In this document: positions 1 through 8,183 of the stretch, one piece after another
Layout of the letters: each line of letters opens with the position of its first letter
Position numbering within the stretch: the stretch's first letter is position 1
Origin: a virus
Taxonomy: Duplodnaviria; Heunggongvirae; Uroviricota; Caudoviricetes
Reading direction: 5' to 3' (one strand)
IMG/VR virus record: IMGVR_UViG_2778261512_000016
Length of the DNA stretch: 8,183 nt
Translations under genes and position numbers: made by a program
The notes under the pieces: generated by a model
What the model was told of the DNA's origin: nothing
Seen by the model: the letters and a program-made list of their open reading frames with translations, nothing else
Database searches by the model: none

Positions 1-431
1 CCATGGAGACGACATTCGTGCTGGATGCACTGGAGCAGGCGTTATGGGCCCGTCGACCGTCCGGCACGGTCCATCACAGTGATAAAGGTTCTCAGTATGT
101 ATCGCTGGCCTACACACAGCGGCTTAAGGAAGCCGGATTACTGGCATCAACAGGAAGTACAGGCGACTCGTATGACAACGCGATGGCGGAGAGCATCAAT
201 GGTCTTTACAAAGCGGAGGTAATACACCGTAAGAGCTGGAAAAACCGTGCAGAAGTGGAACTGGCCACACTCACGTGGGTGGACTGGTATAACAATCGAC
301 GATTGCTGGAAAGGCTGGGCCATACTCCTCCGGCAGAAGCAGAAAAAGCTTATTATGCTTCCATCGGAAACGATGATCTGGCAGCCTGAGTTCACAGATA
401 AAACACTCTCCAGGAAACCCGGGGCGGTTCA
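1..431 (+). mobile_element. 3' portion of an IS629-type (IS3 family) insertion sequence; the element continues beyond the left window edge and its terminal inverted repeat ends at 431
   Basis: Transposase OrfB C-terminus in frame at 3..389. The minus strand at 409..431 reads TGAACCGCCCCGGGTTTCCTGGAGAG, matching my recollection of the IS629/IS1203 terminal inverted repeat. Not database-verified. Confidence 0.75.
3..389 (+). CDS. IS3-family (IS629-like) transposase OrfB, C-terminal fragment (5' end lies outside the window)
   Basis: The translation carries the C-terminal part of a DDE integrase-core domain (HHSDKGSQYVS ... DSYDNAMAESINGLYKAEVIHRKSW ... TWVDWYNNRRLLERLGHTPPAEAE), the pattern of IS3-family OrfB. 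The ORF is open from the window edge and stops with TGA at 387..389. Confidence 0.9.
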   Translation: METTFVLDALEQALWARRPSGTVHHSDKGSQYVSLAYTQRLKEAGLLASTGSTGDSYDNAMAESINGLYKAEVIHRKSWKNRAEVELATLTWVDWYNNRRLLERLGHTPPAEAEKAYYASIGNDDLAA

Positions 432-556
432 CCACTCTTCCTTTGTTTAGATTGTAAACATTTAATACGGCAGTGACTGACAATAGCACCATTCTCAACG
501 CGCACAGTATAGAGGCCATCTTCAGTAAAAATTTCACGTAATTCTTCGATTTTCAT
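432..556 (-). pseudogene. 5' fragment of a small ORF interrupted by the IS629-type insertion (41 native codons, then read-through into the IS end to a stop at 392)
   Basis: Minus-strand ATG at 556 preceded by GGAAGGA 8 nt upstream; the translation MKIEELREIFTEDGLYTVRVENGAIVSHCRIKCLQSKQRKS then continues into the IS terminal repeat. A sigma70-like promoter lies upstream on the minus strand (-35 TTGAAG at 663..668, 18-bp spacer, -10 TAGAAT at 639..644). Identity of the original gene is unknown. Confidence 0.35.
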
Positions 557-680
557 CAACAGAATCCTTCCAGATAAATAGCACTCCCCTGTTCGGGGTC
601 CATCCCTCTTATCCCTGCGCGCTACTTAAGTATTTTTGATTCTATTCCGGCACCGCCCAGAACTTCAAACGCGTTGAAAA

Positions 681-708
681 TAAAAACAAAAACCCGCCGA
701 AGCGGGTT
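681..708 (-). terminator. Rho-independent terminator at the 3' end of the hok mRNA
   Basis: Minus strand reads AACCCGC-TTCG-GCGGGTT followed by TTTGTTTTTATTTT: a GC-rich 7-bp stem with a tetraloop and a U-run, about 70 nt downstream of the hok stop. Confidence 0.6.
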
Positions 709-776
709 AAATGCGGGTGCGTTGAGAATGCCTGACACATCAGAGGTGGCGAGGGATTTCTCCCCCGCCGGGTCTC

Positions 777-932
777 TTACTCCTCAGATTCGTAAGCTGT
801 GAAGACAGCGACCTCCGTCTGGCCGGTTCGGATTCGTACCTCGCAGAGGTCTTTCCTCGTTACCAGTGCCGTCACTATGACGGTTAAACAGATGACGATC
901 AGGGCGATTAACATCGCCTTTTGCTGCTTCAT
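777..932 (-). CDS. hokD: Hok/Gef-family small membrane toxin (type I toxin), 51 aa, closest from memory to HokD/RelF
   Basis: Translation MKQQKAMLIALIVICLTVIVTALVTRKDLCEVRIRTGQTEVAVFTAYESEE has the Hok hallmark (single TM helix, then RKxLCE ... EVAAF/VF ... YE). GGAG lies 9 nt upstream of the ATG at 932. The product is internal to the 70-aa ORF listed at 777..989. Confidence 0.85.
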   Translation of the reverse strand: MKQQKAMLIALIVICLTVIVTALVTRKDLCEVRIRTGQTEVAVFTAYESEE

Positions 933-989
933 AGCCTGCTTCTCCTTGCCTTTCGGCACGTAAGAGGCTAACCTACGTGTGTAGAGCAT
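777..989 (-). CDS. mok: mok-like reading frame (in-frame upstream extension of hok, as in mokC/hokC)
   Basis: ATG at 989 opens a 70-aa frame whose first 19 aa (MLYTRRLASYVPKGKEKQA) precede the hok Met. This resembles the in-frame mokC extension of hokC as I recall it. The function is regulatory coupling, not a distinct protein. Confidence 0.5.
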   Translation of the reverse strand: MLYTRRLASYVPKGKEKQAMKQQKAMLIALIVICLTVIVTALVTRKDLCEVRIRTGQTEVAVFTAYESEE

Positions 990-1045
990 AGATATGGCCT
1001 CAGATTAATGTTAAGCGTCTTGCCGGACGCGTAATGTTAACTGGG
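981..1045 (+). ncRNA. sok: Candidate Sok-type antisense RNA covering the mok start and SD region (boundaries approximate)
   Basis: Plus-strand promoter-like elements inside mok: -35 TTGCCT (946..951), 17-bp spacer, -10 TAACCT (969..974). The predicted start near 981 is antisense to the mok initiation region. A small hairpin GCGTC-ttgccg-GACGC lies at 1014..1029, flanked by TAATGTTAA direct repeats, and is followed by a U-rich stretch. Placement is by analogy to sokC/mokC geometry; the 3' end is uncertain. Confidence 0.35.
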
Positions 1046-1107
1046 GCTTTTCTCTATCTGCCTTTGGTGTTGATGCCCGAGGCAGATAGCCTCAAGCACC
1101 CGCAGCA

Positions 1108-1136
1108 ATTCTACTTAACTACCGTTACCTCGCCAA
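1108..1136 (-). promoter_or_regulatory. hok/mok mRNA promoter (sigma70 type)
   Basis: Minus strand: -35 TTGGCG (plus coords 1131..1136), 17-bp spacer, -10 TAGAAT (1108..1113), predicted start about 1100. The leader that follows (GGGTGCTTGAGGCTATCTGCCTC ...) resembles the plasmid R1 hok mRNA 5' end as I recall it. Confidence 0.5.
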
Positions 1137-1611
1137 TATGAAATCAATCAGAAAGGTGATCCATAAGAACAACAGCAAGACAATAAATTGCCATTACAGC
1201 AGCAATAGCCAGCGCACATTTGAGAACCAGCACCACAACCTCCTGTATTGGACGTACACCAGTCCTGATAAATATGAGGCTGTCTCGTCAGTGATTCAAT
1301 ACAACTACTGGGTATAGTTTCTATGATTTTGTTCTGTGGAAATGGAAAACAGCAACCAGTCACCACCAGCACTTCTTTAAACATGCCAAGTCACACGCAA
1401 GCCAACATTATAGTTCCCTTTGAGCGAGCAGATGAAGCTAGCAAAAATATTGATCACTTAGGATGCATTACTAACGTTGCTATGTGTTAACGAACAGGGA
1501 GTGGGTCATCAGCATAAATATTTATGCAGTAGGTTTCTTTTAGGACTAGATTAATCAAAAACATTTAGATAAAATTATAAAATCAAGAAATTGGTGGCAA
1601 TTAATCTTTAA

Positions 1612-1640
1612 TTGTGCCAGCTGAATTTCGTTATTATAGA
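1612..1640 (+). promoter_or_regulatory. Candidate promoter for the two-gene cargo operon
   Basis: -35 TTGTGC (1612..1617), 17-bp spacer, -10 TATAGA (1635..1640), followed by a T8 tract (1649..1656) and the RBS GGAGAG (1665..1670). The match is weak, and promoter-like hexamers occur readily by chance in AT-rich DNA. Confidence 0.25.
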
Positions 1641-1674
1641 AGATTAGCTTTTTTTTGAGTGTTTGGAGAGTAAA

Positions 1675-2370
1675 ATGTTAGAACCACCAAAGAGTTATAA
1701 TGAAATGTTGCCTATGCTCCATAAGGCGACTTTTATTACTACATTTATATTTTACCTATCATTAGTCATTTATGGCTACATGCCATTGGTTGGCATTAAT
1801 GCCAAGTATATCCCCCCCGTTAAAGACTACGAGGAATTTATTAAATGGATATTAACCTTTGGCATATTACCAATTGCATCTTCAGTTTTTTGGTCAGTAA
1901 TTAGTGGAGCTTTAGATCTACATAATAATGTAGCAAAAATTATTGGAATAAGGAAGATGTGGGATAGTCATTTAATTATTAAACCATTAGCAAAAATTGC
2001 AGGCGTTACGAGAAAATTAACTACTGATGAATCTCACAAGGTAATGAGTAAACTGTATTACCCAGAAGTTAAAGAGTTAAAAGACAAACATTACGTTGAA
2101 CTTTTCTGGAACAAAGTTTATTACTTTTGGGTTTTCTTTGAACATACAGTAATCGCATTTGTTACTATTTTAATAATAAGTATCGCCAAATTAACAAATA
2201 TATTCTCTGTTACTGGCTCTTTAATTAATCTTTGGTTGTGGATTATTTCTCTTGTCGCATTTGACTTCCTTATTTTCATAGCATCAGTTAAACCAAGAAC
2301 AGAAAGCCAAGTAAGACAAATACCTGATAGCAAAATAAAAGAATTCTTTAACAATAACAATATTTTTTAA
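1675..2370 (+). CDS. Hypothetical integral membrane protein, 231 aa, four predicted TM helices (two N-terminal, two C-terminal, separated by a charged soluble region of about 65 aa)
   Basis: ATG at 1675 with GGAG at 1665..1668 (the listed ORF starts at an upstream TTG at 1663). Hydrophobic segments: ATFITTFIFYLSLVIYGYMPLVGI, FIKWILTFGILPIASSVFWSVISGAL, FWVFFEHTVIAFVTILIISIAKL, VTGSLINLWLWIISLVAFDFLIFIASV. Low-GC codon usage. No family recognised by eye. Confidence 0.65.
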   Translation: MLEPPKSYNEMLPMLHKATFITTFIFYLSLVIYGYMPLVGINAKYIPPVKDYEEFIKWILTFGILPIASSVFWSVISGALDLHNNVAKIIGIRKMWDSHLIIKPLAKIAGVTRKLTTDESHKVMSKLYYPEVKELKDKHYVELFWNKVYYFWVFFEHTVIAFVTILIISIAKLTNIFSVTGSLINLWLWIISLVAFDFLIFIASVKPRTESQVRQIPDSKIKEFFNNNNIF

Positions 2371-2382
2371 ACGAGGTTGATT

Positions 2383-3036
2383 TTGAATTACAAAATAAAT
2401 GGAATAAACATACGTTCAGAAAATGCAGCGAAACCGCACACTATGCCATCTAACTATCTCTGTAAACAGATTGAAAGCACTAATAAAAATGGCAATGCCC
2501 TTGATTTTGGATGTGGAAAACTTAGATATTCAGAACAATTAGTAAATAAATTTGAAACTGTGACATTTTTAGATTCCAGAAGACAACTAGAAAGAGTGCA
2601 AATTATCAGAGGTGTACAAACCACGATTCCAGATTACGTGATAAATAACTATAAGAATGCTAATATTGTTTCTTATGAAAATATAGATAAAATAACAAAT
2701 CATTATGATTTCATACTTTGCGCAAACGTGCTTTCCGCAATTCCATGTGAATCCACAATTCACAAAGTCCTCAGTGCGATTAGAGAATTATTAAAGAGTG
2801 ATGGTGAAGCACTGATTGTCAATCAATACAAAAGTTCTTATTTCAAGAGGTACGAGAGCGGTATTAAACATTTGCATGGGTATATATACCAAAACTCTCG
2901 CAATGCTTTCTACTATGGTTTATTAGATGTGGATACTGTAAGTAAAATATGCTCAGATAATAATTTAGAAATAATAAAATCATGGAGCAAAGCAGGTAGT
3001 TCATATGTGGTTGTTGGTAAACATATACATATTTAG
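2383..3036 (+). CDS. Class I (Rossmann-fold) SAM-dependent methyltransferase-like protein, about 217 aa; not a DNA methyltransferase by motif content
   Basis: Motif I LDFGCGKL, acidic post-I residue in TVTFLD, motif II HYDFILCANVLSAIP, motif III LLKSDGEALIV. No DPPY/NPPY-type catalytic motif or target-recognition domain. Start is uncertain: TTG at 2383 sits 6 nt after GAGG (2373..2376); alternatives are TTG 2377 and ATG 2443. It begins 13 nt after the upstream stop, so it is probably co-transcribed or translationally coupled. Confidence 0.65.
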   Translation: MNYKINGINIRSENAAKPHTMPSNYLCKQIESTNKNGNALDFGCGKLRYSEQLVNKFETVTFLDSRRQLERVQIIRGVQTTIPDYVINNYKNANIVSYENIDKITNHYDFILCANVLSAIPCESTIHKVLSAIRELLKSDGEALIVNQYKSSYFKRYESGIKHLHGYIYQNSRNAFYYGLLDVDTVSKICSDNNLEIIKSWSKAGSSYVVVGKHIHI

Positions 3037-3350
3037 TTTATTTCAACAAATTATTAGAAAGAGTGATTTGCTTGTTAATTATTAGCTCGGCAGTGCCGGA
3101 TCAACATGACCCTGCCACTTAGGCCATTGCCGGTTTACCTACTTTTGTAAGGTTCAGCATGAAGTTTTTATATACTCTTCCTAATATCAATAGTGATGCT
3201 CGCTTATGTTAGCTGCTTCTTGTACATAGTAGCCTTCTCCGACAGTACTGCAATGAGCGGAGAGTAAAAGTCGATAAACAATAAGGAGGTTCACAATAAA
3301 TATTTCTCGGTGAAACTTTCAAAGCATTCTCTGTTTTGCTAAATCGACAA

Positions 3351-4250
3351 TTATAAATCAACAACATTTAGTGTTATATCAATATTATTTAGCCTTGCAA
3401 TCTCTGATGAATCACTTGCTATTTTAGCTTTTAATTTATCAATATTAATCATATCTTCATGGCTTATATAAACCATATCACCTTGGTTAACTTTAGATTT
3501 GTTCACTATGGCTTGAATAACAGACAAATCATCCATTACACCTCTCATAAATTTCACCATGCTTTGATCTTTGAAGTCAGATATCGATTTTGAACGTTGC
3601 TTACGTTGAATTGTTCCTTTTGTAATTACTTCATTAATTTCTTTTAAACCAGTGAGCATATCAGACAGACTGCCTTCGCAACTCATCCGATGTTTTATTG
3701 CATTGCGATTAATAATATTGAGTATAATTTCGAGTGAATCTTTATCACTCCATGGATGTAATGATGTATAATCATGATGGCGTCGAATGGCGTCAATCAT
3801 ATCCTGGACCATATCTTCATCTGCTTTATCGCAAAGTTCATTCACGAAATAGCTGGGGTCGATTATTTTACAATAACTTGGAGTTAGGTATCTTGAGGCT
3901 TTACAAAAACCAAAAATATATAAAGTAGAGTATTTATCTTTCAGACTCTCTCCTATTTCATTTATTTTCTCAAAAGATTCGATAGTTTTTTTAATTTTTG
4001 CTGGACTTGCATTCGTAGTAACTTGAACTGCTATCATGTTTTTATTATCAGCTAAATCAATGGCGGGAAAATTAACTTTAATCTGATTCATGTTTACCAG
4101 TTCACTCATTTTCAGCGCGCGAAACATAAAGATGGTCAATGACTCAATTATTCTTTCCATGTCATGAAAGCCTGCCTGTTTGCGTTGCGCGATATAAAGC
4201 TGGAGTAGTGCAATATCACTCTGTAAGTTTCTAATAAGTGGATCAATCAT
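3351..4250 (-). CDS. Hypothetical 299-aa protein; the N-terminal region resembles what I recall as the SMEK-type domain (NFPAIDLADNKNMIAVQVTT ... KIKKTIESF) and the C-terminal alpha-helical region contains an R-x4-H motif (RNAIKH) compatible with a HEPN-like RNase
   Basis: Long minus-strand ORF with ATG at 4250 and AAGGA 9 nt upstream; AT-rich codon usage matching the neighbouring cargo genes. Domain assignments are from memory and motif inspection only. Confidence 0.6.
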   Translation of the reverse strand: MIDPLIRNLQSDIALLQLYIAQRKQAGFHDMERIIESLTIFMFRALKMSELVNMNQIKVNFPAIDLADNKNMIAVQVTTNASPAKIKKTIESFEKINEIGESLKDKYSTLYIFGFCKASRYLTPSYCKIIDPSYFVNELCDKADEDMVQDMIDAIRRHHDYTSLHPWSDKDSLEIILNIINRNAIKHRMSCEGSLSDMLTGLKEINEVITKGTIQRKQRSKSISDFKDQSMVKFMRGVMDDLSVIQAIVNKSKVNQGDMVYISHEDMINIDKLKAKIASDSSEIARLNNIDITLNVVDL

Positions 4251-4286
4251 AGCTAATAATCCTTTTCAATGAAGCTGGAGGTGTGT

Positions 4287-4303
4287 TTAACTATTAGTTA
4301 AAT
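4287..4303. promoter_or_regulatory. Perfect 8+1+8 palindrome TTTAACTATTAGTTAAA in the 5' leader/promoter region of the 299-aa gene; candidate operator
   Basis: Read directly from the sequence, 37 to 53 bp upstream of the start codon at 4250. AT-rich context raises the chance-palindrome rate. Confidence 0.25.
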
Positions 4304-4502
4304 TTCTATTTTTATAGAAACAAGCTTTACAACTTCATCAAAGTTTCTCAAATCCTAATCCACTTTGCAAATCCACTAACCATGCTGAATGCTTTCTGTT
4401 GTTAAACATATCCGCTGCTGGCACCAAGCAGACAAACACACTAACTCTACCCTACTCCACAAAAGAGCCAATCAATATCTGAACTAATAAACTTTAATCT
4501 CA

Positions 4503-4925
4503 TCACTTCAATAAATATCGAGCATTTCCCTGATAGAATGCTAGTATGCGCTGCATAACTTCACTCTTCCGGCACTCGCGACAGATTATGTTCTGACGCC
4601 TGTCGTAGCGACGTATTTCTCCGTCAGGTAATGACCAGATAAGGTCCGGATCAACCGCAGATGGTTCCTTCAGCTTTGCCCTTGAGAGCTTTTTACGGGC
4701 ATTTTGCCAGTCCTTACGCGCCTGTTCAGACGGGAATAACCCGTAACCAGAGTTGTATACATCGCCGCTGGCAACCAGCTCTCTTGCGAGAACGCTCATC
4801 AGATATCTTGTCGCACCTGTCTTGACTTCCAGTTGCCGTAACGTCTCACGCCCACTCCGGCGTACGAGTTCAACAACCTGCCCTTTAATTTTTTCCCGCT
4901 CTTCTTGTGTAAAAACTTTTGCCAC
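4503..4925 (-). CDS. Hypothetical prophage protein, 140 aa, basic; function unknown
   Basis: GTG start at 4925 with AGGAGG 4 nt upstream; host-like GC content; it follows the replication initiator gene on the same strand. No family recognised. Confidence 0.55.
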   Translation of the reverse strand: MAKVFTQEEREKIKGQVVELVRRSGRETLRQLEVKTGATRYLMSVLARELVASGDVYNSGYGLFPSEQARKDWQNARKKLSRAKLKEPSAVDPDLIWSLPDGEIRRYDRRQNIICRECRKSEVMQRILAFYQGNARYLLK

Positions 4926-4965
4926 AAGCCCTCCTGAAAATTACCTCATGACCAGAAATTAACAC

Positions 4966-5931
4966 TTACCCCCTGAAGCCCGGCGGAATTTCGGTATCCG
5001 GCTCAGAAATATGATTCACACAACGCTGTACAGACGAACGCCCCAGGCGGATAACCAGTTCATCCCATTTTTCGCGAAGCTTTGACGGACTCATGATATT
5101 TTTTACCCAGAATGGATCCCGCTGCACCCGACCAAACATTTCACAAATTTGTCTGTGAGTTCTGCCATCCAGCATCCGCATTGTGCGCACGTCGTTGGCC
5201 CATGCGGTCCAGTTGGGTTCTTTCGGTCGCGAAATCTCGCCATCATCGCTGGCGGCCTGCTCGTAAAGACTCACGATTCGCCCCCAGATCCACTGCGCAC
5301 ACGCCAAATCTTCCTGGCTGCCCCACTGGCGTTTTTTCGCACTGAACACAACCGCGTCAGGGTGTCGGGTTAAAAAATCCTGTTCAACCGTCTGCGGGTC
5401 CGGTTGCGAAGCTTCCGGACGAGAAGTCTTTTTATTCTCTGTAGTAATCTCTGTTGTATTCTCTGTAAGATCATCAGGCCATTTTGACCCGATGACATTG
5501 AGTCGTTTTGAACCAATGGAGCGTTTCATTTTGACCTCTTCCATCGTGTCATTTTGACCTGATGGAGCGGCGCATTTTAAACCGATGGATTCGCTCAATT
5601 TGCCACCATCTAAAAGCTCGCTCCCGTAGTTGATCGTGTAGAAATTGGTCATATCGCGCTTTGATTTATTGAGCTTTTCACAACGCAAAAGCCCCAGCGT
5701 TTTCAGACTTGCAAACGCGCGCTTTAACGTTGACTCTGACCAGAATGGGAACTGTTCCAGCCATTGTTCCGTTGTGTTATAAATCCAGCGAACACCATCA
5801 CATTCCATGCCGGAGTTGGTATCTCTCAACCAGTAGTGCAGTTGTTGCAAAACAATGGCTTCGTTTAAGCCAATTTTCATTGCCAGCTGCGTGTTTATAA
5901 CCAGTGGGCGTTCAGCAAAAAGAAGACTCAT
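4966..5931 (-). CDS. Lambdoid replication initiation protein (lambda O-like / replisome organiser) with the origin embedded in its coding sequence
   Basis: N-terminal winged-helix-like region (WIYNTTEQWLEQFPFWSESTLKRAFASLKTLGLL); the central region is encoded by the iterons (repeated SIG.K peptides); C-terminal domain ends ... SKLREKWDELVIRL. Preferred start is ATG at 5931 (GGATGG upstream); the listed ORF extends to a TTG at 5985. It overlaps the upstream gene by 20 nt. Confidence 0.7.
   Translation of the reverse strand: MSLLFAERPLVINTQLAMKIGLNEAIVLQQLHYWLRDTNSGMECDGVRWIYNTTEQWLEQFPFWSESTLKRAFASLKTLGLLRCEKLNKSKRDMTNFYTINYGSELLDGGKLSESIGLKCAAPSGQNDTMEEVKMKRSIGSKRLNVIGSKWPDDLTENTTEITTENKKTSRPEASQPDPQTVEQDFLTRHPDAVVFSAKKRQWGSQEDLACAQWIWGRIVSLYEQAASDDGEISRPKEPNWTAWANDVRTMRMLDGRTHRQICEMFGRVQRDPFWVKNIMSPSKLREKWDELVIRLGRSSVQRCVNHISEPDTEIPPGFRG
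5425..5592. repeat. Putative phage origin of replication: five direct iterons of about 18 bp at roughly 23-bp spacing (5480..5590) followed, in the gene sense, by an AT-rich tract (5425..5478)
   Basis: Plus-strand units CATTTTGACCCGATGACA, TCGTTTTGAACCAATGGA, CATTTTGACCTCTTCCAT, CATTTTGACCTGATGGAG, CATTTTAAACCGATGGAT starting at 5480, 5503, 5527, 5550, 5573. The layout mirrors lambda ori inside gene O. Confidence 0.6.
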
Positions 5932-6433
5932 AATTCCATCCAGCTTTTTGTTGGTATTGCTGTCGATACGCAAGCTTGAAAGCAATTGCTTTTTCTATAA
6001 GTTCGTCAGTTTCACGATCTACAACGGCAGGATCTGCAAAAAGCAGTCCGGATTCCACCACATCGCCATATTCTTTATTTAACCCGGCGATCATGTACGT
6101 AATACTTTTTCCATCACTGATCTCACGATACAACCTGAAATCACTAATCCGGATAGCCTCCATAATCGCAGGCACTAGCGCCGTGAACTTTTCACGCTTA
6201 TCCCTGGTGTCGATAGCCTTCCAGCGTTCGAATATCTTCACTCGATTAACGCCAAGCGCTCGCTGATCAACCGCGCCACCTTCATCTGTGACACGCTGAA
6301 CATCGATGTTCGGGCGCTCTTTCAAAGCCCAGAATGCTTCAGTGATTAATATCGTCGCCTGCTCCTGTGTCATTCCTGGTCGACATATCCAGGCATCCAG
6401 AGCCTCACGAGCCTGTTCAGGAGTGATTTTCAT
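5912..6433 (-). CDS. Prophage protein, 173 aa, in the position of the CII/YdaT-type gene downstream of cro; possibly YdaT-family
   Basis: ATG at 6433, overlapping the dicC stop by 17 nt (translational coupling). Synteny cI-like / cro-like / this gene / replication initiator matches Rac-type racR-ydaS-ydaT-ydaU. Family assignment is by position, not by a recognised motif. Confidence 0.6.
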   Translation of the reverse strand: MKITPEQAREALDAWICRPGMTQEQATILITEAFWALKERPNIDVQRVTDEGGAVDQRALGVNRVKIFERWKAIDTRDKREKFTALVPAIMEAIRISDFRLYREISDGKSITYMIAGLNKEYGDVVESGLLFADPAVVDRETDELIEKAIAFKLAYRQQYQQKAGWNYESSFC

Positions 6434-6647
6434 TGTTCAACCGCCCCGCCCGCTTCGTCTTACGATATTCATCATAAACTTTGGGATCATACTGAAGCTC
6501 CCCGCCAGATGCCTCCTGTAGACGCATCGCGCGACCTTCGGGAACTAAATCCCCTTTCCAGCTATAAAGCGAAGCCAAACGAATACCTGCTGCTTGTGCA
6601 AGTTTTGTTTTTGAACCGAAATACAAAAGAGCGTCAGTTTTAAGCAT
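6417..6647 (-). CDS. dicC: Cro-like HTH regulator DicC (76 aa)
   Basis: Translation MLKTDALLYFGSKTKLAQAAGIRLASLYSWKG ... matches my memory of DicC/YdaS-type Cro-like proteins. AAGGTG lies 6 nt upstream of the ATG at 6647. Divergent from dicA. Confidence 0.85.
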   Translation of the reverse strand: MLKTDALLYFGSKTKLAQAAGIRLASLYSWKGDLVPEGRAMRLQEASGGELQYDPKVYDEYRKTKRAGRLNNENHS

Positions 6648-6661
6648 TTAAAACACCTTTA

Positions 6662-6709
6662 TTGTTAGTCATGACTAACAAAATAGATGTTAACAAAAAC
6701 ATAGTCAAT
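6662..6709 (-). promoter_or_regulatory. dicC promoter with overlapping operator: perfect 20-bp palindrome TTGTTAGTCATGACTAACAA (6662..6681)
   Basis: Minus strand: -35 TTGACT (plus coords 6704..6709), 17-bp spacer, -10 TATTTT (6681..6686). The palindrome lies immediately downstream, over the predicted start. The dicA promoter in the same intergenic region could not be placed confidently. Confidence 0.55.
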
Positions 6710-6730
6710 ACGATTTAGCATTAGCTAACT

Positions 6731-7138
6731 ATGGAAACAAAAAATTTAACTATCGGCGAACGCATTAGGTATCGTCGGAAAAACCTCAAACACACCCAAA
6801 GGTCTCTTGCTAAAGCCCTGAAAATCTCCCATGTGTCTGTATCACAATGGGAACGGGATGATAGTGAACCTACAGGGAAGAACCTTTTTGCCCTCAGCAA
6901 AGTATTGCAATGCTCACCAACATGGATTCTATTTGGCGATGAAGACAAGCAACCAACACCACCTGTTGAGAAGCCAGTTGCCTTATCCCCCAAAGAACTA
7001 GAGCTCCTTGAGCTGTTTAATGCACTGCCAGAATCAGAACAGGATACCCAGCTCGCCGAAATGCGAGCTCGAGTAAAAAACTTCAATAAACTCTTTGAAG
7101 AATTACTAAAAGCCCGTCAGCGGACAAATAAAAGATAA
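6731..7138 (+). CDS. dicA: CI-like HTH (XRE-family) repressor DicA, 135 aa
   Basis: Translation METKNLTIGERIRYRRKNLKHTQRSLAKALKISHVSVSQWER ... matches my recollection of E. coli DicA (135 aa). HTH in the N-terminus; divergent from the cro-like gene. Confidence 0.9.
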   Translation: METKNLTIGERIRYRRKNLKHTQRSLAKALKISHVSVSQWERDDSEPTGKNLFALSKVLQCSPTWILFGDEDKQPTPPVEKPVALSPKELELLELFNALPESEQDTQLAEMRARVKNFNKLFEELLKARQRTNKR

Positions 7139-7160
7139 CATCATCAATGAGTTATCTTTT
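7133..7160 (+). terminator. Weak hairpin overlapping the dicA stop (AGATAAC - 11 nt loop - GTTATCT, then TTT); possible attenuating terminator
   Basis: 7-bp AT-rich stem with a short U-run; weak. K-12 dicA is thought to read through into the ydfABC-dicB operon, so this may be only a partial terminator or nothing. Confidence 0.2.
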
Positions 7161-7171
7161 ACCACATCAAT

Positions 7172-7227
7172 CATGTTAGCCATAACATACAAAATTACTT
7201 GACCTATATGTTAGCCATGGCTAATCT
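7172..7227 (+). promoter_or_regulatory. Promoter of the ydfA-ydfB-ydfC operon with DicA-operator-like sites
   Basis: -35 TTGACC (7199..7204), 17-bp spacer, -10 TAATCT (7222..7227). The spacer contains the perfect 14-bp palindrome TTAGCCATGGCTAA (7211..7224), and a further copy of ATGTTAGCCAT lies at 7172..7183. The half-site TGTTAG(C/T)CA matches the dicA/dicC operator palindrome. Confidence 0.45.
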
Positions 7228-7304
7228 TATTTGCATCAACACACCGCACGGTGTTCTCAGCAAACAGTTCCGCTACCCCGGCGTTAAGGGGAAATGAGGT
7301 CAAC

Positions 7305-7460
7305 ATGGATACTATCGATCTTGGCAACAGCGAATCTCTGGTATGTGGCGTGTTCCCCAACCAGGACGGTACGTTCACCGCGATGACGTATACCAAAAGC
7401 AAAACGTTTAAAACCGAATCTGGAGCGCGTCGCTGGCTGGAAAGAAATTCAGGTGGGTGA
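7305..7460 (+). CDS. ydfA: Small prophage protein, 51 aa, YdfA-like
   Basis: ATG at 7305 with GAGG 5 nt upstream (MDTIDLGNSESLVCGVFPNQDGTFTAMTYTKSKTFKTESGARRWLERNSGG). Length and position after dicA match K-12 ydfA as I recall it. The listed ORF starts further upstream at 7251. Confidence 0.7.
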   Translation: MDTIDLGNSESLVCGVFPNQDGTFTAMTYTKSKTFKTESGARRWLERNSGG

Positions 7461-7461
7461 T

Positions 7462-7590
7462 ATGGATTTCGACACAATCATGGAAAAGGCTTACGAAGAA
7501 TACTTCGAAGGTCTTGCCGAAGGCGAAGAAGCTCTCAGCTTCAGCGAATTTAAACAGGCACTTTCCAGTTCGGCAAAATCTAACGGCTGA
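7462..7590 (+). CDS. ydfB: Small acidic prophage protein, 42 aa, YdfB-like
   Basis: ATG at 7462, 1 nt after the ydfA stop, with AGGTGGG upstream (MDFDTIMEKAYEEYFEGLAEGEEALSFSEFKQALSSSAKSNG). Below the ORF-track size cut-off; found by reading the sequence. Confidence 0.6.
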   Translation: MDFDTIMEKAYEEYFEGLAEGEEALSFSEFKQALSSSAKSNG

Positions 7591-7619
7591 TAAGCGAAAC
7601 AGCACCGCGAGGAATCAGT

Positions 7620-7838
7620 ATGCAGAAACGAGAACCCGTCATCATCGCGCCAGACTATACCGATGATGAACTTTATGAGTGGATGCGCCAGAAAATTAAT
7701 GCAGCGCAGGATCTGAAATGGGCCAATGAAGCCAGGGCTAAGCAGGCTGAAAATCTGTCCGCTCTGGAGCAGGATATCACTAATCTGGAAAAAGCAGCGA
7801 CATTAAGCATTGCCAGAATGATTACATACCCGCGTTAA
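7620..7838 (+). CDS. ydfC: Small prophage protein, 72 aa, YdfC-like
   Basis: ATG at 7620 with GAGG 7 nt upstream (MQKREPVIIAPDYTDDELYEWMRQKINAAQDLKWANEARAKQAENLSALEQDITNLEKAATLSIARMITYPR). Third gene of the dicA-downstream operon. Confidence 0.75.
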   Translation: MQKREPVIIAPDYTDDELYEWMRQKINAAQDLKWANEARAKQAENLSALEQDITNLEKAATLSIARMITYPR

Positions 7839-8183
7839 TAGCTAACCAACGAAGCTAAGGTTGGTAATTAAGGAGTTCTCCACGGATGAGGTGGAGTGCG
7901 TGCGCCGGACACGGGTGAGCATCCGGCACTGACAGTTTACTGAAAGGATATTTCCCTGAAAAGTCAGACCATAACGCGAAAGCGCACGGCGAGGTAGCTG
8001 GTTCATAGATAGCCTGTCGTTAAATTTTCGTCGACCGTGCGCTTCCGGTTGTGGCAATCCGCGAAATGGCGCGGCGGTAAGTATGGCGGGGTTATTCCTT
8101 CCCCCGTTGAGGACACCGGGTTGTCAGGTTGACCATACGCTTAAGTGACAACCCCGCTGCAACGCCCTCTGTTATCAATTTTC

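Follow-up and report, generated by a model that had tools for sequence, protein, structure and literature searches.

The stretch of DNA analysed here, referred to below as the window, comprises 8183 bp and corresponds to the entire draft contig NLQJ01000080.1 (GCA_002231255.1) in reverse complement, its left end lying inside a copy of the insertion sequence IS629. From this end, the window carries the right-hand 431 bp of the element (1..431, plus strand), the retained 5' part of a rem-family gene for a predicted DicA antirepressor (432..559, minus strand), an intact hokD/sok locus, a set of cargo genes and, further to the right, the regulatory genes dicC and dicA with ydfA/B/C-like genes beside them. 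The gene for the Cro-like regulator DicC (6417..6647, minus strand; Pfam P22_Cro) is identical to the annotated dicC of E. coli C7 and heads a leftward early operon running towards hokD and rem. The gene dicA (6731..7138, plus strand), which encodes a CI-like repressor and the presumed target of Rem, is likewise identical to its annotated C7 counterpart, and its product agrees with K-12 DicA in 134 of 135 residues. In C7, the prophage goes on into dicB, an exonuclease gene and an integrase gene adjoining tRNA-Ser; the right contig end lies 345 bp past ydfC and short of the dicB of this syntenic prophage. The E. coli prophage that carries this rem gene, just downstream of hokD, is Qin-like and lambdoid, with DicA and DicC as its immunity regulators.

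The hokD gene (777..932, minus strand) codes for 51 amino acids, matches Pfam HOK_GEF (2.9e-23) and is annotated as hokD at the matching C7 position; its frame extends in-frame upstream to an ATG at 989 (777-989, minus strand). The hok/sok regulatory region (927..1101, minus strand) was recovered by Rfam RF01794 (sok) with 114 bits against a gathering score of 59, the match lying on the same strand as hokD; the gene here thus has a full upstream regulatory region, unlike the hokD of K-12, which is fused to relBE. The hokD/sok locus as a whole is intact and lies 345 bp from the IS, next to the truncated reading frame, as previously described. An intrinsic-terminator-like hairpin with a T-run (681..708, minus strand; hairpin 708-691) would end the hokD transcript and separates hokD from rem. 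Between hokD and the replication genes, positions 1663-4250 form a variable cargo slot, in which both the window and C7 carry genes for a membrane protein of 235 aa, a SAM-dependent methyltransferase of class I and a SMEK-domain protein. The last of these matches the PADLOC model Aga_REase-PNTD1-PNTD2 at its N-terminus (8.6e-21). Elsewhere the slot is occupied by RloB and an AAA ATPase (L004), HNH and an AAA ATPase (L017), the paa adhesin (O157, L006) or relBE (K-12). In these prophages it thus resembles a hot spot for defence genes or morons.

Pairwise alignment of the window with the uninterrupted prophage of E. coli C7 (L003) revealed identity from position 432 exactly (CCACTCTTCC...), with 7751 of 7752 positions of window 432-8183 identical and a single mismatch. 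Just left of position 432, the window reads ...CCCGGGGCGGTTCA, whereas C7 continues into the remainder of rem. Because identity to this empty site starts at 432, the IS terminus at 431 is base-exact; together with a 431/431 match to a curated IS629 element, this confirms the position that the preliminary description had assigned to the end of the terminal repeat. Among the matches listed, window 432-640 is present at 100% identity and free of any IS in at least 20 complete E. coli genomes, C7 included. The description had also noted that just one IS end is in view, and no second IS terminus was found across the whole 8183-bp window, since short-read assembly broke within the repeated element and the contig starts inside it. 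In this respect the contig illustrates how draft contigs come to end within IS629. Its first base corresponds to IS629 position 880 and not to the IS boundary, which suggests that the strain has other IS629-family copies sharing the first ~880 bp and differing in the last third, i.e. mixed isoforms.

Exact-match scans for the 33-bp IS/rem junction retrieved it neither from species-representative genomes nor from JGI metagenomes, and the 54-aa chimeric product read across it (P0065) is recorded from contig NLQJ01000080.1 only. Such a singleton, coming from a short-read draft contig and seen in no other genome or metagenome searched, could in principle be an assembly chimera without a biological counterpart. 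We nevertheless consider this extremely improbable: the break falls exactly at the terminal base of the IS, as in real insertions, and independent insertions of the same element were found 3-70 bp from the site in a curated phage record as well as in complete genomes built from long reads, while a unique flank running into a repeat is how an assembler normally renders a real insertion.

The visible part of the element codes for the C-terminal 128 codons of the DDE transposase OrfB (3..389, plus strand; stop at 387-389; Pfam rve, rve_3 and rve_2). On the NCBIfam profile for IS3 transposases (transpos_IS3), this fragment covers positions 255-369 of 369, i.e. the last 115, with 133.7 bits, a score under the whole-protein cut-off because the contig end cuts the protein. 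The OrfB stop is followed by 42 bp up to the IS end, which closes with ...CCCGGGGCGGTTCA at 431 and contains the right terminal inverted repeat (IRR; 407..431, plus strand; end ...GGTTCA-3'), matching the left end of full copies at 23 of 25 positions. These full copies carry 25-bp imperfect terminal repeats (23/25), start at the left with TGAACCGCCCCGGG... and have the form 5'-TG...CA-3'. Copies that are 99.8-100% identical over the visible part have a length of 1310 bp, and their annotation includes a programmed frameshift; in IS629, a programmed -1 frameshift joins orfA to orfB, upstream of the part in view. The window's share corresponds to positions 880-1310 of the element. Over all 431 positions the window is identical to the element in LC567828.1, which its depositors describe as 'insertion sequence: IS3 family IS629' with the target site duplication TAA. 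With the rve domains, the IS3 transposase profile and the 25-bp inverted repeat, this match bears out the earlier assignment of the element to the IS629 type.

Comparison of window 1-431 with other copies revealed a 100% match to 'IS3 family transposase' copies in O26, O103, O145, O104:H4 and other E. coli, and 99.8% identity to Shigella dysenteriae and S. flexneri plasmid copies, to the 1310-bp copies in loci L001 and L002 and to the L005 copy that borders rem. Identity to the O157:H7 copy, which PGAP assigns to the 'IS1203 family', reached only 95.1%. Rump et al. distinguished three IS629 sub-types that are 4-5% apart: IS1203-like, predominant in O157, Shigella-like and O26-like (PMC3271280). 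By sequence identity, the window copy is the isoform of O26/O103/O145/O104 strains and Shigella, not the IS1203-type predominant in O157. As the last third of the element (431 of 1310 bp) is all that is in view, as 'IS629' has been published as three sub-types differing by 4-5% (PMC3271280), and as the full-length copies compared here differ from one another by 1.6-4%, the element could instead be another member of the IS629/IS1203/IS3411 cluster, an isoform or a mosaic rather than IS629 proper. We regard this as very unlikely given the 431/431 agreement with an element named IS629 by its depositors, the PGAP name 'IS3-like element IS629 family transposase' given to the N-terminal part of the 99.8%-identical L005 copy, and the fact that Shigella plasmid copies lie at 99.8% and the IS1203-type copy at 95.1%.

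The preliminary description had further taken IS629 as a hint at an O157 or Shigella background. This hint is weak: IS629-family sequence matches occur in 4146 of 5426 complete E. coli genomes, and identity to the O157 copy is only 95.1%; IS629-family DNA is also found on Escherichia, Shigella, Salmonella and Klebsiella plasmids. Because of its presence in 4146/5426 complete E. coli genomes, the element says little on the host beyond 'Escherichia or Shigella', and the view of IS629 as a marker of O157 or Shigella needs correcting.

On the minus strand, a reading frame starts with an ATG at 556 and runs into the IS, as previously described; it occupies 392-556 and encodes 54 amino acids, or 55 (392-559) when started from the TTG at 559, which corresponds to the RefSeq start of the intact homologue. 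A protein look-up for the 55-aa TTG-start product found no record. From the ATG, the native part spans 125 nt (432-556), i.e. 41 codons and 2 nt, in line with the roughly 41 native codons counted earlier; codon 42 stays glycine (GGA to GGT), its third base being the first base of the IS. The frame continues with 12 IS-encoded codons (EPPRVSWRVFYL) from the terminal repeat and stops at 394-392. The resulting chimeric 54-codon ORF thus combines 42 Rem residues with an IS-derived tail, and with 42 of 86 residues kept it is not a full-length Rem frame.

Intact homologues exist, as the description of the ORF as truncated demanded: P0002 (86 aa) and WP_000975572.1 (87 aa) are 100% identical over the retained part and annotated as 'hypothetical protein', and among the matches listed the retained rem part is 100% identical to the intact gene in C7 and at least 19 further complete genomes. 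The suggestion that the ORF is the gene downstream of hokD in the Qin prophage of K-12 also held, as that gene is rem, to which the intact allele shows 74% protein identity, and the order hokD-rem-DUF968 is that of Qin. The full order around the intact gene reads hokD, rem, a small hypothetical gene, DUF968, rusA and Q. Rem was not assigned to a family by local scans with Pfam-A and NCBIfam, but was by a precomputed index and by PHROGs: precomputed Pfam assignments place the 54-aa product and all 73 homologues, all from Escherichia or Shigella, in PF27490 (Rem), and phrog_340 matches the fragment at 8.5e-08 and the intact form at 2.9e-20. The rem-family gene is also present in sequenced phages, mEp460_ev081 among them, and in PPompW prophage records and Stx2a-converting phage records including them. 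A further Rem homologue, P0064 from a 533-bp ENA contig, ends in ...AALIDVYKRQVHSYPC, of which DVYKRQ can be read as the translated Nextera adapter AGATGTGTATAAGAGACAG; this tail would be adapter read-through in the assembly and not biology.

Upstream of the start codon, a Shine-Dalgarno motif AAGGA (565..569, minus strand) was read directly and is kept in all aligned rem loci. A sigma-70-like promoter candidate, TTGAAG-18-TAGAAT (639..668, minus strand), came out of a consensus scan and follows immediately on the terminator-like hairpin at 708-691. Of the good ribosome binding site and promoter credited to the ORF beforehand, the former is therefore clearly present (AAGGA, 569-565), while the latter stands as a consensus match of 9/12. 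Searching window 432-800, the region upstream of rem, for a LexA-box-like CTG-N10-CAG motif gave no hit. Control of rem by the SOS response, as for the antirepressors of the Gifsy phages, was considered as well and is unsupported because no such site lies upstream of the gene.

The function of Rem has been studied in K-12 by Ragunathan et al. (J Bacteriol 2023), who came upon the protein in iterated searches with the Gifsy-1 and Fels-1 antirepressors as starting points and showed it to act as an antirepressor of DicA (PMC10448788). DicA belongs to the short CI-like repressors that have no RecA cleavage site, and ectopic rem raised dicBp-lacZ expression 165-fold and caused filamentation that needed Qin and DicB or DicF (PMC10448788). 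Deletion of rem left spontaneous, urea-induced and heat-induced derepression unchanged, and the natural inducing signal of rem was unknown as of that study (PMC10448788).

Taken together, the preferred account, which we consider highly probable, is that a copy of IS629 interrupts codon 42/43 of the 86/87-codon rem gene of a Qin-like prophage and thereby creates a likely null allele of the antirepressor. IS629 would have inserted by copy-out/paste-in transposition, with CCA as the predicted target duplication; its right inverted repeat abuts the 5' part of rem, and its transposase gene is opposite in direction to rem. The reading frame left by the insertion encodes 42 Rem residues and 12 IS-encoded residues, the C-terminal 44-45 residues of Rem being lost. 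An alignment of 23 Rem sequences has 32 invariant columns, of which, by our count from the column list, 16 come after residue 42, and the invariant residues removed by the truncation (residues 43-86) include D55, G56, F57, R60, the E63-L68 run and L71-E73. An AlphaFold2 model of the intact 86-aa protein is of low confidence (pLDDT 64, pTM 0.47) and mostly beta; the segment that is lost contains strands 4-6 and the single helix of this model. As half of the invariant columns and these modelled elements are missing, rem::IS629 is most likely a null allele. A Foldseek search with the low-confidence Rem model against the PDB and BFVD returned nothing at E < 0.01 and consequently no structural lead on the mechanism of Rem.

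As Rem is an experimentally supported antirepressor of DicA, the insertion has a concrete predicted consequence. Since repression by DicA is lifted by Rem in K-12, and since the window's DicA shares 99% identity with that of K-12, the loss of rem likely removes the antirepressor route to DicA-controlled promoters, with dicBp, which drives DicF and DicB, among them; the lytic switch of the prophage is probably affected as a further DicA-controlled target. This prediction is made by analogy, antirepressor activity being known for the K-12 allele by overexpression, to which the allele here would be 74% identical in its intact form.

Beyond rem itself, the IS separates the early operon headed by dicC from the DUF968-rusA-Q genes, and its transposase gene runs antisense to this operon. 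Given this position, the 1.3-kb insert may be polar on the downstream DUF968-rusA-Q genes, including Q. A weak terminator-like hairpin with a T-run (410..422, minus strand), matching the consensus and reading in the direction of rem, lies within the IRR; this hairpin (422-410) could add to polarity on the downstream genes and is the sole hint of polarity in the sequence. A scan of positions 380-1250 for a plus-strand promoter reading outward from the IS into the flank was negative.

Elements of the IS3 family transpose by a copy-out/paste-in route through a circular intermediate and usually generate target duplications of 3-4 bp. Sister insertions carry such duplications of 3 bp, namely CAA (L001), GCC (L002), ATC (L006), TTA (L016), ATG (L017) and TAA (LC567828.1), with L016 (TTA), L017 (ATG) and the curated LC567828.1 (TAA) as examples of simple IS629 insertions inside rem itself. 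By extension from these cases, the CCA at 432..434 is the predicted copy of the 3-bp target-site duplication, and for a simple insertion the other junction was modelled as ...AAATTAACGCAGCTCCA, which represents distal rem with CCA repeated, joined to the IS629 left end TGAACCGCCCCGGGAATCC.... For IS629, target duplications of 3-4 bp have been reported, and 62% of its copies were located in prophages (PMC3271280).

With the contig starting inside the IS, the other junction and the distal half of rem lie outside of it, so that the junction could alternatively be the scar of an IS-mediated rearrangement, such as an adjacent deletion, recombination of two IS629 copies or a nested IS. Related loci provide precedents: in L014, what lies beyond the IS629 left end is not the remainder of rem but a different sequence with another IS3-family transposase gene, L005 contains a second IS629-type copy without a matching 3-bp duplication, and a group II intron splits the IS629 copy next to rem/hokD in both L005 and L008. 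In the latter two loci (L005 1-2889, E. coli S1-CAM-02-A; L008 1-2889, C325), the intron, encoding an ltrA reverse transcriptase/maturase, lies in the IS629 transposase gene. Were a rearrangement the true origin, the strain would have lost the distal rem half, and perhaps Q and the lysis region, or would carry them at another place. However, among the full-length copies examined near hokD/rem, simple insertions with 3-bp duplications are commoner (L001, L002, L006, L016, L017, L018), and the flank is otherwise 99.99% identical to the intact prophage, which suggests a recent, clean event. We therefore judge a rearrangement to be rather unlikely and retain a simple insertion as the preferred reading.

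Inspection of related loci revealed eight independent IS629-family junctions in rem-family genes (L016/L018, the window, L011, L014, L001, L005, L017 and L008), spread over 82 bp (C7 3990-4072 in a gene extending over 3865-4128) in a search that favoured the 5' half of the gene. They involve differing alleles, isoforms and orientations, and the junctions in the window, L011 and L014 lie within 3 bp of one another in different alleles. In addition, rem of Shigella flexneri CP026768.1 (L019 2501-2926) is cut by IS1 after ...QSQQR, a few codons from the IS629 site of the window, and the tail of the resulting chimeric ORF (P0066) overlaps the DDE_Tnp_IS1 gene. A strict orientation bias of IS629 at rem was also considered and ruled out, as the IS joined to hokD has the orientation of the window in 23 genomes and the opposite one in 10, and both orientations occur inside rem.

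Repeated hits of this kind could reflect a regional target preference or selection for disarming an antirepressor that is toxic through DicB and DicF; selection would imply that DicA-type prophages become locked in the repressed state. An excess over chance is not claimed here, because the search favoured the 5' half and IS629 prefers prophages anyway, and that IS elements inactivate rem recurrently, and not just by random hits, appears doubtful to us. If it were upheld statistically, the repeated hits in rem would tell of selection on prophage antirepressors, the window adding one more data point. The IS-excision enhancer (IEE) promotes precise excision of IS629, and in IEE-carrying strains a lock of this type might be reversible.

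Like Rem, the Salmonella proteins GfoA (Gifsy) and FsoA (Fels) are encoded by prophages, are small and act by inactivating short repressors of the CI-like kind that lack a RecA cleavage site. Their relationship to Rem is distant, with 33% identity via an intermediate (PMC10448788), and the rem gene here differs in having no LexA-box-like site upstream. Much closer is rem of the K-12 Qin prophage (b1561; PMC10448788), which, as in the window, lies directly downstream of hokD and upstream of ydfU and a Q-like gene, in a prophage whose DicA/DicC/ydfABC module is nearly identical to that of the window (DicA 134/135). In contrast to the allele studied here, the K-12 gene is intact and codes for 83 aa, which are 74% identical to the window's intact form with a 4-residue gap; moreover, hokD of K-12 is fused to the relBE operon, whereas hokD of the window is free-standing with a sok region and has other cargo upstream.

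Prophages of O157:H7 and O55:H7 (L006) share with the window a 1310-bp IS629-family element in the same orientation and neighbourhood, there flanked by the 3-bp duplication ATC. They differ in that the insertion is intergenic, between hokD and the rem-like gene (at about window 602), which leaves rem intact, and in that the isoform is of the IS1203-type, with 95.1% identity over the visible part and 97.3% in the full-length comparison. The nearest counterparts are Enterobacteria phage PPompW_EH2201 (LC567828.1) and E. coli UTME-3 (L016), in which rem is, as in the window, 'interrupted by IS629' in a hokD-rem-DUF968 context, by an element identical over the visible 431 bp and 1310 bp long with a 3-bp target duplication. 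In these two, the insertion is situated 11 bp further into rem (C7 coordinate 3990 compared to 4001 for the window) and in the opposite orientation, the rem allele shows ~89% protein identity, and both halves of the gene are visible. An IS629 in rem is therefore already annotated publicly (LC567828.1), and nothing is new about the element, the gene family, the mechanism or the type of event. The insertion described here marks a single step, specific to this strain, by which a Qin-like prophage decays or is domesticated, and is of limited importance.

What the first reader, a model, noticed from the sequence alone, without database searches (positions are those of the whole stretch)
681..1136. 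Complete hok/mok/sok-type locus with HokD-like toxin but no relBE upstream
The locus has all the hallmarks of an autonomous hok-type module: a sigma70 promoter, a leader resembling the R1 hok leader, an in-frame mok extension, a Hok ORF, a 3' terminator, and a 3' element (plus coords 713..726, GCGGGTGCGTTGAG) nearly perfectly complementary to the mRNA 5' end (1091..1103, CTCAAGCACCCGC). That pairing is the classic fold-back-inhibition arrangement. The Hok protein is, from memory, nearly identical to K-12 HokD/RelF, which in K-12 sits at the end of the relBEF operon. Here relBE is absent (I translated the upstream region in three frames and found no RelE-like sequence) and the AT-rich island lies upstream instead.
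Basis: partly seen in the sequence, partly recalled or inferred. Interest (0 to 1): 0.5.

Follow-up and report, generated by a model that had tools for sequence, protein, structure and literature searches.

The report
Intact prophage hok/sok toxin-antitoxin cassette
This is an ordinary, intact copy of a well-known small "toxin plus antisense RNA" cassette (hokD/hokW type) carried by a Qin-like prophage of E. coli; the laboratory strain K-12 is the odd one, because there the relBE genes have replaced the front half of the cassette.

Summary
On the minus strand of window 681..1136 lie a sigma-70-like promoter, a hok-type leader (Rfam RF01794, 114 bits against a threshold of 59), a 70-codon mok frame that runs in frame into a 51-codon hok (Pfam HOK_GEF, 2.9e-23; 50/51 identical to K-12 HokD), a 3' element complementary to the mRNA 5' end, and a terminator. 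A Sok-like antisense gene lies on the plus strand at about 981..1051.

No RelE or RelB is encoded anywhere in the window. K-12 homology stops 14 nt upstream of the hok ATG.

- 3928 of 5426 complete E. coli genomes hold at least 80% of the cassette. The K-12 relE-hokD junction is in 1167.
- The literature already states that K-12 hokD was truncated by a rearrangement involving relBE integration.

One side lead: the roughly 20-nt block facing the Sok 5' tail is about nine times more variable than hok third-codon positions among otherwise near-identical cassettes.

The parts
1108..1136 (-). hok/mok promoter: -35 TTGGCG (1136..1131), 17-nt spacer, -10 TAGAAT (1113..1108)
   Evidence: Consensus scan gives 9 of 12 matches. 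The -10 hexamer and the bases downstream are shared with VT2-Sakai hokW.
686..1103 (-). Predicted full-length hok mRNA, about 418 nt. The 5' end is inferred to within about 2 nt from the -10 position and the start of the Rfam model.
   Evidence: MFE -177.7 kcal/mol with z = -7.4, and the 5' and 3' ends pair. In most of 120 viral-contig loci, homology to the window ends at 1100-1139 on one side and 680-719 on the other, so this is a discrete cassette.
1091..1103 (-). tac element: mRNA 5' end GCGGGUGCUUGAG
   Evidence: Pairs with 713..726 in the MFE fold. The stretch 1100..1091 is invariant in 96 unique cassettes. Aligns with the 5' ends of the R1 hok and K-12 hokC leaders.
1043..1051 (-). ucb element (AAAAGCCCC), the alternative partner of tac in the processed mRNA
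   Evidence: The Rfam RF01794 consensus structure pairs model positions 1-8 with this stretch. The pairing is partly reproduced in the MFE fold of the mRNA truncated to 745.
927..1101 (-). hok leader, matching the full Rfam RF01794 model
   Evidence: 114 bits against a gathering score of 59, E = 4.6e-26. The match is in hok-sense orientation.
777..989 (-). mok reading frame: 70 codons, ATG at 989..987, SD GAGG at 1001..998, in frame with hok
   Evidence: ORF list. 65/70 aa identical to MokW of VT2-Sakai.
777..932 (-). hok toxin CDS: 51 aa plus stop, SD at about 945..942
   Evidence: Pfam HOK_GEF 2.9e-23. 50/51 aa identical to K-12 HokD. 48/51 aa identical to HokW. RefSeq annotates the identical DNA in strain C7 as hokD.
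946..974 (+). Predicted Sok promoter: -35 TTGCCT (946..951), 17-nt spacer, -10 TAACCT (969..974)
   Evidence: Read directly from the sequence. Nearly invariant in related cassettes. It fails the simple scan, so it rests on positional inference. K-12 loses it at the relE junction.
981..1051 (+). Predicted Sok antisense RNA: single-stranded 5' tail, long hairpin, U-rich 3' end
   Evidence: The sokW misc_RNA of AP000422 maps onto 981..1051. The predicted fold has an unpaired 5' tail and a hairpin of about -30 kcal/mol. K-12 sokC starts at the equivalent position relative to the mokC ATG.
976..996 (.). Hypervariable block. It covers the target of the Sok 5' tail (sokT), the mok start codon and the first mok codons.
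   Evidence: Mean pairwise difference is 0.31 per site, against 0.036 at hok third-codon positions. There are 22 variants in 96 unique cassettes.
713..726 (-). fbi element (CUCAACGCACCCGC), complementary to the mRNA 5' end
   Evidence: Homology with VT2-Sakai ends right after it.
681..708 (-). Intrinsic terminator: stem-loop 708..691 followed by a T-run
   Evidence: Terminator scan finds 7 pairs, 5 of them G-C, then TTTGTTTTTA.

Best explanation
Window 681..1136 is an intact, autonomous hok/mok/sok type I toxin-antitoxin cassette of the hokD/hokW subtype. It is carried on the minus strand of a Qin-like lambdoid prophage.

Inferred mechanism, by homology to R1 hok/sok and to hokW-sokW:
1. The promoter at 1136..1108 makes a stable mRNA of about 418 nt. 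Its 5' end (tac) is locked to the 3' fbi element, so the mRNA is neither translated nor bound by Sok.
2. Slow 3' trimming removes fbi. The 5' end then refolds onto ucb, and the mok ribosome-binding site and the Sok target become exposed.
3. The short-lived Sok RNA, made from the plus strand at about 981..1051, pairs through its single-stranded 5' tail with the mok start region. This blocks mok translation, and with it the coupled hok translation, and marks the duplex for RNase III.
4. When Sok supply stops, Hok is made and depolarises the inner membrane.

Steps shown here at sequence level: all the elements and their positions, the tac/fbi pairing and its co-variation, and the match of the leader structure to the family model. 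Steps inferred only: processing, translational coupling, Sok expression and the biological role.

The only role shown for this subtype is earlier lysis and roughly two-fold more phage release on induction of Sp5. Prophage retention and exclusion of other phages remain possible.

The K-12 relB-relE-hokD arrangement is the derived state. There the 5' 170 nt of the cassette (promoter, tac, ucb, mok start, sok) were replaced.
For: - All elements are present.
- The MFE fold pairs the 5' and 3' ends with z = -7.4.
- The pairing is stronger than chance and co-varies across 14 classes of loci.
- The cassette is 94.9% identical over 408 nt to the annotated mokW/hokW/sokW of VT2-Sakai.
- hokW-sokW has been shown experimentally to be a type I TA system. 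HokW is toxic. sokW expressed from its own promoter neutralises it, and sokW promoter mutations abolish that protection. Both RNAs were seen on northern blots (PMC8621323).
- The K-12 breakpoint is 14 nt upstream of the hok ATG.
- There is no relBE in the window.
- The complete cassette is in 3928 of 5426 E. coli genomes and the relE junction in 1167.
- The cassette has sharp, recurrent boundaries in 120 viral contigs.
- The literature on the K-12 hokD truncation agrees.
Against: - No expression data exist for this particular copy.
- The predicted Sok -10 hexamer (TAACCT) matches only 3 of 6 consensus bases and fails the simple scan.
- MFE folds of 3'-truncated mRNAs reproduce the tac/ucb refolding only partly.
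- The chromosomal hok loci tested by Pedersen and Gerdes did not mediate post-segregational killing (as cited in bioRxiv 10.1101/2025.08.07.668861). The biological role of this copy is therefore open.
Confidence: 0.9

Rival explanations
1. The cassette is structurally intact but functionally silent. On this view it is a relic like the chromosomal hok loci that failed to kill in plasmid-loss or rifampicin tests, and it has no role for prophage or host.
For: - The chromosomal hokA, hokB and hokC loci tested did not mediate post-segregational killing (citing Pedersen and Gerdes 1999).
- The Sok -10 hexamer is weak by consensus.
- An IS element has already hit the neighbouring rem-like gene, so this prophage is decaying.
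Against: - Every regulatory element is conserved. hok, the Sok hairpin and tac differ by only 0.03-0.06 per site across 96 cassettes, which argues for purifying selection.
- The 95%-identical hokW-sokW is active.
- The IS lies 259 nt beyond the terminator and leaves the cassette untouched.
Confidence: 0.12
2. This is a K-12-type relBEF operon in which relB and relE lie elsewhere in the window or are too diverged to recognise. On this view hok would be transcribed from the relB promoter.
For: The Hok protein is 98% identical to K-12 HokD/RelF.
Against: - tblastn of RelE and RelB finds nothing better than E = 0.29.
- No Pfam RelE/ParE hit is found among the ten ORFs scanned: the mok/hok ORF, the truncated rem-like ORF, two unannotated ORFs at 1138..1384, the three island ORFs, and the ORFs at 4503..4925, 4966..5985 and 5912..6433.
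- The leader with its own promoter occupies the place where relE sits in K-12.
Confidence: 0.01
3. The 5'/3' complementarity is a chance match in G+C-rich sequence and has no structural role.
For: Shuffled 3' UTRs sometimes give equally strong duplexes: 18 of 5000, with a minimum of -30.6 kcal/mol.
Against: - It is the best partner of the 5' end in the whole window apart from its own antisense.
- It sits at a conserved offset, 44-57 nt after the stop codon, in 13 of the 15 5'-end classes listed. The two exceptions are +34 in L070 and +3 in L081; a third, +26 in L009, has a diverged 5' end and was left out of the test.
- It changes together with the 5' end in Photorhabdus, Sodalis, Mixta and Dryocola loci.
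- Cognate pairs beat non-cognate pairs in all 20000 permutations.
Confidence: 0.01

Closest known systems
hokW/mokW/sokW of Stx2 phage VT2-Sakai (Sp5) and 933W
   Same: - Same cassette: 94.9% nucleotide identity over window 713..1120.
- Same promoter -10, tac, ucb, Sok hairpin, Sok promoter and fbi.
- Mok is 65/70 aa identical and Hok 48/51.
- It has been characterised experimentally as a type I TA system (PMC8621323).
   Different: - 6 of 16 positions differ in the Sok-tail target.
- Hok differs at T45V, A46D and E51K.
- The sequence after fbi, including the terminator, and the -35 region are unrelated.
- In VT2-Sakai the cassette sits near the end of the phage record, next to unrelated genes. 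Here it lies between the rem/DUF968/RusA/Q genes and the replication genes.
hokD (relF) of E. coli K-12, the last gene of the relB-relE-hokD transcription unit in prophage Qin
   Same: - From 14 nt upstream of the ATG to beyond the terminator, the DNA is 98.6% identical.
- The protein is 50/51 identical.
- The prophage neighbourhood is the same: rem, DUF968, and further on dicC-dicA-ydfABC.
   Different: - K-12 lacks the hok promoter, tac, ucb, the mok start, and the Sok promoter and gene. relE sits in their place.
- In K-12 hokD is co-transcribed with relBE (PMC3598666).
hok/sok (parB) of plasmid R1
   Same: - Same architecture and same order of elements.
- The tac motif GCUUGAGGCU.UCUGCCUC, ucb, the mok SD and the hok SD region all align.
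- The Hok fold family is the same.
   Different: - Hok is only 45% identical.
- By my own reading of the R1-type sequence, R1 mok is not in frame with hok. Here mok runs in frame into hok, as in mokC/hokC.
- The Sok hairpin here carries an insertion of about 18 nt.
- R1 hok/sok is plasmid-borne with a plasmid-maintenance role; this cassette is prophage-borne.
hokC/mokC/sokC (gef) of E. coli K-12
   Same: - Hok is 84% identical.
- mok is in frame with hok.
- The annotated sokC starts at the same position relative to the mok ATG.
- The leader aligns throughout.
   Different: In K-12, IS186 lies 20 bp downstream of the hokC stop codon and removes the fbi region. Here the 3' end is intact, and the nearby IS is 259 nt beyond the terminator.

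Membership tests
[quoted passage not shown] | Small (about 50 aa) hydrophobic Hok/Gef toxin | tested here: met
   Pfam PF01848 HOK_GEF, 2.9e-23 and 81.6 bits against a cut-off of 22, covering the full profile. The NCBIfam Hok subfamily also hits, but below its curated cut-off at 51 bits against 73.
[quoted passage not shown] | Overlapping upstream mok reading frame with its own Shine-Dalgarno sequence | tested here: met
   A 70-codon ORF at 989..777 with GAGG 8 nt upstream of its ATG. 65/70 aa identical to the annotated MokW.
[quoted passage not shown] | hok translation depends on mok translation (translational coupling) | not testable with these tools
   Needs reporter fusions or mok start-codon mutants.
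[quoted passage not shown] | Conserved leader sequence and structure (tac, ucb, target hairpin) | tested here: met
   Rfam RF01794 covariance model matched over its full length at 114 bits against a gathering score of 59. nhmmer finds the same leader upstream of the hok gene in 69 of the 80 other loci.
[quoted passage not shown] | Long-range pairing of the mRNA 5' end (tac) with a 3' element (fbi) | tested here: met
   Present in the MFE fold. 18 of 5000 shuffles pair as well. Co-variation test gives 0 of 20000 permutations.
[quoted passage not shown] | Cis-encoded antisense Sok RNA covering the mok translation-initiation region, with its own promoter and terminator hairpin | tested here: inconclusive
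   The position, hairpin and U-tail match the annotated sokW (mapping to 981..1051) and sokC. However, the promoter fails the consensus scan, and no transcript data exist for this copy.
[quoted passage not shown] | 3' processing of the full-length mRNA triggers refolding and activation | tested here: inconclusive
   MFE folds of truncated mRNAs show the tac/ucb pairing only partly and only for one truncation point. Needs RNA mapping.
K-12-type relBEF (relB-relE-hokD) operon | relB and relE immediately upstream of hokD on the same strand | tested here: not met
   tblastn best E-values are 0.29 (RelE) and 1.5 (RelB). The alignment shows the hok leader where K-12 has relE.
hokD/hokW subtype (prophage-borne cassette) | Near-identity in DNA over the whole cassette to annotated hokD or hokW loci | tested here: met
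   100% identical to the locus that RefSeq names hokD in strain C7. 94.9% identical to hokW of VT2-Sakai. 96.5% identical to phage HannyBb.

The most novel reading that the evidence does not exclude
The roughly 20-nt block at 996..976 faces the single-stranded 5' tail of Sok and includes the mok start. It may be a specificity determinant that is kept diverse.

What the data show:
- Otherwise near-identical hokD/hokW cassettes fall into at least six major classes.
- These classes differ at 6-9 of the 16 tail positions.
- The block differs about nine times more per site than hok third-codon positions.

If this diversity is maintained by selection, it would let up to ten co-resident prophage copies each stay addictive or inducible without being neutralised by one another's Sok.

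The evidence does not exclude the duller reading. The block may simply be the only stretch of the cassette free of protein, promoter and structural constraints, and so drift fastest.
Probability: 0.35. Interest if true: 0.4.

Novelty: already known. Interest (0 to 1): 0.15.

Why it matters
For genome annotation the point is modest. RefSeq labels only the 51-codon hokD here and omits mok and sok, so the locus looks like the crippled K-12 gene when it is in fact the complete cassette. It also shows that the textbook relBEF operon of K-12 is a derived arrangement, found in about a fifth of complete E. coli genomes, in which relBE replaced the control region of a prophage hok/sok module. Nothing here changes what is known about how hok/sok works.

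The only forward-looking point is the hypervariable Sok-tail block. It offers a simple, testable question about cross-talk between the many prophage copies in one cell.

Tried and rejected
- relBE hidden in the window: tblastn and blastn of the K-12 relBE-ydfV region found nothing. Rejected.
- DicF sRNA at the right end of the window, expected between ydfC and dicB in Qin: no Rfam hit even at E <= 1 in 7700..8183. It probably lies beyond the window end.
- PADLOC gives no hit for Mok/Hok. That library simply does not model it.
- NCBIfam Hok models hit below their curated cut-offs. These were not used as evidence of subtype.
- The search for related loci with a six-member Hok alignment failed because no stretch was conserved enough. 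A three-member alignment worked.
- Two scripts failed because loci fetched second in a turn were not copied to the script machine. I worked around this by pasting sequences in.
- MFE folding of 3'-truncated mRNAs did not cleanly reproduce the published active fold. I therefore do not claim the refolding step from my own computation.
- A test of whether co-resident copies within one genome avoid the same Sok class could not be done. Only two genomes with three copies each were in hand, and all copies differed. That is not significant.
- The small ORFs between the hok promoter and the AT-rich island (1138..1384, including a hydrophobic 30-aa frame at 1236..1144 on the minus strand) have no family hits and are not annotated in RefSeq. 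I treat them as chance ORFs.

Full report
**What is there**

The window is part of a Qin-like lambdoid prophage of E. coli. From 432 to 8183 it is 100% identical to the chromosomes of several strains, for example C7 and CD45. From left to right it holds:
- the end of an IS3-family insertion sequence (1..431);
- the N-terminal 41-42 codons of a rem-like gene cut by that IS (559..432, minus strand);
- the hok locus;
- an AT-rich three-gene island (about 1400..4450, G+C 0.32 against 0.45-0.53 in the flanks);
- a DUF977 gene, a replication-type gene and a YdaT-family gene;
- dicC, dicA and ydfA/B/C.

**Check of the observation**

- Promoter: TTGGCG-17-TAGAAT at 1136..1108. Terminator: 708..691 plus a T-run.
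- The ORF 989..777 has 70 codons. Its last 51 codons are Hok.
- Hok matches Pfam HOK_GEF at 2.9e-23 and is 50/51 identical to K-12 HokD.
- The leader 1101..927 matches the whole Rfam RF01794 model at 114 bits, against a gathering score of 59. This family is named sok, but the match is in hok-sense orientation, so in practice it models the hok leader.
- The quoted sequences at 713..726 and 1091..1103 are correct.
- In the minimum-free-energy fold of the 418-nt transcript, those two elements pair with each other. The fold z-score is -7.4.

The pairing is more than chance:
- Apart from the antisense of the 5' end itself, it is the strongest partner of the 5' end in the whole 8.2-kb window.
- Only 18 of 5000 dinucleotide shuffles of the 3' UTR do as well.
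- I fetched 80 hok loci from other genomes, and nhmmer found the same leader in 69 of them.
- In 13 of the 15 5'-end classes listed, the best complement of the 5' end lies 44-57 nt after the stop codon. The exceptions are +34 in L070, +3 in L081, and +26 in L009, whose 5' end is diverged and which was left out of the next test.
- That complement changes together with the 5' end. For example, Photorhabdus has CGGGCGCUUGAGA opposite UCUCAAGCGCCCG, and Mixta has CGGGUGCUCUGGAUC opposite GAUCCAUGAGCACCC.
- Cognate pairs are better than non-cognate pairs in all 20000 permutations.

**The antisense gene**

On the plus strand, TTGCCT (946..951), a 17-nt spacer and TAACCT (969..974) precede a predicted RNA that starts at about 981. 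This RNA has an unpaired 5' tail, a long hairpin and a U-rich end.

The promoter does not pass the simple consensus scan. I rely on position instead:
- The sokW RNA annotated in phage VT2-Sakai maps exactly onto 981..1051.
- K-12 sokC starts at the same place relative to the mokC ATG.

**relBE**

K-12 RelE and RelB find nothing in the window; the best E-values are 0.29 and 1.5. In the K-12-type genome, near-identity to the window (98.6%) runs from beyond the terminator up to window 946, which is 14 nt upstream of the hok ATG. From there on K-12 has relE. K-12 hokD therefore keeps the Shine-Dalgarno sequence, the coding region, fbi and the terminator. It lacks the promoter, tac, ucb, the mok start, and the Sok promoter and gene.

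**Why it is not new**

- Phage VT2-Sakai (record AP000422) annotates mokW, hokW and sokW at the homologous place. Identity is 94.9% over 408 nt, Mok is 65/70 aa identical and Hok 48/51.
- Takada et al. 2021 (PMC8621323) characterised hokW-sokW experimentally:
  - HokW is toxic.
  - sokW expressed from its own promoter neutralises it, partly dependent on RNase III and Hfq.
  - Both RNAs are visible on northern blots.
  - The locus advances lysis and doubles phage release after mitomycin C.
- PMC6379469 states that the ancestral hokD ORF has about 70 codons and is only 51 codons in K-12 because of relBE integration.
[quoted passage not shown] PMC12214031 says the same of the K-12 loci other than hokB, naming hokA, hokC and hokE as the ones hit by insertion elements. 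The pairing of the rearrangement with hokD specifically is my own recollection of the 1999 paper.
- Among 5426 complete E. coli genomes, 3928 hold at least 80% of the 456-nt cassette, with a median of 2 and up to 10 copies per genome. Only 1167 hold the K-12 relE-hokD junction.
- Seventy-four sequenced phages also carry at least 80% of it.

**Cassette boundaries and neighbourhood**

In 120 IMG/VR contigs that contain the cassette, homology to the window ends at 1100-1139 on the promoter side in 89 loci. It ends at 680-719 on the terminator side in 79 loci.

The slot upstream of the hok promoter carries different cargo in different prophages:
- the AT-rich island here;
- queH in APEC O18;
- relBE-ydfV-flxA in K-12.

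The K-12 state looks like one more cargo event in this slot, one that happened to cut into the cassette.

**Mechanism**

Shown here:
- the parts and their order;
- the 5'/3' pairing and its co-variation;
- the fit of the leader to the family model.

Inferred from R1 hok/sok and hokW-sokW (established knowledge plus PMC9841398, and PMC8621323):
- the full-length mRNA is inert;
- 3' trimming releases the 5' end, which then pairs with ucb;
- mok and the Sok target are exposed;
- Sok blocks mok and hence hok, and the duplex is cut by RNase III;
- when Sok synthesis stops, Hok is made.

My truncated-mRNA folds reproduce the refolding only partly, so that step rests on the literature.

The biological role of this copy is open. 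The only demonstrated role for this subtype is help with lysis on induction. Chromosomal hok loci tested earlier did not mediate post-segregational killing.

**Side lead**

Among 14 closely related cassettes, and then among 96 unique cassettes from viral contigs, variation is concentrated in one block, 996..976. This block comprises the target of the Sok 5' tail, the mok ATG and the first mok codons.
- Mean pairwise difference is 0.31 per site in the block.
- It is 0.036 at hok third-codon positions, 0.027 in the Sok hairpin and 0.086 in the 3' UTR.
- There are 22 variants in about six major classes, which differ at 6-9 of the 16 tail positions.
- In the two genomes where three copies were in hand, the copies differ from one another in the block.

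Because Sok is cis-encoded, any change keeps cognate pairing but alters cross-reactivity.

Caveats:
- The viral set was collected with a pattern that fixes the immediate flanks.
- Third-codon positions in this highly structured mRNA are not neutral.
- The block may simply be the least constrained stretch of the cassette.

I did not find this described in the papers I searched, but that search is limited.

**Verdict**

The feature is a textbook hok/sok cassette of the hokD/hokW subtype, already annotated and experimentally studied in a sister phage. Interest is low.

Noticed in passing
window 976..996: This block faces the predicted Sok 5' tail and includes the mok ATG. It is hypervariable among otherwise near-identical hokD/hokW cassettes: 0.31 differences per site against 0.036 at hok third-codon positions. 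There are 22 variants in 96 unique cassettes, and the major classes differ at 6-9 of 16 tail positions. These may be Sok specificity classes.
   Followed up: partly
window 1400..4450: An AT-rich island (G+C about 0.32 against 0.45-0.53 in the flanks) holds three genes. They are a 235-aa membrane-like protein with no family hit (1663..2370, +), a class I SAM-dependent methyltransferase (2377..3036, +), and a SMEK-domain protein (3351..4250, -). The N-terminus of the SMEK protein hits a PADLOC model, Aga_REase-PNTD1-PNTD2, at 8.6e-21. This could be anti-phage cargo. At least 80% of the whole 8183-bp window, which includes the island, is present in 142 of 5426 complete E. coli genomes.
   Followed up: partly
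window 1137..4500; compare L086 2956..3830 and L002 3334..4800: The slot between the hok promoter and the DUF977 or replication genes carries different cargo in different Qin-like prophages. Here it is the AT-rich island, in APEC O18 it is queH, and in K-12 it is relBE-ydfV-flxA. This suggests a cargo hotspot, and the K-12 insertion cut into the hok leader.
   Followed up: partly
window 1..431 and 432..559: An IS3-family insertion sequence ends at 431 with the terminal inverted repeat ...GGGGCGGTTCA. From memory it resembles IS629/IS1203. It truncates the rem-like gene, of which only the N-terminal 41 or so codons remain. None of the 15 top-ranked complete genomes listed aligns across the IS junction; all start at window 432. 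The IS lies 259 nt beyond the hok terminator and leaves the cassette intact.
   Followed up: partly
window 791..794 (minus strand TACG, Tyr47 codon of hok): The Tyr47 codon sits in a UACG context, which from my own knowledge is the TadA editing motif. It is conserved in all 14 close relatives examined. In K-12, hokD mRNA is reported to be A-to-I edited at a low level (6%), recoding this tyrosine to cysteine (PMC12214031; alignment).
   Followed up: no
window 927..1101: The Rfam family RF01794, named 'sok antitoxin', matches on the hok-sense strand. Its consensus runs from the hok mRNA 5' end to the hok AUG, so in practice the model describes the hok leader rather than the Sok RNA.
   Followed up: no
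window 1144..1236 (minus strand): A 30-codon, GTG-initiated, strongly hydrophobic ORF (MVLVLKCALAIAAVMAIYCLAVVLMDHLSD) lies immediately upstream of the hok promoter. It has no family hit and is not annotated in RefSeq. It is probably a chance ORF.
   Followed up: partly
window 7700..8183: No DicF sRNA match was found even at E <= 1, although dicC, dicA and ydfA/B/C are present as in Qin. dicB starts beyond the window end in strain C7, so dicF probably also lies outside the window or is diverged.
   Followed up: partly

Follow-up and report, generated by a model that had tools for sequence, protein, structure and literature searches.

The question raised by this locus is what an AT-rich island between a toxin gene and the replication genes of a Qin-like prophage carries, and whether its genes serve in defence against other phages. 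The window (the whole 8,183-nucleotide stretch of viral DNA that was analysed) had been read once before, in a preliminary description that placed a shift in base composition between about 1400 and 4460 and advised alignment with related prophages as the way to fix the boundaries. The shift is clear: sliding-window GC is 0.27-0.37 from about 1350 to about 4500 and 0.43-0.56 elsewhere. In comparisons with prophages that have different cargo in the same place (SIR2 in locus L021, NACHT in L022 and AbiH in L023), homology to the window ends at 1313-1445 and resumes at 4405-4408, and these slot boundaries agree with the described shift within about 50 bases. The cargo is defined here as 1446-4404, the segment lacking homology in prophages with other cargo; its GC content is 32.3%, versus 47.5% in the remaining window (chi-square 177, p about 2e-40). 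Within it lie three intact genes, arranged as described in two convergent units, with open reading frames at the expected places: a plus-strand pair encoding YmfE-like and YmfD-like proteins (unit A), and a minus-strand gene for a protein of the SMEK family (unit B). The same cargo is present at 99% identity or more in 151 of 5426 complete genomes; in a search of 50,697 isolated phage genomes, neither YmfE-like nor SMEK genes were found.

The left anchor of the slot, outside the cargo, is the hokD toxin gene (777-932, minus strand; an open reading frame, annotated by RefSeq in an identical locus). Next to it lies the sok antitoxin RNA region of hok/sok (927-1101, minus strand), which matches Rfam RF01794 at 114 bits (gathering score 59, E 4.6e-26). 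The right anchor, also outside the cargo, is a DUF977 gene (4503-4925, minus strand; RefSeq annotation), and beyond it come a replication-region gene, ydaT, dicC and dicA. The idea that this is a variable cargo slot is well founded: in a sample of E. coli genomes, the interval between hokD and DUF977 in lambdoid prophages is hypervariable, with unrelated genes between the same flanks, and DUF977 adjoins every alternative cargo sampled. The alternatives are SIR2, NACHT, AbiH with a hypothetical gene, AIPR and DUF4209, as well as QueH, alpha/beta hydrolase, TRM11 and DUF7167 genes; most are of defence type. K-12 Qin carries relE-relB-ydfV-flxA after hokD, in agreement with the preliminary description. 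No paper describing a slot between hokD and the replication module was found in the literature, the searchable part of which is incomplete. The P2/P4 defence hotspots (Rousset et al. 2022, PMC9122126) are similar in that conserved phage genes likewise bracket interchangeable, unrelated defence genes, and the ymfE-ymfD pair is also seen at the ends of P2-like prophages and on a P4-like island. Unlike those hotspots, the present slot belongs to lambdoid Qin-like prophages.

The first gene of unit A (1675-2370, plus strand) encodes a 231-residue inner-membrane protein, assigned to the YmfE/Kunado family by full-length homology and hydropathy. We take ATG 1675 as the start, with a Shine-Dalgarno sequence GGAGA at 1665-1669; the mechanical open reading frame begins at TTG 1663 and gives 235 residues, and the residue numbers used here follow that longer form (subtract 4 for the 231-residue protein). 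BLASTP aligns it with K-12 YmfE (b1138) at 60% identity over 232/235 residues (E 1e-108). All 39 family-invariant columns are kept (39/39), the invariants of the family including H87, N88, K92, R97, W100, Y132, Y133, P134, D141, H143, Y144 and E160. The protein has no match in Pfam, PADLOC, NCBIfam or the PDB. The four transmembrane segments noticed earlier correspond to four Kyte-Doolittle segments at about 20-41, 58-80, 148-172 and 181-205 (a hydropathy estimate only); K/R-rich loops point to an N-in topology, with a conserved basic loop of 68 residues predicted to be cytoplasmic.

Judged by sequence, then, this protein is a member of the YmfE/Kunado family, and unit A is of a kind already described. 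The preliminary description had called it undescribed, which does not hold: unit A is an operon of the ymfE-ymfD type, like that of K-12 e14, where YmfE is Kunado. That name comes from a September 2026 preprint (bioRxiv 10.64898/2026.09.05.749240) reporting that H-NS silences this membrane protein and that it stops T5-like phages at a step later than adsorption. In a delta-hns strain, deletion of ymfE brought back infectivity of T5-like phages, and cloned ymfE alone protected while leaving adsorption unblocked; in a deletion screen of e14, lit and ymfE were the only hits reported (bioRxiv 10.64898/2026.09.05.749240). By homology, the protein in the window most likely halts T5-like siphoviruses once they have adsorbed, at or near the step of genome entry. 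The phenotype comes from one unreviewed preprint and a 60%-identical protein, and specificity here may differ; with 40% divergence from e14 Kunado, so may the phage range. The AT-rich region upstream of unit A (1509-1674, plus strand) travels with the pair, a locus with the pair only (L058) being homologous from 1527, and a consensus promoter scan of this region found no plus-strand site. Genes and upstream regions have 30-33% GC, as is required for silencing by H-NS, and because the island is only 32% GC we propose that both units are probably H-NS-silenced in uninfected cells.

Twelve nucleotides after the ymfE-like stop codon, a TTG at 2383 (alternative start 2377) begins the gene for a YmfD-family class I SAM-dependent methyltransferase of 217 residues (2383-3036, plus strand). 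It aligns with K-12 YmfD over its full length at 68% identity (E 2e-113). The earlier assignment as a small class I SAM-methyltransferase-like protein agrees with its matches above the Pfam cutoffs for Methyltransf_12, Methyltransf_23 and TehB; motif I reads DFGCG, and profile matches to PDB entries (PKMT2, UbiG and TehB) are weak. A ymfD homologue lies directly downstream on the same strand at every ymfE locus examined in Enterobacterales, Pseudomonas and Vibrio. These loci included e14, E. coli Qin-like prophages, P2-like prophage ends in Providencia and Enterobacter, a P4-like island, cassette arrays of Vibrio cholerae and three loci in Pseudomonas, where one copy adjoins a Hachiman system. 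For this analysis, the ymfE-ymfD operon type is operationally defined by a YmfD-family gene immediately downstream on the same strand, an arrangement that the window has. The locus resembles e14 in the four-transmembrane layout, in the position of ymfD and in that it is AT-rich cargo of a prophage, with another defence gene next to it. It differs in that the e14 copy sits at the end of e14 rather than in a Qin-like lambdoid slot, and in its neighbour, a divergent Lit peptidase in e14 and a convergent SMEK nuclease here. The preprint does not mention YmfD (bioRxiv 10.64898/2026.09.05.749240); since only lit and ymfE were hits in the e14 screen, YmfD seems dispensable for the T5-like phenotype. 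The YmfD-like protein is probably a strictly linked cytoplasmic partner of YmfE, resembling methyltransferases of small molecules or proteins rather than of DNA.

This bears on whether YmfD and SMEK could form a restriction-modification-like pair, in which YmfD would mark host DNA and the nuclease would cut incoming DNA that is unmodified or differently modified. The trio brings together methyltransferase and PD-(D/E)xK nuclease genes, separated by 314 bp, but YmfD is tied to YmfE rather than to SMEK in all lineages examined, and SMEK is widespread with no methyltransferase gene adjoining it. The (D/N/S)PP(Y/F/W/H) motif was sought in the YmfD-like protein and is absent, its family and PDB matches are to non-DNA methyltransferases only, and its match to the PADLOC mad2 model is weak (9.7e-05) and covers just the SAM-binding core. 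With the DNA-methyltransferase motif missing and the two genes occurring independently, membership in restriction-modification systems was rejected; such a pairing is already disfavoured, and we regard it as extremely improbable.

Unit B is a single gene (3351-4250, minus strand) whose 299-residue product has an N-domain at about 1-136 and a C-domain at about 137-299. Its upstream region (4251-4429, minus strand) travels with it in all contexts, non-phage islands included, and the SMEK-only loci L011 and L039 are homologous across 3364-4429. The N-domain is a predicted Mrr-like PD-(D/E)xK nuclease domain matching SMEK_N in Pfam (PF21941; E 1.4e-22, 80.5 bits, cutoff 27) and in NCBIfam (NF033859; E 2.2e-30, 104.4 bits, cutoff 30). 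It also matches the PADLOC model of an Argonaute-associated REase (Aga_REase, 8.6e-21) and the solved SMEK/Mrr domain from Kordia (PDB 26bh_D, E 4.9e-12). An NFPAID...QxT...K signature (D65...Q76-x-T78...K85) is common to the protein and 26bh_D, and 34 homologues keep the putative catalytic residues E36, D65, Q76, T78 and K85 without exception. Because the protein has Q-x-T where the classical motif is (D/E)-x-K, the assumption that it is catalytically competent relies on its conservation relative to the Kordia enzyme, whose reported activity is weak. Mrr-type Type IV (modification-dependent) restriction enzymes differ in several respects: here the nuclease is N-terminal, opposite to their order of domains; no DNA-modification reader is recognisable; the C-domain is acidic; and T replaces the canonical K, with K85 seven residues on.

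SMEK is known as the effector nuclease of short pAgo and short Lamassu systems (PMC10810196, PMC12205087, PMC12663957), and both were considered as homes for unit B. The SMEK-APAZ protein of short Argonaute systems (Kordia jejudonensis KjAgo; SPARDA-type) has a homologous N-terminal nuclease domain. Membership was rejected: there is no APAZ or PIWI match, the neighbours are the ymfD-like and DUF977 genes, and homologue contexts lack Argonaute. With neither an APAZ domain nor a nearby Argonaute gene, guide-directed activation does not apply. Short Lamassu with a SMEK-type LmuA effector shares the effector domain class (PMC12663957), and it too was rejected: neither the window nor most homologue contexts contain LmuB (SMC-like) and LmuC, and no Pfam match of an LmuA C-terminal domain to the SMEK C-domain was found. 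One Citrobacter homologue adjoins a complete, separate Lamassu-like operon with its own LmuA-like gene. Full-length homologues are solitary genes with varying neighbours (Lamassu-like, AAA_15/21, SLATT_5, SymE and TacA toxin-antitoxin genes); some lie in integrase islands, and one forms a single cassette of an array in Vibrio parahaemolyticus. The 299-residue protein is thus assigned by homology as a putative nuclease of the SMEK family with an uncharacterised stand-alone architecture; no phenotype for any stand-alone SMEK protein was found in the literature. The earlier remark that neither unit could be placed in a named defence family consequently fails for unit A (ymfE-ymfD) and for the SMEK_N domain, and stands for the stand-alone architecture. 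In PADLOC 2.0 no system-specific model was significantly matched by the YmfE-like, YmfD-like or SMEK gene, the SMEK protein matching only the Argonaute-associated REase model, over its N-domain, and Foldseek with the C-domain returned nothing significant.

The C-domain is an acidic four-helix bundle (pI 5.5) limited to this architecture of about 300 residues, and fold searches with it returned only generic four-helix bundles. The R-x4-H motif picked out in the preliminary description is real and conserved: of the sequence R182-N-A-I-K-H187, all 34 homologues keep R182 and at least 90% of them keep H187. Lying in a helical bundle, it could make the C-domain a HEPN RNase and the whole protein a dual DNase/RNase abortive-infection toxin. 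However, HEPN family profiles gave zero matches to the 34 members at E up to 10, and no preferential structural match of the C-domain to HEPN was found. HEPN domains carry R-x4-6-H at the start of the last core helix; in the predicted model of this protein, R-x4-H falls within an insert that separates helices 1 and 2 of the bundle. No HEPN assignment followed, and we consider this reading very unlikely. In the mechanism we propose, the private bundle would replace a partner-binding module, keeping the SMEK nuclease off until an infection cue activates it, perhaps via oligomerisation; the activated nuclease would then degrade DNA, resulting in abortive infection or direct restriction.

Another possibility is that the cargo is not anti-phage at all, either serving lysogenic conversion or addiction (membrane or envelope modification by YmfE/YmfD, with a toxin-like nuclease stabilising the prophage) or being a largely silent AT-rich passenger. 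The resemblance of the methyltransferase to TehB, UbiG and PKMT2, which act on small molecules or proteins, fits this, as does one context in which the trio adjoins a glycosyltransferase and an integrase, a classical lysogenic-conversion site; the K-12 slot, moreover, is occupied by a toxin-antitoxin pair. On the other hand, defence-type genes dominate the alternative cargo at the slot, a YmfE homologue has an anti-phage phenotype, and SMEK is known solely as a defence effector. The passenger version is disfavoured because dN/dS, from comparison of diverged copies, is 0.08-0.29 for all three genes, that is, they are under purifying selection. We judge non-defence cargo unlikely; a defence role is the best reading, and the island is probably anti-phage cargo, part known and part uncharacterised.

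It remains to ask whether the two units work as one. By blastn against L055, L057, L059 and L064, they lie in a mobile three-gene block (1509-4429) that aligns without a break, at 83-87% nucleotide identity, to the trio of three other prophage contexts; this 2.9-kb block recurs, unbroken, at four or more unrelated positions in prophages. Its three genes diverge in parallel (84-91%, 82-85% and 83-89% amino-acid identity), and all SMEK copies of at least 83% identity on IMG/VR viral contigs whose flanks can be judged lie in the trio; e14 likewise pairs ymfE-ymfD with another defence gene, lit. An integrated system, in which the membrane protein senses entry with the methyltransferase and nuclease downstream, or in which the units are co-regulated or synergise, would account for such linkage, but functional coupling is not required for morons to be physically linked. 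The pair occurs without SMEK in e14, P2-like prophages, Pseudomonas, Vibrio and loci L058, L061 and L063, and SMEK without the pair in integrase islands, integron cassettes and L090. In the preprint, cloned ymfE was protective by itself. The genes are also convergent, with separate upstream regions: homology of unit A ends near 3111, in the spacer between the units (3037-3350, 37.6% GC; a consensus scan found no terminator), and that of unit B begins near 3364 in SMEK-only loci. A single integrated system therefore seems to us rather unlikely. The reading we prefer, at a probability of roughly 60%, is that the island is cargo of an anti-phage hotspot in a Qin-like prophage and combines two units, each complete in itself, which often travel jointly as the 2.9-kb block. 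It draws on homology, architecture and synteny, on the variability of the slot, on mobility and on purifying selection; every functional step in the strain we infer.

More tentatively, YmfE and YmfD might constitute a two-component enzymatic defence and the SMEK-bundle protein a new single-gene family. If so, YmfD and the conserved cytoplasmic loop of YmfE (with H87, N88, K92, R97, Y132, Y133, P134, D141, H143 and Y144), plus E160 in the third transmembrane segment, would form a membrane-associated defence, and methylation of a non-DNA target would be a chemistry undescribed in phage immunity. The Argonaute/Lamassu effector nuclease would have gained its own private sensor, and the trio would be a co-selected pairing of entry-stage and post-entry defence.

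This work extends current ideas and overturns none. Mapping a defence hotspot in Qin-like lambdoid prophages, which are very common in E. coli, provides a discovery site, and the hokD and DUF977 anchors could serve to harvest candidate systems across thousands of genomes. SMEK, studied so far only as a slave effector of Argonaute and Lamassu sensors, also exists as a compact stand-alone protein of about 300 residues that travels both as a single integron cassette and in the cargo of prophages, and it would offer a minimal model of the way in which such effector nucleases are held inactive and then turned on. Kunado becomes one of two genes in an operon whose conservation extends from Enterobacterales to Pseudomonas and Vibrio, and the role of its methyltransferase partner becomes a directly testable question.

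The limits of the cargo island (window positions 1446-4404) were set by comparison with prophages that hold other cargo in the same place. A sliding window gives a GC content of 0.27-0.37 across about 1350-4500 and 0.43-0.56 on either side, and the island as a whole is 32.3% GC compared with 47.5% for the remaining window (chi-square 177, p ~2e-40). The sharp shift to AT-rich sequence that a preliminary description had placed at about 1400-4460 is thus borne out, and an ORF map of the window shows the three genes where they had been claimed. The first, a ymfE-like gene (1675-2370, plus strand), most likely starts at the ATG at 1675, which has a GGAGA Shine-Dalgarno sequence upstream and yields a 231-aa product, in agreement with RefSeq. 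The ymfD-like methyltransferase gene (2383-3036, plus strand) begins 12 nt past the ymfE-like stop codon, with GAGG preceding its start; the two together are referred to here as unit A. Convergent to them is unit B (3351-4250, minus strand), which encodes a 299-aa protein with a SMEK domain and carries the expected R-x4-H motif as R182-NAIK-H187. All three genes are under purifying selection, with dN/dS of 0.08-0.29 between variants of the block.

The flanks are also as first described, from annotation and Rfam: hokD and a strong sok match on the left, and DUF977, a replication-region gene, ydaT, dicC and dicA on the right. The element as found in Escherichia coli C7, a lambdoid prophage, adjoins mtfA and a tRNA-Ser gene and contains terminase, lysis, Q, RusA and dicB genes. 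For a survey of the slot, window positions 600-5100 were compared by megablast with 5426 complete E. coli genomes, and the matches were sampled down the ranking. According to their annotations, the sampled prophages carry unrelated genes between the same hokD and DUF977 anchors: SIR2, NACHT, AbiH with a hypothetical protein, AIPR, DUF4209, QueH, ATP-binding/DUF1627, alpha/beta hydrolase, TRM11 methyltransferase and DUF7167. Three alternative cargos were confirmed from their annotation. Aligning related prophages, the approach originally proposed for defining the island, puts the breakpoints at 1313-1445, where homology with other-cargo prophages ends, and at 4405-4408, where it restarts. The suggestion of a variable cargo slot is therefore correct, as is the gene order first given for K-12 Qin, in which relE-relB-ydfV-flxA follows hokD. 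The present cargo occurs at >=99% identity in 151 of the 5426 genomes. As a phage defence hotspot the slot is nothing out of the ordinary, and the concept is that of the P2/P4 defence hotspots (PMC9122126); a literature search for the slot, or for hokD tied to a defence hotspot, found no paper describing this location.

A search for flanking direct or inverted repeats as an insertion signature gave just short, chance-level matches. About 25 bases at 4405-4429 are common to the right flank of the slot, which resumes at 4405-4408, and to the SMEK cassette, which reaches 4422-4429 elsewhere; this overlap could be a recombination junction or mere alignment overhang. Among the alternative cargos, QueH (epoxyqueuosine reductase) is a common one (H34-H38 of the matched genome records), at times accompanied by an ATP-binding protein and DUF1627. 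An enzyme of the queuosine pathway is unusual inside a defence hotspot, and it may be linked to 7-deazaguanine DNA modification. At the left end of the window, the 3' end of an IS3-family transposase gene (3-389, plus strand; element end near 455) interrupts rem, of which the 5' part alone remains (456-559, minus strand), with a 55-aa ORF at 392-559. The insertion is strain-specific, because related prophages with the same island, for example in strain CD45, lack it.

The identity of unit A emerged from an 85%-identical Citrobacter protein whose source annotation, 'ymfD', pointed to the K-12 prophage e14. Both window proteins match their e14 counterparts over the full length (YmfE, 60% identity, E 1e-108; YmfD, 68%, E 2e-113), so that unit A, judged by homology, is of the ymfE-ymfD operon type and cannot be called undescribed, as it had been. 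An unreviewed preprint of 11 September 2026 reports that deleting hns in BW25113 or MG1655 exposes e14-encoded immunity, with Lit countering T4 and ymfE countering T5-like phages; in a Keio screen of e14, lit and ymfE were the sole reported hits (bioRxiv 10.64898/2026.09.05.749240). A plasmid carrying ymfE with its own promoter protected a prophage-free strain against phages of different receptors and left adsorption unblocked; the authors suggest a block to DNA injection and rename the protein 'Kunado', and ymfD is nowhere mentioned (bioRxiv 10.64898/2026.09.05.749240).

The window YmfE-like protein has four hydrophobic segments, as predicted for a 4-TM membrane protein, a basic 68-residue loop and a basic tail; as a hydropathy estimate, the basic loop and tail imply an N-in topology. 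More distant proteins encoded upstream of ymfD are true YmfE homologues (35-40% identity); they have in common a set of polar cytoplasmic-loop residues that never vary, as well as E160 of TM3, likewise invariant (counted along the 235-aa ORF that starts at TTG 1663). No YmfE relatives were found in Pfam, NCBIfam, PADLOC (2023 release), PHROGs or a PDB profile search, and no homologue in isolated phage genomes.

In every locus examined, ymfD lies directly downstream of ymfE on the same strand. These loci comprise e14 and the E. coli Qin-like prophages, P2-like prophages of Providencia and Enterobacter (right after ogr), a P4-like/relaxase island, Vibrio cholerae cassette arrays (among ParDE modules), three Pseudomonas loci and all 25 IMG/VR loci. 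By synteny, YmfD is an obligatory partner of YmfE, overlooked so far. It is highly conserved (motifs SENAAKP, LDFGCGKLRYS, NVLSAIPC, VNQ..SSYFK and SYYG), with a normal SAM motif I and without the DNA-methyltransferase motif IV. Its matches are weak and to non-DNA methyltransferases only (TehB, the OvoA C-terminal domain, UbiG and rickettsial PKMT2); against the PDB, a single-sequence search found nothing and a profile gave weak, generic class I methyltransferases only. In a separate study a ymfD knockout was tested for mRNA m6A, and the authors concluded that no one of their four candidate genes accounted for it alone (PMC12096079). We also considered YmfD and the SMEK protein as a restriction-modification pair, which was rejected on synteny and motifs.

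Several of these loci deserve separate mention. In Pseudomonas sp. PICF141 (L027/L033, 386-5334) a HamA/DEAD-helicase pair of the Hachiman type is followed directly by ymfE-ymfD on the same strand, a further defence-island association of this pair. At the ends of Enterobacter P2-like prophages (L005/L006/L007, 11058-11960, minus strand) a 300-aa protein without a Pfam match is convergent to ymfE-ymfD and adjoins a CI-type repressor; it has the same relative position as the window SMEK protein, yet is unrelated to SMEK, and may be another uncharacterised partner cargo. A scan of genome_contigs returned only eight loci. Three of them (L028-L030) match the E. coli island at 90-100% identity and are catalogued under 'Candidatus Scatousia', 'uncultured Haemophilus' and a Streptomyces assembly; they lie on contigs of 2.4-3.0 kb and probably reflect binning or contamination rather than a real host range.

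The 299-aa protein of unit B scores above the SMEK_N cutoffs in both Pfam and NCBIfam, and its residues 8-146 match the PADLOC Argonaute-associated REase model. A profile of 34 homologues matches one solved structure, 26bh_D, 'the Mrr domain from Kordia jejudonensis Mrr-APAZ pAgo' (E 4.9e-12, residues 20-138), with the NFPAID...QxT...K signature aligned; E36, D65, Q76, T78 and K85 are invariant in the homologues. In the literature, SMEK is regarded as an Mrr-like nuclease that serves as the effector in short Argonaute systems and in short Lamassu LmuA. Residues 137-299 have no family match, and a scan of 1.84 billion representatives found them only in proteins of ~290-320 aa, at the same position, or in fragments (50 clusters). 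AlphaFold2 predicts a four-helix bundle with R-x4-H in an insert (pLDDT 85, both full length and for the isolated C-domain). Despite the motif, we do not call this domain HEPN, because it lacks a family match and the motif lies in the insert of the predicted bundle. The C-domain is acidic (pI 5.5), which would suit DNA binding less well than a role in regulation or protein sensing.

Full-length SMEK homologues are solitary genes with varying neighbours, as would be expected of a defence gene that works autonomously. Some are in islands of Enterobacter and E. coli that are bounded by integrase genes; one adjoins SymE and TacA toxin-antitoxin genes, one in Pseudomonas adjoins SLATT_5, one in Citrobacter adjoins a Lamassu-like operon and AAA_15/21 genes, and one forms a cassette by itself in a Vibrio parahaemolyticus array. 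Isolated phage genomes gave only a weak, partial SMEK match, and a literature search for stand-alone SMEK proteins returned no paper or experiment. In several genomes (E. coli records H23-H25, H78, H79 and H87; loci L042, 8324-8587/7692-8327, and L088) the gene is split by a frameshift and annotated as 'hypothetical protein' and 'SMEK domain-containing protein', with the ymfE-ymfD pair intact. Such splits suggest that the nuclease is inactivated now and then, as one would expect were it costly.

Each of the two units is found alone in some loci, and synteny had led us to regard them as two fully independent modules. That view was softened, since all three genes recur as a block in viral contigs, in the same convergent layout and in at least four different prophage positions (counts raw for relatedness): between hokD and DUF977; between tail-fibre assembly and GT4 glycosyltransferase-integrase-excisionase genes; between DnaB...ORF6N and an uncharacterised 450-aa protein; and within a fourth set of flanks (L057). 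Homology of the block is unbroken across window 1509-4429, with 83-87% nucleotide identity among contexts and ~32% GC in every one. Loci with the pair only match 1527-3111 and those with SMEK only match 3364-4429, which are therefore the limits of two cassettes and their upstream regions. Our reading is of two autonomous units that are often co-transferred; functional synergy between them is possible. In Vibrio arrays, ymfE-ymfD forms a two-gene cassette (V. cholerae, L024-L026) and SMEK a one-gene cassette (V. parahaemolyticus, L036-L037), among same-strand single genes, short ORFs, and ParDE and Phd toxin-antitoxin cassettes; the two were not found together there.

A scan for promoters and terminators gave no more sites than shuffled sequence, and found neither a promoter upstream of the ymfE-like gene nor a terminator in the convergent spacer (3037-3350). 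Two candidates within the spacer were rejected: an RNA, for which covariation is negligible and conservation does not exceed that of the remaining block, and a small ORF, the sole one present, which is broken by a 7-nt indel. One variant, L055, has a tandem array of about nine copies of GAGTTCT in its ymfD-like/SMEK spacer (~5560-5640), absent from the window and from other variants of the block.

Homology, architecture, synteny, slot variability, block mobility and purifying selection are demonstrated in this analysis, and published work suggests how the proteins may act. A YmfE homologue gives post-adsorption protection against T5-like phages and is silenced by H-NS (bioRxiv 10.64898/2026.09.05.749240); the window protein would act in the same way as K-12 YmfE, against the same kind of phage and at the same stage, perhaps together with YmfD at the cytoplasmic face, and the 32% GC island would be silenced by H-NS. 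SMEK domains are described as nucleases acting as switched effectors; here, the four-helix bundle may keep the protein inactive until infection activates it to degrade DNA. Unit A adds a member to a family whose founder was just described, and unit B presents a known effector nuclease in a new architecture; to a specialist, the finding is useful rather than startling.

Follow-up and report, generated by a model that had tools for sequence, protein, structure and literature searches.

Small inner-membrane proteins encoded by phages and prophages, such as Imm of phage T4, SieB of phage lambda, and SieA of phage P22, are proposed to act once adsorption has taken place, halting the incoming phage. 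To our knowledge, none of these three proteins has an obligate methyltransferase partner. A different arrangement is found in CBASS/Pycsar systems with 2TM-4TM effectors, in Rst_2TM_1TM_TIR, and in Thoeris, where a multi-TM protein is coupled to a soluble enzyme. Coupling between a membrane protein and a methyltransferase is illustrated by chemotaxis, in which CheR, a soluble class I SAM methyltransferase, modifies the cytoplasmic helical part of the chemoreceptors and thereby sets their state.

The closest described relative of the locus analysed here is the gene pair ymfE-ymfD of the e14 prophage in Escherichia coli K-12. In a September 2026 preprint, YmfE was renamed Kunado and reported to be a membrane protein that defends against T5-like phages (10.64898/2026.09.05.749240). 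According to the preprint, deletion of hns in BW25113 or MG1655 exposes a defence against T5-like phages, the ymfE locus being silenced by H-NS. The defence was mapped to e14 and was lost upon deletion of ymfE, whereas cloned ymfE protected against T5-like phages using different receptors and did not block adsorption, so that the authors proposed superinfection exclusion at the step of DNA entry. In their screen of Keio deletions across e14, the only hits were lit and ymfE, but the screened set may not include a ymfD deletion. YmfE was handled as a single-gene system, although the cloned insert may also have contained ymfD, and neither ymfD nor any methyltransferase is mentioned (10.64898/2026.09.05.749240). 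Apart from a 2025 NAR paper that tested a ymfD knockout for mRNA m6A (see below), the literature searched contained no other paper on the function of ymfE or ymfD; the remaining mentions are e14 deletion lists or expression tables.

Here we describe a related gene pair in an 8.2-kb window (the whole stretch of viral DNA that was analysed, 8,183 nucleotides), hereafter genes A and B. In a distant-mode DNA search, 99% of the pair aligned with ymfE-ymfD of K-12, with a nucleotide identity of 68.9%, and the match was present in 283 genomes. At the protein level, A shares 60% identity with K-12 YmfE in a full-length, gapless BLASTP alignment of 230 aa (E 2e-108), and B shares 68% identity with K-12 YmfD over 214 aa, likewise at full length (E 2e-113). 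Judged by these alignments, the pair is a diverged homolog of the e14 genes rather than an orphan. The anti-T5 phenotype is known for K-12 YmfE from the one preprint, and A of the window would be expected to do the same job.

Prophage setting and junction of the two genes

The window is a portion of an E. coli Qin/DicA-type lambdoid prophage. Genes A and B lie in a low-GC cargo island inserted between the Ren-like DUF977 gene and hokD/sok, and share it with a single further gene, a convergent gene for a SMEK_N-domain protein (Table 1). Copies of the island with at least 99% identity occur in 146 of the 5,426 complete E. coli genomes, and some genomes have IS1, IS3, or ISVsa5 inserted within the island itself. 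Sibling Qin/DicA-type prophages carry different cargo in the slot between DUF977 and hokD (window boundaries 4450-4503 to 990-1400), including an ABC-three-component system with DUF2326 in one locus, unrelated hypothetical genes in two others, and small phage genes in a fourth, showing that the slot is a variable cargo hotspot. With its low GC content, the island would fit an H-NS target.

Table 1 Positions of annotated features in the window
Feature	Position	Strand	Details
IS3-family transposase, 3' end (integrase core)	3-389	+	Truncated by window edge
hokD toxin ORF, intact	777-989	-	Pfam HOK_GEF 2.9e-23; directly beside island
sok antisense RNA of hokD	927-1101	-	Rfam RF01794, 114 bits
Low-GC cargo island	about 1400-4450		~31% GC inside ~50% GC prophage (composition profile)
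Shine-Dalgarno GGAG of gene A	1665-1668	+	6 nt before ATG; read from sequence
Gene A, YmfE/Kunado-family inner-membrane protein, 231 aa	1675-2370	+	ATG 1675, TAA 2368-2370
A/B junction	2371-2385	+	ACG 2371-2373, GAGG 2373-2376, candidate starts TTG 2377 and TTG 2383
Gene B, YmfD-family class I SAM-dependent methyltransferase, 217 aa	2383-3036	+	219 aa if start 2377
SMEK_N-domain protein, 299 aa	3351-4250	-	Pfam 1.4e-22, NCBIfam 2.2e-30, PADLOC Aga_REase 8.6e-21
Rest of window, in order: Ren-like DUF977 gene, replication gene, ydaT-like gene, dicC, dicA			

The window locus and the e14 locus contain the same two families in the same order, and both are AT-rich prophage cargo adjoining another defence-type gene. 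They differ in their slot, as the window pair occupies the lambdoid DUF977-hokD position whereas the K-12 pair is found at the int end of e14, and in their neighbour, which is the convergent SMEK_N gene in the window and the divergent lit gene in e14.

The two loci also differ at the junction. The stop codon of e14 ymfE abuts the ATG of ymfD, whereas in the window 12 nt separate the stop codon of A from the TTG at which PGAP starts B, with a GAGG serving as Shine-Dalgarno sequence 6 nt upstream of this TTG. The other candidate TTG directly abuts the GAGG and is therefore unlikely to serve as the start. Alignment of the junctions revealed that in K-12 and in the ECO21 allele, which is 86.6% identical to the window allele, B begins at an ATG abutting the stop codon of A (TAA-ATG or TGA-ATG), and that the ACG of the window allele is the mutated form of this ancestral ATG. 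Hence the window allele starts B at a TTG because the original start codon was lost. As a result, B may be poorly translated in this allele and the B:A expression ratio may be lowered.

A scan for promoters and terminators gave no signal above that of shuffled sequence and no terminator downstream of B, and a search for inverted repeats 3' of B was uninformative. The convergent B and SMEK_N genes are separated by 314 nt (3037-3350) without a recognisable intrinsic terminator. This gap includes a short patch of higher GC content at about 3080-3130.

The SMEK domain has been described as a nuclease domain of short-pAgo partners (PMC10810196), and the C-terminal two-thirds of the window protein gave no family match. 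The SMEK gene accompanies A and B in 20 of the 25 copies on viral contigs (enterobacterial prophages) and in ECO21 (83% amino acid identity). In ECO21 the cassette as a whole is inverted with respect to the phage backbone. Neither e14 nor any of the 58 distant loci described below has a SMEK gene, and it is also missing from four viral loci whose downstream region is complete, the fifth being truncated where its contig ends. The SMEK_N gene is not a core part of the pair and is probably a separate, stand-alone defence gene of nuclease type.

Features of the membrane protein and the methyltransferase

Hydropathy analysis of A revealed four hydrophobic segments at about residues 18-40, 57-80, 148-172, and 183-205, together with a basic loop of about 70 residues (81-147). 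The AlphaFold (AF2) model (pLDDT 90.4) agrees with this assignment, placing TM helices at 8-32, 53-80, 138-174, and 183-214, and a three-helix cytoplasmic insert (82-133) between TM2 and TM3. Among 54 family sequences, H83, R93, D97, Y129, and W152 are kept in at least 90%, and the most conserved residues of the protein (these five together with D137 and E156) are located within or beside the insert, which points to the insert as the most natural place for a docking or acceptor site on A. No meaningful match or family model for A was found in Pfam, NCBIfam, PHROGs, or PADLOC, and comparison of predicted structures identified no specific fold relative. Similarity to transporter families was also not found. 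An exhaustive HMM search grouped the family into 225 clusters at 50% identity, nearly all of which contain proteins of 220-250 aa.

B carries the SAM-binding motifs LDFGCGKL (at residue 40), FLD (62), DFILCANVL (109), and LLKSDGEALIV (136), and exceeds the Pfam cut-offs of both Methyltransf_12 and Methyltransf_23. Its AF2 model is confident (pLDDT 89.3) and contains a Rossmann fold composed of a methyltransferase core and a small lid. In an alignment of 55 homologs, SAM motif I (DxGCG), the acidic residue of motif II, the C-x-NVLSAIP segment, and the N-terminal ENAAKP segment are at least 90% conserved, with D41, G43, G45, and D64 of B among the residues reaching this level. This pattern argues that B is a working enzyme. 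Moreover, purifying selection acts on both A and B (dN/dS 0.11-0.28). When B was scanned with regular expressions for the DNA-methyltransferase motif [DNS]PP[YFW] and the C5 motif PCQ, neither was found. Searching PDB sequences with the B profile gave marginal matches only (E about 1e-3), and most proteins structurally close to B are small-molecule methyltransferases. B resembles small-molecule and peptide methyltransferases, and no methyltransferase family with a defined function grouped with it. Taken together, the conserved motifs and the model suggest that B can catalyse SAM-dependent methyl transfer and belongs to the small-molecule/protein type rather than the DNA type.

These features largely agree with an earlier, sequence-only reading of the locus, which had recognised two tightly coupled ORFs about 12 nt apart, with B starting on a TTG after a GAGG. 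Its four-TM assignment for A is borne out by both hydropathy and the structural model, and all four SAM motifs that it listed are present in B. Its view of B as a non-DNA class I methyltransferase, and not the modification half of a restriction-modification system, is in line with the missing catalytic motif. The same reading described the operon and its parts correctly, but it missed the named homologs ymfE and ymfD and the Kunado of the preprint.

Linkage across genomes and fusion to TIR domains

The distribution of the pair was surveyed in one genome per species (GTDB) by scanning with the B profile, which yielded 58 loci in Pseudomonadota, Planctomycetota, Acidobacteriota, Bacillota, Nitrospirota, Verrucomicrobiota, and other phyla. 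An HMM of A was then used to identify YmfE-like ORFs at these loci. Such an ORF lies on the same strand as B and abuts or overlaps it at 57 of the 58 loci, the exception being truncated by a contig end. A precedes B in 43 of the paired loci and follows it in 14. Consistently, the same-strand abutting pair is present at all 25 loci on IMG/VR viral contigs. When the search was seeded in reverse with A homologs only about 20% identical to A of the window, an overlapping downstream Methyltransf_23 gene was found in 9 of 9 cases, one of them frameshifted. Two genes that stay adjacent through a swap of their order and through divergence to about 20% identity are, we consider, very likely to work together; the linkage is close to universal and argues that the pair is the evolutionary unit. 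Clustering of all neighbouring ORFs revealed no conserved third gene, and the sole recurring neighbours were recombinases and ImmA/IrrE-type regulators. None of the three conditions that the sequence-only reading had named as refuting it holds: A and B co-occur almost everywhere in these three surveys, A is not a known transporter, and B belongs to no methyltransferase group with an established function.

Some loci show occasional decay of B while A stays intact. Of two near-identical metagenomic contigs, L062 and L063 (6687-7352), one encodes an intact methyltransferase and the other no more than an 85-aa fragment of it, and at a further locus (L067) the methyltransferase is split into ORFs of 59 and 170 aa.

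Within Enterobacterales, the pair is carried by lambdoid, e14-type, and P2-like prophages. Megablast and tblastn searches did not find it in sequenced phage isolates, and only three plasmids matched. The YmfE family resembles T4 Imm, SieB, and SieA in comprising small inner-membrane proteins encoded by phages or prophages with a proposed post-adsorption block, but it shares no sequence or fold similarity with them and, unlike them, is spread over many phyla and also occurs outside prophages.

A second line of evidence comes from domain fusions. Natural A-B fusions were sought among the long family members, and the candidates turned out to be A-TIR fusions. Three proteins (P0279, L057, and L058) combine a YmfE-like four-TM domain with a C-terminal TIR domain (TIR_2, about 1e-21), which matches PADLOC PDC-S66 (6e-59) and Thoeris ThsB (1e-35). 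In L057 (671-3214) and L058 (5674-6846), the TIR-fused gene is located directly downstream of a YmfD-like methyltransferase gene. The L057 fusion also carries another TM segment and an Lcl_C (DUF1566) domain. A of the window itself has no TIR domain. The position of the fused TIR domains places the C-terminus of A in the cytoplasm, and their presence links the family to immunity by a route that does not depend on the K-12 experiment. In addition, distant members of the family are found next to genes for type I restriction HsdR, an OLD-family ATPase, and a PLD-helicase with NUDIX and WapI genes, as well as next to a separate TIR gene, integrases, recombinases, and phage-like modules. Like the CBASS/Pycsar, Rst_2TM_1TM_TIR, and Thoeris systems introduced above, the pair couples a small multi-TM protein genetically to a soluble enzyme and has TIR-fused variants; the partner enzyme of A, however, is a class I SAM methyltransferase and not a nucleotide cyclase, and none of the PADLOC models matches the TM protein A.

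Possible mode of action and competing explanations

In view of the linkage, the fusions, and the K-12 phenotype, we consider it reasonably probable that the region encodes a prophage-borne module of the ymfE-ymfD (Kunado) type, whose two genes, A and B, work together against phages. Protection by K-12 YmfE without a block of adsorption points to the inner membrane as the site of action, and to DNA entry or a later step. By analogy, A of the window would act as a four-TM gatekeeper or effector at this membrane. B would most plausibly dock on the conserved polar residues of the cytoplasmic insert region of A (H83, R93, D97, Y129, D137, and E156), and docked B would methylate either A or a membrane-proximal substrate, so as to tune, arm, or restrain A. 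Among its guesses, the sequence-only reading had listed a membrane effector accompanied by a sensor or modifier with a methyltransferase fold, which fits this arrangement.

The two partners need not contribute equally. As ymfE and lit were the only genes identified in the Keio screen, B is probably dispensable for the anti-T5 effect itself, and it is more likely that B regulates A or widens its range than that it forms the core of the effect. A stricter version, in which Kunado is truly two-component and a CheR-like methyltransferase docks on the insert of the four-TM gatekeeper and sets its state by methylating either the gatekeeper or a membrane-proximal ligand, is put forward tentatively, as we rate it well short of an even chance. 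CheR serves here as an analogy only, its homology with B being limited to the shared fold. Four observations count against this module reading: the defence phenotype comes from a single preprint on a protein no more than 60% identical to A, that preprint handles YmfE as a single-gene system and its screen had no ymfD hit, B of the window has lost its ancestral ATG, and searches of sequenced phage isolates yielded no copy of the pair.

The main competing explanation is abortive infection of the toxin-antitoxin kind, which fits the same data but which we regard as unlikely though deserving attention. According to it, A damages the membrane and is restrained by SAM-dependent methylation, by B, of A or of its target; host shut-off or depletion of SAM during infection would lift the restraint, and the cell would die or stall before phage release. 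The obligate adjacency of the two genes in both orders, with overlapping or abutting ORFs, is as expected for such a system, and the TIR domain fused to some relatives is a typical abortive-infection effector domain. Tight silencing of the K-12 locus by H-NS would fit as well, and the lack of a ymfD hit in the K-12 screen would be accounted for. However, the preprint reads the phenotype as a post-adsorption block and proposes superinfection exclusion. If B were an essential antitoxin, losing its ATG in an allele present in 146 genomes would carry a risk. Normal growth of the Keio ymfD knockout also speaks against this explanation but weighs little, given that the operon is silenced in wild-type K-12.

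It is improbable, in our estimate, that A functions alone as a single-gene superinfection exclusion protein and that B is a passenger with an unrelated metabolic or RNA-modifying role. The preprint names YmfE only and reports protection by cloned ymfE, and a 2025 NAR paper found that a ymfD knockout decreased mRNA m6A peak counts. The m6A decrease, however, occurred in all four unrelated knockouts and was judged non-specific by the authors of that paper, who also observed normal growth of the Keio ymfD knockout; a role of B as an mRNA m6A writer was rejected for this lack of specificity. A passenger would moreover not be expected to remain linked to A in 57/58, 25/25, and 9/9 loci, across phyla, in both orders, and down to about 20% identity, nor to stay under purifying selection with its SAM motifs kept.

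A detoxification or small-molecule resistance pair of the TehA/TehB type, consisting of a membrane exporter and a methyltransferase acting on a toxic compound, is very improbable. The comparison, drawn loosely in the sequence-only reading, has some basis in that both loci join a membrane protein gene to a small class I methyltransferase gene, B passes the Pfam TehB cut-off (24.4 bits against 20.4), and the structural neighbours of B are of the small-molecule kind. It fails at the more specific NCBIfam TehB equivalogs, whose cut-offs B misses widely (NF008992, 29 bits against 303; NF008405, 28 bits against 218), and at the membrane partner, as A is not a TehA-type transporter and has no similarity to a known transporter. 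The setting in prophage cargo and defence islands, the TIR fusion of some relatives, and the phage-defence phenotype described for the K-12 homolog in the preprint also speak against detoxification. The least probable reading is a system resembling restriction-modification, with DNA modified by B and restricted by the neighbouring SMEK protein. It draws on the described nuclease nature of the SMEK domain (PMC10810196) and its convergent position next to B in 20/25 enterobacterial copies, but is rejected because neither a (D/N/S)PP(Y/F) nor a PCQ motif is present in B, whose 217 aa leave no space for a target-recognition domain, and because the SMEK link is confined to enterobacterial copies whereas A is always present, leaving no conserved nuclease partner. 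The passenger, TehAB, and restriction-modification readings are thus each contradicted by a specific result.

Defence against T5-like phages by YmfE/Kunado is already known from the preprint (10.64898/2026.09.05.749240). What is new relative to the literature searched is that Kunado is almost universally coupled to a methyltransferase, that the pair is spread widely across phyla, and that TIR-fused variants exist. Both ymfE and ymfD still belong to the uncharacterised "y-genes" of E. coli K-12, and their linkage makes the role of YmfD directly testable in this model strain. The family of 225 clusters has no Pfam or PADLOC model and has so far been missed by defence-annotation tools. Carriage of the island by 146 of the 5,426 complete E. 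coli genomes may influence susceptibility to T5-like therapeutic phages. If the two-component arrangement holds true, methylation-controlled membrane immunity would represent a new mechanistic class of defence, distributed over many phyla and capable of being wired to TIR effectors as well.

Follow-up and report, generated by a model that had tools for sequence, protein, structure and literature searches.

The window, by which we mean the whole stretch of 8,183 nucleotides of viral DNA analysed here, carries on its minus strand a complete gene for a 299 amino acid protein (Table 1). It is labelled 'SMEK domain-containing protein' in RefSeq (WP_024234432.1), and an identical, annotated copy is present in NZ_CP148423. 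A preliminary description of the locus had reported a convergent gene of this length, and its coordinates agree exactly with the open reading frame list; every peptide quoted there is also present in the translation. The gene converges with a methyltransferase gene on the plus strand, which ends at position 3036 and is the second gene of a two-gene operon (1663-3036) with a gap of 6 nt between the genes. The first gene of this operon (1663-2370) encodes a predicted 4-TM protein of 235 amino acids for which no family match was found, and the second (2377-3036) a TehB-like class I SAM methyltransferase of 219 amino acids with a weak PADLOC mad2 match (9.7e-5).

The SMEK gene lies within an island of 32% GC in surrounding prophage DNA of 48% GC, and Ren-like and O-like genes adjoin this island. 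In the best reading of this arrangement, the gene is a moron in a Qin/Rac-like lambdoid prophage, located directly downstream of a Ren-like exclusion gene. At least 80% of the window is present in 142 complete E. coli genomes. The left edge (1-431) is an IS insertion that most relatives lack, because the best-matching E. coli genomes align from position 432 onward, and the 3' end of an IS3-family transposase open reading frame is found at 3-389. A Hok-family type I toxin open reading frame (777-989, minus strand) lies in the segment 777-1101, which also contains the sok antisense RNA (927-1101; Rfam RF01794, 114 bits). In the segment 4966-6433 of the minus strand, a YdaT-family open reading frame and the longest frame of the O-like replication protein, which starts with TTG at 5985, have 74 nt in common. 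Since RefSeq annotates a shorter O-like gene of 966 nt, translation probably begins further downstream than listed.

Upstream of the SMEK gene, a ribosome-binding site can be read off the sequence, and about 25 nt further upstream a perfect 8-bp inverted repeat, TTTAACTA-A-TAGTTAAA, is present at 4286-4302, which could be a candidate operator. A search of the 252-nt intergenic region upstream of the gene revealed no consensus sigma-70 promoter, and scans for promoters and terminators around it returned nothing above the shuffled background.

Table 1. Position of the SMEK gene, its ribosome-binding site and the parts of its product in the window.
Feature	Position	Strand	Basis and remarks
SMEK gene, 299 amino acids	3351..4250	-	Complete, stop codon 3351-3353; open reading frame list
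Ribosome-binding site AAGGA	4260..4264	-	9 nt before ATG; read off sequence
Predicted SMEK / Mrr-like PD-(D/E)xK nuclease domain, residues 1-160	3771..4250	-	Includes trailing helices 132-158
E36 of the nuclease constellation	4143-4145	-	Translation
Core nuclease motif D65-x10-Q76-V-T78...K85 (DLADNKNMIAVQVTTNASPAK)	3996..4058	-	Translation and conservation
Flexible interdomain linker, residues 161-166	3753..3770	-	pLDDT <50 (full-length AF2 model, pTM 0.53)
Family-specific all-alpha C-terminal module, residues 167-299	3354..3752	-	AF2 model
RNAIKH (R182-H187), site R-[NSD]-A-h-[KR]-H	3690..3707	-	Translation, conservation, AF2 secondary structure

The N-terminal SMEK domain

The SMEK-like character previously assigned to the N-terminus was borne out by Pfam (SMEK_N, PF21941; residues 10-120, 80.5 bits, E=1.4e-22, cutoff 27) and by NCBIfam (SMEK_N, NF033859; 104.4 bits, 2.2e-30, cutoff 30). 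The domain also matches the Argonaute-associated PADLOC model 'Aga_REase-PNTD1-PNTD2' (8.6e-21). A profile of the N-domain of the family matches one solved structure, PDB 26bh_D (E=1.3e-22), which is described as 'Mrr domain from Kordia jejudonensis Mrr-APAZ pAgo'. The N-terminal ~155 residues are thereby homologous to the Kordia jejudonensis SPARMA protein (E ~1e-22); the common motifs are a helix-borne E, NFPAIDLAD, QxT and K, in the order E...NFPAIDLAD...QxT...K, followed by a trailing helical hairpin. With the full-length family profile, the alignment covers family positions 7-155, and helices 132-158 align to the crystallised Kordia domain. Homology to a solved SMEK/Mrr domain and a REase-type fold are both found, and the prediction that the first 160 residues form a SMEK, i.e. 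Mrr-like PD-(D/E)xK, nuclease domain is solid.

The residues of the predicted active site are strongly conserved. Among 137 full-length homologues, E36 is found in 134, D65 and T78 each in 136, and Q76 and K85 in all, and the E/D/QxT/K positions are also present in SMEK proteins from Kordia, Bacillus and Hymenobacter. The near invariance of these five residues across distant phyla, together with their identity in the Kordia effector, therefore argues for a retained active site. T78 stands where the canonical (D/E)xK motif has its lysine, and catalysis would therefore have to rely on K85. SMEK has been described as an Mrr-like PD-(D/E)xK nuclease effector that is fused to APAZ in short-Argonaute systems, and weak collateral DNase activity was reported for the Kordia heterodimer KjAgo/SMEK-APAZ (PMC10810196; bioRxiv 10.1101/2023.06.08.544223; PMC12205087; bioRxiv 10.1101/2025.04.08.647717). 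Of the nucleases named in the literature, the modification-dependent AspBHI is the closest relative of SMEK. The preliminary description had proposed an RNase on the basis of the C-terminal region; what it overlooked is that SMEK itself belongs to the Mrr-like nucleases. Because of this kinship and its conserved catalytic-type constellation, the SMEK domain is the better-supported candidate for the effector part of the protein.

The C-terminal module and its conserved motif

The C-terminal region had been predicted to be helical, and this is also seen in two AlphaFold2 models. The model of residues 121-299 (pLDDT 89.4, pTM 0.75) contains an up-down bundle of helices 169-180 (with a short segment at 183-186), 195-210, 229-252 and 264-287. 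The domain is near-neutral (pI 7.0), and its long helices at 229-287 have a heptad-like sequence with weak matches to designed coiled coils. It matches no described family in Pfam, NCBIfam, PADLOC or the PDB sequences, and the PDB search with the C-domain profile returned coiled-coil noise alone. When 1.84 billion representatives were scanned exhaustively with phmmer, the C-domain was found solely in ~300 amino acid proteins with SMEK_N (52 representatives). Two apparent C-domain-only proteins, P0110 and P0150, each lie at the end of a contig and are probably truncated gene calls.

The preliminary description had pointed to the RNAIKH sequence in this region as the R-N-x3-H motif of a HEPN RNase. 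The motif is present, and it is conserved in the family: R182 and A184 are found in 137/137 full-length homologues and H187 in 129/137, and position 183 is N, S or D in 134/137. In composition-preserving shuffles of the window protein, R-x4-H had P=0.23 and R[NHQD]xxxH P=0.05; the motif in a single sequence is therefore not beyond chance, and its conservation in the family is what counts. Beside the motif, E192-G193 are near-invariant, and G212 and K221 are conserved as well. The invariant R182/A184 patch with E192-G193, to which H187 is added in most lineages, thus probably marks a functional site of the C-domain. Since the strong conservation of R-[NSD]-A-x-x-H resembles that of an active site, the role of the C-domain may be catalysis and not regulation.

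A HEPN domain is one possible explanation of such a site. In that case R182 and H187 would be catalytic, the C-domain would be a true HEPN RNase, though a highly divergent or circularly permuted one, and the protein an Abi-type RNase or a dual DNase/RNase. As in HEPN RNases, including DUF4145 and EC042_2821, the R-N-x3-H motif has the typical polar residue after R and is placed where a helix of an all-alpha up-down bundle becomes distorted at its end. In the AlphaFold2 model this is the kinked end of helix 169-180, followed by the E192-G193 loop and helix 195-210, a local context that resembles HEPN helix-3/helix-4 as described by Anantharaman et al. 2013 (PMC3710099). Some HEPN families carry D in place of H (PMC3710099), and fusions of REase and HEPN domains are known, e.g. 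DUF4145 and EC042_2821, to which the window protein is similar in joining its bundle to a REase-fold domain in a defence context. The position of RNAIKH within the module, however, speaks against a canonical HEPN. Since the Mrr domain takes in helices 132-158 and the linker at 161-166 is modelled with low confidence, RNAIKH follows the first helix of the C-terminal module and not the third, and a HEPN topology would therefore need a circular permutation.

The histidine, in addition, appears dispensable in several lineages. In the divergent set it is present in 27/34 members, the others having D (five), N or C, and among the 137 homologues eight members have D (six), N or C instead, which corresponds to ~20% of the divergent lineages. 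Most of these also lack H158 and H165, but R182, A184, G212 and K221 are retained in all eight, as is the complete N-domain constellation; the core function of the family is therefore independent of H187.

Profile and structure comparisons did not reveal a HEPN relationship either. Scans of 34 full-length and 52 C-domain members with Pfam, NCBIfam and PADLOC gave no consistent match to HEPN models. The only one, to PADLOC Csx1/Csm6 (E=0.0022 in 52 x 5027 comparisons), is taken as chance because it was absent on a rescan of ten AT-rich members. In hhalign, the C-domain profile scored 0.3% probability against a real DUF86/HepT alignment, the sole HEPN comparator family built (35 members from a consensus-like seed, every match carrying PF01934); the circularly permuted version scored 0.5%, and E. 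coli RnlA 0.8%. Foldseek gave no match below E=0.5, and the sole HEPN structure returned was sacsin 3o10 (E=2.4, probability 0.14). A conserved R-x4-6-H with a polar residue after R is thus found, but likeness to any of the HEPN families compared, in profile or in structure, is not. The C-terminal module may be a divergent or permuted HEPN, yet neither the HEPN fold nor the RNase role that had been proposed is supported by these comparisons, and we regard a catalytic HEPN centre as unlikely.

Distribution and genomic neighbourhood

Homologues of ~300 amino acids number 108, and their distribution is sporadic and HGT-like, in defence islands and mobile elements. Truncated copies of 119-187 amino acids with 82-96% identity occur in E. 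coli and Salmonella records (P0160 and P0035), and judging by these, part of the population is apparently losing the gene. The neighbourhood was compared by all-vs-all BLAST of flanking open reading frames of at least 70 amino acids in 20 non-redundant loci, drawn from Gamma-, Beta- and Epsilonproteobacteria, Acidobacteria and Planctomycetes. No conserved partner gene was detected among these flanking frames and only the SMEK protein itself was conserved; the small open reading frames upstream of the homologues were mutually unrelated. Within the same scope of 20 loci and flanking frames of at least 70 amino acids, no conserved adjacent antitoxin gene was found that would indicate a toxin-antitoxin system. 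Neighbours differ even between homologues with 80-83% identity. The gene for the ~300 amino acid SMEK protein moves alone, without a conserved partner gene in these loci.

As a rule, the neighbours belong to defence systems or mobile elements, including SLATT_5, Lamassu LmuB_C, AAA_21 pairs, Abi_alpha, SymE, TacA/T and AbiGi, as well as SMODS with S_4TM, Mrr_cat, integrases, TraG, TrwC, a reverse transcriptase and an HNH protein. The defence context suggested in the preliminary description is thereby borne out, and by guilt by association the family is a candidate for a role in defence. It is not among the systems recognised by PADLOC v2, and no paper on a stand-alone SMEK with this C-domain was found in the literature searched.

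Two of the loci deserve mention in their own right. In Pseudomonas CP145799 (L002, 6958-8700), a 219 amino acid protein with a weak RiboL-PSP-HEPN match (E=0.0039, below cutoff) and a SLATT_5 membrane protein are encoded directly downstream of the SMEK homologue and resemble a separate HEPN+SLATT pair. The equal length of this protein and the methyltransferase of the window is a coincidence; the sequences are dissimilar, and it was rejected as a counterpart. In a second locus (L032, 6050-7981), a two-gene module of SMODS (weak match) and S_4TM lies directly downstream of an 82% identical homologue and is followed by ArdC and IS66.

Comparison with known systems

SMEK_N architectures were surveyed in a plasmid collection; a separate profile search with the N-domain returned short fragments alone. 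SMEK_N is a constant N-terminal module that is combined with variable C-termini, including APAZ. SMEK proteins of 344-362 amino acids from Bacillus and Hymenobacter have unrelated domains at their C-termini, and the Hymenobacter gene is flanked by genes for QatA and DUF262. Such a constant module with variable C-termini follows the usual pattern of an effector with interchangeable sensors. Haur_5149, encoded on Herpetosiphon pHAU01 (L036, 3920-7237), is a protein of 1105 amino acids with SMEK_N (3.1e-41), a weak AAA_16 match and many TPR repeats. This is an Avs/STAND-like layout with a SMEK effector, and a reverse transcriptase gene adjoins it.

As in Kordia SPARMA, the nuclease module of the window protein is the N-terminal part of a presumed defence protein. 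Different from SPARMA, the window protein lacks APAZ: its alignment to PDLC02399 breaks off at profile positions 143-177 of 463, and comparison of the C-domain with PADLOC gave no APAZ match. Its C-terminus is instead an unrelated helical bundle of 133 amino acids, and the protein is encoded alone. A short Argonaute (MID-PIWI) gene, which is characteristic of SPARMA and SPARDA, is absent from the window and is not a conserved neighbour in the 20 loci. With antiviral STAND proteins of the Avs type, the protein would share the logic of an N-terminal SMEK effector and a C-terminal sensor, a likeness that is supported by Haur_5149. Unlike STAND proteins, however, it contains neither an NTPase nor a repeat sensor, and its C-terminal part is a small helical domain alone.

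Proposed function and alternative explanations

Taken together, the gene may encode a stand-alone, horizontally mobile nuclease for defence or abortive infection, in which a SMEK effector is joined to a novel regulatory or oligomerising C-domain, and we consider the chances of this reading as about even. The SMEK domain would be the DNA-cutting effector. The C-terminal bundle would take the place of the APAZ/Argonaute sensor, or of the STAND-TPR sensor, of other SMEK proteins, keep the nuclease inactive and activate it upon an infection cue, probably through oligomerisation via the long helices 229-287. The R182/A184/E192-G193 patch could bind a ligand, nucleic acid or a partner; alternatively, it could be an RNase centre of HEPN type, either residual or permuted. 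One would expect either abortive infection or direct restriction as the result. A bolder version, which we put forward only tentatively, is a single-polypeptide anti-phage system. In this system, an Argonaute-independent SMEK/Mrr DNase would be unleashed by a new C-terminal domain that senses infection directly and that would be either a permuted, divergent HEPN or a new sensor fold with an invariant arginine.

A Type IV modification-dependent restriction enzyme, in which the Mrr-like domain cuts and the C-terminal bundle reads modified phage DNA while the host stays unharmed without an immunity gene, would be in line with the kinship to AspBHI and with a single gene that lacks a conserved methyltransferase or antitoxin partner in a defence-island setting. 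Such an enzyme should contain a reader, but Pfam, NCBIfam and PADLOC scans of the family detected no modified-DNA reader domain, be it SRA, winged helix, YTH-like or another known type, and the near-neutral helical C-domain matches no DNA-binding family. The domain order is, moreover, the reverse of that in Mrr and AspBHI, with the nuclease at the N-terminus. Different from Mrr-family Type IV and AspBHI-like enzymes, the lysine of QxK is replaced by T78, and the invariant K85 is located on the next helix. We therefore regard a Type IV enzyme as rather improbable.

The preliminary description had left open whether the protein acts alone or together with the adjacent operon, and of these options the stand-alone gene is upheld by the 20 loci. 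A three-gene system consisting of the SMEK gene and the convergent operon for the 4-TM protein and the methyltransferase could account for the low-GC island that the genes share in about 150 E. coli genomes and for their co-inheritance with at least 99% identity in about 146 E. coli genomes. This co-occurrence is, however, limited to one recent clonal island, the orientation is convergent, and no homologue of either operon gene was found beside any SMEK homologue in the 20 loci, including those with 80-90% identity. Judged from these comparisons, the linkage is peculiar to one recent E. coli island and the operon is unrelated to the SMEK gene; joint action of the three genes is very improbable. 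Equally hard to credit is a non-immune role in the maintenance or regulation of a mobile element, with a nuclease fold that has lost its activity, which would fit the old annotation 'regulator' in some homologue records and T78 at the canonical lysine position, but not the near-invariant constellation, identical in the Kordia effector nuclease, or the sporadic, HGT-like spread in defence islands.

Conclusions

The annotation as 'SMEK domain-containing' is already known, and the N-domain is of a known kind. What appears to be new is the stand-alone architecture with this particular C-domain. So far, SMEK/Mrr modules have been discussed solely as effectors of short Argonautes. In the ~300 amino acid family, the SMEK module forms a single-gene cassette that circulates autonomously in prophages, ICEs and defence islands, in Proteobacteria and beyond, and the cassette joins it to an orphan domain. 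The RNAIKH sequence also serves as a caution, because a well-conserved R-x4-H alone is insufficient to establish a HEPN domain. If the gene is indeed an immune gene, it would represent a compact new defence nuclease and provide a tractable model for the activation of Mrr-type effectors without Argonaute, with the invariant R182 site as a convenient target for mutation.

Follow-up and report, generated by a model that had tools for sequence, protein, structure and literature searches.

The layout of the bacteriophage lambda replication origin, which lies within the initiator gene O, has been described (PMC7466680). The initiator of plasmid pSK41 provides a second described case: its winged-helix N-terminal domain recognises four 22-bp Rep boxes in the middle of rep, the central linker encoded by the origin is dispensable, and the C-terminal domain is host-specific (PMC5703833). 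The window examined here (the entire 8,183-nucleotide stretch of DNA, from a virus of the Caudoviricetes) contains dicA/dicC, a cII-like gene and an O-like gene, in that order, and the O-like gene, labelled 'hypothetical protein' in RefSeq, contains an iteron array and an AT-rich tract (Table 1). It is highly probable that positions 5432-5612 of the window are the origin from which an E. coli lambdoid prophage undergoes vegetative replication; this origin lies inside the gene for the initiator that is predicted to bind it. The layout is well known; this version of the origin is unannotated and very common.

The original prediction that the locus has the same architecture as lambda ori was supported. 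The iterons occupy nt 343-452 of the O-like gene, compared with the annotated nt 349-433 of lambda O, and in both genes an AT-rich, purine-rich tract follows the iterons on the sense strand. As in the origins of lambda and the Stx phages (six iterons), there are between four and six dyad-symmetric iterons, spaced by ~20-24 bp, in the middle of the initiator gene. The lambda system is also alike in that the origin DNA encodes the interdomain linker, the C-terminal domains are homologous (35% identity), a pR-type promoter drives the operon, and the iterons have a similar centre, TCAAAACGA in lambda and TCAAAATGA here. The two differ in that the N-terminal DNA-binding domain found here is unrelated to that of lambda O at the sequence level, P is absent from the module, a DnaT-like tail stands where lambda O ends in ...DWIYGVDL, and a conserved 12-bp repeat, lacking in lambda, lies in the AT-rich tract.

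In pSK41, as here, the origin repeats are central in the initiator gene and the central segment of the protein is a linker. The Rep box core, TGTCAAAAGGACA, resembles GGTCAAAATGACC of the present iterons, and short AT-rich repeats then follow, although these are 15-bp GATACTGATTTTATT repeats in pSK41 and 12-bp ACAGAGAnTAC repeats here. Unlike the plasmid protein, the phage initiator has no Pfam RepA_N match, and the two share no sequence similarity; the pSK41 C-terminal domain binds DnaG primase, whereas a lambda-O-like C-terminal domain and a DnaT-like tail are found here. The oriJ of the Rac prophage was considered as a counterpart and rejected: Rac YdaU is a DUF1376 protein followed by the DnaC-like YdaV, and belongs to a different family.

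Table 1. Features of the putative origin and its initiator gene (window coordinates; 17-mers are written on the minus strand)
Feature	Position	Strand	Details
O-like replication initiator gene, 321 aa	4966..5931	-	ATG at 5931, stop 4966-4968
N-terminal domain, aa 1-108	5608..5931	-	Predicted winged-helix iteron-binding domain
Origin-carrying linker, predicted disordered, aa 109-175	5407..5607	-	AF2 pLDDT about 24
Lambda-O-like C-terminal domain, aa about 183-295	5047..5385	-	BLASTP; helical in AF2 model
C-terminal tail VNHISEPDTEIPPGFRG	4969..5019	-	Nearly the same as the final 17 residues of E. coli DnaT
Vestigial sixth, most upstream iteron	5596..5612	-	TAGATGGTGGCAAATTG, 6 mismatches to consensus
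Iteron 1	5565..5589	-	17-mer 5573-5589, TCCATCGGTTTAAAATG
Iteron 2	5542..5566	-	17-mer 5550-5566, TCCATCAGGTCAAAATG, exact consensus
Iteron 3, half-degenerate	5519..5543	-	17-mer 5527-5543, TGGAAGAGGTCAAAATG
Iteron 4	5496..5520	-	17-mer 5504-5520, TCCATTGGTTCAAAACG
Iteron 5	5472..5496	-	17-mer 5480-5496, GTCATCGGGTCAAAATG; 23-bp dyad unit 5472-5494
Three 12-bp-spaced units ACAGAGAnTAC	5432..5466	-	TRF period 12; inside AT-rich tract 5425-5470
12-mer unit	5456-5466	-	ACAGAGAATAC
12-mer unit	5444-5454	-	ACAGAGATTAC
12-mer unit	5432-5442	-	ACAGAGAATAA
pR-like promoter	6680..6708	-	Upstream of cro-like dicC; only sigma-70-like match in 4400-7300

The array lies at positions 5472-5589, and its consensus on the minus strand, which is the sense strand of the O-like gene, is TCCATCNGGTCAAAATG. 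The original prediction had given five direct repeats with a period of about 23 bp; its coordinates, its period (start-to-start distances of 23, 23, 23 and 24) and its plus-strand consensus, CATTTTGACCNGATGGA, were correct, but the array has four good copies, one half-degenerate copy and a vestigial sixth, rather than five full copies. The AT-rich tract had been said to follow the repeats, which is true in the direction of the gene, as in lambda; on the plus strand the tract precedes them. The repeating unit is a 23-bp dyad-symmetric element, as in iteron 2 (CATCAGGTCAAAATGACACGATG at 5542-5564), which has the lowest column entropy of all the copies. Iteron 3 is degenerate in the left half of its 17-mer, so that its core is kept and its outer arm is lost. 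The vestigial copy is exactly 23 bp upstream of iteron 1, and the same position is much better preserved in relatives, where it reads TAGAAGAGGTCAAAGTG or TAGATGAGGTCAAAGTG; six copies were detected in one relative (L094). When the 8.2-kb window was scanned with the consensus at up to three mismatches, all four matches fell in the array, compared with a chance expectation of 0.10, and none of 200 shuffled sequences reached four matches. The array was found by repeat search and mismatch scan; Tandem Repeats Finder missed this 23-bp array and returned the 12-bp repeat alone. A scan of the origin region with Rfam found no RNA family.

The identity of the gene as an O-like initiator was supported by a match to PHROG 391 ('replication initiation O-like'), in which residues 17-321 aligned with positions 11-298 of the 298-position profile (E 4.5e-95), and by BLASTP against lambda O, with which the C-terminal part shares 35% identity across aa 147-294 (E 4e-28). 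The boundaries of the 321-aa gene are annotated identically in PhiR42_1, mEp460_ev081 and E. coli C7. Scans of the protein with Pfam and NCBIfam returned no family apart from NCBIfam DnaT at the tail. The repeats lie where the original prediction had placed them, in the linker between the N- and C-terminal domains: the protein segment that they encode is predicted to be disordered and is flanked by two folded domains.

The N-terminal domain was modelled by AF2 with a pLDDT of 60-80 and the topology H-H-b-b-H-H-b-b. The best structural matches found by Foldseek, 4pql, 4pt7 and 5kbj, are N-terminal domains of RepA_N initiators, including a Rep-DNA complex, and tentatively suggest a likeness to the pSK41 type of domain; these matches are weak (E 0.01-0.06, probability 1.0, TM 0.52-0.57 relative to the target) and come from a model with a mean pLDDT of 54. 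No relationship to either described initiator was detected in the sequence of the domain. The BLASTP alignment with lambda O covers only aa 147-294, and hhalign of a 31-sequence N-domain profile with lambda O residues 1-130 gave a probability of 0.1%. Neither BLASTP nor hhalign found similarity to the N-terminal domain of pSK41 RepA, a Pfam scan of 31 N-terminal domains of the family gave no RepA_N (PF06970) match and only sub-threshold hints of winged helices, and a profile search of PDB sequences returned only insignificant PadR-like matches.

The true family of the N-terminal domain comprises PHROG 391 and related phage proteins annotated as 'replication initiation O-like' or 'DnaD-like helicase loader', which are 46-76% identical in the aligned set; the domain is ~50% identical across phyla. 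Members of this family are found in Staphylococcus phages 96 and phiIPLA88 and in phages of Bacillus, Listeria, Vibrio, Klebsiella and Pseudomonas. These relatives are like the present initiator in having intragenic iterons followed by 12-mers, and unlike it in their C-terminal domains and helper genes, which vary (P, DnaC/IstB-like, DnaB-like or none). The original prediction had raised the possibility that the repeats are not conserved in homologous initiator genes, which is contradicted by the presence of arrays at the same position in 47 of 75 species-level relatives and in none of 300 codon-shuffled controls (at least three copies at gene nt 280-520, spaced by 21-25 bp or double that distance). 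The remaining 28 loci were not flagged by this simple detector, and the array may be missing or different in them.

Throughout the family the iteron units are palindromic, with the core CAAWWTG, and the bases of the two half-sites change symmetrically between lineages (core-flanking pairs ggT..Acc, ggA..Tcc, ggG..Ccc and gaT..Atc). Mean flank identity is 0.65 within arrays and 0.51 between arrays. Co-variation of iterons and N-terminal domain is weaker evidence than the tests of reading frame and entropy described below, because physical linkage alone would make the two co-diverge. The N-terminal domain and the iterons travel together: a Klebsiella phage has the same N-terminal domain and iterons with an unrelated C-terminal domain. 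Matches of the N-terminal domain to plasmids are mostly to phage-sized (~40-kb) 'plasmids' or to prophage-like regions in larger records, rather than to classic RepA_N plasmids.

The AT-rich tract (70% A+T, with 65% purines in its sense strand) contains the least stable 40-mer of the O-like gene, starting at 5429, and the instability of the tract is no more than moderate (z = 1.4; 91st percentile for the window). The three 12-bp units within it are a candidate DNA-unwinding or single-strand capture element. They are nearly invariant among 41 orthologues, with codon position 3 more conserved than position 2. Across phyla, 46 of 70 family loci have between two and five of these units, and the motif density is 9.1 per kb within the zone, compared with 0.5 per kb in the remainder of these genes. 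The iterons diverge between family genes from Enterobacterales, Staphylococcus, Lactobacillus, Bacillus and Clostridia, whereas the 12-mers are kept at the DNA level. The 12-mer, which is conserved from Enterobacterales to Firmicutes irrespective of reading frame, is the most novel element of the origin. It may be a sequence-specific site for single-strand capture and unwinding, read by the highly conserved part of the N-terminal domain, and may be likened to the 13-mers of oriC, the DnaA-trios or the 13-mers of plasmid DUEs. A literature search for the 12-mer sequences found nothing specific.

The tail of the initiator matches the PDB sequences 2ru8, 6aep and 9zbt, and NCBIfam DnaT is matched over positions 158-179 only. 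No helicase-loader or P gene follows the O-like gene; the next gene encodes DUF977/LygF, which was rejected as the missing loader, since a DnaC-like gene precedes it in Rac and PHROGs classes it as Ren-like. Helper genes were found downstream in none of the 18 loci with a DnaT-like tail and in 26 of the 52 with other tails, a difference (p = 4.9e-5) that is uncorrected for shared ancestry. P homologues accompany the lambda-like tail and occur only beside relatives that have it. A domesticated O-like protein with the DnaT C-terminal motif, DopC, has been described (Brezellec et al. 2017, PMC5509034); it adjoins a P-like gene, DopE, and no iterons were found in it by its authors, whereas iterons are present here and a P-like gene is not. 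Apart from this note on DopC, a literature search for a link between DnaT and phage O found nothing specific. The DnaT papers searched do not state the contacts of the last 17 residues of DnaT itself; DnaT without residues 154-179 has weaker cooperative binding to single-stranded DNA. The helper-less initiator may load the host helicase via a tail copied from, or shared with, the restart protein DnaT. It is possible, and proposed here only tentatively, that the 12-mers are an undescribed origin element and that the DnaT-like tail is an origin-specific mimic of PriA-PriB-DnaT restart; if so, a phage P or DnaC-type loader would be unnecessary.

A mechanism for the origin can be proposed from its parts. 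Dimers of the winged-helix N-terminal domain would bind the four or five iterons, wrapping or bending the DNA into an O-some-like complex. The pR-like promoter would drive transcription through the origin, and this transcription, together with the bound complex, would stress and melt the adjacent, easily melted tract, where the initiator would hold the three ACAGAGAnTAC units as single strands. The lambda-O-like C-terminal domain and the DnaT-like tail would then recruit the host DnaB-DnaC, possibly via PriA or the primosome, and so replace the phage P protein that is absent from the module. The protein segment encoded by the origin would act only as a flexible linker. A literature search on the origins of this initiator family found no paper on any member.

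The interpretation of the repeats as DNA elements can be set against the variation among 41 unique orthologues, expressed as mean column entropy at codon positions 1/2/3. The values for the N-terminal domain (0.32/0.17/0.81) are typical of a constrained coding region; in the iterons (0.36/0.35/0.39) the three-base periodicity of variation is lost, and the 12-mer tract and the linker after it gave 0.14/0.36/0.16 and 0.52/0.58/0.62, respectively. Third positions are less variable than those of the N-terminal domain in both the iterons (p = 1.9e-8) and the 12-mer tract (p = 1.9e-8), and entropy tracks the iteron register (core 0.21, spacer 0.57; p = 1.4e-6). The iterons and 12-mers are under DNA-level selection that is independent of reading frame. 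The original prediction had allowed that the repeats might be no more than a repeated peptide, and such a peptide, or an internal gene duplication, would have no function at the DNA level. In keeping with this, three of the five copies are in the same frame and encode SIGLK, SIGSK and VIGSK, the 12-mers are mostly in one frame and give TENTTEITTEN, and PHROG profiles span the repeat segment. However, the period of 23 bp is not a multiple of three, copies 1-5 are in frames 0, 2, 1, 0 and 0, the normal third-position variability is absent (third positions are conserved as much as second positions, or more), and the encoded segment is predicted to be disordered. Of 107 anchored 12-mer units, 105 have G at the wobble position of the Glu codon, whereas GAA accounts for 54% of Glu codons in the rest of these genes; the triplet before the Glu codon reads NCA, in which the CA is kept while the first base, and with it the amino acid, varies; and the arrays spaced by 11 bp (6 cases, compared with 77 at 12 bp) shift the reading frame and place the same DNA motif in other frames. 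A peptide-level origin of the repeats is therefore highly improbable.

Given that the repeats are DNA elements, they could be initiator-binding sites that serve mainly for control, with the true start of replication elsewhere, or an inactive relic in this particular prophage. Control might take the form of operon autoregulation, copy-number 'handcuffing' or exclusion of related phages; plasmid iterons also have control functions (PMC5703833), and a cloned lambda replication region is reported to exclude related phages (PMC3349717). However, the array is always coupled to a conserved, easily melted 12-mer tract, in fixed position and orientation, for which a pure operator would have no use. The same layout is a proven origin in lambda and pSK41 (PMC7466680, PMC5703833), and the sites are ~0.8 kb downstream of the promoter, within a coding region. 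A relic is suggested by the E. coli C7 prophage, which has an identical 2.3-kb module together with a frameshifted integrase and other pseudogenes, but the initiator gene here is intact, and the isolated phages PhiR42_1, mEp460_ev081 and HannyBb have modules with 93-95% identity to this one. It is therefore plausible that the module is still replication-competent, as the original prediction had proposed, and the same identity implies that a P-less module works in real phages. Taken together, control sites or a relic are an improbable explanation. The array could also be a site for packaging (pac/cos), partition or site-specific recombination, and in mosaic O genes recombination joints do fall in the origin region, as in P0014, which combines a Klebsiella/Citrobacter-type N-terminus with a C-terminus of the type found in the window. 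Modular exchange in lambdoid phages is expected to leave mosaic joints at origins. A role outside replication is very doubtful: the array is tied to the initiator N-terminal domain across phyla, whatever the C-terminal domain or the remaining genome, it was always inside the initiator gene within the flanks examined, and the genes that follow the initiator encode a helicase, a loader or other early functions rather than packaging or partition. A vegetative replication origin remains the best-supported reading of the locus.

Of 5426 complete E. coli genomes, 1869 carry the origin segment, and in these the gene is always labelled 'hypothetical protein', and the initiator protein has thousands of database members. 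A 'hypothetical protein' in about one third of complete E. coli genomes thus gains a predicted function and an origin. The order of N-terminal domain, dyad iterons and 12-mers is a compact and readily recognised signature with which phage and prophage origins could be annotated in many phyla, and origin-bearing fragments are candidates for phage-exclusion tools and mini-replicon vectors. The natural swaps of C-terminal domain, tail and helper gene behind a constant cassette of N-terminal domain and origin provide a system for studying how a route of helicase loading is chosen, and the routes to be compared include one that possibly borrows the tail of the host DnaT.

Five 17-mers matching TCCATCNGGTCAAAATG were found on the sense (minus) strand of the O-like initiator gene, spaced by 23, 23, 23 and 24 bp. 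Allowing up to 3 mismatches, the consensus had 4 copies against 0.10 expected by chance, and four were reached in 0 of 200 shuffles. Each unit is a 23-bp dyad, e.g., CATCAGGT-CAAAATG-ACACGATG; iteron 3 keeps the core GGTCAAAATG and has lost its outer arm, and a degenerate sixth unit, better preserved in relatives, lies exactly 23 bp upstream of the array. Directly downstream, in gene orientation, is a tract of 70% A+T (65% purine on the sense strand) that contains the gene's least stable 40-mer and, on the minus strand within 5432-5466, three 12-bp units, ACAGAGAATAC, ACAGAGATTAC and ACAGAGAATAA. The original prediction had described a lambda-like iteron origin within this gene; the array itself was confirmed, and its interpretation as an origin is supported.

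Features of the replication module and its surroundings (window coordinates)
Feature	Position	Strand
dicA-like repressor	6731-7138	+
pR-like promoter	6708-6680	-
cro-like dicC	6417-6647	-
cII/YdaT-like gene	5912-6433	-
O-like initiator	4966-5931	-
Degenerate sixth iteron	5612-5596	
Iteron 17-mers	5589-5573, 5566-5550, 5543-5527, 5520-5504, 5496-5480	-
AT-rich tract	5425-5470	
DnaT-like tail of initiator (coding)	4969-5019	-
DUF977/LygF Ren-like gene	4503-4925	-
SMEK-domain gene	3351-4250	-
Accessory block	1663-4250	
sok antitoxin RNA (Rfam)	927-1101	-

The array could have been explained simply by a repeated peptide, with the DNA repeats as a by-product. However, the five copies lie in reading frames 0, 2, 1, 0 and 0, and third codon positions are conserved. 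In an alignment of 41 unique orthologues, drawn from Enterobacterales genomes, viral contigs and phages, mean column entropy at codon positions 1, 2 and 3 was 0.32, 0.17 and 0.81 in the N-domain (nt 1-318), an ordinary coding pattern that was absent from the iterons (nt 319-456; 0.36, 0.35 and 0.39) and the 12-mer tract (nt 457-510; 0.14, 0.36 and 0.16); the next stretch of linker (nt 511-620) gave 0.52, 0.58 and 0.62. Compared with the N-domain, third positions varied significantly less in both the iterons and the 12-mer tract (p = 1.9e-8 for each), and entropy followed iteron register rather than codon phase (core 0.21, spacer 0.57; p = 1.4e-6). The AlphaFold2 model assigned a pLDDT of ~24 to aa 109-175, the exact stretch encoded by the iterons and 12-mers, between the N-domain (pLDDT 60-80) and a helical C-domain. 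The three frames, the entropy pattern and the low pLDDT together indicate that the DNA is the conserved feature and that the encoded peptide, predicted to be disordered, serves as a linker.

The 12-mers are far more conserved than the iterons. The motif (A/C)CAGAGAnTAC occurs in 2-5 copies just past the iterons in 46 of 70 non-redundant loci from all phyla sampled (one extra unit in L089 and five in L098, for example), at 9.1 per kb in the post-iteron zone versus 0.5 per kb in the rest of these genes. Units are spaced by 12 bp in 77 cases and by 11 bp in 6, the latter placing the motif in other frames and encoding other peptides (L109, L133, L135-137, L146, L161). In a codon count anchored so that the wobble base could vary, 105 of 107 units had GAG for Glu, whereas GAA accounts for 54% of the other Glu codons in these genes; the triplet before it was ACA, CCA, TCA or GCA in 105 of 109 cases and CAA in 4, and a synonymous Thr codon was never seen there in the 109 cases. 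The fixed GAG, the preceding-triplet pattern and the frame-independent spacing show selection on the DNA of the 12-mers, which are conserved at the DNA level across phyla regardless of reading frame or iteron sequence (loci L091-L166, ~nt 400-560 of the gene). No description of the motif was found in the accessible literature.

When genomes were scanned at species level with the N-domain, 80 loci were recovered, ranging from Escherichia, Citrobacter, Pantoea, Pseudomonas and Acinetobacter to Staphylococcus, Bacillus, Lactobacillus and Clostridia; the domain is also present in 155 phage records, with none of lambda, P22, 434, 21 and phi80 among the phage matches listed. Using a simple detector (at least 3 copies at 21-25 bp or doubled spacing, gene nt 280-520), iteron arrays were detected in 47 of 75 loci versus 0 of 300 codon-shuffled versions, so the repeats are conserved in homologous initiator genes, in position as in period. 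When registered on the common core CAAWWTG the units are palindromes with lineage-specific flanks, both arms of which change together: ggT-CAAAATG-Acc in Escherichia and Staphylococcus, ggA-CAATTTG-Tcc in Pantoea, ggG-CAATTTG-Ccc/Cac in Pseudomonas and Acinetobacter, and gaT-CAAAATG-Atc in Limosilactobacillus. Such symmetric changes are what would be expected if a dimeric reader co-evolved with its sites. In a Klebsiella phage (L006 2124-3038) an unrelated C-domain is joined to the same N-domain and iterons, implying that N-domain and iterons move as one cassette. This gene and those of P0014 (a window-type C-domain on a Klebsiella/Citrobacter-type N-domain) and P0024 are mosaics, joined within or close to the iteron and linker region, which suggests that the origin acts as a hot spot for, or a boundary of, module exchange.

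The initiator matched PHROG 391 ('replication initiation O-like') over its full length (E 4.5e-95), has no model in Pfam or NCBIfam, and is labelled 'hypothetical protein' in public databases. Over its C-terminal part, aa 147-294, it shares 35% identity with lambda O (E 4e-28); similarity of the N-domain to the N-domains of lambda O and pSK41 RepA was undetectable by sequence. The best structural matches of the low-confidence N-domain model were RepA_N N-domains (4pql, 4pt7 and 5kbj, a Rep-DNA complex), at weak E-values of 0.01-0.06. Lambda gene O carries four 18-bp dyad iterons at nt 349-433 and then an AT-rich tract (PMC7466680), and the iterons here occupy nt 343-452, with similar centres (lambda TCAAAACGA, here TCAAAATGA). 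In pSK41, four 22-bp Rep boxes (TGTCAAAAGGACA) lie mid-rep and precede AT-rich short repeats; the boxes are bound by the N-domain, the central segment encoded by the origin acts as a linker, and the C-domain is host-specific (PMC5703833). In its predicted role, the origin described here works like both. On sequence grounds, however, the initiator is in neither the lambda O nor the RepA_N family; it belongs to a third phage family, a widespread one that is joined to a variety of C-terminal modules. The iteron centres are alike in these three sequence-unrelated families (pSK41 TGTCAAAAGGACA, L168 13617-13760; lambda CCCTCAAAACGAGGG, L004 535-619; here GGTCAAAATGACC), a likeness that could stem from a common requirement for an A-tract bend or from very remote shared ancestry.

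The initiator ends in 17 residues, VNHISEPDTEIPPGFRG, that are near-identical to the end of E. coli DnaT, VNTVSEPDSQIPPGFRG, and this tail recurs in relatives with a different C-domain. A DnaT C-terminal motif in an O-like protein, DopC, was noted earlier (PMC5509034). DnaT lacking residues 154-179 shows weaker cooperative ssDNA binding (PMC4132743), and the C-terminal domain of DnaT docks onto PriA and assembles into a filament on ssDNA (PMC13377028); the accessible DnaT literature states no contact partner for DnaT's own tail. Across 70 loci, tail type tracks the downstream gene. Relatives ending in ...HWNSPEAWENTL, likened to the lambda O end ...DWIYGVDL, carry a lambda P homologue directly downstream (PF06992, E 1e-56), and other tail types precede DnaC/IstB-like or DnaB-like genes. 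A P, DnaC or DnaB gene lay within ~2 kb in 0 of 18 loci with the DnaT-like tail and 26 of 52 with other tails (Fisher p = 4.9e-5, ignoring phylogeny), and such a gene is absent after the initiator in the window and in phages PhiR42_1, mEp460_ev081 and HannyBb. The DUF977 gene was considered as a loader substitute and rejected: E. coli K-12 Rac (L167 3120-4730) has the same gene order (racR, ydaS, ydaT, initiator) with an initiator of another family, YdaU (DUF1376), and there the DUF977 protein YdaW comes after DnaC-like YdaV.

The window comes from a lambdoid prophage of E. coli. Across positions 4400-6700 its sequence matches many complete E. coli chromosomes at 100% identity and the three isolated phages at 93-95%, and the initiator gene and origin are intact and near-identical to the phage versions. 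In strain C7, however, the prophage with an identical 2.3-kb module contains pseudogenes, among them a frameshifted integrase. The origin segment (5425-5612) was found in 1869 of 5426 complete E. coli genomes, at up to four places per genome and, among the matches listed, always under a gene annotated 'hypothetical protein'. One weak match comprised the 12-mer block only, implying that the block is common to other initiator types in E. coli. The initiator and cII/YdaT-like genes overlap by 20 nt (5912-5931), and some database entries (P0002-P0004) are 448-aa proteins with a YdaT Pfam domain and 99% of the initiator covered, probably frameshifts or annotation artefacts. The full-length sok match (114 bits) and the hokD annotation of its neighbour in the identical host region indicate a hok/sok-type toxin-antitoxin locus between the replication and Q regions. 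The accessory block, which separates the replication module from the hok/sok and Q region, is possibly a defence or moron island. It contains an unknown 235-aa ORF, the gene of a class I SAM methyltransferase with a weak PADLOC mad2 match and, on the other strand, that of the SMEK-domain protein, for which the PADLOC candidate model Aga_REase-PNTD1-PNTD2 gave a match (E 8.6e-21).

In the proposed mechanism, N-domain dimers would bind the iterons, and the resulting nucleoprotein complex, with transcription from the pR-like promoter, would melt the 12-mer tract. The initiator might then bind the 12-mers as single strands, and the C-domain and DnaT-like tail could recruit host DnaB-DnaC or the primosome. 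An iteron origin inside an initiator gene is already a well-known arrangement; what merits follow-up is the frame-independent 12-mer, conserved in different phyla, and the design in which the initiator has a DnaT-like tail and no helper gene.

Follow-up and report, generated by a model that had tools for sequence, protein, structure and literature searches.

The immunity switch of prophage Qin of Escherichia coli K-12 controls the division inhibitors DicB and DicF and shows a textbook-style lambdoid arrangement. Its repressor, DicA, is present in about 20 copies per cell (PMC7567609). DicA binds the operator Oc (TTGTTAGTCATAACTAACAA in K-12) in vivo, and a single A-to-C change abolishes this binding (Yun et al., 2012; PMC3441716). 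An EMSA with crude extract was also reported for DicA and Oc, which is the only site with published direct DicA binding (PMC3441716). Binding at Oc blocks dicC and stimulates dicA (PMC3441716). The sites Om and Oa, taken alone, showed no DicA binding in vivo (PMC3441716); since DicA by itself leaves them unbound, resemblance in sequence is no guarantee of binding. Oc is toxic on a multicopy plasmid because DicA is titrated (PMC3441716), and titration toxicity was also described for extra operator copies (bioRxiv 10.1101/2025.05.13.653802).

In assays with lacZ fusions, deletion of dicA derepressed dicBp, the promoter of the dicB operon, 22-fold, while deletion of dicC was without effect (Ragunathan et al., 2023; PMC10448788). 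DicA represses dicC as well, and three operator sequences were placed in each intergenic region in a manner similar to lambda PR and PL (PMC10448788, citing Bejar 1988). DicA possesses no Ala-Gly site and is not induced by mitomycin C; the antirepressor Rem is used instead (PMC10448788). The induction routes listed are Rem, urea or heat, or instability of the repressor (PMC10448788). The strongest ChIP-seq signal of DicC splits into two sites that bracket dicA, and a palindromic motif is enriched in the regions bound by DicC (bioRxiv 10.1101/2024.09.21.614188). In RegulonDB, the DicA-dicB interaction is held at a low evidence level with no site location given (Reg-Seq authors, PMC7567609). Our literature search revealed neither a footprint nor an EMSA published for the fragment upstream of ydfA.

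The 8183-bp stretch of DNA analysed here (the window) carries the same locus as K-12 Qin dicC-dicA-dicBp, with the same genes and site positions (Bejar, Bouche and Bouche, 1988; Yun et al., 2012). The operators of the Qin switch are already known and their arrangement has been described since 1988; the finding is a correct rediscovery. The practical gain lies in comparative data, which pin the dicB-promoter sites to 7208–7227 and 7173–7192, at the same offsets in K-12.

Genes of the immunity region

The segment 6400–7480 agrees fully (100% identity) with E. coli C7 and to 97.4%, over 1081 bp, with strain MG1655, in which the genes under the matched segment are annotated as dicC, dicA, ydfA, and ydfB. 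A match was obtained in 3878 of the 5426 complete E. coli genomes. The window is a defective, lambdoid prophage of Qin type and carries the immunity region dicC-dicA-ydfABC. Open reading frames, Pfam matches and annotated near-identical records gave the following gene order: divergent dicC and dicA, then ydfA-ydfB-ydfC. A gene of the YdaT family was identified downstream of dicC (Pfam). The names dicA, dicC, and ydfA used in the preliminary description agree with matches to HTH_3, P22_Cro, and DUF1391, respectively. The features of the region are listed in Table 1.

Table 1. Genes, promoters, operator-like sites and hairpins of the immunity region; positions are those of the window.
Feature	Position	Strand	Basis or remark
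dicC, Cro-like repressor gene, 76 aa	6417..6647	-	Pfam P22_Cro, E=1.7e-11; annotation of identical or near-identical E. coli records
Oc, primary DicA operator, perfect 20-bp palindrome TTGTTAGTCATGACTAACAA	6662..6681		spans -8 to +12 of the dicC promoter
dicC promoter: -35 TTGACT (6708-6703), 17-bp spacer, -10 TATTTT (6685-6680)	6680..6708	-	consensus promoter scan
Om-type middle site ATGTTAACAAAAACAT, weak, putative	6687..6702		82% over 17 nt like the distal ydfA-side site
Oa-type site TTAGCATTAGCTAA, putative, for autoregulation or DicC	6715..6728		adjoins the dicA start codon; TTAG-N6-CTAA match
dicA, repressor gene, 135 aa	6731..7138	+	HTH_3, E=1e-15
hairpin across the dicA stop codon, 11-bp arms	7129..7161	+	inverted repeat; RNA fold -12.2 kcal/mol, z=-5.6
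OB2, putative distal operator ATGTTAGCCATAACATACAA	7173..7192		ends 7 bp upstream of the dicBp -35
dicBp, promoter of ydfABC-dicF-dicB	7199..7227	+	-35 TTGACC 7199-7204; 17-bp spacer; -10 TAATCT 7222-7227
OB1, putative proximal operator ATGTTAGCCATGGCTAATCT	7208..7227		perfect 14-bp core 7211-7224; fills spacer and -10 of dicBp
dicB-operon leader, common to all immunity classes	7234..7304	+	includes small hairpin ACACCGCACGGTGT at 7241-7254
ydfA (DUF1391), first gene of the repressed operon	7305..7460	+	Pfam, E=5e-28; annotations

The N-terminal 65 residues of DicA align with the DNA-binding domain of the P22 C2 repressor (E=8e-20), the recognition helix included. Matches to the structures 1ADR, 2R1J, and 3JXB were obtained with phmmer (E about 1e-19), and the recognition helix reads V-x-x-S-Q-W-E-R. 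Structures of the C2 repressor in complex with its operator have been solved. The Pfam search matched the 135-aa DicA to HTH families alone; an S24 (LexA-like) autocleavage domain was not found. The protein is one residue apart from K-12 DicA: position 43 is D here and G in K-12.

The hairpin spanning the dicA stop codon is probably the 3' end or the terminator of the dicA transcript. It forms 13 perfect pairs in the divergent L002-type allele, via changes on both arms. The boundary between class-specific and shared sequence lies at 7234, the first position of the dicB-operon leader. The overall folding of this leader (7234–7304) was no better than that of shuffled sequence (z=-0.26).

Sites at the dicC promoter

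A perfect 20-bp palindrome overlapping the dicC promoter had been noticed in the dicA-dicC intergenic region, and both observations were correct. The palindrome, Oc, is the longest perfect one in the window; a palindrome of this length occurred in 1.15% of 2000 first-order Markov simulations of the window. It lies at the same distance from dicC as K-12 Oc and matches it at 19 of 20 positions, one central base being different. The overlap with the promoter involves its minus-strand -10 element. The annotated DicA site at dicCp covers -8 to +12 (Reg-Seq preprint, bioRxiv 10.1101/2025.05.13.653802). With these limits mapped onto the palindrome, position 6673 becomes the dicC transcription start, seven bases beyond the scanned -10; the published site position and the promoter scan thus agree. 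The names Om and Oa were assigned here by position and resemblance.

Sites at the promoter of the dicB operon

The promoter proposed in front of ydfA, TTGACC-17-TAATCT, is present as described. The consensus promoter scan left it uncalled, and its -10 element matches TATAAT at three of six positions. The Rfam search located DicF at 772–721 (minus strand) of an MG1655 stretch, and the 190-nt DicF precursor is known to start at transcript position 814 (PMC10448788). Back-calculation from these processing coordinates would put the dicBp transcription start at about 7229, plus or minus a few bases, assuming that 814 counts from the transcription start and that the 190-nt and 53-nt species share their 3' end. 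To within a few bases, this is where a start would be expected downstream of TAATCT.

The proximal site, OB1, contains the palindrome reported earlier (TTAGCCATGGCTAA, 7211–7224) and differs from Oc at two of 18 positions. Its right half-site CTAA provides the first bases of the -10 TAATCT. The distal site, OB2, includes the second element of the preliminary description (ATGTTAGCCAT); the element itself was recognized correctly, while its start was given one base off (7173–7183 instead of 7172–7183). OB2 has a poor right half-site with three mismatches and is centred 35 bp upstream of OB1. Both sites had been assigned to the promoter. This is true for OB1 (7208–7227) but not for OB2 (7173–7192), which ends before the -35.

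A third operator copy was not found at dicBp at up to six mismatches in 16. The inverted repeat at 7129–7161 was also considered as a third operator. Its spacing is about right (~37 bp from OB2), yet the GATAAC/GTTATC arms face the wrong way for an operator, and the repeat is better explained as a dicA 3' hairpin.

Frequency of the sites in the window

A search with the half-site motif, as suggested earlier, revealed four exact occurrences of TGTTAGYCA in the window, both strands counted, and every one of them is located in the two regulatory intergenic regions. The expected number is 0.12, and none of 2000 simulations reached four. The proposal of an operator consensus also held: the 18-bp sequence TGTTAGYCATGRCTAACA, with up to three mismatches allowed, has exactly three matches in the window (6663, 7174, and 7209) against 0.03 expected and 0 of 200 shuffles. 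Three matches were obtained with the looser core TTAG-N6-CTAA as well (6665, 6715, and 7211; 0.17 expected). Palindromes with a half-length of at least 7 were seen in 46% of simulations, that is, perfect palindromes of 14 bp are common in 8 kb. The sites on the ydfA side and the dicC side are confirmed as real and non-random.

Conservation among related prophages

A protein-guided scan of IMG/VR yielded 80 loci whose DicA shows an identity of 94% or more. After addition of the window, MG1655, and three further loci, the set comprised 85 sequences and 55 distinct haplotypes over positions 6600–7320. The following elements were invariant or nearly so in the 55 haplotypes: TGTTAG and CTAAC(A) of Oc; TGTTAG of OB2; TGTTAG and CTAA of OB1; and the central AT of each operator. 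The positions next to the central AT vary. The half-sites showed one parsimony step over 28 columns, and the outer half-sites of OB1 one change in total. The dicBp -35 TTGACC was unchanged throughout. On the dicC side, segment 6683–6730 was almost invariant; the Om-type site was unchanged in all 55 haplotypes and the Oa-type site was invariant but for one singleton. Equivalents of the Oa-type site are present at the same position in other immunity classes. The operator consensus derived from this population is (T/A)TGTTAG-YYATRR-CTAAC(A).

Absence of the palindromes from related prophages had been named as an observation that would speak against operators. Besides the half-sites kept in the 55 haplotypes, the sites were retained in two more distant loci. 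A Citrobacter locus (DicA 74% identical) has a perfect TGTTAGTCATGACTAACA upstream and, downstream, the sites AGTTAGCCATGGCGAACA and TGTTAGCTATAACTAATC, which are 36 bp apart and flank TTGCCA-17-TAATCT. A locus of Serratia rubidaea (DicA 65% identical) displays TGTAAGTTATGGCTAACA upstream as well as ATGTTAGCTATAACTCAA and AATTAGCCATGACTAACA downstream. The recognition helix ISHVSVSQWERDD of both homologues is identical to that of DicA. One upstream and two downstream sites are kept in these loci despite different flanking DNA and different downstream genes, and the counterpart of OB2 again lies 35–36 bp from that of OB1. The scan of genome contigs gave six loci, two of which encode unrelated proteins (32–39% identity) and are without the sites.

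Parallel replacement of sites in four immunity classes

In many E. coli prophages, common flanks surround another specificity module. On one side, they consist of ydaT and the C-terminal half of the cro-like gene, and on the other of the leader CATCAAGACACCGCACGG... and ydfA. Four classes were distinguished. Class 1 (DicA; the window, L001, and L002) has TTGTTAGTCATGACTAACAA (Oc) on the cro side and OB2 and OB1 on the ydfA side. The corresponding sites are TTGTTAGTTTTTTCTAACAT and TTGTTAGACCAATCTAACAA, ATGTTAGGTTATTCTAAATT in class 2 (L003 and L005); TTGAGTTTTCTCAA and CTTGAGTTTTCTCATC, AATGAGAAAACTAAATT in class 3 (L004, L006, and L008); and CTTAGATTTTCCTAAG and CTTAGGTTTTTCTACAT, CTTAGGTTATTCTAAATT in class 4 (L007).

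The sites at both intergenic regions are replaced together with the N-termini of the repressor and the Cro-like protein, while offsets and promoter geometry are kept. The proximal site on the ydfA side takes up the 17–18 bp spacer in each class and enters the -10 (TAAATT or TAATCT), behind a -35 of TTGACC or TTGCCT; throughout the classes, the two ydfA-side sites are 35–36 bp apart. The cro-side region has three sites spaced by about 23–27 bp. The best match of the cro-side operator on the ydfA side averages 3.3 mismatches over 16 positions when both sides belong to one class and 6.0 when they come from different classes. Mismatch counts of the best match were used for scoring, because counts of shared 7-mers were too noisy: classes 1 and 2 share TGTTAG, and Oc and the OB sites of the window differ at the Y position.

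This parallel replacement implies that the sites to either side of the repressor gene are set by one and the same specificity module. It is the signature of a CI/Cro-type switch and speaks strongly, if indirectly, for reading of the ydfA-upstream sites by the neighbouring regulators. DicA and DicC are not separable by this co-variation because both change between the classes.

Proposed mode of action and alternative explanations

The sites are, with high probability, the operators at which DicA and DicC silence dicC and ydfABC-dicF-dicB, as part of the lambdoid (P22-like) immunity switch of a Qin-type prophage. The suggestion that DicA represses both dicC and the ydfABC/dicB-type operon is supported, since both repressions have been published (22-fold for dicBp; PMC10448788). 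The DicA dimer would read the outer half-sites TGTTAG/CTAACA via the recognition helix of its P22-C2-like HTH domain, and the central YYATRR is most likely read indirectly. Steric exclusion of RNA polymerase is the model with the best support: DicA at Oc would cover -8 to +12 of the dicC promoter and thereby block the polymerase. At dicBp, polymerase would be excluded by occupation of OB1, which takes up the spacer and the -10; here we infer direct contact of DicA with both OB1 and OB2, for which the genetics of dicBp (PMC10448788), the ChIP-seq of DicC and the conservation of the sites give indirect support. OB2, 35 bp upstream of OB1, probably adds cooperative binding. The distance of 35 bp may be understood as one helical turn more than the 24 bp between OL1 and OL2 of lambda. 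DicA at OB1 and OB2 would keep ydfABC-dicF-dicB silent, and the Cro-like DicC would occupy these sites once the switch is reversed. As DicA is without an autocleavage domain, induction would proceed via the antirepressor Rem or via instability of the repressor.

One alternative is that the ydfA-upstream sites serve mainly DicC, as Cro-type sites, and that repression of dicBp by DicA is indirect or proceeds via a different sequence. Binding of DicC on both sides of dicA in ChIP-seq (bioRxiv 10.1101/2024.09.21.614188) and co-variation of the DicC N-terminus with the sites, which equals that of DicA, are in line with this explanation. It is improbable, however, given that derepression of dicBp follows deletion of dicA and not of dicC (PMC10448788) and that OB1 is so close to the proven DicA site, with only two of 18 positions different. 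Moreover, lambdoid switches share their operators between both proteins, so that binding of DicC is an addition to the main explanation and no true alternative. The ydfA-side sites are almost certainly shared with DicC and hence are not operators of DicA only.

Much less credit can be given to the explanation that the likeness of the ydfA-side sequences to Oc is promoter-related or due to chance, arising, for example, from the -10 TAATCT and an AT-rich spacer, with no protein bound. OB1 does overlap the -10, and perfect palindromes of 14 bp are common in 8 kb, as seen in 46% of simulations. Three matches to the 18-bp consensus against 0.03 expected, and half-sites that are invariant next to variable bases, are not accounted for in this way; furthermore, other classes swap the sites along with the repressor but keep the -35 and the -10. 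Action of the palindromes via host factors (H-NS/Cnu or YjdC) or via DNA or RNA structure, and not via phage repressors, is hardly credible: the dic locus does respond to the CnuK9E-H-NS complex and to YjdC (PMC3441716, PMC9283627) and the region is AT-rich, but these factors were described as antagonising or replacing DicA rather than as primary readers of the sites, and factors common to all strains leave the class-specific replacement of sites alongside phage repressors unexplained.

Variability of the operator centres

The operators proposed for DicA combine conserved half-sites with highly variable centres. In the 721-bp alignment of the DicA class, no columns are more homoplasic than the four positions around the central AT of each operator (YYATRR). 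The positions are 6669, 6670, 6673, and 6674 in Oc; 7180, 7181, 7184, and 7185 in OB2; and 7215, 7216, 7219, and 7220 in OB1. With a tree that left out the operator columns, the 12 centre columns accounted for 72 of 339 parsimony steps, a mean of 6.0 per site. The means elsewhere were 0.39 at 62 fourfold-degenerate sites of dicA and 0.73 at 166 other non-coding positions; the rate in the centres is thus about 15 times that of the fourfold sites. In 100,000 random draws of 12 columns, 72 steps were never reached.

All changes in the centres are transitions (47 GC-to-AT and 25 AT-to-GC), with no transversion, and all four gametes are found at adjacent centre positions. Seven different combinations of operator centres occur among 18 loci that have the same 408-bp dicA allele, and six among eight loci. 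The occurrence of many combinations with identical dicA alleles makes the pattern independent of the tree. Hot centres were also seen in class 2, at two of its three operators. In class 3 none were found; the variable columns there flank the -35 and the operators.

Two simple causes were considered. An intrinsic mutational hot spot at YYATRR or CATG is unlikely, as the sole other YYATRR of the region (6729–6734, which contains the dicA start codon) shows one step. One-way decay from C to T is rejected because changes occur in both directions.

The P22 and 434 repressors read the non-contacted centre of their operators indirectly. The constraint to purines and pyrimidines in the centres seen here would fit such a readout. 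The excess over the synonymous rate is hard to square with simple neutrality. It is conceivable, if somewhat doubtful, that the operator centres act as an evolutionary rheostat. The turnover may stem from recurrent selection on repressor occupancy, a candidate in view of the approximately 20 DicA copies per cell, the toxicity of titration and the lethality of dicB/dicF when derepressed. Another candidate is a mutational hot spot created by repressor-bound or distorted DNA. If confirmed, this unexpectedly rapid turnover of centres would provide a natural model for the tuning of repressor-operator affinity in cryptic prophages.

Comparison with known switches

The locus is closest to that of K-12 Qin. 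The Oc centre is TCATAA in K-12 and TCATGA here, which makes the palindrome perfect, and the centres of OB1 and OB2 are TCATGG and CTATAG there versus CCATGG and CCATAA here. The YdaT-like and replication genes near dicC are truncated in K-12 (ydfX pseudogene) but retained in this prophage.

The switch of P22, formed by C2 and Cro, has in common with the one described here the divergent repressor and cro genes as well as imperfect palindromic operators that overlap lytic promoters. The operator sequence is different, with 18 bp in P22 compared to 20 bp with a 6-bp centre here. Instead of the S24 autocleavage domain of C2, DicA has a short helical C-terminus. Also, two clear sites, 35–36 bp apart, and not three are present at the PL-like promoter.

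Several traits are shared with CI/Cro of lambda: a primary operator lies over the cro-side promoter, and weaker sites follow in the direction of the repressor gene; another cluster of operators is found at the leftward promoter, which drives kil-type/division-inhibitor genes; and there is positive autoregulation as well as bistability (PMC10448788). The lambda operators, however, have no detectable sequence relationship to those of the window, their centre-to-centre spacing is 24 bp and not 35 bp, and RecA-mediated cleavage has no counterpart here.

PaaR2/YdaS/YdaT of CP-933P and RacR/YdaS/YdaT of Rac are likewise switches of cryptic prophages. Their repressor is short and non-cleavable, and it is accompanied by a Cro-like protein (YdaS, DicC) and a YdaT-like gene downstream. 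They also have repeated operators at PR/PRM and at the PL that drives division inhibitors, and operator sharing by both regulators has been footprinted in regions of the CP-933P/Rac type (PMC8630535). Their repressor families and operator consensus are different (GTTTAGTAA repeats in CP-933P), and CP-933P has four equally spaced palindromes. Of the hallmarks of a lambdoid switch, the S24 autocleavage domain for SOS induction is missing from DicA, but the locus has the same operator family at PR/PRM-like and PL-like regions, overlapping core promoter elements. DicA works like the classical lambdoid repressors at the DNA level and is induced differently.

Operator centres and repressor specificity

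In each of the three DicA operators of the window, the positions of the YYATRR centre (6669-6674, 7180-7185, and 7215-7220) are hot spots of recurrent transitions, as seen in the window together with loci L015-L094 of the comparison. In the alignment of DicA-class sequences, the Y and R positions of these centres occupy 12 of the 721 columns and hold 72 of the 339 parsimony steps. Counted in such steps, their rate is about 15 times that of the fourfold sites of dicA, and up to seven different combinations of centres were found among loci with identical dicA DNA. The half-sites of the DicA operators are invariant.

The outer half-sites, TGTTAG...CTAACA, are used by DicA, which defines class 1, and by the repressors of class 2 alike, as revealed by comparison of the window with the class 2 loci L003 and L005. 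The recognition helices of these repressors are also similar (ISHVSVSQWER in DicA versus VAHVTISQWER in class 2), and the sole difference between the operators is the 6-bp centre, which is YYATRR in class 1 and T/A-rich in class 2. Since only the centres differ, either immunity specificity may reside in this non-contacted part of the operator or the two repressors may cross-react.

The dicB operon leader and the end of dicA

The leader of the dicB operon (7234-7304) is common to all four immunity classes (window and loci L001-L008). The boundary between class-specific and shared sequence coincides exactly with the predicted transcription start of this operon. The small hairpin inside the leader might be a nut- or boxB-like element or a signal for processing.

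The strong hairpin at the end of dicA is probably the terminator of this gene, insulating dicBp. In an allele of 94% identity, both arms are changed, giving 13 perfect pairs, and terminator-like hairpins occur at the equivalent place in the other immunity classes.

Features located in the window
Feature	Position	Strand	Remarks
Hok-like ORF	777-989	minus	overlapped by sok RNA
sok RNA	927-1101	minus	Rfam, 114 bits
SAM-dependent methyltransferase	2377-3036		accessory island
SMEK-domain protein, 299 aa	3351-4250	opposite to other island genes	accessory island
dicCp -10 and -35, Om, Oa	all within 6683-6730
Possible -10, TAGCAT	6716-6721		just upstream of dicA ATG
Strong hairpin	7129-7161		dicA stop codon lies within it; each arm 11 bp; folding energy -12.2 kcal/mol (z=-5.6)
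Small perfect hairpin, ACACCG-CA-CGGTGT	7241-7254		inside dicB operon leader

Other elements and occurrences

The left edge of the window (3-389) carries a truncated IS3-family transposase with rve integrase-core domains. A hok/sok-type toxin-antitoxin module is encoded on the minus strand (777-1101), and an AT-rich accessory island (1663-4250) lies between this module and the replication genes. The island also encodes a 235-aa protein with no match in Pfam, while its SMEK-domain protein matches the PADLOC model 'Aga_REase-PNTD' (E=9e-21). This island is possibly anti-phage defence cargo.

A dicA region was also found on a 2.5-kb contig that had been binned as a Collinsella MAG (L009, JAIIUG010000151.1). 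The encoded DicA is 100% identical to that of the window, and the contig almost certainly comes from E. coli DNA contaminating this bin.

The segment upstream of dicA

The 48-bp stretch that separates Oc from the start codon of dicA (6683-6730) is almost invariant among the 55 haplotypes (pi 0.012); the value for third codon positions of dicA is far higher (pi 0.095). In the window, no Shine-Dalgarno sequence precedes the dicA ATG. Given this absence and the closeness of the possible -10 element, the dicA mRNA may be leaderless or near-leaderless when translated; an mRNA of the leaderless type is likewise that of lambda cI.

Follow-up and report, generated by a model that had tools for sequence, protein, structure and literature searches.

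Background

The DicF locus of Escherichia coli is among the oldest known sRNA precursors. In K-12, DicF is released by processing of a polycistronic RNA whose start lies upstream of ydfA; a 190-nt species owes its 5′ end to RNase III, and the 53-nt species owes its own to RNase E (Ragunathan et al. 2023, bioRxiv 10.1101/2023.04.14.536235); in its treatment of DicF processing, this study confirms Faubladier, Cam & Bouche (1990). The same study places the RNase III cut "between positions 813 and 814". It also finds that stationary-phase cells accumulate the 190-nt species, that inactivation of RNase E increases its level, and that K-12 Northern blots detect no read-through transcripts into dicB (bioRxiv 10.1101/2023.04.14.536235). 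The dependence of the DicF 5′ end on RNase E is described both there and by Balasubramanian et al. (2016, PMC5069750), who assign the 3′ end to DicF's own Rho-independent terminator and find that 53-nt DicF is active alone when ectopically expressed.

Several described systems offer points of comparison. In lambda-type phages, N/nut provides terminator read-through in the early-left operon, ahead of kil and the recombination genes, and needs both the N protein and a boxA/boxB site. In the case of HK022, terminator read-through by put RNAs involves the β′ zinc-binding domain of RNA polymerase. The two RNAs, putL and putR, are antiterminators that work in cis by binding the polymerase (Hwang et al. 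2022, PMC9378689); a put RNA is ~70 nt long and consists of two stem-loops and a triplex (PMC9378689). In transcription-terminating riboswitches, a P1 helix closes a structured domain that contains a pseudoknot, and an intrinsic terminator lies close behind. In phage P1, a misc_feature located after Pban (NC_005856, 68791–68892) is named 'dicF-like region', and the record gives this similarity label only.

The locus analysed here shares its position, gene order, RNase III hairpin and RNase E site with the Qin spacer and 190-nt DicF precursor of K-12, and no material difference exists between the two. Within the spacer lies a pseudoknotted RNA domain that also occurs at the labelled region of phage P1. 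Like HK022 put, this domain is a compact RNA fold situated early in a repressor-controlled early operon of apparently N-less phages, upstream of terminators. However, it measures ~116 nt and contains four helices and a pseudoknot, compared with the ~70 nt and two stem-loops of put, and it is present in one copy per phage instead of two.

Assignment of the tail to the dicBF operon

The window, by which we mean the whole stretch of DNA analysed (8,183 nt, IMGVR_UViG_2778261512_000016), is a lambdoid, Qin-like prophage immunity region. It carries a sok/hok locus (Rfam sok, 114 bits, 927–1101, minus strand), a YdaT-family gene, a cro/dicC-like gene and an HTH repressor (6731–7138), followed by ydfA, ydfB and ydfC (7305–7838), and its ORFs match the PHROGs of ydfA/B/C, the HTH repressor and YdaT. 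A promoter-like site with a −10 element at 7222–7227 is located upstream of ydfA (7199–7227). The upstream edge of the spacer is formed by ydfC (7620–7838, plus strand), a 72-aa ORF matching phrog_1744 and annotated as ydfC in RefSeq genomes of 100% identity. The tail, 345 nt in length (7839–8183), starts after the ydfC stop codon. It had been described as GC-rich in the first-pass annotation, which is correct relative to the AT-rich window (53% against 42% G+C) but not in absolute terms, 53% being usual for E. coli.

Sequence comparison indicates, with a probability of about 90%, that the tail is the normal ydfC–dicF intercistronic region in the dicBF (early-left) operon of a Qin-like lambdoid prophage, with dicF starting at 8180 and cut by the end of the window. 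A megablast search with 7600–8183 has hits in 4339 of the 5426 complete genomes of E. coli, many of them identical; the tail is 100% identical to E. coli E2348/69 and near-identical (≥99% identity) to 141 records. The alignment with K-12 is collinear over the full length at 97.4% identity (336/345 positions), including eight substitutions and one 1-nt indel. Here the spacer measures 341 nt. In K-12 MG1655, where ydfC ends at L003 position 4042 and dicF is annotated at 4383–4435, it measures 340 nt and not the ~260 bp given in the first-pass annotation.

In E2348/69, the identical DNA passes across the window end from ...TCAATTTTC into TGGTGACGTTTGGCGGTATCAG...CCGCCCTTTTT, and Rfam DicF (RF00039) is found at L001 4582–4633 in full length (model positions 1–52 of 52), scoring 76.7 bits against a gathering score of 48. 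Position 4582 corresponds to window position 8181, and the K-12 annotation of dicF starts one base earlier, at 8180. Only the first three to four nucleotides of dicF are inside the window (TTTC, 8180–8183, plus strand; UUUC in the RNA, DicF nt 1–4), as judged from RF00039 in E2348/69 and from the K-12 and phage Tritos annotations. DicF sits between ydfC and dicB in E2348/69, K-12 and Tritos, at the equivalent position in the last, and the gene order in E2348/69 is dicA-ydfA-ydfB-ydfC-spacer-dicB-ydfD-exonuclease-xis-int. Past 8183, the source genome would continue with CTGGTGACGTTTGGCGG..., or, written at greater length, with CTGGTGACGTTTGGCGGTATCAG...CCGCCCTTTTT, and dicB would follow ~175 nt on. 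Alignments, synteny and Rfam yielded no evidence contrary to this assignment.

The first-pass annotation had reported no recognisable dicF, and had proposed a divergent processed sRNA, an RNase III substrate, or the 5′ structured RNA of an element continuing beyond the window. The absence of dicF is true of the window letters only: a scan of the window misses DicF because the window ends 4 nt into the gene, and the Rfam DicF and retron models return nothing in the tail itself, DicF appearing once flanking sequence is added. The RNase III substrate and the structured 5′ RNA are both present, the former being established knowledge from the literature on the 190-nt DicF species, and the continuing element is dicF itself. 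That the tail instead lacks dicF or has it replaced, by a divergent processed sRNA or by the 5′ RNA of another element such as a retron msr/msd, can practically be dismissed. It would agree with a DicF core missing from the window and with the lack of any Rfam family on 7500–8183 even at E ≤ 10, but identical genomic DNA goes on to full-length DicF, dicB, ydfD and the exonuclease, and the K-12 spacer has nearly the same length at 97.4% identity. A retron was rejected in particular, with no Rfam match and with dicB, ydfD, exonuclease, xis and int, but no reverse transcriptase, in the downstream region where dicB or a reverse transcriptase had been looked for. A tRNA-like or tmRNA element was likewise rejected, ARAGORN finding 0 genes in the window and Rfam giving no hit. 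The alignment shows exactly the arrangement that the annotation had named as contrary to its own reading, an ordinary ydfC–dicF spacer with dicF just past the window end. The locus is already known, the tail is a member and not a relative of the K-12 DicF precursor, and the reported anomaly is an artefact of the window boundary combined with a mistaken K-12 distance.

Hairpins and predicted processing sites of the spacer

All the inverted repeats noted in the first-pass annotation are present at their coordinates, and they belong to separate parts of the spacer. A variable linker, or mosaic junction, follows the ydfC stop (7839–7858, plus strand), and homology with phiSTEC1589/PhiR5_2 and the PPompW phages begins at ~7859. 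In the PPompW phages, an extra 135-aa ORF is inserted at this junction. The 5′ part of the spacer (7859–7961, plus strand) contains two small hairpins, CTCCAC/GTGGAG at 7878–7896 and GCCGGA/TCCGGC at 7904–7927 (arms 7904–7909/7922–7927), the latter losing one pair in K-12 through 7927 C>A. This part is conserved at ~82% in phiSTEC1589/PhiR5_2, without informative covariation, and its fold is not above shuffles (z = −0.81).

The long imperfect hairpin that follows (7969–8054, plus strand; also delimited as 7962–8060) is the predicted RNase III substrate. Its core duplex is a 13-nt repeat, 7977–7989/8035–8047, which is 92% complementary and encloses GCGCACGG/CCGTGCGC. With an MFE of −37.4 kcal/mol, the hairpin is more stable than all of the shuffles (z = −3.37, 0/200), and it forms an extended, mostly double-stranded helix of ~20 bp or longer, as is expected of an RNase III substrate. 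The diverged copy in phiSTEC1589 adopts this hairpin too, its apical sequence being different (z = −3.56), and in K-12 the stem substitution 7987 C>U retains the pair as U.G. For the whole 345-nt tail, the comparison of MFE with dinucleotide shuffles gives z = −2.54 (1/100). The tail therefore folds better than its shuffles, as the description 'highly structured' implied, but this is mainly due to the long hairpin, the 5′ part and the 3′ domain being unexceptional.

Two calculations from K-12 data would place the RNase III cut, and thereby the 5′ end of the 190-nt species, at 8042–8047 (plus strand). Subtraction of 190 nt from the DicF 3′ end would give a cut at window ~8042. Counting "813/814" from a start ~7 nt after the −10 element (7222–7227), which is an assumed origin of the numbering, would give 8046/8047. 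Both positions fall in the 3′ arm of the 13-nt repeat, and a literature search of RNase III mapping papers gave no coordinates for the spacer cut. A single-stranded A/U-rich linker (8164–8179, plus strand), delimited by the K-12 dicF 5′ end and the alignment, ends at the RNase E site (8179/8180). Since the tail is 97.4% identical to K-12, where these steps are documented, the same processing is predicted here. The spacer would be transcribed from a DicA-repressed promoter upstream of ydfA within the ydfABC-dicF-dicB polycistronic RNA; RNase III would cut the long hairpin at ~8042–8047 to yield the 190-nt species; RNase E would cut the linker at 8179/8180 to yield 53-nt DicF; and DicF's intrinsic terminator, located shortly past the window end, would set the 3′ end. 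The base of the long hairpin (7969–7975/8048–8054) and the closing helix P1 of the downstream domain use the same strand, 8048–8054, so that the two structures compete.

The tail had also been described as devoid of a credible ORF, and this description stands: the small ORFs have no Pfam hit, and the sole PHROG hit lies in a frame that is not conserved. A small protein encoded by the plus-strand ORF 8037–8132, which hits phrog_8854 with E = 6e-19, or by a minus-strand ORF at 7842–8057, whose equivalent of 7842–8006 is annotated by PGAP as WP_001340038.1 in some genomes, is highly improbable. Segment lengths corresponding to 8037–8132 occur in all three mod-3 classes (78/56/15), the peptide shifts frame or ends early between close relatives, K-12 differing by a 1-nt indel, and the substitutions track base-pairing instead of codons. 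The minus-strand ORF has no Pfam hit and a non-significant PHROG match (E = 0.34), and it is unannotated in K-12 and E2348/69. A phrog_8854-like gene was thus rejected, as the frame is not kept across homologs.

Architecture of the conserved RNA domain

Comparative analysis shows that positions 8048–8163 (plus strand) constitute a discrete, evolutionarily conserved RNA domain of 116 nt with a pseudoknot, covariation and a covariance model both supporting it. In the proposed structure, the domain is closed by helix P1 (8048–8055/8156–8163) and encloses P2 (8059–8063/8070–8074), the variable hairpin P3 (8087–8091/8102–8106) and P4 (8118–8126/8146–8154), all on the plus strand. The pseudoknot (8081–8086/8133–8138) has its 3′ strand in the loop of P4. 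Near-invariant unpaired nucleotides adjoin the covarying stems. Folded alone, the 3′ domain is thermodynamically unexceptional (z = −0.89); hence, the evidence for it is evolutionary.

Copies of the domain were gathered from IMG/VR and metagenomes by two-part sequence patterns, giving 96 distinct versions. The patterns fixed GGCGGTAAG, ATGG and GGTTGACCAT, and the invariance of these motifs and of five of the six pseudoknot pairs is therefore a matter of construction. The pseudoknot pair left free by the patterns is U–A in 103 copies, C–G in nine and U.G in two, with no mismatch. In the MAFFT alignment, 95.5% of cells pair, compared with 33–57% when the partners are slid, and double-sided changes occur in eight pairs (24 cells, against 3.7 ± 1.8 in shuffled alignments; 0/500). 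The model-based alignment of the 96 distinct copies, which leans towards the model and in which related E. coli prophages dominate, is 95.9% paired and has double changes in 18 of 33 pairs (57 cells, against 7.7 ± 2.4; 0/500), slid controls giving 3–31. Independently of any alignment, P3 is represented by about ten different stem sequences, each of which forms a hairpin at the same place. Furthermore, P4 is swapped completely in one metagenomic copy, where GGAUCACCA/UGGUGAUCC replaces GGGUUGUCA/UGACAACCC.

With the MAFFT alignment as input, RNAalifold yielded a weak consensus without compensatory pairs because MAFFT misplaces the variable P3 hairpin; this result was replaced by the explicit structure test and the model-based realignment described above. 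Of the overlapping stems listed in the first-pass annotation, GGTTGTCA/TGACAACC is a genuine helix backed by evolution, whereas GCGGGGTT/AACCCCGC has no covariation support. The arms GGGTTGTCA/TGACAACCC are situated at 8118–8126/8146–8154, and those of GCGGGGTT../..AACCCCGC at 8086–8100/8143–8157. As an alternative stem, GCGGGGTT/AACCCCGC was rejected, since it does not outperform shuffles and its pairing is disrupted by one-sided changes.

The covariance model built from the domain, R1, scores real copies at 90–175 bits and everything else below 11; the domain is present as a single copy per locus and on the sense strand only. Rfam 15, searched with gathering and permissive thresholds (E ≤ 10), has no family for it. 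A full-text literature search with the core sequence returned unrelated primers only, and the accounts of DicF processing consulted, including Ragunathan et al. (2023) and Balasubramanian et al. (2016), describe no structured domain.

Distribution and neighbourhood of the domain

By sequence comparison, the spacer is a mosaic of separable parts. In a distant blastn search against phages, window ~7859–8054, which includes the small hairpins and the RNase III hairpin, matches phiSTEC1589 and PhiR5_2 at ~82% identity. Window ~8048–8171 matches cdtI, Ayreon, 2H10, Stx2c phages, a Salmonella phage, a phage deposited as Actinobacillus phage, P7 and P1 at 76–90% identity. Other temperate phages thus carry the domain in the absence of both ydfABC and DicF. 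Among 120 matches to a 15-base pattern in genome contigs, nearly all are due to chance, and only the copy in E. albertii (L145) is real. In phiSTEC1589/PhiR5_2, the RNase III hairpin is kept as far as ...CCGGUUGUG, followed by AAUA-ACAAC and a DicF-like terminator; the P1 strands remain as a plain hairpin, P2–P4 are absent, and R1 finds nothing in either phage. On this comparison, the domain is a discrete, optional insert.

In the case of phage P1, the same domain (95 bits with R1) is located at the 'dicF-like region' and is followed by an intrinsic terminator. The P1 copy differs from the present one in lacking ydfABC, the RNase III hairpin and the DicF seed, with the domain almost at the start of transcription, and it contains compensatory changes in P3, P4 and the pseudoknot. 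Among all copies with enough downstream sequence, a hairpin and T-run follow the domain in 221 of 224, ~25–85 nt on. The terminators fall into six or more sequence types unrelated to one another, and the DicF 5′ seed is found in only 147 of the 224.

In every context examined, the domain is found near the beginning of an operon under repressor control. The P1 copy begins ~25 nt past the −10 of Pban, which C1 controls; the cdtI copy lies ~275 nt after a strong pL-like promoter; and the copies of Qin-type prophages follow ydfABC. Downstream are dicB or kil and recombination genes, or, in P1, tRNAs and the tci/ban genes. The annotation of the Ayreon operon includes a second, internal terminator, and a literature search for transcriptomics of the P1 ban leader returned nothing relevant. 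No N gene is annotated between repressor and domain in eleven domain-bearing contexts. Likewise, a PHROG scan of early-left proteins from five of these contexts, including an unannotated Stx2c record, detects no N family. In a wider batch PHROG scan for N-type proteins, which listed families with at least three members, the positive control was not visible, and that scan does not bear on the presence of N. The apparent absence of N is drawn from about a dozen annotated phages. In contrast, N is present in this operon of PhiR5_2, a phage without the domain; the annotations of PhiR5_2, PhiR40_1 and PhiR42_1 come from a single pipeline.

Possible functions of the domain

As a leading but tentative proposal, the domain may be a cis-acting control of the intrinsic terminator behind it, exerted on the nascent transcript by antitermination or conditional attenuation. 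The proposal stems from four features: a terminator of varied sequence accompanies the domain almost without exception, the domain lies early in its operon, the genes downstream are toxic, and N is apparently absent. Such control would gate a toxic division inhibitor (dicB/kil) together with the rest of the early-left operon in N-less phages. Against it, relatives without the domain keep the terminator; read-through into dicB is undetected on K-12 Northern blots (bioRxiv 10.1101/2023.04.14.536235); and a stable 190-nt RNA fits a trans-acting or scaffold role equally well. Inspection by eye of the five main terminator types revealed no conserved antiterminator pairing with the domain. In its broader form, which is somewhat more doubtful, the domain would represent a new class of phage cis-acting RNA that causes RNA polymerase to read through, or stop conditionally at, the next terminator, a protein-independent analogue of N/nut and HK022 put that is related to neither by sequence or fold. 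Such a class would gate dicB, kil, P1 tci and the early-left/ban operons in many enterobacterial temperate phages, and DicF would be a terminator-derived by-product of the control point. The domain has no homology to the one known RNA antiterminator, since R1 gives nothing above noise at putL (~28310, minus strand), at putR or elsewhere in HK022, and blastn finds no match to putL/putR; the strings GCGCGGCGG and GGGUU..CAGG..UGA..C shared with putL appear to be chance, and homology with put was rejected.

The main competitor of cis control, itself uncertain, is that the domain forms the 5′ body of a stable phage RNA of ~190 nt composed of domain, linker and terminator. Such an RNA would bind a host protein or have some other action in trans, or it would be a protective or processing scaffold that sets the RNase III/RNase E cut sites and the yield of short sRNA. 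The accumulation of the 190-nt species in stationary phase and its rise when RNase E is inactivated (bioRxiv 10.1101/2023.04.14.536235) agree with this, as does its 5′ end, which by the arithmetic mapping coincides with the start of helix P1; the predicted transcript of phage P1 from Pban to the first terminator is also ~190 nt. In addition, RNase III cleavage could free helix P1 to form, given the competition for 8048–8054, and the linker and terminator vary like a swappable 'seed'. However, 53-nt DicF works alone when ectopically expressed (PMC5069750), so that DicF activity is independent of the domain; sRNA families usually conserve the seed instead of the 5′ body; no protein partner is known; and relatives without the domain still possess the hairpin plus terminator. 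A riboswitch-like aptamer sensing a ligand or condition, with the downstream terminator as expression platform, is less probable. The closed multi-helix junction, the pseudoknot and the near-invariant unpaired nucleotides do resemble an aptamer, and an intrinsic terminator does lie closely downstream of the conserved structured domain. Yet there is no Rfam riboswitch match, inspection of the five main terminator types showed no conserved switching helix between the 3′ strand of helix P1 and the differing terminators, the T-run lies at a variable 25–85 nt after the domain, and the gene context, consisting of downstream division inhibitors and recombination genes, hints at no ligand and points to no metabolite. 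Least credible among the functional readings is a functionless domain that hitch-hikes with dicF in a recombining mosaic block. Most copies are indeed near-identical E. coli prophage sequences, but compensatory changes are found in four helices and the pseudoknot, and the domain is kept in P1, P7, a Salmonella phage and diverged metagenomic copies with unrelated flanks and terminator.

Biological implications

The tail as originally flagged has no importance in itself; what may be important is the domain found as a by-product. The 137 nt that separate 190-nt from 53-nt DicF are not filler and contain a discrete RNA domain supported by covariation, which travels independently of DicF among lambdoid phages and P1, almost always (221/224) with an intrinsic terminator behind it. 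If a stable trans-acting RNA body is the correct reading, the long DicF isoform would be redefined. If control of the terminator by the domain is correct instead, the domain would have only one known kind of precedent among the RNA-only devices for antitermination or attenuation in lambdoid phages, and it would explain the expression of dicB/kil and the recombination genes in N-less Qin/Rac-type prophages.

A conserved RNA domain in the ydfC–dicF spacer

Upstream of dicF, the spacer contains an RNA domain of approximately 116 nt (window 8048–8163), which comprises four helices and a pseudoknot, displays strong covariation, and is represented by no family in Rfam. The first-pass annotation had flagged a structured tail at 7839–8183; the domain is situated inside these coordinates, but it is something other than the feature described there. 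The same domain is common to Qin-type prophages, other lambdoid phages, and the ban leader of P1/P7, and an intrinsic terminator nearly always comes after it. Copies are located in the retrieved records of P1 (L004 1983–2120), cdtI (L005 1994–2133), and vB_Apl-pPE4 (L006 1984–2130), as well as in record L007 (1994–2137).

Two ORFs overlap the spacer. On the plus strand, the ORF at window 8037–8132 matches the PHROG family phrog_8854 ("unknown function", E = 6e-19); its reading frame is not kept among the homologs, and this family was probably built from spurious ORF calls across the conserved RNA domain. On the minus strand, antisense to the spacer, a 54-aa "hypothetical protein" (WP_001340038.1; window 7842–8006, L369 843–1007) is annotated by PGAP in some genomes and unannotated in K-12 and E2348/69, with no Pfam match and only a non-significant PHROG match.

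Natural variants and the upstream junction

The phages phiSTEC1589 (L370 1201–1480) and PhiR5_2 (L371 1201–1480) represent natural "deletion" variants in which the domain interior is missing, while the RNase III hairpin and the DicF-like terminator are retained and the strands of helix P1 persist as a plain hairpin. In PhiR5_2, a gene for antitermination protein N is located upstream in the same operon (L374 2312–2695). In addition, a metagenomic variant (L340 333–473) joins the spacer sequence ACGCGAAA (window ~7973) straight to the domain sequence CCGCGAAA (window ~8059), so that the 5' strand of P1 and the greater part of the RNase III hairpin are lost, apparently through a deletion between short CGCGAAA repeats.

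At the other end of the spacer, PPompW_132418 (L379 1042–1449) contains an additional 135-aa hypothetical ORF (~630 bp) between ydfC and the conserved part, and such an insertion is also present in the Stx2a PPompW phages and in phage Evi; it marks window ~7839–7858 as a mosaic junction.

Further observations in related phage records

In vB_Apl-pPE4, the DicF-like terminator exists as a tandem duplicate (L006 2134–2147 and 2227–2240). The assignment of this phage to an Actinobacillus host, under which it was deposited, appears doubtful, given that it possesses ydaT and dicA genes and is ~85% identical to E. coli sequence. STnc100-like matches below threshold are situated between the terminator and kil in vB_Apl-pPE4 (L006 2266–2450) and upstream of tciA in P1 (L004 3342–3461), which suggests a further conserved RNA block before the division-inhibitor gene. 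The 254-kb jumbo phage record of Aeromonas phage AP1 (MT713136.1) contains 70 nt (249906–249975) that match dicF of E. coli together with its flank at 98.6% identity, oddly placed there and possibly reflecting an assembly or contamination issue.

Other loci in the window

Upstream of ydfA, a promoter-like element, TTGACC-17-TAATCT (window 7199–7227), is flanked and overlapped by two copies of ATGTTAGCCAT (7173–7183 and 7208–7218); the 7173–7227 site presumably corresponds to dicBp and the operators bound by DicA. A full-length match to sok antitoxin RNA (Rfam RF01794, 114 bits) on the minus strand at window 927–1101 implies a hok/sok-type toxin–antitoxin locus. Furthermore, window 1350–4350 forms a strongly AT-rich island (27–37% G+C, versus 42% in the whole window), encoding a 235-aa ORF without a Pfam match (1663–2370, plus strand), a SAM-dependent methyltransferase (2377–3036, plus strand), and a SMEK-domain protein (3351–4250, minus strand) matching the PADLOC model "Aga_REase-PNTD" (8.6e-21). 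This island may constitute anti-phage defence cargo of the prophage.
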